In this document: in pieces, positions 1 through 32,000 of the stretch
How positions within the stretch are numbered: the stretch's first letter is position 1
How the letters are laid out: each line of letters starts with the position of its first letter
NCBI GenBank assembly: GCA_005191425.1
Contig: SUPR01000001.1
Location: 30,001-62,000, forward strand
Length of the DNA: 32,000 nucleotides
DNA from: Candidatus Helarchaeota ASGARD archaeon Hel_GB_B
Lineage (GTDB): Archaea > Asgardarchaeota > Lokiarchaeia > Helarchaeales > HEL-GB-B
Direction of reading: 5' to 3'
Notes under the pieces: model-generated
Database searches by the model: none
Seen by the model: the letters and a program-made list of their open reading frames with translations, nothing else
What the model was told of the DNA's origin: nothing
Program-made: the position numbers and the translations under genes

Positions 1-1
1 C

Positions 2-772
2 GTCGGTCCTAGAGTTGAAGAGAAAAAGGCAAAACTTGCTAAAGTAGACGAAATTGTCAATACTGTGATTAAAGAATTAACTACAAAATCACAAGATTTA
101 AAGGGACTTAAATTTCTCATAACAACTGGCCCTACAAGAGAATATATTGATGCGATTAGATATATTAGTAATCCATCAAGTGGTAAAATGGGATTAGAAA
201 TTGCTATTAATGCAAAAAATAGAGGTGCAGATGTAACTCTTATTTATGGTGAAGGTACTACTGTAGATATTCCGTCATATTTTGAAACAATTAAAGTCAC
301 TTCTACTGAAGATCTTTCTAATGCTATTTGTAATGAATTAGAAAAAAAACATTACGATGTTTTTATTTGCGCAGCAGCTATTAGTGACTTTACTGCAGTA
401 AATAAATTAGACGAGAAAATCTCCTCAACGACCCCTGAACTATTAGTAAAATTAAAGCCAACGCCTAAATGTATTGATAGAGCCCGAGAGGTAGATAAAA
501 ATATATATATATGTGGATTTAAAGCAGAATATCGAGTTTCTGAAGAAGAATTGGTCCAAAGAGCAAGAACAAAAATGAATGAAGCAAACATTAATTTAAT
601 GGTAGCTAATGATGTCGGAAAAGAAAAAAGAGGATTTAACACTGAAACTAATGAAGTCTTTTTAGTTTCAAATGATACTGTTGTCCATCTACCATTAGAA
701 AACAAAAAGAAAATAGCTTCCAAAATTATTGATCATATTATTGATGATTTAAATGCTAAGAAGGAAAATTAA
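2..772 (+). CDS. coaBC: Bifunctional phosphopantothenoylcysteine decarboxylase/synthetase, C-terminal (CoaB) part; 5'-truncated by the window edge
   Basis: Frame is open from base 2 (VGPRVEEKKAKLAKVDEIV...), so the GTG at 65 is not the true start. Motifs ITTGPTREYIDAIRYISNPSSGKMG, AAAISDF, GFKAE and VANDV are typical of CoaB. Confidence 0.93.
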   Translation, partial: VGPRVEEKKAKLAKVDEIVNTVIKELTTKSQDLKGLKFLITTGPTREYIDAIRYISNPSSGKMGLEIAINAKNRGADVTLIYGEGTTVDIPSYFETIKVTSTEDLSNAICNELEKKHYDVFICAAAISDFTAVNKLDEKISSTTPELLVKLKPTPKCIDRAREVDKNIYICGFKAEYRVSEEELVQRARTKMNEANINLMVANDVGKEKRGFNTETNEVFLVSNDTVVHLPLENKKKIASKIIDHIIDDLNAKKEN

Positions 773-1592
773 ATTTAATTAATATTTTAGTTTCTATTTT
801 AAATTTAAAAAGTGAATATATGTTAATAAAATAAATAATAATTCCCGTAGATTTTAATTTATTATTATTTAATTTTTTTCTCTATAAGATTTTTTCTCTA
901 AAAATTTTAAAAATAAGTAATTTTGAGTGAATCTTCTTAAATTATTCTAATTTCTTTATTCCAATTCATATTATGGCAAAAAATCTTTATTATAAACTTT
1001 TTATTCCATTTTTTTAACCAAAATACGAAAATTACATTTGAACATTCTTGAGTAGGCGCCCCCTATTATTTGTAAATATTTACCCAACATCAGTAATTAA
1101 TTTTAAATCAAAAAGAGCACTACAACGCATTTTTTTCCATTTTGGTTTTATTTCCAATCTTGACTTATTTAAAACTTTTTGAAACTTTAATTTTCTTCTT
1201 ATTTTTAAGTATTTAGAAAAACTTTTTATTTATTTTCTTTTCCTATAAAACAATTACAATTGATTTGATCTATTTTACAAGTTGAGTTTTTGTCGGTAAT
1301 GGATTTTATTCATTGAAAAATTTTTTATTATAAAATAAAAAGATTTAAAAAGAAAGATTAGAGAATAAGTAAATTATGATTAAATAGATCGATTTTCGAT
1401 ATATTATAATCATTAATTTATCCCTAATCACCCATAATATAGATCAATATTATTATCACAATTAATTATTAAAAATATAATTGTATGAAATTAATTAGGA
1501 GTTTAAATATCATCTAAACCGTAGAGATATTAATTAGCTAAATTAATACCCCATCGCTCCTAATTGACTATATTTAAAGATGTGGAATAAAA

Positions 1593-4500
1593 TTGGCACA
1601 AGTTGAAGTTATCACGAAAGATGTTATAATAGATGTACTGACAAATAACTGGCTAACAAAGCCAGAATTATTTAAAAAACTTCCACCGATAAGAGAACAG
1701 AGTACTGTAAAAGTTATTAATGATTATTTAGATACATTAACCCAAAAAGGAATTGTTACAAAAAAAATAATAAAAGGTAGAATTTGTTTTGGAATTTTTA
1801 AAGAAAAAGGGAACGAACCACATCTTAAACAAACAAAATTGGACCAAATAATGCCTAAAGACCGGCAAATTAAAAAGACGGAGTCAAGAGTAAAAATAGG
1901 AAAAACTGTTTACACAAAAACAGTACCAAAGACAAAAGTAACTAAATCCAATAAAAAGACTTCAAATAAAATAAAAAAATCTGTGGATAATACTCAACTT
2001 AAAACTAAAAAAGAAAAAGGTACACCGAAAACAGATTCGATTGAAAAAAAGGACAATATTAAAAAAGAATCTATCAAAAAAAAGGAAACTCCAGCTAAAT
2101 CTGACCTAAAAAATAGACCAGACCAAAAGCCAAATTTACCAATTAAATCCAAATCTAAATCTGAAAGTAAATCAAAAGCCGCAACTGATATTAAATCAGA
2201 TCAAGGAGCAGAATCACATCCAAAATCTAAAGAAACTCAAAAACCTGAATTTAAAGAAAAAACCGAATTATCAAATATAATAGAAAAGGAGAAAATAAAA
2301 GTTAGCCACAAATATAAAAGACGAAAAATTAATAAATCAGGAATTTTACCGACACGAGAATATGTCATGAGCAAAAAAGAAGAAGTTGGTACAGATAGAG
2401 CTTATCAACAACTTTCTCCCGCTGAATTTTTTAAGAAGAATAAAGCAATTGCAGGTTTTGATAATGATCAAAAGGCAGTTTATACAACAATTAGAGAATT
2501 AGTTGAAAATTCTATTGATGCAGCTGAAGCAATCGAAAAGCCCCCAGATATTTTTATAAAAATGGAGTCGCTTCCGAATAATAGATATAAGATTACAATC
2601 CGTGATAATGGCTCAGGGGTACCTGATGAAGAGATCCCAAAATGTTTTGGTATATTATTATATGGATCTAAATATATAAGAAAACAAGGAAGAGGTGCAT
2701 TTGGTTTTGGAGGTAAGATGGCAATATTATATGGACAGATATCAACATTAGAACCTGTCGAAATAAAAAGTTCTACTAATGGAAAAGAAATTTATTATTA
2801 CAAAATGAGGATTGATATAAAAAATAATGAACCGATAATTGAAGAATATAAAGTAATACCAAATTCGGATAATTGGACAGGAACAGAAATATCATTTAAA
2901 TTTAAAGGAGATTATCCTAGAGTACGAAAAAAAGTATTAGAATACTTAAATAAAACTGCAATTATCACACCTCATGCAGAAATCGAATATATTGAACCAA
3001 TAGATGAGCGATGTGAAAAATGTAGATCAGATAGAGTTGAAACTCTTGGAGATGTGATATACTGTAAAAAATGTAGTAATAAATTTATTCATAATATAAA
3101 TATTAATGATAATTTTACTTTAAAAAAGATATTTCAAAATAAAATCGGTGGAATTGATAAAGACCTCTTTAACAAAATAAAATTGGATTTGTCGGATATT
3201 TTAGACGCTGAAATTGATAAACTCAGTAATTTAAGAGAAATATATAATAAAATTGAAGATATTTATGGAAGTCCAATAGGAATAACCAAGGATAATTTAA
3301 TTAATAAAATTTTTAAATTAATTTTAAAAGGAATTAAGAACTTTACAATTATTTCTAAGAAATATAAGAATATTTCAGAAATAGATGTTACTACAAAAAA
3401 AGAAATAATAGAATTAATTGAAAATATAAATAATTTGTTTAAATATGTGGGTGGAAAGTCATTCCCAATTACAAGTTTAACACCCGCAAATATTAAAACA
3501 AAATTAGAACATGAAAAAAAATTTCTAACTAGAGCAAAAAATTTTGATGCTTTTCTTTTAGATATAATTTCAGGACTTGGAAAAAAGACATTAAAAAAGG
3601 TAGAGGATGAATATGGAGAAAATTTAAAAATAGATATTTTCGAAGCAGAATCTAAAATTGATATGAATAAATTATATAAAATATTATATAAAAATCTTAC
3701 ATCTGGATTAATAAACATTAAAGATTTGACATTTGAACAATTCAAACAACTTATAGAAGAAGTAAAAAAAGAAAAAATTAAATATATCTCTAAATTAAAA
3801 GATGGAGTCCTTGAATATATCAGAAAAGATGCGTTTCTATCTCAGAAAGAGCCCTATAAATTTATAAATAATTCAGTGGAAAAATGTCCATATTGTAATT
3901 CATCAGATATAATACAAATTGGGGACTGGAGGCAATGTCAAGTAAGTTCATGCAAGCATAATTATTTAAATATTTATAGACACATTTATAGAAGAGGTAC
4001 TACAGAATTACCGCCAAACCCGACTGCCAGTCTTCCGCATCCGCACGGAATTGATGCAGATACATTATTAGAAATGATTAAAGCAGAATTAAGCGAATTT
4101 TATATCACCTATGAACCTATAGGTAATTATTCTATGCAAAAACTATTAAGAAAAAATATTAAAGGAATTGGAAAAGAAACACTCAATAAGATTGAAGAAT
4201 TAACGCCCGAATCCCTTGAGAAAGATGCCGATAAATTTAGAAATGTTAATCAATTGTATAAGGCAATTGAAAAAGCAGTGGGACATCCAATAGGAAAAGT
4301 TGAGGGTAAAAAAACAGTTTACAACATTAATAATTTAAAATTTGAAGAATTTAAAGAAATTATTAACAATGAACTTTCAAATAATACTAATTTAGACTCT
4401 ATTTTGAAAAAGTTATTTTCAAGATTGCGGGTTAAAATCTTAAATGAAATTAAAAAAGAATTAGATATACAAATCGACCAACAGATTCCTTCAAATATTG

Positions 4501-5639
4501 ATTTAGAAAAGTTATACAAATTATTATTAAAAAAACTCCCTAAAACCAATTCAATTAATGTAAAAGAATTAACTCTTGAAAAATTAAAACAATTAATCGA
4601 AAATGTCAAAAAAGATAAACATGAAGAGTTTAGGAAAGCAAGCCCAAATTTTTATTCATTTATGAATAAGAGATTTCAGAGGACCGGGAAAAAAACAATT
4701 AATAATTTCTGTGAATTTGCGCGGCAAAATTCAACATTAAAGCTTTATCCAGAAACTTTACTAATGGACCTAGATAAAGATGCCATAGTTAAAATCACGG
4801 ATTTACTTCAAAAATTTCCATTTATGAGGCCAGATGCTAGTTGTTTGGCTCCTATAGGAGAACAATTGCTTTTAAAAGGAATTATGAAGGAGATGAACCC
4901 TGAATGGGCTAGTACAGTCCAAAGACCACCTGAAGTTTGTGAAGGACATCCATTTATAATTGAGATGGGACTTGCTTATGGAGGAAAAATAGATTCTTCG
5001 GGTGATTATTTACAAAGATTTGCTAACCGTATTCCATTACTTTATGAATCAAGTATGGGTGTTTGTGCTACTGCAATTAAAAAAATCAATTGGAGACATT
5101 ATAAATTAGATTTAGATAAAATGCCAATACATATTTTTATTCACATAGTATCTACGAAAATACCGTGGGGACGCTTTGGCAAGGAATATATTGCAAATAA
5201 ACCAGAAATTAGGTCAGAAATAGAAAAAGGGATCAAATACTTAGCGGGACAACTCCGTACTTATTTGAGTAAAATTAGAAAAAAGGAATCTATTAAAAAG
5301 AAAGTTTTTAAATTGAAAATTTTTGGCCGCGCATTAATAGAGCCTTTAGCAGAATTAGTTGAAGCAGATCCATCGATCATCGTTAGAATAATATATAATT
5401 ATATTATAAGTAAAAGACCAAAAAAAGAAAAAAGTAAAAATCTGTATAAGAATTTTTCAAACTTTTTTGATGATTTAAGTCTTTTTGATAAATTAGATTT
5501 AGAATATCTGAAATTACTGGTTAAAGAAAAAAGTAAGAATCCATTTAAGAATTTCTTAAATTTTTTTGATAACTTTAATTATATAAACTTATTAATTAAA
5601 CTAAAAATAAATGATCAAGATGTCGACCAAAAGAGTTAG
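1593..5639 (+). CDS. top6B: DNA topoisomerase VI subunit B with large N-terminal extension and two internal insertions
   Basis: LSPAEFF, GHKL motifs RELVENSIDA / DNGSG / GRGAFGFGG, PHPHG, transducer RFANRIPLLY, NWRHY and GKEYIA; directly upstream of top6A. The conserved core begins near the ATG at 2367 (aa 259), an alternative start. Confidence 0.95.
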   Translation: MAQVEVITKDVIIDVLTNNWLTKPELFKKLPPIREQSTVKVINDYLDTLTQKGIVTKKIIKGRICFGIFKEKGNEPHLKQTKLDQIMPKDRQIKKTESRVKIGKTVYTKTVPKTKVTKSNKKTSNKIKKSVDNTQLKTKKEKGTPKTDSIEKKDNIKKESIKKKETPAKSDLKNRPDQKPNLPIKSKSKSESKSKAATDIKSDQGAESHPKSKETQKPEFKEKTELSNIIEKEKIKVSHKYKRRKINKSGILPTREYVMSKKEEVGTDRAYQQLSPAEFFKKNKAIAGFDNDQKAVYTTIRELVENSIDAAEAIEKPPDIFIKMESLPNNRYKITIRDNGSGVPDEEIPKCFGILLYGSKYIRKQGRGAFGFGGKMAILYGQISTLEPVEIKSSTNGKEIYYYKMRIDIKNNEPIIEEYKVIPNSDNWTGTEISFKFKGDYPRVRKKVLEYLNKTAIITPHAEIEYIEPIDERCEKCRSDRVETLGDVIYCKKCSNKFIHNININDNFTLKKIFQNKIGGIDKDLFNKIKLDLSDILDAEIDKLSNLREIYNKIEDIYGSPIGITKDNLINKIFKLILKGIKNFTIISKKYKNISEIDVTTKKEIIELIENINNLFKYVGGKSFPITSLTPANIKTKLEHEKKFLTRAKNFDAFLLDIISGLGKKTLKKVEDEYGENLKIDIFEAESKIDMNKLYKILYKNLTSGLINIKDLTFEQFKQLIEEVKKEKIKYISKLKDGVLEYIRKDAFLSQKEPYKFINNSVEKCPYCNSSDIIQIGDWRQCQVSSCKHNYLNIYRHIYRRGTTELPPNPTASLPHPHGIDADTLLEMIKAELSEFYITYEPIGNYSMQKLLRKNIKGIGKETLNKIEELTPESLEKDADKFRNVNQLYKAIEKAVGHPIGKVEGKKTVYNINNLKFEEFKEIINNELSNNTNLDSILKKLFSRLRVKILNEIKKELDIQIDQQIPSNIDLEKLYKLLLKKLPKTNSINVKELTLEKLKQLIENVKKDKHEEFRKASPNFYSFMNKRFQRTGKKTINNFCEFARQNSTLKLYPETLLMDLDKDAIVKITDLLQKFPFMRPDASCLAPIGEQLLLKGIMKEMNPEWASTVQRPPEVCEGHPFIIEMGLAYGGKIDSSGDYLQRFANRIPLLYESSMGVCATAIKKINWRHYKLDLDKMPIHIFIHIVSTKIPWGRFGKEYIANKPEIRSEIEKGIKYLAGQLRTYLSKIRKKESIKKKVFKLKIFGRALIEPLAELVEADPSIIVRIIYNYIISKRPKKEKSKNLYKNFSNFFDDLSLFDKLDLEYLKLLVKEKSKNPFKNFLNFFDNFNYINLLIKLKINDQDVDQKS
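3111..4820 (+). repeat. Five H2TH-like repeat units within Top6B, starting at about 3111, 3540, 4125, 4389 and 4647
   Basis: NFTLKKIFQNKIGGIDKDLFNKI...IYNKIEDIYGSPIG aligns with NYSMQKLLRKNIKGIGKETLNKI...LYKAIEKAVGHPIG. IDMNKLYKILYKNL-TSGLINIKDLTFEQFKQLIEEVKKEK aligns with IDLEKLYKLLLKKLPKTNSINVKELTLEKLKQLIENVKKDK (840 nt apart). Confidence 0.8.
5424..5609 (+). repeat. Diverged 99-nt (33-aa) tandem duplication in the Top6B C-terminal tail
   Basis: KEKSKNLYKNFSNFFDDL (5424) and KEKSKNPFKNFLNFFDNF (5523); also visible at DNA level (aaagaaaaaagtaa.aat......aagaattt). Confidence 0.8.
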
Positions 5640-6843
5640 AAGTAGTAGTAAAAAGTCTACTGTAAAAAAGAAAACTACTAAAAATTCCAATAAAAAATTG
5701 ACTAGTAAAAAAGAGGTTGAAAAAGAAAAAAAGAAGGAAATTTCAGAAGAATCATTAATTGTTATAGAAAATATTGATTTTTATGCAAATCAAATTTTAA
5801 AAGGATTTATTAATGGTAATCCAACCATAGAAATTCCAATTAGAGGAAAATCAAATGTTGAATATGATGAAGAGAGGGGGATTATTAAAGTATTAGATAA
5901 ATCAAAAGTTTCTGAACGATCTTTTCAAAATATTGCACATACAAAAAAATTTATGCAGTACATTATGGTCTTGAATTTTTGTAAAAAATTATTGAAGACA
6001 AACTCGACTTCTGATTTAAGAGATTTATATTATAGTTTAAAGAGAAAAATACCAGGGACAAGAAATAAAACATTTGATTCACAAGAAGAATCAAATCCAA
6101 TTATTGAAGATATAGAAGTAGCTATGGACATATGGAGAGAACGATTACATATTTCTGCAGATCCAAAGGGGTACATCGTTGGTGATATTATTTTTACTCA
6201 AAAATTAAAAAATAAAGACCAAAGAATTGATTGTAATGAGATGGGTACCGGTTGGGGAATTCCGAGTAATGTAGAAAGGGACATTTTAGAAATAGAAAAT
6301 GTAAATGCAAAATATTTATTGGCTATTGAATCTGCAGGAATGTACAGCAGACTGGTTGAGGAAAATTTTCATGAAAATAATAAGTGTATATTAATTGCAT
6401 TAAAAGGCCAAGCAAGTAGAGGGACTAGAAGATTAATAAATCGGATTGCTTATGAAAAGAATATACCAGTTTATGTATTCGTAGATGGAGATCCATGGGG
6501 TTTTTATATTTATTCAGTGCTTAAATTCGGTAGTATGTCGTTATCTTTTATAGGGAGTAAACTGGCTACACCTAAAGCAAAATTTATTGGAATGACGATG
6601 GAGGATATAAGCGACTATAAGTTAGAAGATTCAACTCATCCGTTAAGTAAAGTAGACATTAAAAGAATAGATGACCTATTGGATTTACCATGGTTCCAAA
6701 ATGATGAATGGCAAACTGAACTAAAATTGATGAAAAAAATTCAAAAACGTATCGAACAACAGGCGCTTGCATCAAGGTCGTTAGATTTTGTAGCCACGAC
6801 TTATTTACCTGAAAAAATTAAAAATAAGAAATTTTTACCTTAA
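5611..6843 (+). CDS. top6A: DNA topoisomerase VI subunit A (Spo11 family)
   Basis: Catalytic region LRDLYY, TOPRIM motifs AIESAG and VFVDGDPWG, C-terminal IEQQAL. Overlaps the top6B stop; alternative start ATG 5620. Lys/Ser-rich N-terminal tail of about 45 aa. Confidence 0.96.
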   Translation: MIKMSTKRVRSSSKKSTVKKKTTKNSNKKLTSKKEVEKEKKKEISEESLIVIENIDFYANQILKGFINGNPTIEIPIRGKSNVEYDEERGIIKVLDKSKVSERSFQNIAHTKKFMQYIMVLNFCKKLLKTNSTSDLRDLYYSLKRKIPGTRNKTFDSQEESNPIIEDIEVAMDIWRERLHISADPKGYIVGDIIFTQKLKNKDQRIDCNEMGTGWGIPSNVERDILEIENVNAKYLLAIESAGMYSRLVEENFHENNKCILIALKGQASRGTRRLINRIAYEKNIPVYVFVDGDPWGFYIYSVLKFGSMSLSFIGSKLATPKAKFIGMTMEDISDYKLEDSTHPLSKVDIKRIDDLLDLPWFQNDEWQTELKLMKKIQKRIEQQALASRSLDFVATTYLPEKIKNKKFLP

Positions 6844-7685
6844 TTAGAAAATTTTTGTTCATATTTTAAATTACGTTGTTTTCGCTCTTCTGCGAGTTGT
6901 TTTAGAAATTCTAGTTGACGGAATCCCCAACGAGCTCTTCCAATAGAGACACCTGGAGCCCAAGTCCTTAGTATATCTAATTCTTCTTGTGTTGGAAGTG
7001 GTGTTTGTTTCAAATCATCAGCAACTTTTAAGTCCCAAGGGACAGAACGAAGTAACTTTTTTAGGTTCACTTTAGGGTGTATAGACTCTAGATAAATTTC
7101 TTTAGTATCTTTTTCGAATTTAAAAACACCTTTTTGAGTAATAACGGCATGCGGCCCACCAGGAAGTCCTGCTTCTTCGCGAGAATTTCCTCCTTTTAGC
7201 CAGCCGGGCGTGGTAATATATGGTAATTCATTAACAAATCTACCATGTCGCATCATAATAACAATTCTTTTCGCATAACCACCAATTTCATTAGCACCAC
7301 CAGAACCAGCTATACGTTTATCGGGGAAACGTTGAAAAGAAGTATTAATATTTCCATATTTATCTATTTGAGAGGCGCCTAGAAATCCCACATCAAAATA
7401 TCCGCCAAATAAATAATAGCCGAAAATTTCGATTAGTTCACAAGATGCAGCACAACCTTTCATTGCGGTCATATCAGCTATGTGTATAGGAGGTCGATAC
7501 AAGTTAAATTCAATTATTCCTCCTTCCATAATTAAAGTGAGGTTTTTTCCAGATTTTTTAGCTAATAATGCAGCAAGAATAGGATAGCCTTGCCCTACGA
7601 ATACGACATCTCCATCATTTAATTCGCGAGAGGCAGCAGAACACATAATTTCTTCATATGTAAGTTTAATCGTTTTAATTTTCAT
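6840..7685 (-). CDS. gctB: Family I CoA-transferase beta subunit (glutaconate CoA-transferase B-like)
   Basis: VFVGQG, LIMEGG (catalytic Glu position), GFLGASQIDKYGNIN, GSGGANEI. Start placed at ATG 7685 (MKIKTIK), overlapping the alpha-subunit stop, rather than 7715. Substrate not determinable. Confidence 0.82.
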   Translation of the reverse strand: MKIKTIKLTYEEIMCSAASRELNDGDVVFVGQGYPILAALLAKKSGKNLTLIMEGGIIEFNLYRPPIHIADMTAMKGCAASCELIEIFGYYLFGGYFDVGFLGASQIDKYGNINTSFQRFPDKRIAGSGGANEIGGYAKRIVIMMRHGRFVNELPYITTPGWLKGGNSREEAGLPGGPHAVITQKGVFKFEKDTKEIYLESIHPKVNLKKLLRSVPWDLKVADDLKQTPLPTQEELDILRTWAPGVSIGRARWGFRQLEFLKQLAEERKQRNLKYEQKFSN

Positions 7686-8697
7686 CAACCTCCACTTCAA
7701 ACATTTCAGGTGCATCTAAAATATCATCCATTTTCAGTTCAAGGAGCTCCATATCCTTTAGAAATGAAGAACCTAAATTGACAGATGCAGAAGGATAGAC
7801 CCTAGCTCGGAGTTTATGCAAAGGTTGCATACCATAGACGTCAGTATAATGTTCGATATAATGATATCGATCTTCAATATTATAAATCCATTCATCTACC
7901 CAAGAGGAGAAGAGAGATTTTGAAACAGATGCAGCTGAATATAGTCCTACCATCATCCTATCCATATCATAATAACCAAGGACTTCTGATGGGTGAGCAC
8001 CCCAAGGTTCAATACATATTGCATCAACTCTAAAACCAGGAATGATAGTATTATTAGGCGATAATCTTACAACTTCACGGGGTACCATTTCCTCAGCCGA
8101 AACAATAATTCTTTTACTTGCAAGAGCTCCATGTTTAACAGTACCAAGAGCACCCCAAAGTTGAGCATTTCCATCTTGATCAACTCTTTGGCAATGGACA
8201 ATTGCAACATCAGGTTTTATTGCAGGGACAAGAAGTACTTTTTCTTTAGGATTAAACGGATTGTCAATTAATTTAAACATTCCTTCTTTATGACGATTCC
8301 AGATATCAGTATATAAAATAGATGGTTTTGCTGGAAAAAATGGTAAATTTAATGCACCAGCCATTAGCATTGCAGCTACAGTATAATTGGTATAATCTTG
8401 AACTTCAATATTATATTCAACTACTCCTCTATCAAAGGCTCTCTGCCCTTTAACTATTCTATATGACCATGATGAAATGACTTTTTTAAGGCAACCACAG
8501 CCTGCCAGCAAATCAAGCTCGTGCATACAAGTGGCTTGTACTGCAGTTAAATTTTTCTTTTTTTGTCTAATTATTTCATGTATTAATGCATATGGTCCTG
8601 CAGTACCACAGCTTGTAATTGATAAAGTATCTCCATCATGGACAAATTTTTTAATTGCTTCTTTTGTGGACATTAATTTGGGAGATTCATTTATCAT
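7675..8697 (-). CDS. gctA: Family I CoA-transferase alpha subunit (glutaconate CoA-transferase A-like)
   Basis: EAIKKFVHDGD, LDLLAGCG, PAIKPDVAIVHCQRVDQDGN, IVSAEE, EPWGAHPS, YDMD; coupled to the beta subunit. Confidence 0.85.
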   Translation of the reverse strand: MINESPKLMSTKEAIKKFVHDGDTLSITSCGTAGPYALIHEIIRQKKKNLTAVQATCMHELDLLAGCGCLKKVISSWSYRIVKGQRAFDRGVVEYNIEVQDYTNYTVAAMLMAGALNLPFFPAKPSILYTDIWNRHKEGMFKLIDNPFNPKEKVLLVPAIKPDVAIVHCQRVDQDGNAQLWGALGTVKHGALASKRIIVSAEEMVPREVVRLSPNNTIIPGFRVDAICIEPWGAHPSEVLGYYDMDRMMVGLYSAASVSKSLFSSWVDEWIYNIEDRYHYIEHYTDVYGMQPLHKLRARVYPSASVNLGSSFLKDMELLELKMDDILDAPEMFEVEVDEN

Positions 8698-9093
8698 TTT
8701 TGTACACTTTTTTCTTAAAAGAATATAGATTAAATATTAAAATTTTTTATTTCATAGAAGATTTTTTGAATTTTATTATATAAATTAAAATTAATTATAG
8801 AAATGGAAATAGAAAATTAAACATTAGAATAATATGGTAAATTTTATAATATTTTCTGGATGTTTTGAATCTATAAATAATTAAAGAATAATAAATACTC
8901 TTAAAAATATATGAGAATTTCAAAATCAAAGTATTTAAAATAATTTTAATATTTAGTTTTTTTCCAATAAAATTAATAATTAAAATAAAAAATATTAAGG
9001 AAAAGGTTTTTTTTACTTTAATACATGAAGTTTAATAGAAGATCCTTTAAATTAATAATGTATACAAAAAAATAAAAATAAAAGTAGGTTCAA

Positions 9094-10512
9094 TTGACGA
9101 TTACTATAATGAAATTTGGCGGAAGTTGTCTGAAAGACGCTGGTTCATTTAAAAAAACATTATCTGCAATTAAAAAATTTAAGAACGATAAATTAGTACT
9201 AGTTTGTTCAGCCCTTAATGGAGTTACTAATTATTTATTGGAAACAAGTTTAGAGATTGAAAACAGAACATATAAACCTGAAGAACGATTAGCTTTTTTA
9301 AGAAACAGACATATAGAACTTGCCAAAAATGTAATATCTAATAAAAAATTTTTGGAACAATGTATAAAATTTATTGAAAATTCACTTGAAAGGTTACAAA
9401 ATACATTATACGGAGTATACGAAATAGGTTCTACGACTCGCTCCACAGATTTTATACTCTCGTTCGGTGAGCGTTTATCGACATATATATTATATGAATT
9501 TTTGCAATCAAATAATTTTAAAGCAGAATACAAGAGCGCTGACAAGTTCATTTATACAAATATTGAGTATAAGAACCAATTGCCTTTATTTGAAAAAAGT
9601 AAAGAAGCAATTTTAGAAGAATTCAAAGAATCAATTAAAGATAGAATTTGTGTAGTAACAGGCTACATTTCAAGAAATATAAGAGGAAATGTAACAACTT
9701 TAGGAAGAGGAGGTAGCGACTTAACCGCGACGATATTAGGTTATAGCTTAAAAGATTTAGACACAGACATTAAAATAATTTTATGGAAAGATGTCCCAGG
9801 GCTTTTAACAGCAAATCCAAAAGTAGAAAACAAAGCGAGGCTCATTAAAACAATTTCTTTTGAAGAAGCGCGCGAAATGGCTTATTTTGGGTCAAAAGTT
9901 TTACACCCATTATGTATAATTCCGGCACAAAAAGCTGGAATTCCCATCGAATTACGAAACATTAATGACCAAAATTCTGAGATGTTTACTACAATAGGAA
10001 ATTTTAGGAGAGGCCCAGAAACGCATAAATTGCATCCCGTAAAAGCAATTACTTCATCTAATGCAGCAATGATTACTGTTAGTGGTGAAGCAATGGTATC
10101 ATTGCCAGGGACTGCAGCTCGAATATTTAATGTTATGGGAGATAATAATATTAATGTAATAATGATTTCACAAAGCTCGTCTGAAAATAATATTACATTT
10201 TTAGTAGAAGACAAGGAAAATGAAATATCTAAAGCAAAAACAGCTCTTGAAAATTCTGAATTTTTCGGAAAAAAATTTTTTGATATTAAAATTGATGATA
10301 ATGTTAGTTTAATAGCAGTAGTTGGACCAATGGCATATATCCCGGGTATTGCAGGAAAATTGTTTAGTTTAATGGGTGAAAATAAAATTAATATACGTGC
10401 TATAGCTCAAGGTAGCTCTGAATTAAATATTTCGTTCGTTATCGATAGAGACCAATGTCAGAAAGCAATTAAAATAATTCATGAAGGATTTGAATTATAT
10501 AAAGAAAATTAA
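9094..10512 (+). CDS. lysC: Aspartate kinase with two C-terminal ACT domains
   Basis: MKFGGS, LSFGERLS, TLGRGGSDLTA, WKDVPG, EMAYFGSKVLHP, SQSSSENNI, AQGSSELNIS. TTG start. Confidence 0.93.
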   Translation: MTITIMKFGGSCLKDAGSFKKTLSAIKKFKNDKLVLVCSALNGVTNYLLETSLEIENRTYKPEERLAFLRNRHIELAKNVISNKKFLEQCIKFIENSLERLQNTLYGVYEIGSTTRSTDFILSFGERLSTYILYEFLQSNNFKAEYKSADKFIYTNIEYKNQLPLFEKSKEAILEEFKESIKDRICVVTGYISRNIRGNVTTLGRGGSDLTATILGYSLKDLDTDIKIILWKDVPGLLTANPKVENKARLIKTISFEEAREMAYFGSKVLHPLCIIPAQKAGIPIELRNINDQNSEMFTTIGNFRRGPETHKLHPVKAITSSNAAMITVSGEAMVSLPGTAARIFNVMGDNNINVIMISQSSSENNITFLVEDKENEISKAKTALENSEFFGKKFFDIKIDDNVSLIAVVGPMAYIPGIAGKLFSLMGENKINIRAIAQGSSELNISFVIDRDQCQKAIKIIHEGFELYKEN

Positions 10513-10523
10513 GGGAGGAAAAA

Positions 10524-11099
10524 TTGCATATTAATACACATATTGCTCTTGGGATCATAATAACATTATTATACTCATATTTATTAAATCCCATATTTAT
10601 AGAAGTGTTTATCGTATTTTGTTTTAGCTTTTTAATTGATTTCGATTTTATACTATCAAAATATGCAAAAAATAGAAATCATCGAGTACTACCTACACAT
10701 GGAATAATGATTTATTTATTTCTAATCCCATTCGGTTTCTTATTACCAATTTTCTTTTTTTTAAGTGTTGCAGGTGTTGTTCATGTATTTATAGATTGTA
10801 TTGATTGGGGGACAGCCATATTAAGTCCCTTTTCTAAGAAGATCTATTTTGGAATACTCCCCAAACCACCTGAAAATATTATCTCTGAAAAATCGTTAAA
10901 TAAGAGGCAATGCTGGTTTACTTTAACATATTATAAATCAAAAATTTTAATGAGTATTGAAATAATCATTTTTATAATTTCAATTATTTCTATTATATTA
11001 ATCAATTTTTTTTATTGGTGGTTTTTAATTTTTTATTTTCTTTTTCTTTTTATTCATTTATTTTCTTTCTATAAATGTAAAAACTTAAAAGATAAATAG
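10524..11099 (+). CDS. Membrane-bound metal-dependent hydrolase-like protein (YdjM/DUF457-like)
   Basis: H-x-x-x-H at the N-terminus, DFD, HR-x-x-x-TH and H-x-x-x-D motifs between hydrophobic helices. GGGAGG at 10513-10518 supports the TTG start. Confidence 0.65.
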   Translation: MHINTHIALGIIITLLYSYLLNPIFIEVFIVFCFSFLIDFDFILSKYAKNRNHRVLPTHGIMIYLFLIPFGFLLPIFFFLSVAGVVHVFIDCIDWGTAILSPFSKKIYFGILPKPPENIISEKSLNKRQCWFTLTYYKSKILMSIEIIIFIISIISIILINFFYWWFLIFYFLFLFIHLFSFYKCKNLKDK

Positions 11100-11153
11100 A
11101 AAAGAGTCCAATTTATAGAATAATATTTTAAAAATATTTTTGAAGTGTAAATT

Positions 11154-11918
11154 ATGTTACATTCATTTCATGTTATTGAGAAAATAAGTGGAAGATCAAT
11201 TTTTTCTAAATTATTTAAAGAGTTATTGATAGATCCAGCACTATTAAGTGGGTTTCTTTCAGCTATGAATTCATTTGCAATGAGTGAATTAGCAGATAAG
11301 GGAATTGAAAATATTGATATGAAAAATATTCGTTGGGTTTATATTGATGATAAAGATTTATTATTTATTATTGGCGCAGATAAAGAAGATGAAGCAGAAA
11401 TGCTAAAGAACCAACTAAAAGTCCTCAAGGATTCTTTTATTGAGTTTTTTTACATCAAGGATGGGTTCAGTAATATCAACTGGGATGGTAATACAACTAT
11501 TTTCCAAGATTTTGAGCCTGTTTTGGAGGAAAATGTTAAGAGCTGGGAAGAAGCTAAAAAAGTAAAAAATGCAGCAGCATTAATGGACTTGCTAGATATT
11601 TATCAAAATTTATTTGCTAAGCTTGCATTATTTCCAGAAGCAAAACCACTTGATTTAGAAAATATCGATATCATGGAAATGGCATTTGATGAACAAAATG
11701 CATCATGGAACGTCCATAAATTAGCTAAATTAGATGAACAAGATTTAAGAGCGAAACTTAAGGACGTAATCAGTAAATTTGTAATAATTTTGCAAAAAAC
11801 TGCAAAAGATTATTATACCAAAATCAAGACCTTTGTTTTTCCATACATTAGAGAAGATTGGCAACGAATTAAAGATGCTAAAATGGACGAAGATATAATT
11901 AATTTATTCTTAACTTAG
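11154..11918 (+). CDS. Longin-like domain protein with helical C-terminal region (Asgard-type)
   Basis: N-terminal beta-beta-alpha pattern with SGRSIF and DPALLSGFLSAMNSFA, characteristic of Asgard longin-fold proteins. Confidence 0.7.
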   Translation: MLHSFHVIEKISGRSIFSKLFKELLIDPALLSGFLSAMNSFAMSELADKGIENIDMKNIRWVYIDDKDLLFIIGADKEDEAEMLKNQLKVLKDSFIEFFYIKDGFSNINWDGNTTIFQDFEPVLEENVKSWEEAKKVKNAAALMDLLDIYQNLFAKLALFPEAKPLDLENIDIMEMAFDEQNASWNVHKLAKLDEQDLRAKLKDVISKFVIILQKTAKDYYTKIKTFVFPYIREDWQRIKDAKMDEDIINLFLT

Positions 11919-12227
11919 ATAATTGATAATTAAATTAAGAAATTTCTTGTTAATTTTCATTAAAAATTTCATATATAATAACATTCTATAAATCCAATTA
12001 TATAATCAATTATCTTTCACGAAAAATTTATATAATTTTCTTTCATTATGCAAAAATTGTAATTAATATGAATAAATTTAATAAATCATAATTCAAATTT
12101 ATATTATCAAGATGAATGAAATCCAAATTTTACAAATTTTAAAATGGATTAGAGAAACGATAGCTCAATTCAAGAAAGAACCTAATTTTTTCTTTATTAA
12201 ATTTTTTTGACTTGGTGAAGATATTTA

Positions 12228-12914
12228 ATGAAAAAAAAATCAAAAGAAAATAATTTAAATAACGATAATAAAAAAGAAACCCATTTAAAGTTCATTAAAA
12301 AATGGAAAGAATATACAGAAGTTACTAATGCAGGGCCAATATATAGACGATTTTTTGTAAAAAATGGTTTTGATGGAGCTCTTACAATTTTAGGCGTTAT
12401 AATTGGCGCTTGGCTTGCAAATGGAGGTTTATGGGAAATACCCGCAAGTTTAATTTTTTCAGCCCAAGAAGTCCAATTTATAATATTGACAGGGCTTGGC
12501 GCTTCACTTTCAATGGGTATTTCAGGTCTTTGGGGTAGTTTTTTGACAGAATCTGCAGAAAGGAAAAAAGAATTGGATGATTTAGAAAAATCAATGGTAG
12601 TAACAAAAGGAAAATTTAAAAATACATATATTACTAGAGCTCAGCGTTTTGCAGCGATCTTTGCAGCTATAATAGATGGGGTCTCGCCAGCTATATTTGC
12701 AATAATTTGTTTGATTCCATTTTTTGTTGGGTTTTTCTTCCCCTTAGGATATTTTATTTTTATTGGTTCATTGATTCTAACATATTTGATGCTATTTTTA
12801 CTGGGAACTTTTCTTGGAAAAATATCTAAAAAGAACATTTTAATTTATGGCTTAAAAATGGCTTCTGCAGGAGTTGTTGTAGCACTTATTTTCATGTTTC
12901 TACCGACAGCATAA
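12228..12914 (+). CDS. VIT1/CCC1-family membrane transporter-like protein
   Basis: NGFDGALTILG, SMGISGLWGSFLTESAER and five hydrophobic helices. Confidence 0.8.
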   Translation: MKKKSKENNLNNDNKKETHLKFIKKWKEYTEVTNAGPIYRRFFVKNGFDGALTILGVIIGAWLANGGLWEIPASLIFSAQEVQFIILTGLGASLSMGISGLWGSFLTESAERKKELDDLEKSMVVTKGKFKNTYITRAQRFAAIFAAIIDGVSPAIFAIICLIPFFVGFFFPLGYFIFIGSLILTYLMLFLLGTFLGKISKKNILIYGLKMASAGVVVALIFMFLPTA

Positions 12915-13191
12915 TATCTATAATAATCAAAATTAATTATTTTTGACTTTTTACAAAATCCTATGCTTTAAAAATTAAACACTTTTCATTTTAATATTTT
13001 TTCACTATTTTTCCACCGCAATTCTCTATTTCTTTTAATACAAGTCCCATCCATCTTTCTAACATTTTTCTCCTATTTCCCCCTTTCAACATAATAAGAA
13101 AAACAGTCCCGAAATCTTTTAATAAAGTGGACGGGATAGAGGCGTTTGGGGTCACGCCAATATCTGTTCGTATAGAATAAAAATAAAATTT

Positions 13192-13218
13192 ATTTTCCTA
13201 TTATTAGCATAGGAAAAT
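13192..13218 (-). terminator. Stem-loop followed by a T-rich tract just downstream of thrH
   Basis: Perfect 10-bp stem ATTTTCCTAT/ATAGGAAAAT with a 7-nt loop, 16 nt past the thrH stop, followed on the minus strand by TTTTATTTTT. Confidence 0.45.
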
Positions 13219-13234
13219 GAATAAACCCTTATTT

Positions 13235-13846
13235 TTATATTTTTATGTCTAAATATTCTGAAATTAATTTTTTAAGTTCTGAATAGTTATTAGCTACTGG
13301 GAAATTTGGAAATTCTTTAACTACATTTGGAGGCGGACTAAAAAGAATACCAAACGTGGCATCAGATAACATTCCAATATCATTATATGAATCACCTATT
13401 GCAATTACTTTGTAATTCATTTGAAGTAGTGCGTTAACTGTTTTTCGTTTCATGTCATTTATTCTAATACGATAATTTTTGATCATTCCAGCATTATTTA
13501 CTTCAAGGTCATGACACAATAAAGTCGGATAGTTCATTTTTTTCATTAATAACATACCAAATTCAATAAAAGTATCAGAAACAATTAAAAATTGGGTATG
13601 TCTACGAAGCCATTCTATAAAATCAAGAGCACCTGGTAAAAGTTCCATTTCATTTATGATTTTTTGAATATCTTTTAGAGTGATATGACGCTCTTTTAAA
13701 ATTCTTATACGATTTTTCATTAATTCATCATAATCAGAAATATCTCTGGTCGTAAGTTTTAATTCCTCAATTCCAGTCTTCTTTGCAATATTGATCCAAA
13801 TTTCGGGAGTGAAAATGCCTTCAAGATCTAAGCAAATCATGAACAT
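13235..13846 (-). CDS. thrH: Bifunctional phosphoserine phosphatase / homoserine phosphotransferase (HAD family)
   Basis: CLDLEG..PEIW, TTRDI.DYD.LM, SDTF, PTLLCH and GDSYND match bacterial ThrH closely. The open frame extends to 13873; a start at 13846 or 13840 fits the family better. Confidence 0.92.
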   Translation of the reverse strand: MFMICLDLEGIFTPEIWINIAKKTGIEELKLTTRDISDYDELMKNRIRILKERHITLKDIQKIINEMELLPGALDFIEWLRRHTQFLIVSDTFIEFGMLLMKKMNYPTLLCHDLEVNNAGMIKNYRIRINDMKRKTVNALLQMNYKVIAIGDSYNDIGMLSDATFGILFSPPPNVVKEFPNFPVANNYSELKKLISEYLDIKI

Positions 13847-14008
13847 AATAATTAGGGATGATACAAAATTCATTTAAATGTTGCTTAAAAATATTCAGAT
13901 TGAAATTGATATTGATTATTATTAAAACAAATTATTTAAAAATTATTTATCAATTTAAGATTTATCTAAATAATAGTAAATTAAAATAAAAAAACTAAAA
14001 TCTGGTAA

Positions 14009-14515
14009 GTGGAAATTTTGAATGTAGAAATGGAATTGGAATTGGTAGATTCTCCGGGTCAACTAATAAAAATATTAGTACCAATTGGAAAGTTTGGTGG
14101 AAATATTATTAATATTTTTCATATTAGAGATCGCATAAAAAATAATTATGTTCCAGTTATTCTTAATTTTGATATCCCAGACATTAACAAATTAAATAAA
14201 ATAAAAGAAAAATTACAAGAAATTGGAATCAAAATTATTAGATTAGAAAGAGATGTCGGTGCATATAAAGGACATGTTATTCTTATTGGTCATGTATTTG
14301 ATTCAGATATTAATGATACAATAGATGAAGTAATTAATATTAACATTGAAAAAATTCAAATAAGAAAAATAAGTGCATTAATTAGAGACCCAAAGAAGCC
14401 ATCGTCCGTAAAATTTTTAATCCAAACAGAAACTGAAGATTTAATGGAAAAAGCATACCAGAAATTTGAAGAGATATCAAAACACAAAAATCTATTAATG
14501 ATCAAGGAACTTTAA
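14009..14515 (+). CDS. ACT-domain protein, archaeal putative allosteric partner of homoserine dehydrogenase
   Basis: ELVDSPGQL...GGNIINIFH, ILIGHVFDSDINDTID; lies 5 nt upstream of hom, the usual archaeal arrangement. Confidence 0.8.
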   Translation: MEILNVEMELELVDSPGQLIKILVPIGKFGGNIINIFHIRDRIKNNYVPVILNFDIPDINKLNKIKEKLQEIGIKIIRLERDVGAYKGHVILIGHVFDSDINDTIDEVININIEKIQIRKISALIRDPKKPSSVKFLIQTETEDLMEKAYQKFEEISKHKNLLMIKEL

Positions 14516-14520
14516 TAAAA

Positions 14521-15546
14521 ATGAAGGAATTTAAATTCATTATTATAGGATTTGGGACTGTAGGTCGGTCTTTAGCTAAATTGGTTGTTAAAAAAAATGA
14601 GCAATTTAAAAAGAAGTGGGGAATTAATCTCAAATGTGTTGCTATTTTTGAGTATAATGGCGCTTTTGTTGATGAAATAAATGGGCTCGATCTCAAGACC
14701 ATAGTTGATTTGCCCCCAAATGAATTTAGTTCATCTCCAAATTGGAAAAATGGTTATCTTGCAAATGACCACTTAAATTCAATTGATAGTAATATAGTCG
14801 TTGAATTGACTAAAACCAATATTAAAGATGCAGAGCCGGCTTATACATATATTAAAACATCACTGCTCAATAATAGAGATGTCGTGACTTCTAATAAAGG
14901 CCCATTATCATTATATTACCCAGAATTGATGAAAATAGTCAGCAGCAATAATAGACTGTTTAGGTTTGAAGCTTCTGTAGGGGGTATAATCCCAATTTTG
15001 GGGACTTATAAAAATTTGTTGCTGGCAAATAAAATAATAGCCATTTCAGGAATATTAAACGGGACATCTAATTACATTTTAACTAAAATGACACTTGAAA
15101 AAATACCATTTGATATCGCATTAAAAGAAGCTCAAGAAAATGGATATGCTGAAGCTGACCCTTCTTTAGACATTCAAGGTATTGATGCAGCCTCTAAGTT
15201 AGTAATCTTAGCAAATAGTATTTTAGGTTATGAATCCTCACTTTCAAATGTCAAAAGACAAGGGATTGATAAAATAACCCCTGAAGCAATAGAACTTGCA
15301 AGAGAAGAAAGATATGTAATCAAACATGTGGCAGTTGCAAGGGACGGAAAATTAGAAGTTGCGCCCAAATTAATTCCTGAAAATCATACCCTAAATATTA
15401 GTGGGACTAAAAACATTATCATATTAAAAACTGAAGAAGCTGGAGAAATTGTCCTTAGCGGAAGAGGAGCTGGCGGAATTGAAGCAGCTTCAGCTGTACT
15501 CTCCGATATTTTGTATATTTGTAAAACAAGAAAAAAAGAAATATAA
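14521..15546 (+). CDS. hom: Homoserine dehydrogenase
   Basis: GFGTVG, VVTSNKGP, FEASVGGIIP, GILNGTSNYIL, GYAEADPSLDIQGID, GRGAGG.EAASAV. Confidence 0.95.
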   Translation: MKEFKFIIIGFGTVGRSLAKLVVKKNEQFKKKWGINLKCVAIFEYNGAFVDEINGLDLKTIVDLPPNEFSSSPNWKNGYLANDHLNSIDSNIVVELTKTNIKDAEPAYTYIKTSLLNNRDVVTSNKGPLSLYYPELMKIVSSNNRLFRFEASVGGIIPILGTYKNLLLANKIIAISGILNGTSNYILTKMTLEKIPFDIALKEAQENGYAEADPSLDIQGIDAASKLVILANSILGYESSLSNVKRQGIDKITPEAIELAREERYVIKHVAVARDGKLEVAPKLIPENHTLNISGTKNIIILKTEEAGEIVLSGRGAGGIEAASAVLSDILYICKTRKKEI

Positions 15547-15561
15547 TTTAAAATTTATACT

Positions 15562-15969
15562 TTAAAATGGACTCTGTAGTGGATTATACCCAGTTAATCC
15601 TAATATGACATTATTTGTAATTACGATAAATAGAATTGTTAAGAAGGAAATTAAAACTGCTTTTTGCCACTCAATGTCCATAAGCCAATAGGTCAGGAAA
15701 ATCAGTATAAAAAAAGCAACATATGGACTTAGGTTCTGAAATAATTGAGTCATATAGGGAGGAATATAAATAGGTATCTGGTCTAGTGCCATTGCTAAAT
15801 ACGGGATTAATAATACAATGATAATTCCAAGTAATATAGAAACTGCAATTCGTCTTTTTGCTTTGTATTTGCCTGCAATTATAAGAACAGATAAATACAT
15901 AGCTAAAATAGCAATTACTATCATTACCGTCAAATATATTAAATTTACAATCCACTCTAATTGCATCAT
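15562..15969 (-). CDS. Small integral membrane protein (about 4 TM), unknown function
   Basis: Four hydrophobic segments; AGGTG ribosome-binding motif upstream. Confidence 0.65.
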   Translation of the reverse strand: MMQLEWIVNLIYLTVMIVIAILAMYLSVLIIAGKYKAKRRIAVSILLGIIIVLLIPYLAMALDQIPIYIPPYMTQLFQNLSPYVAFFILIFLTYWLMDIEWQKAVLISFLTILFIVITNNVILGLTGYNPLQSPF

Positions 15970-16200
15970 AAACTTTTACACCTAAATTTAAATTTTAATA
16001 TCAGTTATTAAAATTTTTTTTTAAAACGTTCAACACAATGTTTTAAAAATTCATATACAAATTTGGATTTAATTAGATTTTGAATATTCTTTTAAAAAAG
16101 ATTATAGTAAATTTTAGTATTTTATAAATTATGAGAAAACTTTAAATTTTTAGTTAAAAAAAAGTTTCTTAACCATAATAATAATAAAGGATTAATAAAA

Positions 16201-16779
16201 ATGGAAATTTTTGAGGTCTTAGATAGTGGAGAAACGCGCTTCTTGACAGTAAATACCGTTAAAGAAGCCCTTCGACCTGATAAAGTAATTATTATTTTAG
16301 ACCATGACAAAAAATCAGTTTATATTCACGTTGGTAAAAATGCTTCAACTCGTCTGAAGTTTTCAAGTGCGAGGTCTTCACGGTCAATACTTCAAGAACG
16401 AAATTTGGCTTATAGAGTTAAGACTATTGATGAAGAGGATCTACCATCATGGTTTGAGAGTATTACCAATAAGATAGTTAGAGATAATATAAGGGCTGAA
16501 CCCCCACCACTTGAAATTCTAAAAATATTAAGAAAAATAGAAAACGCAGAACCTATTGAAGGATATAAAAGTGAAGCTGCTATTGTTAAAAATAAATTTT
16601 ATAATTTAGAAACTACAGCTACTACAATTATGGGACAAAACCATTCTATTGAAAAATTTAAAGAAGTCCGAGATCTACCTGAGGGTTTTTATGTATTACC
16701 AAATACATATAAAGCAAGACTAATCATCGAAAAAGGTAAAGTTGTGGGAATTGAACTATTAAAAGAACGACCTACTTAA
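16201..16779 (+). CDS. Gelsolin-like domain + C-terminal domain X (Asgard 1DGelX-type putative actin regulator)
   Basis: KVIIILDHDKKSVYIHVGKNASTRLKFSSAR resembles the gelsolin core (hhLD...hYhWxGxxA). The C-terminal PPP...GY..E...LPEGF...Y..R...GKV..IELL resembles my recollection of the Asgard gelsolin X domain. Confidence 0.65.
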   Translation: MEIFEVLDSGETRFLTVNTVKEALRPDKVIIILDHDKKSVYIHVGKNASTRLKFSSARSSRSILQERNLAYRVKTIDEEDLPSWFESITNKIVRDNIRAEPPPLEILKILRKIENAEPIEGYKSEAAIVKNKFYNLETTATTIMGQNHSIEKFKEVRDLPEGFYVLPNTYKARLIIEKGKVVGIELLKERPT

Positions 16780-16924
16780 GATTAATTTTTATGCCCTTTT
16801 TTAAAATTTATTAATTTATTTTGATATTTATTAAATTAAACAAATTTATACCCCAAACTAATGGGATTTATGGATTAATTTTAATTTACTAATAATTGCC
16901 CAAGATTACATAAATTGAGAAATA

Positions 16925-17458
16925 ATGAGCGAAGAAATTTATAAATTTTTTGAGGAACTTGTCAGAGACTATAAAATTCTATTAGAATTAGTTCCAGTTA
17001 ATAATAACGCTATAAATATAATTACCCAATATTTCCCGCTTAATTTCGAGGCTAATTTTATAATATCTGACACTGGAGAAGAATTTTTTATTAGAATCTC
17101 CCCAGAATCCAATGTAATAAAGAAAAGAAGAAATCCATTTTCTATCATGACTATTATTACGGATAAAAATACCTTATTAAAGATAATTAGAAGACAAACT
17201 TCAATATTACGCGAATTTAATTTTCAAAATTTACATATATCTAATTTAAAACAAGTTTATATGTATCGAATTATTTTATTAGGGATGTTAATACAATCTA
17301 AAGCAGAATATGATAATAGAAGAAAAATTCTGCGGTTCTTACCAATTAAAATTATCAGAAATTTCTTGTTGATATTTTTAGAAGATAAATCATTTGTTCT
17401 TATTAAATTGATTTTAAAAAAATTAATTCCAAAAATTATGGGTATTCTAGTTAAATAA
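16925..17458 (+). CDS. Divergent SCP2-like lipid-binding protein with basic amphipathic C-terminus
   Basis: NFIISDTGEEFFIRI...MTIITDKNTLLKII pattern; adjacent to a clearer SCP2 gene. Confidence 0.45.
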   Translation: MSEEIYKFFEELVRDYKILLELVPVNNNAINIITQYFPLNFEANFIISDTGEEFFIRISPESNVIKKRRNPFSIMTIITDKNTLLKIIRRQTSILREFNFQNLHISNLKQVYMYRIILLGMLIQSKAEYDNRRKILRFLPIKIIRNFLLIFLEDKSFVLIKLILKKLIPKIMGILVK

Positions 17459-17477
17459 AATAAGATGATTAATAAAA

Positions 17478-17870
17478 ATGAGTGAATTATTTAACAAAAT
17501 AGAATTTTTCTGTCAAGCATACAAAAAGAATTCTAAAAAATTACTTAATTTTAAAATAGGGAGTATTTCTAACTATTATCCCCAGGGAATTAAAGTTAAT
17601 ATTATAGTATTAGACAATAAAATTGAAAATTATACCCTGTTAATATCAGATACTTCTTGTAAAGTTGTAAAAGGATTTTCTTCATCCCAATTAAATTTAT
17701 CAGCCCTACCAGATGTGTGGGACAAGATTTTTTCAGGTAAATACCGGGTAATTAAAGGAATTATGGAGGGTAAAATAAAAGTAAGGGGGATAAGGTCAAT
17801 GGTCAGTCCGTTGATAATATTATCATCATTATTTTATTTATATTCGGAGGATTTTGATAATAATGACTAA
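17478..17870 (+). CDS. SCP2 sterol/lipid-binding domain protein
   Basis: YTLLI...CKVVKG, WDKIFSG, KGIMEGKIKVRG match the SCP2 signature. Confidence 0.7.
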   Translation: MSELFNKIEFFCQAYKKNSKKLLNFKIGSISNYYPQGIKVNIIVLDNKIENYTLLISDTSCKVVKGFSSSQLNLSALPDVWDKIFSGKYRVIKGIMEGKIKVRGIRSMVSPLIILSSLFYLYSEDFDNND

Positions 17871-19329
17871 AAATACAGTTGCTGAAGATATTGCAGAATT
17901 TGTAGTAAATTTGAAATATAAAGATATCCCCAACCGTATTATCAAAAAGGCAAAAGATCAAATATTAGGAGTAATTGCTGCAATTTATGCGGGCTCACTT
18001 ACAGATGAAGGAAAAATAATAATTAATACAGTTAAACAATTTGGTGATAAAGAGGAATCAAGTTTAATACCTTCGGGATTTAAAACTTCAGTAAGAAGTA
18101 GTGTATTATGTAATTCGAGCGTAGGAGTTGCTCTTGACTATGTAGATTATCTATTAAGTGGGCATACGGGAGTCTCGGCAGTTCCGGTCTCTCTTGCAGT
18201 CGGAGAATCATTGAATTCTACAGGAAAAGAAGTTATAACAGCTCAGATCATTGCAAATGAAATAGAAGGAAGATTAGGAACAAGCGTATTTCTAGGGCCA
18301 CAAAATGGACAATTATGGTCGTATATTCATTTAATTGGTGGAGCAGTAGCTGCTTCACGATTATTAGGTCTTAATGAAGATCAAGTAGCTAACGCAATTG
18401 GAATTGCACTCGCCCAAAGCACATATACAATTTTTAGAGGTTATTTTGCAATGGCAAAACTTTTTGTAAGCGGACTCCCTGCCCAAATTGGAGTTCAAGC
18501 TGCTTATTTTGCAAAAAATGGCTTAAGAGGGGCTCATGATATCATTGAGCACCCATTGGGGTTCTGTAATTTAATGGCAGATATACCATTAAAATTTATT
18601 ACTAATTCCGCATTGGGTAAAGCTTGGGTTACAGATACTCTCTGTTATAAAATTTATCCAGGTTGCGCTTATGTCGATGCTATTGCAGATTGTATTCTTG
18701 ATTTACATAAAGAATTTGATATTAATTACAAGGAAATTAAGAGAGTTGAAGTATTCTCAAGTATTTTAACCACGGCGATGGACGATTTTGCAGCACCATT
18801 TACTACGATAGATTCGCTAAAAAAAGAACAGACTCATGTAGCGCTAAATTTTACAGTACCTTATACAGTGGCAGCAACTCTTATAGATAAAGAATTGACA
18901 CCACGACAATTTAAAAAAGAAAGATATTTGAACCCAGAAATACATAATCTTGCTAATAAAGTAAAAATAATACCAGATTCTAAAATTTCATCAGAAATCC
19001 TGGGTACTTTGCCAGCTATTAAAATTCCAAGCTTAAAAGAGATTATATCTGGAAAATATTCGTTAGCAGATATAAATTTAGATGATGTAACAGTTGCTTT
19101 TGCCGGCGCAGTAAAGATAATAATGAATAACGGAAAAAAATACTATAAAAAACAAAATATTCCTTATGGAGCTCCAGGAAATCCTTATGATTTAAAGAAA
19201 AAATTTACACAAGAAGCTATAAATATATTACCAAGCGAAAAAATAGACCCAGCAATTCGCGCTATAAATAATATTGAAGCCATCGAAAATATTGGTGATT
19301 TAATACAAAAAATTTGTTCTCAAATATAA
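17854..19329 (+). CDS. MmgE/PrpD family protein
   Basis: LKYKDIP..IIKKAK, ALDY.DY...GH.G..AVP..LA.GE, ANEIEGRLG, KIYPGC, PYTVAATL, PYGAPGNP. Alternative start ATG 17863 (GGAGG at 17846-17850). Substrate unknown. Confidence 0.85.
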   Translation: MIIMTKNTVAEDIAEFVVNLKYKDIPNRIIKKAKDQILGVIAAIYAGSLTDEGKIIINTVKQFGDKEESSLIPSGFKTSVRSSVLCNSSVGVALDYVDYLLSGHTGVSAVPVSLAVGESLNSTGKEVITAQIIANEIEGRLGTSVFLGPQNGQLWSYIHLIGGAVAASRLLGLNEDQVANAIGIALAQSTYTIFRGYFAMAKLFVSGLPAQIGVQAAYFAKNGLRGAHDIIEHPLGFCNLMADIPLKFITNSALGKAWVTDTLCYKIYPGCAYVDAIADCILDLHKEFDINYKEIKRVEVFSSILTTAMDDFAAPFTTIDSLKKEQTHVALNFTVPYTVAATLIDKELTPRQFKKERYLNPEIHNLANKVKIIPDSKISSEILGTLPAIKIPSLKEIISGKYSLADINLDDVTVAFAGAVKIIMNNGKKYYKKQNIPYGAPGNPYDLKKKFTQEAINILPSEKIDPAIRAINNIEAIENIGDLIQKICSQI

Positions 19330-20030
19330 TTATGCTCATTAACTTTTTACTCTATAAATATTTAAATTCATTTACCAATGGTCCAACTATTATCCTATAA
19401 TTTACTACTTGTTTATATTATTAAAGAGATTTCGAATGAATTTTCAATTTATTTTTCAATTATTAACAGCATTAATTTGTTGTTATTTTATTTATATTCA
19501 ATTCATCTAAAAAATACAAATTTCTCGTCTATTAAAGCAAAATTTGTCAATTTTTATTGAATTAAAATTAATTGCACCTAACGAATGTAAATAAAAAATT
19601 TATATTAAAAATTCGAATTCTGTGGACTTTACCTAAGATAAATATCAATGATTAATATAGATAAAAATTAATATAATTAAATTATTTTTTACTTTTTTAG
19701 GATGTTCGACTTTTGTATAATTCTAATTTAGACTTTCAAATTTTATGAATACAATAAATTTTTAAGAAAAATATGGAAAAAAAAGGTGGTCAGGCATCTA
19801 AAAATTCAATTATATGAATTGAGGGATGAAATATGGCTAATTTCTTAATGGAGCCTGACCATATTTTAAATGGTCTAGAAACCAAAAATATAATAGTTAT
19901 TAAGTTATAAAAAATTTTGTAAAATAGATTTTTATTTGTTTTTTTATACAAATTATAGACCAGAATAATTGAGCAATTAGTCCACAAAAATTTTTGAAGA
20001 ATAGTAAATTTTTATCAATGTGAAACAATT

Positions 20031-20519
20031 ATGAGTATAAATAATAAAATAAAATATGACTTTAAGAATAAATCACTAGCTGATATCCTGCTTGACGAGC
20101 TAAAGTATCTAAGGTCAAGGACAGGTATTAGAGTAAGCATCATTTTATCTCAAAGTGGTAAAATACTGTCAATTCATGAGGATGCAGCATATGTGCCCGA
20201 CCAATTAAGATATGGAGCAAGAAATCAACATATTGATAAAGAATATTTATCAAAATGGATTGTTTCTACTTCTAGGACTATAGAATTCGTTTCAGAAAAA
20301 ATGTTTACCGATGGAATAAAATTTATTATTTTAGAAGGAAATGATAAGAAAGAAGCAATAATAATGAATTATAAAGACCCAGATCCAGATATTTCCTTTA
20401 TTTTAATGGGTTTATTAACAAAAGCTGGATCAATTGGACTTGGATATCAAGAAATAAAAGAGAGTTCTGAAAGAATAAAAGATATTTTAATAAGCTATAA
20501 AAATTATCAGAATTTATAA
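20031..20519 (+). CDS. Roadblock/LC7 (MglB-like) domain protein
   Basis: Helix, GIRVSIILSQSGKILS, helix, IILEG, strands, then a C-terminal helix IGLG...IK...ERIKDIL: roadblock topology. Confidence 0.72.
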   Translation: MSINNKIKYDFKNKSLADILLDELKYLRSRTGIRVSIILSQSGKILSIHEDAAYVPDQLRYGARNQHIDKEYLSKWIVSTSRTIEFVSEKMFTDGIKFIILEGNDKKEAIIMNYKDPDPDISFILMGLLTKAGSIGLGYQEIKESSERIKDILISYKNYQNL

Positions 20520-20684
20520 TATAATTAGGTATTATTAAAGAATAGTGATATTTTTATTAAGTATATTGAGAAAATAAATATATGAATTAATGACAAGATT
20601 TTTATGATGTTTTAATAAAATCTTAAATTTCAATTATAAATCGTTTTAGTATAAAGATTAACCAAATCAAATTTCAGAAAGTTC

Positions 20685-20689
20685 AGGAG
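20685..20689 (+). promoter_or_regulatory. Shine-Dalgarno motif for the TTG-initiated coiled-coil gene
   Basis: AGGAG 10 nt upstream of TTG 20700. Confidence 0.5.
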
Positions 20690-20699
20690 TTTAGAAATT

Positions 20700-21092
20700 T
20701 TGTCAGAATTTGCTAGATTTATGGAATCTATTTCATCAGAAGCAACTGAAACAAAGATAAATGAACTTTCTGATGTCCTTAATAAAGTACTTCAGATAAT
20801 AACAAAAGCACTTGATGATTTAACTGTAAAGATGGTCGGACTTGAAGAAGAAATATATTTTTTAGAGCAAAAGATTGAAAATATCCAGAGGAGGTCAAAG
20901 AATATTCAAGCATCACTGTCCAGACAAGAGGTAAGCCAGAAGGTAGTGACTAATAAAGAAACTAAACCACCAACTACCCAAACACAGATTAATCAACCTC
21001 AAAAACAAACCACAGAAAATGTAAAACCTGTACCCCTTAGATCTGCAGTAAATACTGAACTTAAAGATCTATTTAAAAAATTGAAAAAATAA
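20700..21092 (+). CDS. Small coiled-coil protein with Gln/Thr/Pro linker and C-terminal WH2-like helix (paralogue 1)
   Basis: Heptad region aa ~15-75, low-complexity linker, terminal RSAVNTELKDLFKKLKK; SD motif upstream. Confidence 0.7.
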   Translation: MSEFARFMESISSEATETKINELSDVLNKVLQIITKALDDLTVKMVGLEEEIYFLEQKIENIQRRSKNIQASLSRQEVSQKVVTNKETKPPTTQTQINQPQKQTTENVKPVPLRSAVNTELKDLFKKLKK

Positions 21093-21535
21093 TGATGTTC
21101 AAAATGAGTGATAATTTTTTTAATATTTTAATGAAATCATCTACGGCTTCAATTGATGAAAAAATAAAGAAACTAAGCATGGTATTAGACAAAATTATGG
21201 AAGTTGCAATCAAGTCAATAAGTGGAATTGAAAATCAAGTTCAAACTTTTGACGCAATATTAGCAGAAATTAGAAATAAAATTGAAGGACTAGAAGCTAA
21301 TTTGACCGTTTTGGAACAGAAACAAGAAGCAATGGCAAAATCAAGTATTGGTAGCAGTACAACATTAGAAACGCCAATGCCCTCCCAATCTTCTCGTCCA
21401 GTTGAAACAAAACCTATAAATAAACCATTGGCACCTCCTGTATCAGCATCAACTCCAAAACCAACTCGGCCAATTAACCCCAGAGCTGAATTACAATCAG
21501 AATTAAAAGCACTTTTTTCAAAAATGAAGCGTTAA
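21092..21535 (+). CDS. Small coiled-coil protein with Pro/Ser/Thr linker and C-terminal WH2-like helix (paralogue 2)
   Basis: TAATG stop/start overlap with paralogue 1; heptads, PLAPPVSASTPKPTRPINP linker, terminal RAELQSELKALFSKMKR. Confidence 0.7.
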   Translation: MMFKMSDNFFNILMKSSTASIDEKIKKLSMVLDKIMEVAIKSISGIENQVQTFDAILAEIRNKIEGLEANLTVLEQKQEAMAKSSIGSSTTLETPMPSQSSRPVETKPINKPLAPPVSASTPKPTRPINPRAELQSELKALFSKMKR

Positions 21536-21546
21536 AAAAAGAAGTT

Positions 21547-22458
21547 TTATTTATTAAAAAAATTTAATATTTCAGTTGCACCACTTTTTAATGCAAGCCC
21601 TGCTAATTGAGTAGAGGAATTAGGGCCAATTTGAGTTATTATTAAAAATCCGCTTTTTTTGTTAGGAATTTTTACTGGCATTAAAATTAATTTGCCTCGT
21701 TCACCATCAATTGTTGAGAAGGTCTTACCAATATTAAAAGCATCGCCCACAGAATTTGCAGACAATGCCACTGTTGATGCAATTAATGAACCAATATTGA
21801 CATCAATTTCATGTGGAAAAGTCGAGAATAAAACACGCCCCTCAGTGGTAGAAATTAATGCAGCTATTGCTCCAGCTTTTGTTTTTATAGTTTCCATGAT
21901 TTTATTTAGAGCTTTCATTGTTTCTTCATCATATAAAGGGACATTTTCTTTAGGTCCAATTAAAAATTTGCACATTTTATCTCCTTTGGCAATACATTCA
22001 GTTTCATTTATCTCAACTTCAGAATCGAATAATACACTAGCCATACCTTTTAATATTCCTTGAATACCAAAACATGATGCTATTCCTTCTTCGTAAGCTT
22101 CAGGGGAGTTTTGAATCTCAATATATATTTTTTTATTATCTTCATCTATATTTATATTCCCCAATGTTGCACCCCAGCCTCCTCGTTCTAAGCTTCTTAA
22201 GATAAACCTAAACGCGGTATTTTTATCTGCTTTTTTCTTATCTATAACAAGTTCCATAAATCTTTTACCAATATCTTCTCCAATTTTAATATAAATTGGC
22301 CGAAGACCCTCTTTTAAAAATTTATTTGCAGTGAGATACATCTGTCTAAAATGTTCAATATGAAGTATAATTATTCTGAAATTGAAGCCTTTAATTTCTC
22401 CTTTAAAAATAGAAAAATCTTTGAAAGTAAAATTTTTAGTCTCTTCTAACAAGCCCAT
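21547..22458 (-). CDS. V4R domain - roadblock/LC7 fusion protein
   Basis: V4R: GGWG, GILKG, ETECIAKGDKMCKF. Roadblock: AALISTTEGRVL, IDGERGKLILMP, terminal helix. AGGTG upstream. Confidence 0.8.
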   Translation of the reverse strand: MGLLEETKNFTFKDFSIFKGEIKGFNFRIIILHIEHFRQMYLTANKFLKEGLRPIYIKIGEDIGKRFMELVIDKKKADKNTAFRFILRSLERGGWGATLGNINIDEDNKKIYIEIQNSPEAYEEGIASCFGIQGILKGMASVLFDSEVEINETECIAKGDKMCKFLIGPKENVPLYDEETMKALNKIMETIKTKAGAIAALISTTEGRVLFSTFPHEIDVNIGSLIASTVALSANSVGDAFNIGKTFSTIDGERGKLILMPVKIPNKKSGFLIITQIGPNSSTQLAGLALKSGATEILNFFNK

Positions 22459-22521
22459 ATTTTACACCTTTTATTATTAAAAAAGATAAATCATTTAAAA
22501 TAAAAATAGAGTTAGATAGAT

Positions 22522-25500
22522 TTAAACTCTTGTAATTTTGGTAGATGAAGCCATCCAAATGGGTCCAATTATTTCGTGAATTAACGCTACCAAAGTTTCT
22601 TGTTGAGATACTAATGCAGTTAATTGTGTTAGGTCGTATTTTTCAGAATATGGTGCAATTAATACTTCTTCACCGTCTCTACCAACTGCAAATAGGTTCA
22701 TCTCAGGTCTTTGCCTTATTTGTACATTTCCTAATTCTAGCAACTCTCTAACCTGGTCTTTTGCTTCGTTCAAGATACGAGATGCAACAATTATTCTTAT
22801 TCTTCGACTAGCGGATTTAATAGTTTCTAGAGGCAGGTCACTAAAATCAGGAGCTACAATAGATACAGTTGATTTTGTTCTCATAAGAATGTCCCGGATA
22901 TATTCTTTTATTGCCTCAACACCTACTAATGGCCAAGTAAGTTCGCCGGATTTCGCTAGTATATTAGTAGTTTCCTGCCATACTGCTCTTAGAAGTTGAC
23001 TTACTTTTAAGGTTTCACCTTCAGCTTCTCTGAATGTAAATGCCGCATCTTTATTAGTGTTTGTAAGTCGCTCTGTTAATATAGAATCGGTTTCATCTAA
23101 TTTTGCAGCTAATTTTTCATTTAATGAATTTGCGTTTGATTCATAGTCAGTTTGGTGTTGGCTAGCTAATTGTAGTAAATCAGTTTCTAGTTTTGCAGCA
23201 TCTGCTTGGAATCCTGCGGCATGGTTGGAAATTGTTTCTTTACATTCCTCATAAGTTTTGGTAGTCAATTCTTTAATTTGTGCTAAATATTTATTATCAA
23301 TTTCGTTTATATCGTTTTTTATTTGTGAAAATCCTTCATTCATAGTATTAGATATTTGCTCTTGGACATCATTTGCCATTTTATTAACTCGTTCGTTATC
23401 ATTGTTGACAAAATCTTTAATAGTATTTTTCATTTGATTTAATGCTTCGTGGCCACGGTTTTTAACATCATCTACTCGTTTAATTTCGGTCTGTACTATA
23501 TTTGCGACATCATCTTTTTTCTCGTCTATCGATTTATTCATATTAGCTGTTATTTCATCTAATTCTCCTAACTTATTATCATCAATTTCTTGAAGATTTT
23601 TCTTATGCTCCTGGATTATATTTGCAAGCAATGAAATAGATTTATTACGAATTTCATGTGATTGTGATTCAACATTACCTACTCTTAAGTCTAATGCTTT
23701 ATAAAATTCATCACGCATTGAATCAAGTTCGTTTTGATATTCTTTGATTCTATCATCTAGAGTATCAGAAAGAACTTGCTCCAATTTACTTGTATCTTCT
23801 TGTAAAAGTTTATTTTGGCCGGAAATCTTGGATAAAAATTCGTCTTTCAATTTATTTAGTAAGTCGCTGTATCTTTTTATGACATCATCTGATTTACTAA
23901 CTATCGAGTCCTTCATTTTGTAAAAATCTAATTCTATTGCTTCTACTTGAGAATTAATTATTTCTTGAGACTGGTCACCATATTTAGAAGCATTATCCTT
24001 GAACCAATTTAAGTTATTATTATTATATTTGTCAAAAACAGCAGATACATTTTCCTTTTTAGTATTTATCGATGAAATTTCGGAACTGATAATATCAGCA
24101 AGATTTTCAGTAGTATCGTTTGACCATTTGTCTAAAGATTCATTTACCTTATCTTGATAGTCTTTAATATTTACTTCTAACTCTTTAACTAAATTTTTTG
24201 ATGTTTCATTTATGGTATTAATTAATTGTTCATTAGCCCCGCGTTCTTCCTTAATTTTTTCATTTAATTTTCTAATAGCATTATCAATAATTTCCTTAAT
24301 TTCAGGTCTGTCTTTACTATATTCTTTTAATTCATTTTCCAGTTCTTTTTCCCAGTCACGGAGATTATGAATTGTTTTTGTTATTTCCCCTGATGAAACA
24401 TTTTTAATTGAGTCGACCTTGGTCTGAATTTCGTCATGTAAAGTTTTCGATAAAGATTTTATCTTATTTTTTTCTTCAGATTTCAGATTTTTAATTGAAT
24501 TATTTGCTTTTGATTTTAAATCATCCAAATTTTTGTTTAAATTAGAAATACTTGCATCTAATTCTTGATTGAATTCACTCCTTGCGGAATTTATTTCATC
24601 TGTTAATTGAGCTAAACGCTCGTCTAAATTCGAAGTTAATGTTTTTTCCAAATCAGTTGACCCGGCTTGAAGCCTTTTAATTTGACTTGTAAATTTGTCA
24701 AGAAATTCCTGTTGTATATCACCAACTAATTGCTTGAACCTTGAAATTAAATCATTTGTAAAATTTGCTACATCATTTGTAAATTGATAGAATTCGGTAT
24801 CTCGTTTAGTAATTTCATTATTAAACAATTTTTCAGCAGTTTCACGAAAATTGCTGGCTCTATTTTTAAACCATTCCATATGATTATTTTGTGAATTTTG
24901 AATTTCAGACCTTAATTCCTTATCTTTTTCCCAAGTAGCTTCAATTTCCTTTTTTATCATTTCTAAGAATTCGTCTGATAAATTTTTATGCCATTCATCA
25001 TAGGCAGTGTAATTTTGATTGCGATTACTATTAATAATATCATTTACTCCTTTGACATATTCGACCATTATTCGATCAGTGAATTCATCAAATACGCCAT
25101 CAATGCGAGTATTAAGTAGATTTAATCCTTCTACATTTTCGGCAGAGACTTTATCGAGAATTTCATTGCCGTAATTGTCCAAGACATTATCAATATTATT
25201 ATTTAAATTATTTAATTCATTTTTATGTTCATCGGCTGTAGTATCATGTATATTTTTAGTTTTTTGCATTAATTCATTATATCTATTTTCCAGGTCATTA
25301 GCCAAAGTGTCTTCATATTCATGAATTAATTTATTGTGGTCATCATTACGCTGATTAAAATTGTTAGTTATCTCTTCTTTTCTCGATTCCACATCAGAAT
25401 TTAATTTTATTACTTGATTTGTAATTAAATTAGAAATTCCATCTCTAGCATTAATTGTATCTTTGGCAAATTGTTCTAATTGAGTATTTATAGCCTCTGC

Positions 25501-25893
25501 TACTTGATCTTTAAGAGTTATGACCTCTTGCTTTAAGTCATTAATATGTTTATTAATGTTAGAATCGAAATCCTCTCGTTGTTTGATAGTTTTTTCTCTA
25601 TATTGATCCAAAAATTGAGTAAAGGCAGAATAAGGGACGACTGGCATATATCTATTTATATCTTTAGCTGCTGAACCTATTGCAACAGCAAGGTTATTAT
25701 CTAAAAATTTTTGTATTGTATTTCTCGCTTCTTCCATTGAGATATTTGCCAATGCCGCTAAAGATGATTCAGTTATATATCCTTTTGCATATAATGCGAC
25801 AAAGGCTCTTGCTTCAGCTTCTGTTAATGTAACACCTCGTTCTTTAAAAGTATCTATAATTATTTGAAACATATTTTGGTTTTGTACACTCAT
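22522..25893 (-). CDS. TrmB-like wHTH + ~880-aa helical rod + TrmB/PLD-like C-terminal domain
   Basis: N-terminus GVTLTEAEARAFVALYAKG...RYMPVVP is TrmB-HTH-like. The C-terminus from aa ~983 (G..AIKEYIRDIL.RTKSTVSIVAP...RDGEEVLIAP) is TrmB effector-domain-like with no HKD motif. The middle is helical with hendecad periodicity. GGAGG at 25903-25907. Confidence 0.75.
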   Translation of the reverse strand: MSVQNQNMFQIIIDTFKERGVTLTEAEARAFVALYAKGYITESSLAALANISMEEARNTIQKFLDNNLAVAIGSAAKDINRYMPVVPYSAFTQFLDQYREKTIKQREDFDSNINKHINDLKQEVITLKDQVAEAINTQLEQFAKDTINARDGISNLITNQVIKLNSDVESRKEEITNNFNQRNDDHNKLIHEYEDTLANDLENRYNELMQKTKNIHDTTADEHKNELNNLNNNIDNVLDNYGNEILDKVSAENVEGLNLLNTRIDGVFDEFTDRIMVEYVKGVNDIINSNRNQNYTAYDEWHKNLSDEFLEMIKKEIEATWEKDKELRSEIQNSQNNHMEWFKNRASNFRETAEKLFNNEITKRDTEFYQFTNDVANFTNDLISRFKQLVGDIQQEFLDKFTSQIKRLQAGSTDLEKTLTSNLDERLAQLTDEINSARSEFNQELDASISNLNKNLDDLKSKANNSIKNLKSEEKNKIKSLSKTLHDEIQTKVDSIKNVSSGEITKTIHNLRDWEKELENELKEYSKDRPEIKEIIDNAIRKLNEKIKEERGANEQLINTINETSKNLVKELEVNIKDYQDKVNESLDKWSNDTTENLADIISSEISSINTKKENVSAVFDKYNNNNLNWFKDNASKYGDQSQEIINSQVEAIELDFYKMKDSIVSKSDDVIKRYSDLLNKLKDEFLSKISGQNKLLQEDTSKLEQVLSDTLDDRIKEYQNELDSMRDEFYKALDLRVGNVESQSHEIRNKSISLLANIIQEHKKNLQEIDDNKLGELDEITANMNKSIDEKKDDVANIVQTEIKRVDDVKNRGHEALNQMKNTIKDFVNNDNERVNKMANDVQEQISNTMNEGFSQIKNDINEIDNKYLAQIKELTTKTYEECKETISNHAAGFQADAAKLETDLLQLASQHQTDYESNANSLNEKLAAKLDETDSILTERLTNTNKDAAFTFREAEGETLKVSQLLRAVWQETTNILAKSGELTWPLVGVEAIKEYIRDILMRTKSTVSIVAPDFSDLPLETIKSASRRIRIIVASRILNEAKDQVRELLELGNVQIRQRPEMNLFAVGRDGEEVLIAPYSEKYDLTQLTALVSQQETLVALIHEIIGPIWMASSTKITRV
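23685..25000 (-). repeat. Internal duplication of about 150 aa with a 289-aa offset in the rod protein
   Basis: Gap-free match NNHMEWFKNRAS...EFY...EFLDKF...LEKTLTSNLDERL vs NNNLNWFKDNAS...DFY...EFLSKI...LEQVLSDTLDDRI; the Trp codons lie at 24871 and 24004. Confidence 0.8.
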
Positions 25894-25902
25894 TTTATAT
25901 TT

Positions 25903-25907
25903 CCTCC
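25903..25907 (-). promoter_or_regulatory. Shine-Dalgarno motif linking the P-loop/TPR gene to the rod gene
   Basis: TAAGGAGGAAATATAAAATG on the minus strand: the upstream stop abuts GGAGG, 9 nt before the ATG. Confidence 0.6.
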
Positions 25908-27791
25908 TTATGAACTACCTCCTTCTATGGCTACTTTTGTTCTATTTAACTTTTCTACAAAATCAGCCAACCCTAAATTTTGGAATTTTTGAATGGAATC
26001 CTCCAAAATGTCCTTGGCTTTATCTACTTGCCCTTGAATTGCATATACATTTGATAAGTTAGTATAAAATTGCCATGCATAAAAATATTCATTATTTGAA
26101 AAGAATGTCTTTGCTGCTTTTGTTAGTACATTTATTACTTCATTTGTGGCATTTATTTCTTCGAAATACTTTTTAGCTTGAGTATAGTTTGCTCTGGCTA
26201 ATGGATATGCCTTGTCCTTAATGCAATCTTCGGCTTTTTCGACAAATAAATTAGCCAATTTATTTATTAATTCTTTCACTTTTTCGGGTTCTCCTAAGCT
26301 TCTATTTACATCAATTGCATTAATGAGGACATCCCTGCCATAATCTAATAACCCTTTTTCGAGGAACTTTTCTGTAAAACTTTCCAAAATATTTGCGGCT
26401 TTTTCTTTTTCATTAACTTTTACGAGACTATCCCCTGCAAGTAATATAAACTTAAAAACTTCATTATAATATCCATAATTATAATAATTCATAGCTATAT
26501 CATAATAACCATTTGCGATATGCTCAACTGCAGATACCAGTCCCGCTGTTAGAGAATCAGATCTTAGACGTTCTAATTCTTCGAATTGAAAATCTTCCAA
26601 TAATCTTCCATTTTCAGCCAAATTCATTGCAACTTTAATTAGACCTCTTGCTTGCGCATCTACTGCAATATCACCCAAACTACTTCGTAAATAAATCCAA
26701 AAACTGTCTAATGTAATATAATAAACACTATCTTCTTTACTCAAATATTTTCCAATCATTTTTTCAAGTATTGGTTTGATATCTTCACTTTTTGCGCCAA
26801 TCGAACGAGCTATTATATCAATATCTGCAAAATTTGCATTTTCCATTGCAAATGACTGTAATATTTTTCTTTCGTCCTCAGTTAATTCTTTAAGTTCTCG
26901 TCCAAAACCTTCTTTAACTCCGCCTTCAGCTTTAAACCATACATCTTTACCTAGTTCTCTTGTATCGCCTCTATTTTCATACAACCATCCGCCATTATAA
27001 ACTAAATAAAGAGGAATTCCACCACTATGTCTTAATAAATTCTCTTTTATCTCTTCACTAAATTTAATTCCTGCTGCATCTGCTCTTTTATCAAGTAATT
27101 CTATTGCATCAGCATTATTTAAAGTTGGTAAACCTATTTCGTGAAAATCCTCTAATACATAACGAACTTTTGGATAATACTTTTCCCAAACAGACATCAA
27201 AAAGAGAACAGGGAGGTTTGGATTTTTTACATCCGTTTTTATAGCGTCTACTATTGCTTTTAATACATCAAATGCATTGTCATGATTTAATATTATAAAT
27301 CTTTCAACAAGATTAGAAACAATTAGAATACCTTTTTTATTGAATTTATTACCTTGAATATTTTTAATAATTTTAGGTAATTTTTTAACAATTTTTTTCA
27401 AAAAAGAATCAATATACTTACTCATATCAGGGATTTCATAGCTGCTTTTTAAAAGCGGAGCTTTTTTACCTGGTTTTGTAATAGGTTTCTTTTTGTCCAC
27501 GGGTTTCGTTATTTCATCTAATTCATTGCTTATTACATCGAAATAACCTTCAATATTTATCAATGGTACATCATATCTAATTACCAGAAAACCATTTGAT
27601 GAAGCTATGGACTCGATTTGTTTTAAAAAACTTCTTCTACCAATTCCTTCGCGTCCATGTAATATTAAGCCATGTGAAATATTTTCTCGGTCAGCTATTT
27701 TTTGCAAAATTCCTGAAAATTGATCTATTTCTCTTTTTCTTCCCACAAAGAATTTCGCTGGGCATGTTTCTAATTTAAATGGGTCCGTCAT
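25908..27791 (-). CDS. STAND/AAA-like P-loop domain (degenerate) + wHTH + TPR/SNAP-like helical repeats
   Basis: DPF...FVGRKREI, hhhHGREGIGRRS at the Walker A position, SGGIPLYL, wHTH from aa ~303 (LTEDERKIL), and repeated A...Y..A...F helices at the C-terminus. Confidence 0.75.
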   Translation of the reverse strand: MTDPFKLETCPAKFFVGRKREIDQFSGILQKIADRENISHGLILHGREGIGRRSFLKQIESIASSNGFLVIRYDVPLINIEGYFDVISNELDEITKPVDKKKPITKPGKKAPLLKSSYEIPDMSKYIDSFLKKIVKKLPKIIKNIQGNKFNKKGILIVSNLVERFIILNHDNAFDVLKAIVDAIKTDVKNPNLPVLFLMSVWEKYYPKVRYVLEDFHEIGLPTLNNADAIELLDKRADAAGIKFSEEIKENLLRHSGGIPLYLVYNGGWLYENRGDTRELGKDVWFKAEGGVKEGFGRELKELTEDERKILQSFAMENANFADIDIIARSIGAKSEDIKPILEKMIGKYLSKEDSVYYITLDSFWIYLRSSLGDIAVDAQARGLIKVAMNLAENGRLLEDFQFEELERLRSDSLTAGLVSAVEHIANGYYDIAMNYYNYGYYNEVFKFILLAGDSLVKVNEKEKAANILESFTEKFLEKGLLDYGRDVLINAIDVNRSLGEPEKVKELINKLANLFVEKAEDCIKDKAYPLARANYTQAKKYFEEINATNEVINVLTKAAKTFFSNNEYFYAWQFYTNLSNVYAIQGQVDKAKDILEDSIQKFQNLGLADFVEKLNRTKVAIEGGSS

Positions 27792-28327
27792 ATTAAAAAC
27801 CTTTTTTATTTTAATTTATCCTTAATATATATGTGTGGTTTTAAAAATTTTGAACATTGAATTATTTTAAATTATATTGATCTTTAATATTTATATGTTT
27901 AATTTAAAGGTTTAATTTAAAGAGATTTTGATGATTTTTTAAAAATACAAATTTTAATTTTTTAATTTATATTTTTAGGAATTTCTGTATTACACATAAA
28001 AATATTAGACTTTTTGAGAGAAATATCCGTTATTTATATTTTTAAATATTTTGTTATTATATTTTCTGACTGTAAAAAAGCAGATTTTAGATTAGACATA
28101 TTTAAAATACAATAAATTACTGATAAAAAGGTTAGTAATTTAATATCTTACATTTTATAATTTTTTTTATAAGTCAGATTAACTGAAATTTATATTGATT
28201 AAGTTTAAATAAAATAATAATGTTTCAAATATTAATTTTTTAATCGATAACGAAATATAAATATAATAACTACTAATAGTTAATATCAAAATCACTATTT
28301 AATTTGTTTTCACTTTAAAAAGTTAAT

Positions 28328-28996
28328 TTAAAAAAAGGTGTTAATGAAAGAAATTATCGAATAACCATTGAATTGGAGATATACTTCAATAATTGAGATT
28401 ATTAATATGATAAGAAGAAAAATGTAATTATTAAAAATTCGCCAAATCCGATCATTTGTATAAATTATTTCACTATTTTTTGGATTTTTAATATTTAAAA
28501 TTTTACATAAACCCATTCCTAAGAATAATCCCGAAAATATACTTATAATCGCAAATAAGGCATCTTCAGAATAATCAAATATACCTACTAAAAACCGGTA
28601 ATTCACTATTAGGTCAAATAAAACTAACATTATAATTAATGTACAGACTCCAGAAATGATTACTGCTATAATAGAATTTTTTGATAATTGGATTATAGGT
28701 TGCACCATAAAAACTATGCAAATTAAAATTAATAGAATGTACGGAATGAATTCATAATATTGAGCAAAAATTAACGGTACACCTAATGATATTGTAGAAA
28801 TTATATCCAATATAGTAAAAAATAAAAACATTTCACCTGCTAAAAAATAAAATAAAGACCCCCAGCTTAATTTTGGTTTTTCATCTGATTTTAGACCCCA
28901 GAAATTAAAACTACTAATAACTTTCGGTATAAAAAATAAAATTATCCCAAATAAATAATAAGAAATTCTTAAATCAATCATTTTTACAATCTCCAT
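28328..28996 (-). CDS. Polytopic membrane protein (about 6 TM), unknown function
   Basis: Six hydrophobic segments; start overlaps the stop of the phosphatase gene. Confidence 0.65.
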   Translation of the reverse strand: MEIVKMIDLRISYYLFGIILFFIPKVISSFNFWGLKSDEKPKLSWGSLFYFLAGEMFLFFTILDIISTISLGVPLIFAQYYEFIPYILLILICIVFMVQPIIQLSKNSIIAVIISGVCTLIIMLVLFDLIVNYRFLVGIFDYSEDALFAIISIFSGLFLGMGLCKILNIKNPKNSEIIYTNDRIWRIFNNYIFLLIILIISIIEVYLQFNGYSIISFINTFF

Positions 28997-30192
28997 GGGT
29001 TTGTTTGGTTTAATGTTAAACTATCAAATATAACACCATTTTGATCAATTGCATGTATTGTTAATCGGGTATTATTTATTTCAACATGACAAAACTCGTA
29101 AACTGACCTAATTATCGCAGAATTTGGGTGAGTATTATAAGCCATAGCTTCTAACTCTGCTCCGCCACCACCTGTAATTATATAATGAGTCCCATTTACA
29201 TTCAGTCTCTCGTAATAATGAATATGTCCATTGAATACAACATCCACTTTATAACGTTCTAATAATGGAATAATTTCTTGTACCACTTTATATTTCCCTG
29301 CAGATGCATAAGCAGGATAATGCCAGTACCCAATTATCCAATTTATATTTTTACTTGCATTTGCTTTAAATAATGTTTCATTCAACCAATCTAGTTCAGC
29401 TTGGCTAATTCCGTTTCTATTAATATAAGTTTCGGTATTTATATCAAGAGCAAAAAAACAAGTATTACTATAATTGAAAGCATAATAAAAATCATTATGA
29501 GTATAATTCATAAAATATTCAAACCTATGACCATAATCAGGTGCATATTCAATAGTTTCATGGTTACCAATTGAGCACATATAAGGGTGAGTGCTTGCAT
29601 AATCATTAATATCTATGCTATCAAAAAAGCGCTGCCAGTGGTCCTCTCGATTTGGAGCTAAGACAATATCTCCAATATTTAAAATAAAATTTGGATTTGT
29701 TTCTATCATTTTTTTCATGATAATTCTCTGAGCAGAATACCCAAAAAAATCAGGCCTTGTATCTCCTACCACATTAAATGAAAAAACAGGTTTATTTGAT
29801 GACGGTGCAGTCCTAAATTTATAATCTTTATTCATATAATATAAATTACATTCACTGCTATTAATTTTATAATGATATTCTGTGTCCGGCTTTAAAGATG
29901 TAATATTAAAATGATGAATTCTTACAGCTACGGGGTCACTTATGTTAAGGTCTAAATAACTAGAATTTTTTCCCAAAAATACAGTTGTTATACATTTTTT
30001 CGGGGTTTGAAATGATATCCCAATAGCACTAGAAGCATTTCCAGTAACAATTGAAAGATACGGAGCTTTTTCATAATAATTATTATTAACCCCAAAATTA
30101 AAATCTCCTGAAAATATTACCAACATAAATGCCCCATATATAATAATAAATAAAAAGATTTTCGCGAGAATTTTTTTACCCATTTTTCTCAA
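28984..30192 (-). CDS. Membrane-anchored purple acid phosphatase-like metallophosphoesterase with FN3-like domain
   Basis: N-terminal TM helix, LKPDTEYHYKI, and metal motifs GDTR, GDIV, GNHE, HYP, GHIH. Alternative start ATG 30183. Confidence 0.85.
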   Translation of the reverse strand: MRKMGKKILAKIFLFIIIYGAFMLVIFSGDFNFGVNNNYYEKAPYLSIVTGNASSAIGISFQTPKKCITTVFLGKNSSYLDLNISDPVAVRIHHFNITSLKPDTEYHYKINSSECNLYYMNKDYKFRTAPSSNKPVFSFNVVGDTRPDFFGYSAQRIIMKKMIETNPNFILNIGDIVLAPNREDHWQRFFDSIDINDYASTHPYMCSIGNHETIEYAPDYGHRFEYFMNYTHNDFYYAFNYSNTCFFALDINTETYINRNGISQAELDWLNETLFKANASKNINWIIGYWHYPAYASAGKYKVVQEIIPLLERYKVDVVFNGHIHYYERLNVNGTHYIITGGGGAELEAMAYNTHPNSAIIRSVYEFCHVEINNTRLTIHAIDQNGVIFDSLTLNQTNPWRL

Positions 30193-30732
30193 ACCTATTA
30201 AATCAGTTTAGTATTTTAATAAAAATATTATATAATTAAAAAGATATCAGATAATATTTATATTTTATTATTCATTTCTTAAAAAAATATTAAATAGTCG
30301 AGACTTGGAAAATATCCAAATTTTTTTATCCTCATTTTAATTACTTGAGTCCTTAAATGTCAATTATTAATGAAAATAATTGATATAAACACGTAAAATT
30401 GTTATAACCAAATCAATTTAATATTATAAACAAAAAATTAAAAAGCATCTTAGATATAAGAAAAGAACAGATATATTAAATGCACTTTGACCAGAAATAT
30501 ACGGTATAGAATGATGTAAAATTTGGTATTCTAAAATTTACTTGAATTATAATTAGAAACCATTTTGGTTCATGACAAAATAGTTTAATTTAAAATTCAT
30601 ATGTTAAATTATTCTTTTTTTGAAATTAATTTTATGTTTTCTGTTTAAATTATTTGTTTAAAATATTTTTAGCCTAACTTTTAAAAATTCTTGTTATTTA
30701 TTTGAATTATTAAGTGTCAATAAAGGGAGTTT

Positions 30733-31236
30733 ATGCAAGTCTATATTACAACACTTGGGCGATCTGAATGGGCAGTTATCAATAGTTATTATGCAGTTGT
30801 TAAAAATAAGAGATATTACCCAGATTTAATTTATATCATAACTGAAGATTTGTTCCAAGATAGAATTCACAAGATAATAGATGGTCTAAATATCATTTCA
30901 AATGAGTTTGGATTTAATCCAGAATATAAATTGACAATTGTAAAAGAATCCGAGTTTTCTGATGCAAAGAATAAAATCGATATAATCGCAAAAGATTTAG
31001 AAAATTCTAATAATATGATTGCCGTAGATATTACATCTGGTCGAAAAGTATTAGTAATTAATATTCTCTTATTAATATTCTATTCAAAAATAAAAGTTCA
31101 ACATATTTTTTATTTAGCAATAAAGACAATTAAAGGGGTTAATAAACCATATGAAATGATACCAATTCAAATTCAATCATTAAGAGATTTTATCCAAGAA
31201 ATTAATGAGGTGAAAAATAGACCAAATGGCACATGA
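30733..31236 (+). CDS. Stand-alone CARF domain protein
   Basis: N-terminal ITTLGRS and VDITSGRK (31024-31047) are the two CARF motifs; GGGAG at 30725-30729. Confidence 0.75.
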   Translation: MQVYITTLGRSEWAVINSYYAVVKNKRYYPDLIYIITEDLFQDRIHKIIDGLNIISNEFGFNPEYKLTIVKESEFSDAKNKIDIIAKDLENSNNMIAVDITSGRKVLVINILLLIFYSKIKVQHIFYLAIKTIKGVNKPYEMIPIQIQSLRDFIQEINEVKNRPNGT

Positions 31237-32000
31237 AACAATAATTAATCCCCCAGAATTACAAATTTTATTGAACAAATTTGACGACTATTCGATATCA
31301 TTTCCTGCTTTTTCTAAAGATACAATTTTAACTGCAACACCATTTAATGATTGTTATAAAATAAAAGTAAATGATAATTATTTTGATTCCGATCGAGATG
31401 GTCTTAACATTTTTAACGATATTTATTATTCAGAAATACCAAATAATCAAGATTTTCTAGAATGTCTCTTGTCAAGTAATTGTATTACCTATCCTAACGT
31501 GGGAGATTTTGAGTATATAAGAAAATCATATAAAAATATCCATAAAAAGGTATATTTTGCTGTGGATACAAATATTCTCTATCATAGGTTTATCTCTTTC
31601 TCTAAATTAAAAGAAGAGAAAATCGTATTAGCACCTACCATTAAAGATGAAATAGAGTCATCAATAAATTATAAATATAATAGGGAGGAAATTAATGAAA
31701 TTAAAAAAATTGTAAGATATAACAAAAATTTATTTGATGAATTTAGAAATAGACGCATAAAAAAGTCAAGAAAGGCAGCATATCTTGCATTAAATGAGCT
31801 AAAACTTTTAAATATCCTTAATATAGACAGCGTAAAAATAGAGCAAGAAAATTATGAACAAAATGATTTAAAAATTGTTAGAGAGTTAAAAGCTTTTGAA
31901 AATGACTCAGGAGCGTTGGTAGTATTATTAACAGCAGATAGAGCAATGGTAGATTTCTGCAGAATAGAGTCCTTAGATTATTTTAATTTTGATTATCCAA
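31226..32000 (+). CDS. PIN-domain ribonuclease-like protein, 3'-truncated by the window edge (absent from the ORF track)
   Basis: My translation is open from ATG 31226 to the window end: MAHETIINPPELQILL...FAVDTNIL...PTIKDEI...NDLKIV...LLTADRAMVD..., giving the PIN acidic tetrad. Overlaps the CARF stop by 11 nt. Confidence 0.85.
   Translation, partial: MAHETIINPPELQILLNKFDDYSISFPAFSKDTILTATPFNDCYKIKVNDNYFDSDRDGLNIFNDIYYSEIPNNQDFLECLLSSNCITYPNVGDFEYIRKSYKNIHKKVYFAVDTNILYHRFISFSKLKEEKIVLAPTIKDEIESSINYKYNREEINEIKKIVRYNKNLFDEFRNRRIKKSRKAAYLALNELKLLNILNIDSVKIEQENYEQNDLKIVRELKAFENDSGALVVLLTADRAMVDFCRIESLDYFNFDYP

Follow-up and report, generated by a model that had tools for sequence, protein, structure and literature searches.

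With 1348 amino acids, the B subunit (Top6B) of the only topoisomerase VI of Candidatus Helarchaeota archaeon Hel_GB_B is 2.5 times as large as usual, an enlargement that appears to come from four to five copies of its H2TH domain placed at two sites on the surface. We consider it probable that the protein was enlarged by amplification of this domain and that the extra modules, together with a winged-helix-like (wHTH-like) domain and its tether, lengthen the path of DNA that is held. The gene lies in a window of 32,000 nucleotides, the whole stretch of DNA analysed, to which the coordinates of Table 1 refer (amino acid N of Top6B corresponds to nucleotide 1593+3(N−1)).

The ORF at 1593-5639 is assigned to Top6B by NCBIfam PRK04184 (NF003218; 481.6 bits versus a cut-off of 274), by TIGR01052 (413.5 versus a 380.7 cut-off), and by the Pfam families HATPase_c (3.8e-10) and transducer (3.7e-53), in agreement with the identity given in a preliminary description of this DNA. 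Its TTG start is backed by the orthologues, in which the N-terminus MAQ(F/I)EVI is found at the same position. Domain boundaries were set by alignment to Saccharolobus shibatae Top6B (1mx0/2zbk), with which amino acids 270-469, 799-~845 and 1022-1238 align. The GHKL/Bergerat motifs for ATP binding, N-box, G1 and G2, are intact in this alignment (ELVENS, DNGSG, GRGAFGFGG), as is the switch-Lys “GKE”, while WRHY stands in place of WKxY, with K conservatively replaced by R. The integrity of the ATPase and transducer motifs claimed earlier is therefore confirmed. The ORF gives the single Top6B transducer match (n=1) in a genome that is 93.7% complete and that also encodes GyrA. Judged from these sequence features, the protein serves as the functional B subunit in the sole topoisomerase VI of the organism. 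The top6A gene follows directly downstream with a 29-nt overlap, a gene order kept at the P0005 locus, and is predicted to provide the partner subunit for an A2B2 enzyme.

Table 1. Features of the Hel_GB_B top6B locus (window coordinates; aa, residues of Top6B unless stated otherwise).
Feature	Position	Strand	Remarks
top6B ORF	1593..5639	+	1348 aa, TTG start; source Candidatus Helarchaeota archaeon Hel_GB_B
N-terminal winged-helix-like domain, putative (aa 1-75)	1593..1817	+	Conserved in P0004, P0005
Lys-rich low-complexity linker (aa 76-258)	1818..2366	+	Net charge +32; in orthologues too, sequence differs
GHKL ATPase domain up to last hairpin (aa 259-469)	2367..2999	+	S. shibatae residues 6-210, phmmer domain i-Evalue ~1e-51; motifs intact
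Insertion 1, 329 aa (aa 470-798), in last GHKL beta-hairpin	3000..3986	+	Falls between residues ~210 and ~217 of S. shibatae in the alignment
Zinc-ribbon motif 1, putative, CxxC-x13-CxxC (C474/C477/C491/C494)	3012..3074	+	Cys invariant in 4/4 sequences
Module A1 (aa 507-586)	3111..3350	+	Iterated module HMM iE 4e-23; BLASTP to A2 E 4e-9
Partial module without first helix (aa ~587-647)	3351..3533	+	HMM iE 5e-14, profile positions 18-81
Module B1 (aa 648-730), GLGKKT hairpin	3534..3782	+	HMM iE 2e-26; AF2 pLDDT 76-89
Zinc-ribbon motif 2, putative, CxxC-x13-Cx4C (C765/C768/C782/C787)	3885..3953	+	Cys conserved in P0001, P0005, P0004
GHKL hairpin return strand, PHPHG motif and first H2TH helix (aa 799-845)	3987..4127	+	S. 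shibatae residues ~217-255
Insertion 2, ~170 aa (aa 846-1014/1021), directly before canonical H2TH	4128..4634/4655	+	S. shibatae alignment gap
Module A2 (aa 846-930), GIGKET hairpin	4128..4382	+	HMM iE 2e-26; AF2 pLDDT ~90
Module B2 (aa 931-1014), degenerate hairpin	4383..4634	+	HMM iE 2e-20
Canonical H2TH (aa 1015-1085)	4635..4847	+	S. shibatae residues 255-306; canonical Asgard H2TH HMM iE 1.3e-6
Transducer domain (aa 1086-1238)	4848..5306	+	Pfam PF09239 3.7e-53, full length, residues 1080-1237
C-terminal tail, 110 aa (aa 1239-1348)	5307..5639	+	Two KNFxNFF(D) motif copies, from sequence
top6A, 410 aa	5611..6843	+	Pfam TOP6A-Spo11_Toprim 3.9e-59, TP6A_N 1.2e-16

The ORF and the S. shibatae alignment bear out the coordinates previously given for the gene, the insertions and the Cys clusters. 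The span 3006-4646 given there takes in a part of the added sequence and not all of it, because the N-terminal wHTH-like domain with its Lys-rich linker (aa 1-258) and the C-terminal tail lie outside. Both insertions are built from a module of ~80 amino acids, present in four full copies and one partial copy. They are mutually homologous (BLASTP E 4e-9, 7e-7), as had been noticed for the pair of units just before the canonical H2TH. Insertion 1 had been credited with two H2TH-like units; it has two full modules but also a third, partial one, whose last helix belongs to the H2TH-like unit of the B1-region structural match (see below). The iterated module HMM search identified 23 modules across four proteins. 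A GxGKKT-type hairpin is retained in B1, A2 and the canonical H2TH, and is nearly invariant among the B-type modules of the four proteins. In A1 and B2 the hairpin has degenerated (GIDKD, RLRVK); some of the copies might thus act as structural spacers. Insertion 1 has a net charge of +12 and insertion 2 of +9, single modules being mildly basic (+1 to +6 each).

The inserted modules are H2TH-like by predicted fold, for two of them, and by profile. With the insertion-2 model, Foldseek recovered nothing from the PDB at E <= 0.001, and an exhaustive VIA search of 48,161 PDB chains was needed. In that search both modules had the H2TH of S. shibatae Top6B at rank 1: residues 162-244 of the B1-region AF2 model (aa 623-705) matched 2zbk_B residues 230-307 (Z 8.9, rmsd 2.5 A over 78 aa), and residues 64-147 (B2) of the insertion-2 AF2 model, whose modules have a pLDDT of 84, matched 2zbk_B residues 230-313 (Z 6.4, rmsd 2.6 A over 75 aa). 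These Z values are moderate and, as the tool warns, can come from common helical arrangements; the argument draws on the ranking and on the fact that a single superfamily keeps recurring. The next matches were M. mazei Top6B, the H2TH domains of Fpg/Nei/NEIL (Z 4.2-7.0), NEMF/Rqc2 and ribosomal protein uS13, the chains of the latter being matched by the A2 part of the insertion-2 model (residues 1-56; Z 4.0-4.6). At the sequence level, the module profile aligns in register with 37 columns of a profile of 22 canonical Asgard H2TH domains (hhalign P 2.3e-5), and the module HMM matches, also in register, the canonical H2TH of the unrelated Asgard Top6B G150 (iE 2.6e-4). In P0004 the own final helix of the canonical H2TH closes the last inserted module. 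The H2TH-like nature proposed earlier for the repeats is thereby upheld. Other searches were silent: the module profile found chance-level matches in PDB sequences (E >= 0.24), Pfam gave nothing significant for each of the 23 modules (best HHH_5, E 0.089, two members), and the iterated module HMM search alone reached neither canonical H2TH domains nor the modules of families f2 and f3 (see below). The phmmer alignment to M. mazei 2q2e begins past the hairpin, leaving the DNA-contact residues of that protein unplaced on the modules.

Insertion 1 is bracketed by two C4 clusters, as described before, which hold eight of the 14 Cys of the protein. All eight are conserved in every orthologue covering them, and each motif has two CxxC-type knuckles with conserved spacing. 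The two ribbons are weakly related (hhalign P 8e-4). Of the (L/I)GD said to be common to both, the Gly is conserved among orthologues but the rest of the motif is not. The Pfam family zf-RRPl_C4 matches ribbon 1 below threshold (16.2 versus 28.9 bits, E 0.012), and AF2 modelling of insertion 1 from a 5-row alignment yielded a mean pLDDT of 53, with both ribbon regions below 50 and no usable model of the ribbons, A1, the spacer or the placing of insertion 1 relative to the DNA path. The clusters may bind zinc. At the N-terminus, the wHTH profile has weak full-length matches at the extreme C-terminus of family f4 Top6Bs (iE 6e-4 to 0.05), which are suggestive only. The KNFxNFF(D) motif of the C-terminal tail is also present in P0005.

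In topoisomerase VI it is the H2TH, on the outer edge of Top6B, that takes hold of the phosphate backbone in the bent arms of the G-segment, and supercoil relaxation depends on it (PMC13040014, PMC5922973). Our proposal is that an H2TH derivative of ~80 amino acids (helix, G-x-G-K-K-T hairpin, helix, one extra helix, final helix) would have been copied in tandem, giving two copies before the canonical H2TH and two and a half at the tip of the last GHKL beta-hairpin. A C4 zinc-ribbon motif on the outgoing chain and another on the returning chain probably staple the base of insertion 1. Each module's final helix would double as the opening helix of the H2TH-like unit that follows, making the copies a continuous array. 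Since the H2TH holds the G-segment arms in solved complexes, the extra modules, the wHTH-like domain and the polybasic tether may lengthen the DNA path per B subunit, which could result in higher affinity for, or dwell time on, bent or crossed DNA. The enlarged DNA-binding surface suggested earlier is a reasonable expectation from the conserved GxGKKT hairpin and the literature; its more specific forms, a shift in crossing or supercoil selectivity or targeting to chromatin, are speculative. A bolder version has a slight chance of being correct: the H2TH arrays, stapled by ribbons on the ATPase head, would form a DNA-wrapping arm that does for a type IIB enzyme what the C-terminal domain does for gyrase and topo IV, giving a new topological preference (for instance chirality sensing, contiguous T-segment wrapping or activity on histone-bound DNA) with the copy number (~5; 13-14 in P0004) tuning the length of DNA held.

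The arrays and ribbons might instead be a protein-protein or regulatory platform that docks chromatin proteins or replisome parts, sequesters the enzyme or gates the ATPase. We regard this as unlikely. In its favour are the degenerate hairpins, the modest charge of the modules and the resemblance of the short motif repeated in the C-terminal tail to a docking peptide. Lineage-specific Top6B extensions in gyrase-encoding archaea were also proposed to sequester or coordinate topoisomerase VI (PMC9348778), and GyrA is found in the Hel_GB_B genome. Against a platform, every characterised group among the S13-like H2TH matches (Top6B, Fpg/Nei/NEIL, uS13) uses the motif on nucleic acid, and the hairpin is nearly invariant in B-type modules. 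A largely neutral expansion of repeats in permissive surface loops, one that the cell tolerates without selection for it in an AT-rich genome where tandem duplications readily arise, has in our estimate a small probability. Module number does differ sharply (~5 in Hel_GB_B and P0005, 13-14 in P0004), the H2TH alpha3-alpha4 loop and nearby sites accept different insertions in sister families, and a further copy in a same-genus genome is fragmented across contig ends, assemblies breaking inside the array. Nevertheless, module order and boundaries and the eight Cys are conserved between genomes at 63% identity, the modules are confidently folded in the models (pLDDT 84), and this is the sole Top6B of the genome, so the enlarged protein must function.

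That same broken orthologue, and the repeat-rich, low-GC nature of a metagenome-assembled genome, could raise the suspicion of a chimeric assembly, or else of an intein or mobile element inserted in top6B; this reading is largely refuted and we hold it to be extremely improbable. One contig of 4228 nt from run X1 spans 2894-5700 with no gaps, and contigs of run X2, from a different study, span 2698-3350 and 3324-4924; all four insertion junctions are thus bridged and the misassembly envisaged in the preliminary description was not seen. Contig “joints” resembling deletions were discarded: all have a side of 21-23 letters, come from unrelated contigs and are chance matches in AT-rich sequence. 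A syntenic full-length orthologue of the same plan is found on a 119-kb contig (63-66% identity over the full length), a mark of purifying conservation, and insertion 1 is kept in P0004, P0005 and P0006 at 45-63% identity. Pfam detects no Hint/intein or endonuclease family in the ORF, and the inserts share homology with the H2TH of the host protein itself. The exact architecture is rare, with three relatives among 1.84 billion representatives, and is not the widespread one against which the preliminary description had warned. P0007 (1874 aa, Ser/Thr-rich, E 3e-5) was rejected as a low-complexity false match. No description of a Top6B with multiplied H2TH was found in the topoisomerase VI literature searched, evolution surveys included.

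Work on type IIB topoisomerases and on the machinery of Spo11 meiotic breaks takes topoisomerase VI as its model. With enzymes of 1, ~5 and ~14 H2TH units, nature supplies a series in which to study how substrate preference, and the coupling of ATP use to strand passage, depend on the length of DNA that the B subunit holds. The GHKL head tolerates a nested insertion of 329 amino acids at one hairpin. Taken with the other enlarged forms described below, the data suggest repeated rebuilding of the DNA-binding periphery of topoisomerase VI among Asgard lineages, of which at least two have a gyrase; the topoisomerase VI surveys searched do not mention it.

The GHKL-H2TH-transducer order is the same as in canonical archaeal Top6B (S. 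shibatae 1mx0/2zbk; M. mazei 2q2e, DNA complexes 9o8p etc.), with ~50% identity in the GHKL domain, intact motifs and an adjacent top6A. Canonical proteins have 470-620 amino acids and one H2TH; to this plan Hel_GB_B Top6B adds 4.5 modules derived from the H2TH, two C4 clusters, a tail and, at the N-terminus, a polybasic linker that carries a wHTH-like domain. The combination of an S13-like H2TH unit with a putative CxxC...CxxC beta-hairpin-type zinc motif recalls the Fpg/MutM/Nei/NEIL glycosylases, in which H2TH and C4 zinc finger jointly bind the DNA backbone; Top6B H2TH-DNA contacts resemble those of these enzymes (PMC13040014). Hel_GB_B Top6B, however, has no glycosylase domain, and its ribbons, of putative fold, stand in another order and at other spacings relative to the H2TH. 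The likeness is one of parts and does not imply membership of the family. Among Asgard Top6Bs, families f2 and f3 have the same order with apparently several tandem H2TH-like units between GHKL and transducer, f3 having also an N-terminal wHTH-like domain and a Lys-rich linker. In families f4 and f5 a coiled-coil-like insertion of ~150 aa interrupts the H2TH and the C-terminus bears a wHTH-like domain, and the f25 protein (2314 aa) has a ~1800-aa C-terminal extension with summed HhH-family Pfam matches. Relative to Hel_GB_B, these proteins have a divergent core (25-30% identity) or additions placed elsewhere, and none of the enlarged Asgard Top6Bs has a GHKL-hairpin insertion, C4 clusters or a match to the insertion sequence. 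A tandem array of small helical modules on a topoisomerase is shared with topoisomerase V of Methanopyrus kandleri, whose long C-terminal (HhH)2 array of DNA-backbone-binding hairpins is thought to raise affinity and processivity; that enzyme is of type IC, and its modules are classical C-terminal HhH motifs without zinc ribbons, not internal H2TH copies as in Hel_GB_B.

The topoisomerase VI genes lie in DNA of low GC content (about 21–37% per kb of the window). Subunit B (Top6B) was identified by the NCBIfam equivalog PRK04184 (481.6 bits, cut-off 274), the Pfam transducer domain at residues 1080–1237 (3.7e-53) and a Pfam HATPase_c match at residues 292–372, and the adjoining top6A by TOP6A-Spo11_Toprim (3.9e-59). 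No second Top6B transducer match was found in the rest of the genome (3.54 Mb in 182 contigs, 93.7% complete); the enlarged protein is therefore the cell's only B subunit. GyrA is also encoded in the same genome.

Domain boundaries were set by phmmer against PDB sequences. Three blocks of Top6B align with the S. shibatae enzyme: residues 270–469 with 8–210, 799–~845 with 217–~255, and 1022–1238 with 258–470. The gaps between them therefore define two insertions (see the table), and their limits agree with those of the preliminary description. The N-box, G1 and G2 ATPase motifs and the switch-lysine GKE, all aligned to S. shibatae, are intact and the WKxY motif reads WRHY. Inspection by eye shows a KNFxNFF(D) motif twice in the C-terminal tail (window 5445–5468 and 5544–5567); it occurs in P0005, a relative, as well and bears a loose resemblance to a docking peptide of the non-canonical PIP-box type.

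Features of the topoisomerase VI locus (nt, window position; aa, Top6B residue)
Feature	Position	Strand	Remarks
top6B ORF	nt 1593–5639	+	1348 aa, TTG start
top6A ORF	nt 5611–6843	+	410 aa, 29-nt overlap with top6B
N-terminal extension		+	258 aa; winged-helix-like 75 aa, then Lys-rich linker, net charge +32; outside the span of the preliminary description
Insertion 1	aa 470–798, nt 3000–3986	+	turn of last GHKL beta-hairpin
Ribbon 1	C474/477/491/494	+	C4 cluster
Module A1	aa 507–586	+	iterated HMM
Partial module	aa ~587–647	+	without first helix, iterated HMM
Module B1	aa 648–730	+	iterated HMM
Ribbon 2	C765/768/782/787	+	C4 cluster
Insertion 2	aa 846–1014, nt 4128–4634	+	between aligned blocks 2 and 3
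Module A2	aa 845–933	+	iterated HMM
Module B2	aa 931–1011	+	iterated HMM
C-terminal tail		+	110 aa; outside the span of the preliminary description

Logan contigs from four sequencing runs were placed on nt 1500–5700. A single 4228-nt contig of run X1, which may be the source sample, spans 2894–5700 with four substitutions and no gaps, and contigs of run X2, from a different study, span 2698–3350 and 3324–4924. All four insertion junctions are therefore bridged twice. P0005 (1326 aa, Helarchaeota according to NCBI) is 63–66% identical over its whole length and agrees in its parts and their order. Its locus, on a 119-kb contig, is syntenic (top6B, top6A, two CoA-transferase genes, an amino-acid kinase/ACT gene). 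The gene is present in the same-genus genome G001 too, split across two contig ends. The bridged junctions and the full-length syntenic relative speak against the misassembly considered at the outset, and an artefact or an intein is essentially excluded. Beyond top6A, window segments 6840–8697 (−) and 9094–10512 (+) hold three ORFs, two of CoA-transferase size (291 and 340 aa) and one of 472 aa; this order matches that of the P0005 locus (CoA_trans, CoA_trans, AA_kinase/ACT), and synteny extends past the topoisomerase VI genes.

The two insertions are homologous to each other (BLASTP E 4e-9 and 7e-7) and contain modules of ~80 aa. The iterated HMM recovered the four full copies reported previously and one more partial copy, so that the original total was slightly low. 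A GxGK(K/E)T hairpin is retained in B1, A2 and the canonical H2TH and is degenerate in A1 and B2. Basic charge is mild in both insertions and strong in the N-terminal linker.

Four lines of evidence agree that the modules are probably H2TH domains. A profile of 23 modules aligned in register with one of 22 canonical Asgard H2TH domains, the present protein left out, the match taking in a helix, the G-x-G hairpin and a second helix in columns 1–37 (P 2.3e-5). An unrelated Asgard Top6B of 2314 aa was also matched by the module HMM, in register, at its canonical H2TH (iE 2.6e-4). In the relative P0004 two modules are nested within the canonical H2TH and the second ends in that domain's own last helix, which ties the last helix of the module to H2TH helix 4. 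Finally, AF2 models were compared with all 48,161 PDB representatives. The insertion 2 model (pLDDT 84) ranked S. shibatae Top6B residues 230–313, the H2TH domain, first among the 48,161 (Z 6.4, rmsd 2.6 Å, 75 residues), followed by M. mazei Top6B residues 233–312 (Z 5.1); further matches include NEMF/Rqc2 and some ten H2TH domains of Fpg/Nei/NEIL enzymes, and module A2 also matched ribosomal protein uS13. As a whole the insertion 1 model is poor (pLDDT 53), with a confident stretch at B1; trimmed to that stretch, it ranked 2zbk_B (S. shibatae Top6B) residues 230–307 first (Z 8.9, rmsd 2.5 Å, 78 residues), the sole match at Z ≥ 8. Neither Foldseek nor a sequence-profile search returned PDB matches to the modules. 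Both Z values are moderate, and the weight lies in the fact that two different modules have the same H2TH domain as their first-ranked match; together with the profile matches, this bears out the proposal that the repeats fold as H2TH. In the matched unit, the final helix of a module is joined by helices 1–3 of the module that follows, so that neighbouring copies interlock instead of forming beads on a string.

The two putative zinc ribbons hold 8 of the 14 cysteines of Top6B, kept in every relative covering them, and align weakly with each other (P 8e-4). The motif (L/I)GD had been described as common to both; only its Gly is conserved. AF2 confidence is below 50 in the ribbon regions, and the sole Pfam zinc-finger match in Top6B falls below its own threshold. 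One ribbon is on the outgoing chain of a hairpin and the other on its returning chain, so they must be near each other, and we infer that these putative zinc-binding elements staple the base of insertion 1.

A phmmer search with residues 470–1021 against 1.84 billion representatives matched P0004, P0005 and the fragment P0006 only, besides one false, low-complexity match. P0004 (2053 aa, partial) has 13–14 modules, so copy number varies widely. No other genome in a phylum sample of 151 (the present one and 150 more) has a match to the insertions. In this sample, other classes have canonical Top6Bs of 497–681 aa, 40–50% identical to the present core. Long Top6Bs (1000–1285 aa) occur in the other families of this class; their core is divergent (25–30% identity) and they lack the C4 clusters. 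Inspection by eye and weak HMM matches indicate several H2TH-like units in tandem in families f2 and f3; f3 also has a Lys-rich linker and, at the N-terminus, a wHTH-like domain. In f4 and f5 a coiled-coil-like insertion of ~150 aa splits the H2TH, and a wHTH-like domain is C-terminal. Enlargement of Top6B is thus general in this class, and only one small family, f1, has the ribbon-bearing insertion in the GHKL hairpin.

The f4/f5 insert (L017–L026, e.g., G016 residues 355–380 and 533–567) is Lys/Glu-rich and lies between H2TH helices 3 and 4. In the modules of f1 an extra helix occupies this same loop, and in P0004 the pair of nested modules does; the loop is thus an insertion hot spot. Orthologues in f1 keep the N-terminal wHTH-like domain and Lys-rich linker (window 1593–2366), f3 being apparently similar; in f4/f5 a possibly homologous domain lies at the extreme C-terminus behind a Lys/Pro-rich linker, which suggests shuffling between Top6B ends. 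In a comparison with L013–L026, the f1 core belongs to the canonical archaeal type (identity to S. shibatae and other Asgard classes about 50%), and all other matching genomes of the class have the divergent type only (25–30% identity); the canonical core may reflect replacement by lateral transfer. The two types fit the description, in PMC12680538, of two clades of Asgard Top6A/B. The 2314-aa Top6B of the Asgard genome G150 (family f25; L060:6938–13882), encoded directly after gyrB and gyrA, has a canonical core in its first ~520 aa and a C-terminal extension of ~1800 aa, where HhH-family Pfam scores sum from many weak stretches (RAD51D_N 111 bits, HHH_5 65 bits). Similar ORFs of 2258–4305 aa, with matches to Top6B, are present in families f8, f17, f19, f25, f27 and f28.

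Work on topoisomerase VI evolution describes additional helices, C-terminal domains that go with the presence of gyrase, and a pair of Asgard clades of Top6A/B (PMC9665070, PMC11302465, PMC9348778, PMC12680538); in the passages that term searches retrieved, neither multiplied H2TH domains nor zinc ribbons are described. The enlarged Top6B is a rare, apparently undescribed variant of a known enzyme, for which the following function is proposed. On supercoiled minicircle DNA, the H2TH of M. mazei topoisomerase VI touches the arms of a sharply bent G-segment at the outer Top6B edge; these contacts are required for relaxation and resemble those of Fpg/Nei (PMC13040014, PMC5922973). Such contacts, the kept GxGK(K/E)T hairpins and the basic insertions and linker favour extra DNA-arm binding or tethering as the probable role of the added modules. 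A partner-docking or regulatory role seems unlikely, and a repeat expansion that is simply tolerated somewhat more so. Overall, the original observation is confirmed and its interpretation is supported, with an enlarged DNA-binding surface as a reasonable proposal.

The architecture has partial parallels. Fpg/Nei enzymes likewise combine H2TH and a C4 zinc motif, a likeness of analogy and not of membership. Topoisomerase V is a topoisomerase with a tandem array of small modules that bind the DNA backbone, and the present Top6B resembles it in its tandem array, again by analogy rather than as a member of the same group.

Follow-up and report, generated by a model that had tools for sequence, protein, structure and literature searches.

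A Helarchaeales form of an apparently undescribed Asgard-wide operon predicted to pair a STAND-like ATPase with a TrmBL2-like giant rod protein

The TrmB and TrmBL2 proteins of the Thermococcales (5bpd/5bpi, 3qph, 2f5t) consist of a TrmB-type winged helix, a pairing helix of roughly 35 residues and a PLD-like domain, and in the chromatin protein TrmBL2 the sugar-binding C-subdomain of TrmB is missing. Proteins that join a STAND NTPase to TPR repeats include transcription activators, MalT among them, and defence is the role of many STAND NTPases that carry TPR sensors. V4R domains are the ligand sensors of regulators such as MopR/PoxR (PMC10933270). A Heimdall protein carries a TRAPPC3 domain fused to a longin domain, and in the Asgard archaeon MK-D1 the TRAPPC3/V4R and roadblock genes generally lie outside operons with GTPases (Tran et al. 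2024, PMC10933270). Here, we analyse a locus of a Helarchaeales (Asgard) archaeon that can be compared with these systems. The window is a stretch of 32,000 nucleotides, and within it the locus comprises two convergent arms with the following features:

20031-20519, plus strand: g1, stand-alone roadblock-like protein
20700-21092, plus strand: g2, TTG start; tandem paralogue of g3
21092-21535, plus strand: g3, adaptor with coiled coil, Pro-rich linker and docking helix
21547-22458, minus strand: g4, fusion of V4R (TRAPPC3/Bet3 fold) and roadblock/LC7
22522-25893, minus strand: g5, 1123-aa TrmBL2-like protein with hendecad rod
25908-27791, minus strand: g6, STAND/AAA+-like NTPase with winged helix and TPR/SNAP-like repeats; nucleotide site degenerate in this genus
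27792-28327, minus strand: intergenic region 5' of g6, 536 nt, AT-rich, read directly; putative promoter region

All six open reading frames of a first-pass annotation were found where it had placed them, and its description of the layout was accurate: the stop of g2 overlaps the start of g3 (TAATG), g3 and g4 converge with 11 nt between their stops, and the g6-g5 and g5-g4 spacings are 14 and 63 nt, with GGAGG preceding the ATG of g5 and AAAGGTG that of g4. As it had also stated, none of g1-g6 is a metabolic enzyme, and no GTPase was found among those ORFs of the window that were scanned. The AT-rich region upstream of g6 is likely to hold the promoter of a g6-g5-g4 unit. The same annotation had proposed that the six products form a single complex. 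We lean, with somewhat better than even confidence, towards a composite region rather than one six-protein machine: an Asgard-wide core (g6-g5), an order-specific g4 and a loosely attached plus arm.

In every Helarchaeales genome with a visible locus (5/5: G000, G001, G003, G004 and G005) g6 and g5 are adjacent, and in the same five loci g4 is at most one gene from g5; these synteny counts are small, since the sample of the order is seven mutually related species and several of the contigs are short. The minus arm is kept as a unit in the order, and its g6-g5 pair in distant Asgard families as well; the six genes do not behave as one unit. The order STAND gene, gene for a rod-only protein, gene for a giant with a g5-type C-domain recurs at 14 distant Asgard loci, and at two further ones a long ORF occupies the place where the giant is expected. 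The g6 family aligns over its full length with the distant ATPases (19-25% identity), the C-domain of the giants is shared at E 1e-8 to 1e-17, and the tight gene spacing is common to both groups. The rod-only protein (480-775 aa), which lies between ATPase and giant in most distant loci, has no counterpart in the Helarchaeales operon. Identity tracks kinship, falling from 80% in the sister species to 40-47% in the order's other families and to ~20-25% in those of the rest of the phylum. As judged from these sequence comparisons, g6-g5 is the Helarchaeales form of an Asgard-wide operon of a STAND-like ATPase and a TrmBL2-like giant rod protein. The operon is apparently undescribed; the literature that could be searched yielded no account of it.

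The giant had been presented as a TrmB-rod protein, and the model of g5 bears this out: a wHTH head (~8-84) is followed by a helical rod (~89-983) and a TrmB-type PLD-like domain (~990-1120). The Pfam TrmB model matches g5 weakly (E 0.021); at the same position in three homologous giants it scores 36.7, 30.9 and 22.6 bits, two of the three being above the 25.6 cut-off. Residues 1-87 of the model match wHTH regulators (VIA, Z ~10), the head being a winged helix of the TrmB type. The C-terminal domain, modelled by AF2 with pLDDT 78, has TrmBL2 and TrmB as its top Foldseek matches (E 2.5e-10 to 1e-7, with 5bpi at E 2.5e-10), and as a PLD-like domain it superposes on TrmB residues 110-244 (2f5t; VIA, Z 15.3, rmsd 2.8, 133 residues) and on TrmBL2 (Z 14.1). 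The modelled folds suggest that g5 is a TrmBL2-like, putatively DNA-binding protein.

In place of a short pairing helix, ~890 helical residues (89-983) separate head and PLD-like domain. Their periodicity of 3.65-3.67 residues is the 11/3 (hendecad) rhythm, with no signal at 3.5 residues, and the rod carries an internal duplication with an offset of 289. A helix break at 527-529 lies close to the rod midpoint (536), at a column with a conserved G/P turn, and pLDDT peaks on both flanks of the turn. Given this conserved turn at the midpoint, the rod probably folds back, into an arm of roughly 65 nm. Since the full-length model scores poorly (pLDDT 64, pTM 0.28), support for the fold-back comes from the midpoint turn and from a loose alignment (rmsd 11.7) of residues 370-689 to chemoreceptor hairpins (2ch7, Z 12.4). 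A short pairing helix of the TrmBL2 type would have grown to ~890 helical residues in g5; folding back would join winged-helix head and PLD-like domain, as in TrmBL2, and in a dimer the arm would be a four-helix bundle of chemoreceptor-like build.

The gene upstream had been read as encoding a degenerate P-loop-wHTH-TPR protein. All of these elements can be seen in g6 as AAA+, winged-helix and TPR/SNAP likeness, but each similarity is weak. The Pfam matches of g6 (AAA_16, E 0.003; SNAP, E 1.8e-4) are under cut-off, as are those of a distant homologue (AAA_16, 5e-7; ATPase_2, 1.7e-6) under the gathering scores. Against the PDB, the family profile matches RuvB (E 2e-6) and Cdc6 around Walker A, gives weak winged-helix matches at ~residues 300-350, and also matches Hop TPR and alpha-SNAP. 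The Walker A of this protein is GREGIGRRS, without the canonical Lys of the expected GxxGxGK[ST], and its Walker B has SN where relatives carry Asp. Degeneracy is thus true of this protein but is not a trait of the family, the loss having occurred at the level of the genus: the G003-G005 orthologues retain GRPGIGKTS and the Walker B Asp, and six distant homologues retain both motifs. We suggest that g6, a predicted STAND/AAA+-type NTPase that also has winged-helix and TPR/SNAP likeness, would be the switch or scaffold partnering the rod protein, and would load it, drive its oligomerisation or read its state. Without its nucleotide-binding residues, the g6 of this genus would serve as a nucleotide-independent scaffold.

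The third gene of the arm, g4, was correctly recognized as a V4R-roadblock fusion, both Pfam models being above cut-off (V4R, PF02830, 44.8 bits against 31; Robl_LC7, PF03259, residues 189-262, 26 bits against 23). Six orthologues all retain its C129, C155 and C163. Full-length orthologues are confined to the order (G001-G005, with an N-terminal part at a contig end in G006), and the g5-g4 association is likewise seen only there. In Borrarchaeum, a gene for a V4R protein lies two genes from the STAND gene, and this second lineage, the only one, may speak for a link between V4R and the operon. As an order-specific addition that is probably co-transcribed with g6-g5, g4 would join a Cys-containing V4R ligand pocket of the TRAPPC3 fold to a roadblock fold of the dimerisation/GTPase-regulator kind, and may serve as a sensory input or as a connection to signalling by small GTPases.

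Could the minus arm simply be an ordinary transcription control system? In such a system g5 would be a TrmB-type regulator, g6 a MalT-like co-regulator whose STAND/TPR part senses the signal in trans, g4 a small-molecule sensor and the rod only a means of spacing or oligomerisation. That g5 has a head and C-domain of the TrmB/TrmBL2 type agrees with this, as do the role of V4R in MopR/PoxR-type regulators and the activators of the STAND+TPR class, and the five g5 paralogues of G000 (frames of 388 to 1250 aa) grade down towards ordinary TrmB size. However, a conserved hendecad helix of ~890 residues, in orthologues whose lengths are kept (1027-1135 aa), far exceeds what a regulator needs, a second, rod-only protein is present in most distant loci, and the sugar-binding C-subdomain of TrmB is missing, as it is from the chromatin protein TrmBL2. 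We consider this explanation possible but rather unlikely.

The proteins of the plus arm bear on the proposal of a single complex. The genes g2 and g3 are paralogues: both products have a coiled coil and a Pro-rich linker, and their tail is conserved (R..ELKxLF..K.K). The profile of their family has matches in 156 of the 201 Asgard genomes searched, among them 40/40 genomes of one family without a g6 match. Of the two, g3 has the best scores against outgroup members, and sequence suggests that g3 is probably the orthologue of an Asgard-wide adaptor family and g2 its duplicate; the tandem is also found in G001 and G002. The profile further matches the C-termini of Gtr1/RagA/Arf-like GTPases (~420 aa), where the module would form a C-terminal extension. 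Coiled coil, Pro-rich linker and paralogy had all been noted at first pass, and these stand; the WH2 likeness noted with them is only a loose one. WH2 (PF02205) was rejected for the tails, which end in KMKR or KLKK without LKK[TV]: 26 tails of the family gave no WH2 match, and neither WH2 nor VASP chains came up in a PDB profile search, the E limit being 10 in both cases. Such short motifs are hard to detect by profile and a negative leaves the function possible, but the claim of actin-binding tails failed these sequence tests and no evidence of actin binding was found.

In G046, G075 and G077, the three closed or near-closed genomes checked, more than 190 kb separate the genes of this family from the operon, and a comparison of twenty loci showed no conserved neighbour. 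Of five genera with judgeable context, three have a member of the family beside the operon, and in G003 the gene is immediately 5' of g6 on the same strand, so that a functional tie to the operon may be real; gene context suggests that the adjacency is limited to the Helarchaeales, with the family unlinked outside the order. As to g1, it resembles the roadblock half of g4 (hhalign, 83% probability, E 8e-6, 118 columns) and has no Pfam or PDB sequence match. In the sister family f2 (G004 and G006) it lies on contigs other than that of the operon, beside an enoyl-CoA hydratase gene and ORFs that match in size the PrpD/SCP2 genes preceding g1 in the window (sizes were compared, and Pfam was run on one). 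Its position is not conserved, and by this comparison g1 is probably not part of the module.

The view that all six products form one cytoskeleton/membrane complex (adaptor, long tether, ligand sensor and actin-binding tails) draws on the identical order of the six genes in the sister species G001 and on G005, of another family, where g1, one g2/g3 gene, g4, g5 and g6 are still found within 9 kb in spite of inversions, with a gene for a gelsolin-repeat protein next to g1. The G003 arrangement, and the genes for an ArsA/Get3-like ATPase and a Ras-family GTPase that follow g4 in G004, point the same way. Against these stand the removal of both g1 and g2/g3 to other contigs in f2, the unlinked g2/g3 genes of other Asgard families, the failure of the tails to match WH2 or VASP, and the head of g5, which is of a DNA-binding type and is neither a membrane nor an actin module. 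We regard a six-protein complex as improbable. An anti-virus system of the Avs or Zorya kind, with a STAND sensor and long coiled-coil effectors, is very improbable: the STAND/TPR class, matches of the g5 rod and the rod-only protein to PADLOC ZorA models (E down to 1e-14 to 1e-17) and a Csa3 and PIN gene pair 3 kb away favour it, but the PADLOC/NCBIfam matches are confined to the coiled-coil tail (profile positions ~250-800) and do not reach the MotA/ExbB-type membrane domain of ZorA, g6 and g4 have no meaningful PADLOC family match, there is no effector of the nuclease, protease or pore type, and the gene order, constant across many Asgard families with identity following kinship, is unlike patchy defence islands.

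The composite reading, in which the products of the minus arm may interact physically, can be set against the known systems. TrmBL2 and TrmB share with g5 the winged helix, the pairing helix and the PLD-like domain, and TrmBL2 also the lack of the C-subdomain, but their pairing helix is some 35 residues long as against ~890 hendecad residues with a midpoint turn, and only the g5 gene, with its putative DNA binding, is paired with a STAND-like ATPase gene. The distant Asgard operons have the same ATPase family, giant C-domain and gene order; relative to them the Helarchaeales lack the rod-only gene and have a V4R-roadblock gene added downstream, and in this genus the Walker A Lys and Walker B Asp are gone from g6. 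Both folds of the Asgard TRAPPC3/V4R and roadblock proteins are present in g4, whose conserved Cys cluster resembles the one that forms the Zn site in Thor-TRAPPC3/PoxR (Tran et al. 2024, PMC10933270); its partner fold is a roadblock, C-terminal to V4R, whereas the Heimdall fusion uses a longin, and its gene is tied to a putative DNA-binding rod operon and not to a GTPase gene. Like chemoreceptor cytoplasmic domains and SMC/Rad50 arms, g5 would have a long antiparallel helical hairpin extending from a globular head (compare Thermotoga MCP 2ch7), but it lacks an ABC ATPase head and a membrane part and shows no tip signature for methylation or CheA/CheW binding, and the likeness is architectural only. 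Finally, g2/g3 have in common with the Ena/VASP and WH2 actin regulators a coiled coil for oligomerisation, a Pro-rich tract and, at the end, a short amphipathic helix of basic character; their domain order is different, EVH1 and LKK[TV] are absent, and their module also sits on Rag/Arf-like GTPases.

The first-pass annotation had placed six genes, g1 to g6, at positions 20031-27791 of the window, and open reading frame (ORF) calls agree with it exactly. The plus and minus arms of the cluster end 11 nt apart, Shine-Dalgarno-like motifs lie ahead of the starts of g5 (GGAGG) and g4 (AAAGGTG), and an AT-rich spacer of 536 nt is found upstream of g6. The genes are as follows:

g1, + strand, 162 aa, roadblock-like, 180 nt upstream of g2
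g2, + strand, 130 aa, small coiled-coil, Pro-rich protein with a TTG start
g3, + strand, 147 aa, same family as g2, which it overlaps as TAATG
g6, - strand, 627 aa, STAND/AAA+-like ATPase, first of the minus arm
g5, - strand, 1123 aa, TrmBL2-like giant, 14 nt after g6
g4, - strand, 303 aa, V4R-roadblock fusion, 63 nt after g5

The source is an Asgard archaeon of low GC content (about 28%), and near-identical proteins carry the label Candidatus Helarchaeota in the source databases. Sequencing runs listed as containing this stretch are DNA metagenomes, with no RNA run among them; the DNA occurs in hydrothermal-sediment samples. Topoisomerase VI genes and a gene for a longin-like protein lie near the cluster. 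The topoisomerase VI B subunit ORF (1593-5639, + strand; 1348 aa) has its ATPase domain at residues 292-413 and its transducer at 1080-1237, and the roughly 650 residues between them may be an insertion, for instance an intein or additional domain. A 254-aa protein (11154-11918, + strand) matches the first longin domain of FUZ/MON1/HPS1 weakly (E 9e-4, below the cut-off), and 30733-31999 (+ strand) encodes a Csa3-type CRISPR-associated Rossmann-like protein followed by a PIN-domain protein that runs past the window's end.

The stable element of this cluster within the Helarchaeales is its minus arm: in our tally g6 and g5 are always adjacent and g4 always lies at most one gene from g5, whereas a g2/g3 gene is near the operon in three of five genera and g1 in two. 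The sister species (G001) keeps the order of all six genes. G005, a genome of another family, has g1, one g2/g3 gene, a coiled-coil ORF, g4, a PAP2 gene, g5 and g6, with some orientations altered; beyond its g1 orthologue, the adjacent gene (L017:6344-7198, - strand) encodes a gelsolin-repeat protein whose long tail is Lys-rich. In G003 g6 is immediately preceded by a g2/g3 gene in the same orientation, and g5 and g4 are neighbours on another contig. G004, of family f2, presents g6, g5, an ORF without known identity, g4, an ArsA/Get3-like ATPase and a Ras-family GTPase, and its g1 and g2/g3 genes are on contigs apart from g6-g5, a separation that speaks against the single six-protein complex originally proposed. 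ORFs of 185-186, 130-136 and 490 aa precede g1 in both G004 and G006, the other f2 genome, with the same order and sizes as the unassigned 177-aa ORF, SCP2 and PrpD genes upstream of g1 in the window; on the other side of g1 in G004, the one ORF scanned encodes an enoyl-CoA hydratase. The minus-arm unit of the first interpretation has stood, while the six-protein complex and the actin-binding tails are not carried by the data.

The operon extends well beyond the order. A single-protein query found a g6-like gene in 26 of 201 Asgard genomes, and wherever enough of the locus is available, the next gene encodes a rod-only protein of 480-775 aa. At 14 loci the rod-only gene is succeeded in turn by a giant of 1176-1812 aa bearing the TrmB-type C-domain of g5; a long ORF takes the giant's place at two more loci, and nothing does at two loci of one genus. 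A pattern search with the C-domain recovered 56 loci, nearly all with the match terminal in a frame of more than 800 aa and all labelled Asgard except one metagenome-assembled genome. This exception (L053, DATKTP010000090.1), labelled Candidatus Deferrimicrobium, encodes a Helarchaeales-type g5 with 55% identity over the C-domain, and the contig is probably a mis-binned archaeal one. Genomes of Odin, Thor and Hermod encode giants but returned no g6 match, and the giants lacking a STAND neighbour (Odin, Thor, Hermod, Heimdall and Borr) have no neighbour common to them. In Borrarchaeum, the second such lineage, a V4R protein also neighbours the STAND gene: a 491-aa thioredoxin-V4R-V4R protein is conserved two genes away (L020:12334-13809 and L119-L121).

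Pfam matches to g5 are limited to apolipoprotein-like repeats and a weakly scoring TrmB winged helix, and its C-domain as a single sequence retrieved nothing useful from a PDB sequence search. A model of the conserved last 194 residues, folded with 20 homologues (pLDDT 78), is matched best by the structures of TrmBL2, a chromatin protein, and TrmB, a regulator; generic PLD-fold proteins rank next. In a full-length model, poor overall (pLDDT 64, pTM 0.28), TrmB residues 110-244 superpose on the C-domain (Z 15.3, rmsd 2.8 A) and winged-helix regulators match residues 1-87 at Z about 10. Between these end domains are about 890 helical residues with one proline, whose hydrophobic periodicity is 3.65-3.67 residues; a heptad signal is absent. 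The sole clean mid-rod break in the model (527-529) is less than 10 residues from the rod midpoint at 536, model confidence is highest on its flanks, chemoreceptor hairpins align loosely to residues 370-689, and at the break column the orthologues retain a turn with Gly or Pro. From this combination we infer that the arm probably folds back, and g5 would then consist of a TrmBL2-type head and a fold-back arm roughly 65 nm long. Several such paralogues per genome are usual; this one encodes five, in frames of 388-1250 aa; the 388-aa TrmB-rod paralogue is about 6 kb from a Lokiactin-type actin gene (C118:33954-34499 and L050:1495-2631).

The partner ATPase has lost key residues of its nucleotide-binding site. 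The Walker A position of g6 reads GREGIGRRS, and Ser-Asn occupies the site of its relatives' Walker B Asp. Since GxPGIGK[ST]S and the Walker B Asp are kept by the orthologues of three other Helarchaeales genera and by six distant homologues, the degeneracy is a recent, genus-level loss. A family profile matches RuvB and Cdc6 around the P-loop, winged helices weakly near residues 300-350, and Hop-TPR and alpha-SNAP in the C-terminal third, all g6 Pfam scores being under the curated cut-offs; the single sequence found nothing useful in the PDB sequence search, and its neighbours in the protein atlas were generic TPR/AAA proteins only. Such a natural loss of an ATPase site in one genus bears on the question whether nucleotide turnover is required by the partner.

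On its own, g4 exceeds the Pfam cut-offs for both V4R and roadblock/LC7 and has three invariant cysteines, and nothing useful came from a single-sequence PDB search. Its attachment to the operon suggests a small ligand or a GTPase as a source of input. In family f2 an ArsA/Get3-like ATPase gene is divergent after the V4R-roadblock gene (L015:8981-10554 and L016:1885-2826), followed by the Ras-family GTPase in G004. For g1 there was no database match, and PDB searches with the single sequence and then with a profile were fruitless; a profile-profile comparison pairs it with the roadblock half of g4 at 83% probability.

The small g2/g3 proteins have a distribution of their own. A profile built from nine copies of the Helarchaeales finds the family in 156 of 201 Asgard genomes (74 of the 86 high-quality ones), mostly as one copy of about 150 aa, including families with no g6 match, and in three other Asgard genomes (G046, G075 and G077) the gene is more than 190 kb from the operon. 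Across 20 Asgard loci no neighbour was conserved between families, synteny being only at the family level; Ras-family GTPases occur within 7 kb at 7 of these, a rate we judge near expectation given the many such genes per Asgard genome. Because outgroup members score best with g3 rather than g2, the latter seems to have arisen by tandem duplication. This genome has a third copy, 153 aa long and more divergent, with an Asn/Ser-rich rather than a Pro-rich linker; it adjoins a ParA/MinD-like ATPase and an 1855-aa protein without a Pfam match (L113:487-7475, contig C124). The tail carries an almost invariant motif, R-x-A-[ILV]-x-x-E-L-K-x-L-F-x-[KR]-x-[KR], which resembles the G-actin-binding helices of WH2 or VASP. 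This resemblance, the basis of the supposed actin-binding tails, was not borne out: WH2 and VASP chains were absent from a PDB profile search taken to E 10, and 26 family tails had no WH2 match in Pfam. From the L-x3-L-x2-L pattern and basic end, we considered that the tail may be MIM1-like (MIT-interacting) or membrane-targeting. The atlas neighbours of g3 are unnamed Asgard clusters only. In Loki-class genomes the profile also finds Gtr1/RagA/Arf-like GTPases of about 420 aa, matching their C-terminal part; from this match and from the roadblock folds in g1 and g4 we infer a possible small-GTPase theme on the g1-g4 side.

A defence reading of the operon was rejected, its matches being ZorA tail-like only. 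A whole-cluster reading, in which g5 with g6, as a DNA-anchored fold-back rod about 65 nm long, has physical links to small-GTPase signalling (g4, g1) and the adaptor (g2/g3) and tethers the nucleoid to membrane or cytoskeleton, strikes us as very improbable; if true, it would be a prokaryotic forerunner of chromatin-to-envelope linkage. For the operon itself, observed in Asgard archaea alone apart from the one mislabelled-looking contig, a TrmBL2-type head, an arm of tens of nm and a switch ATPase point to an uncharacterised nucleoid-associated structure, no description of which was found in the literature searched. New in the Helarchaeales are the absence of the rod-only gene, the added V4R-roadblock gene, the dead P-loop (in one genus) and the nearby adaptor. 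Among described proteins, g5 is closest to TrmBL2 and TrmB, g6 to STAND/AAA+ NTPases, and g4 to the TRAPPC3/V4R and roadblock proteins of Asgard archaea. Structures of Asgard roadblock and TRAPPC3/V4R proteins were determined by Tran et al. (PMC10933270), who also described a longin-TRAPPC3 fusion, a theme on which the V4R-roadblock fusion of g4 is a variant.

Follow-up and report, generated by a model that had tools for sequence, protein, structure and literature searches.

A TrmB/TrmBL2-type protein carrying a rod of about 890 residues of 11-residue-repeat helix in a Candidatus Helarchaeota archaeon

The protein P0001 of Candidatus Helarchaeota archaeon Hel_GB_B is a TrmB/TrmBL2-type protein whose short pairing (linker) helix has grown to approximately 890 residues of 11-residue-repeat helix. 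Its gene lies in the 32,000-nucleotide stretch of contig SUPR01000001.1 that was analysed (the window), and the order of its parts is a TrmB-type winged-helix head, the helical rod and a TrmBL2-like, non-catalytic PLD-fold tail. With moderate confidence, P0001 is taken here to represent an Asgard-wide family of giant rods derived from TrmB/TrmBL2, with two antiparallel arms, which would act as a length-defined spacer or scaffold working with the products of neighbouring genes. The original prediction, made from the sequence of the window, described a TrmB-type head and tail separated by a rod, that is, a TrmB scaffold with its linker helix stretched by a hendecad-type rod; the former is borne out by profiles and by a Foldseek search with a tail model, and the latter is supported. 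The gene and its features are as follows.

22522..25893 (-): rod gene P0001, one intact open frame (1123 aa, 129 kDa, pI 4.87)
25633..25893 (-): head, TrmB-type winged helix, aa 1-87, with an acidic recognition helix at aa ~52-64 and a conserved wing motif (R81-Y82...P87)
25099..25632 (-): rod helix H1, aa 88-265, of constant hendecad phase
25075..25098 (-): break 1, aa 266-273, an AF2 helix break with a register shift and an orthologue indel hot spot (258-286)
24319..25074 (-): rod helix H2, aa 274-525
24451..24888 (-): internal repeat copy 1, aa 336-481, from BLOSUM self-comparison and BLASTP
24298..24318 (-): rod centre, aa 526-532 with P530, a possible tip of a hairpin or, in an antiparallel dimer, its dyad
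23539..24297 (-): rod helix H3, aa 533-785
23584..24021 (-): internal repeat copy 2, aa 625-770, at offset 289 and with 27% identity to copy 1
23524..23538 (-): break 3, aa 786-790, mirror of break 1 (270 + 788 = 1058), with an indel hot spot (786-814)
22957..23523 (-): rod helix H4, aa 791-979
22525..22956 (-): tail, TrmBL2/TrmB-type PLD-fold domain, aa 980-1123, without an HKD motif or a sugar-binding barrel

Head and tail domains

The identity of head and tail is weak from the P0001 sequence by itself and becomes clear with family profiles and a confident tail fold. For P0001 alone, aa 23-75 match the Pfam TrmB domain (PF01978) weakly (E 0.0018, 18.5 bits, below the cut-off of 25.6) and phmmer finds TrmBL2 (5bpd) at E 0.003. 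The best sequence match for the head is again TrmBL2, obtained with a profile from six orthologues (E 8e-4), and PF01978 is matched by 93 of 103 family heads with a best E-value of 1e-13; orthologue and family profiles both identify the N-terminal TrmB-type winged helix-turn-helix of the TrmB family.

The tail of P0001 alone matches Regulator_TrmB (PF11495) at E 0.0066, a domain matched by 37 of 110 family members. A 110-sequence tail profile reaches TrmB (3qph) at E 0.006, and the orthologue tail profile gave no PDB relative by sequence. The AF2 model of aa 950-1123 has a pLDDT of 90.5 and a Foldseek search with it returned TrmBL2 first (E 1e-10), followed by TrmB 2f5t (TMq 0.65, rmsd 2.7) and then by PLD-fold proteins. 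The tail model, its Foldseek matches and the family profile all show the first, PLD-fold subdomain of the TrmB C-terminal effector domain. The C-terminal beta-barrel sugar-binding subdomain of TrmB is missing: of the 233 profile positions of PF11495 only 6-132 are matched, and the C-terminus (aa 1123) directly follows the PLD-fold domain. When the spacing of the PLD-enzyme motif HxK(x)4D is read from the P0001 sequence, N1066 and F1068 stand at the expected His and Lys while D1073, near-invariant in the rod family, is present.

TrmBL2 (TK0471/PF0496) is a chromatin protein of the Thermococcales and a roadblock for Smc-ScpAB (PMC4158304, PMC11840125). Like P0001, it consists of a TrmB-type winged helix, an amphipathic linker and a PLD-fold domain that lacks the sugar-binding barrel (PDB 5bpd, 5bpi, 5bqt, 5box). 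However, TrmBL2 is a 264-aa protein whose linker spans ~30 residues, while that of P0001, with its 11/3 period, is ~30 times longer. P0001 matches TrmB of Pyrococcus furiosus or Thermococcus litoralis (PDB 3qph, 2f5t) in its head and in the first half of the effector domain, differing in its giant rod and in lacking both the sugar-binding subdomain and the sugar-sensing logic.

A further difference from TrmBL2 lies in DNA recognition. Tyr50 and Asp51 are the recognition-helix residues named for TrmB/TrmBL2 (PMC4158304), and in the alignment to TrmBL2 these DNA-reading positions fall on R57 and N58 of P0001. Across the rod family the column of TrmB Tyr50 is mostly Glu, with Tyr absent among the seven commonest residues listed. 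The recognition helix of P0001 was originally read as not very basic, which is correct (E54, E55), and its acidic character is common to the whole rod family. Given this family-wide acidity and a pI of 4.87 for the whole protein, DNA binding by P0001 is doubtful. Together with the conserved rod length, the same features make a simple sequence-specific repressor unlikely, in line with the earlier view that P0001 is not a simple transcription factor; the filament, tether and DNA-membrane bridge roles put forward with that view are hypothetical.

Periodicity, duplication and breaks of the rod

The hydrophobic power of aa 101-985 peaks at 3.66 residues (8.5, where the maxima of shuffled sequences average 1.3), and this 11/3 peak is present also within aa 113-244. 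For self-similarity of the rod, offset 22 gives the highest z (10), followed by offset 44 with 9.2, and both exceed the 7.8 of offset 11; the periodicity analysis recovers the 22-residue period that had been noticed. The 22-mer positions 1, 5, 8, 12 and 19, which had been singled out as hydrophobic, all recur as such over aa 91-245 (in 88, 86, 86, 57 and 86% of repeats respectively), but the hendecad register does not run continuously along the rod, shifting at aa ~245-275 and ~498-545 as found independently of AF2. The rod has one narrow hydrophobic stripe with an apolar arc of ~100 degrees, about one residue per turn, and 27% large hydrophobics, values which suggest a coiled-coil-like helix, and P530 is the single proline in its 892 residues.

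The 289-residue-offset duplication proposed earlier is also present. The ungapped BLOSUM score of aa 280-481 against 569-770 is 278 where shuffles reach at most 73, and BLASTP aligns aa 336-481 with 625-770 without gaps at 27% identity (E 5e-24). This duplication is old.

A helix with 11/3 periodicity and 22-mers uses the pattern of lipid-surface helices, and P0001 could in principle be of the apolipoprotein, perilipin or synuclein type, coating membranes or protrusions with its TrmB domains as adaptors. The Pfam Apolipoprotein profile (PF01442) gives E 1e-16, and apolipoproteins A-IV and E are among the weak PDB matches. The rod shares the 11/22-residue amphipathic periodicity of the 22-mers of apolipoproteins A-I, A-IV and E. 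However, the profile score of 61.6 bits is below the cut-off of 90, the 22-mers of the rod lack the proline punctuation of apolipoproteins, and the apolar face is narrow, without Lys/Arg flanks or the class-A charge pattern, while a polar face as acidic as this one would repel anionic membranes. The symmetry described below would also go unexplained, and this reading, which the original prediction had entertained, is considered very improbable. A match to the tail of ZorA (anti-phage Zorya) was set aside, as it scores 29.3 bits against an NCBIfam cut-off of 250 and is confined to the rod.

The full-length AF2 model is poor (pLDDT 56.5, pTM 0.31). In it the rod is split at aa 266-273, 526-532 and 786-790 into four helices of 178, 252, 253 and 189 aa, at low confidence. 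Foldseek with this low-confidence model gave weak TrmBL2 matches (E 6.5e-3) and no fold relative of the rod. Three breaks and four helices of these lengths might be taken to indicate a four-helix bundle of ~27-37 nm, folded at all three breaks (H1-H2-H3-H4 as a zig-zag or as a hairpin folded at its joint), in which P0001 would be a bulky but ordinary TrmB-type regulator or chromatin protein. The matched indels of breaks 1 and 3 would then share one end of the bundle, and the nearest solved relative is indeed TrmBL2. Such a bundle seems unlikely, as a stripe of ~100 degrees is narrow for a four-helix core and H1 and H4 are some 65-70 residues shorter than H2 and H3, and an ordinary regulator is at odds with the acidic recognition helix, the missing TrmB Tyr50 and the rod net charge of -55.

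Symmetry about the rod centre and probable pairing of the arms

All large orthologue indels lie at 258-286, 518-553 and 786-814, and their sizes match across the rod centre, being 8 and 7 aa in three orthologues and 20 and 18 aa in a fourth, although these matched indels may represent only two independent events. When the conservation profile of the orthologue group is mirrored, the maximum falls at i+j = 1062, the best of 501 axes at a coarse scale, but this maximum fades at finer scales (ranks 28 and 91 of 501), and r is similar for a direct offset of 178. In two other subfamilies the mirror axis is top at all scales.

A proline at the exact rod midpoint occurs in 11 of 81 family proteins where 3.6 are expected (p 0.0008), the centre bin standing ~6 sd above the rest, though these are a minority of the family; P530 itself is absent in four of eight orthologues. 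Neither glycine enrichment at the midpoint nor an excess of mirrored proline pairs (15 observed, 15 expected) was found in the family. A complex prediction of head and H1 (aa 1-265) with H4 and tail (aa 791-1123) scored 0.24 (mark 0.32) and counts neither for nor against pairing.

In TrmB the linker coiled coil is antiparallel and domain-swapped, with F81/I91' and F84/L88' pairs (PMC4158304). As breaks, paired indels and conservation in P0001 are symmetric about aa ~529, the rod probably consists of two antiparallel arms and is probably not one straight 130-nm helix. The single rod first envisaged, over 100 nm long and separating head from tail by its full length, is thereby disfavoured. A related possibility is a parallel homodimer, a fully extended rod of ~130 nm with winged-helix heads at one end and PLD-fold tails at the other, tethering or bridging DNA to another structure. 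The near-continuous helix with one proline in 892 residues, the conserved rod length and the single narrow stripe, which also fits a parallel two-stranded coiled coil, would all agree with it. We nevertheless think it improbable, since the parent linker pairs antiparallel and a parallel rod offers no reason for mirror-symmetric breaks, indels and conservation, nor for proline enrichment at the exact midpoint.

A TrmBL2-like amphipathic linker helix of ~30 residues is taken to have expanded to ~890, partly through internal duplication. The two arms of the rod (aa 88-525 and 533-979) match in length, and each has a single interruption at a distance of 259 residues from the centre; in the antiparallel reading they would pair as the short linker helices of TrmB do. 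Two forms may be envisaged. The first is a fold-back hairpin of ~65 nm with its joint ~38 nm from the tip, in which head and tail of one chain would meet as a TrmBL2-like base. The second is an antiparallel dimer, domain-swapped and ~130 nm long, each end of which would carry one head-tail pair. The sequence alone is unable to separate them, and we lean slightly towards the hairpin for P0001 in view of its central proline/glycine loop. The two forms make distinct length predictions, 65 nm and 130 nm.

If the hairpin is right, P0001 would resemble the arms of SMC, Rad50 and MukB, in which one chain forms a long antiparallel coiled coil whose two strands are interrupted at matching places (the elbow) and whose globular domains are joined at the base. 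It differs from them in being hendecad rather than heptad and in lacking the ABC ATPase head, hinge and zinc hook. No SMC/Rad50-like sequence or fold match to P0001 was found in Pfam, NCBIfam, the PDB or Foldseek, and its rod centre is a loop of ~7 residues.

Gene neighbourhood and the Asgard rod family

Two genes next to the rod gene have products with which it may function.

25908..27791 (-): upstream partner gene, 627 aa, with an AAA_16/Arch-ATPase-like N-terminus and SNAP/TPR-like repeats
21547..22458 (-): downstream V4R and roadblock/LC7 gene, 303 aa, adjoining or near the rod gene in 4 of 4 orthologue contexts

The stop codon of the ATPase gene lies 14 nt before the ATG of the rod gene, with a GGAGG 8 nt ahead of that ATG; being encoded with an Arch-ATPase/TPR gene sets P0001 apart from TrmBL2. 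A look-up of RNA sequencing runs listed none holding the rod gene, which has no bearing on its expression. The upstream ATPase is of a GIGRRS form, and its orthologues include GIGK[ST]S forms. The ATPase-rod gene pair is kept in all orthologue contexts, down to 39% identity, and the nearby V4R-roadblock gene is conserved down to the same orthologue identity. The ATPase pairing does not hold across the wider family, four distant members having unrelated neighbours. P0001 may be a spacer or scaffold of defined length, with a base module that would dock on DNA or, in view of the acidic recognition helix, on a protein partner. It would work together with the presumably co-transcribed Arch-ATPase/TPR protein and with the V4R-roadblock protein encoded nearby.

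The distribution survey called for with the original prediction placed the rod family in 147 of 151 Asgard genomes searched. It is a large, undescribed family present in nearly every one, with several paralogues per genome, and a literature search found no paper describing it. Its apparent absence outside the Asgard archaea was judged from looked-up cluster names and ESM Atlas taxa. Family rods span 344-1693 aa and fall into discrete length classes, and the hydrophobic period is 3.65-3.68 in all 89 full-length members; the proteins are presumably soluble and cytoplasmic. Orthologues of P0001 at 74-80% identity are exactly 1123 aa long, without indels.

No known prokaryotes are more closely related to eukaryotes than the Asgard archaea, whose cell architecture is still to be worked out. 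In this family a TrmBL2-like chromatin-protein scaffold has been turned into rods tens to hundreds of nm long. Conserved lengths, several paralogues per genome and presence in nearly all Asgard genomes searched suggest a structural system that has gone unstudied and might serve as spacer, strut or nucleoid organiser. More speculatively, and on balance improbably, the family may comprise lineage-specific Asgard rulers or tethers, in which the dimerisation helix of a chromatin protein was stretched into straight, fixed-length hendecad rods of ~25-250 nm, several lengths per cell, with P0001 as a strut, either bipolar or fold-back, and with a STAND-type ATPase and a roadblock/V4R sensor controlling its assembly. 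If true, such rulers would in principle be a prokaryotic forerunner of the long coiled-coil scaffolds by which eukaryotes organise chromatin or membranes. With its many very long hendecad (11/3) helices, the family also offers a large natural collection for coiled-coil structural biology.

Short tail-domain matches were considered as possible short TrmB relatives, and those read were fragments or were preceded by helical rod sequence. Some family matches in other Asgard genomes were reported to contain in-frame stops, which proved to be the stop codons that end these genes.

TrmB-type ends of the rod protein

The rod gene is a single unbroken ORF whose product has 1123 aa, a computed mass of 129 kDa and a pI of 4.87, in a window with a G+C content of ~28%. 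The partner ATPase gene lies on the same strand and ends 14 nt ahead of the rod-gene ATG, which has a GGAGG 8 nt upstream; downstream, a 63-nt spacer with T-runs is followed by a V4R-roadblock gene.

Window 25908-27791, minus strand: partner ATPase gene
Window 22522-25893, minus strand: rod gene
Window 21547-22458, minus strand: V4R fused to a roadblock/LC7 domain in one gene

The closest homologues are hypothetical proteins from Helarchaeota and Lokiarchaeota MAGs (74-80% identity, each exactly 1123 aa), and remoter homologues share 39-47% identity at lengths of 1070-1110 aa.

Taken alone, the head matches PF01978 weakly (E 0.0018, under the Pfam cut-off), as does the tail PF11495 (E 0.0066, profile positions 6-132 of 233), and the rod protein matches TrmBL2 (5bpd) with an E-value of 0.003. 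A head profile built from orthologues finds TrmBL2 (E 8e-4), and across the family PF01978 is matched by 93 of 103 heads and PF11495 by 37 of 110 tails. A tail profile of 110 sequences finds FAM83B (E 0.004) and TrmB 3qph (E 0.006), with TrmBL2 and TrmB 2f5t not significant (E 0.08-0.15). The AF2 model of the tail region (aa 950-1123, pLDDT 90.5) has TrmBL2 as its top Foldseek match (E 1e-10), followed by TrmB 2f5t (TMq 0.65, rmsd 2.7) and the PLD-fold proteins F13, FAM83, NucT, Nuc and Zucchini. The PLD catalytic HxK...D motif is missing in the tail, which has N1066, F1068 and D1073 (motif spacing taken from the near-invariant D1073). Once this family evidence is added, the TrmB-type identity of head and tail is solid, and the observation of such ends around a long hendecad rod with a duplication is confirmed.

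TrmB has a sugar-binding barrel, whereas the rod protein lacks one, so its ends are TrmBL2-like; PMC4158304 describes TrmBL2 as a chromatin protein. The DNA-reading residues Tyr50 and Asp51 of TrmB (PMC4158304) align with R57 and N58. The recognition helix is Glu-dominated across 103 family heads, with the wing motif R-Y...P retained; the rod carries a net charge of -55, and head and tail -1 each. Given the Glu-rich helix, the replaced residues and the negative charges, DNA binding by the rod protein is uncertain.

The rod family in Asgard archaea

Searching 1.8 billion cluster representatives with a profile gave 254 clusters (E below 1e-10), almost all of them long proteins in which the tail domain is C-terminal. 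The named organisms among cluster members are all Asgard (Hel-, Loki-, Atabey-, Frey-, Sigyn- and Hodarchaeota, Promethearchaeota), and one member is labelled marine sediment metagenome only. The long look-alikes in the ESM Atlas are all from Promethearchaeota; its short TrmB-like proteins come from other archaea and bacteria. Of the 151 Asgard genomes searched, 147 had at least one family match (E below 1e-8); each of these has 1-6, and the ORFs reach 2092 aa. The genome of the window has six, with ORFs of 1130, 1250, 866, 448, 388 and 336 aa. The three shortest (contigs C83, C118 and C181; loci L011, L012 and L013) are without the winged-helix head, and their TrmBL2-like C-terminal domain is preceded by a Lys/Glu-rich helical N-terminal region.

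Family rods are 344-1693 aa long, exact length classes being 716, 870, 892, 1084, 1254 and 1546, and a period of 3.65-3.68 was found in all 89 full-length members analysed. Literature searches found no description of giant TrmB-derived Asgard rod proteins; a 2025 paper (PMC11840125) was met in that on TrmBL2/Smc-ScpAB.

Periodicity and mirror symmetry of the rod

The hydrophobic period is 3.66 residues over aa 101-985 (power 8.5 versus a shuffle maximum averaging 1.3) and is present in each 200-residue window of the rod proper. Self-similarity is highest at offsets 22 (z 10) and 44 (z 9.2), and lower at 11 (z 7.8). The core spacing is 4-4-3-4-3-4, and repeat analysis bears out the reported hydrophobics at 22-mer positions 1, 5, 8, 12 and 19. 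The reported internal duplication at offset 289 also holds: aa 336-481 align ungapped with 625-770 (27% identity, E 5e-24), and by this alignment it is real and old. Matches of the rod to Apolipoprotein (61.6 bits, cut-off 90) and ZorA (29 bits, cut-off 250) were read as periodicity look-alikes. The apolar face spans ~100 degrees, and large hydrophobics make up 27%; with the Apolipoprotein match below cut-off, no Lys/Arg flanks and an acidic, polar opposite face, no support was found for the suggested lipid binding.

The hendecad register is steady over aa ~91-240, ~278-497 and ~545-930 and shifts at ~245-275 and ~498-545. The full-length AF2 model, which is poor (pLDDT 56.5), has four helices, 88-265, 274-525, 533-785 and 791-979 (178, 252, 253 and 189 aa); the breaks of this low-confidence model, at 270, 529 and 788, are therefore symmetric about 529. 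In eight orthologues all indels >4 aa fall within 258-286 or 786-814, smaller ones cluster round the rod centre (518-553), and indels are size-matched across that centre: losses of 8 aa (271-278) and 7 aa (786-792) occur together in three orthologues, and a fourth lacks 20 aa within 258-286 and 18 aa within 787-814. Detrended conservation compared with its own mirror image is best at i+j = 1062 (r 0.48, top of 501 axes at coarse scale), a signal that is weaker at finer scales and not independent of the indels. Two other subfamilies (rod classes 1084 and 1254) have a mirror axis that ranks first of 501 at each of the three scales, within 3-15 of the rod midpoint sum; a third, class 716, agrees at two scales.

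The rod has 17 glycines and a single proline, P530. Among 81 family members, all outside its orthologue group, a minority of 11 have proline at the computed midpoint versus 3.6 expected (p 0.0008), the centre bin holding 2.5% proline against 0.37% elsewhere; glycine is not enriched at the midpoint of these 81, nor are mirrored proline pairs in family rods.

In the TrmB dimer the linker helices pair through F81/I91' and F84/L88' (TrmB family review, PMC4158304), an arrangement that is thus antiparallel and domain-swapped. From the symmetric breaks, paired indels, mirrored conservation, midpoint proline and this linker geometry together, we infer that arm 88-525 would pair antiparallel with arm 533-979. 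Two forms would fit the sequence, an intrachain hairpin of ~65 nm with a joint or a two-chain form, ~130 nm long, whose ends would each have one head-tail pair. The original prediction is partly supported: its single straight rod gives way, on the symmetry evidence, to what are probably two antiparallel arms, and in function the protein would be a scaffold and not a simple regulator.

Gene neighbourhood

In each of the four orthologue contexts, namely the window and three other loci, the partner ATPase gene is immediately ahead of the rod gene:

L001:6108-7985: partner ATPase gene
L002:6059-7954: partner ATPase gene
L004:1193-3076: partner ATPase gene

The V4R-roadblock gene adjoins the rod gene or sits two genes off, likewise in 4/4 (the L004 counterpart has 26% identity, E 5e-23). 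The neighbours of four distant family members are unrelated genes, and the module is therefore specific to the rod protein's orthologue group. L001 has two more roadblock genes, both upstream of the ATPase gene.

The partner, an Arch-ATPase-like protein, has 627 aa and Pfam matches that are all sub-threshold, AAA_16 N-terminally and SNAP/TPR C-terminally. Its Walker A is GREGIGRRS (Lys to Arg) in the window genome and its 80%-identical closest relative, and GRPGIGK[TS]S is retained in two distant orthologues (39-42% identical); judged by this motif, the ATPase may be non-catalytic in the window-genome lineage only.

Upstream of the module is a purple-acid-phosphatase-like metallophosphoesterase gene (window 28984-30192, minus strand); P0021 (L005), a distant family member, also has a Metallophos gene nearby, which may be a coincidence. 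Elsewhere in the window, 11154-11918 (plus strand) encodes a 254-aa protein whose longin-like match, to Fuz_longin_1, is weak (E 9e-4, under cut-off). The topoisomerase VI B-subunit gene (1593-5639, plus strand) encodes 1348 aa, with ~290 residues ahead of the GHKL ATPase (aa 292-413) and >600 unassigned residues between this and the transducer (aa 1080-1237); the A-subunit gene is next (5611-6843).
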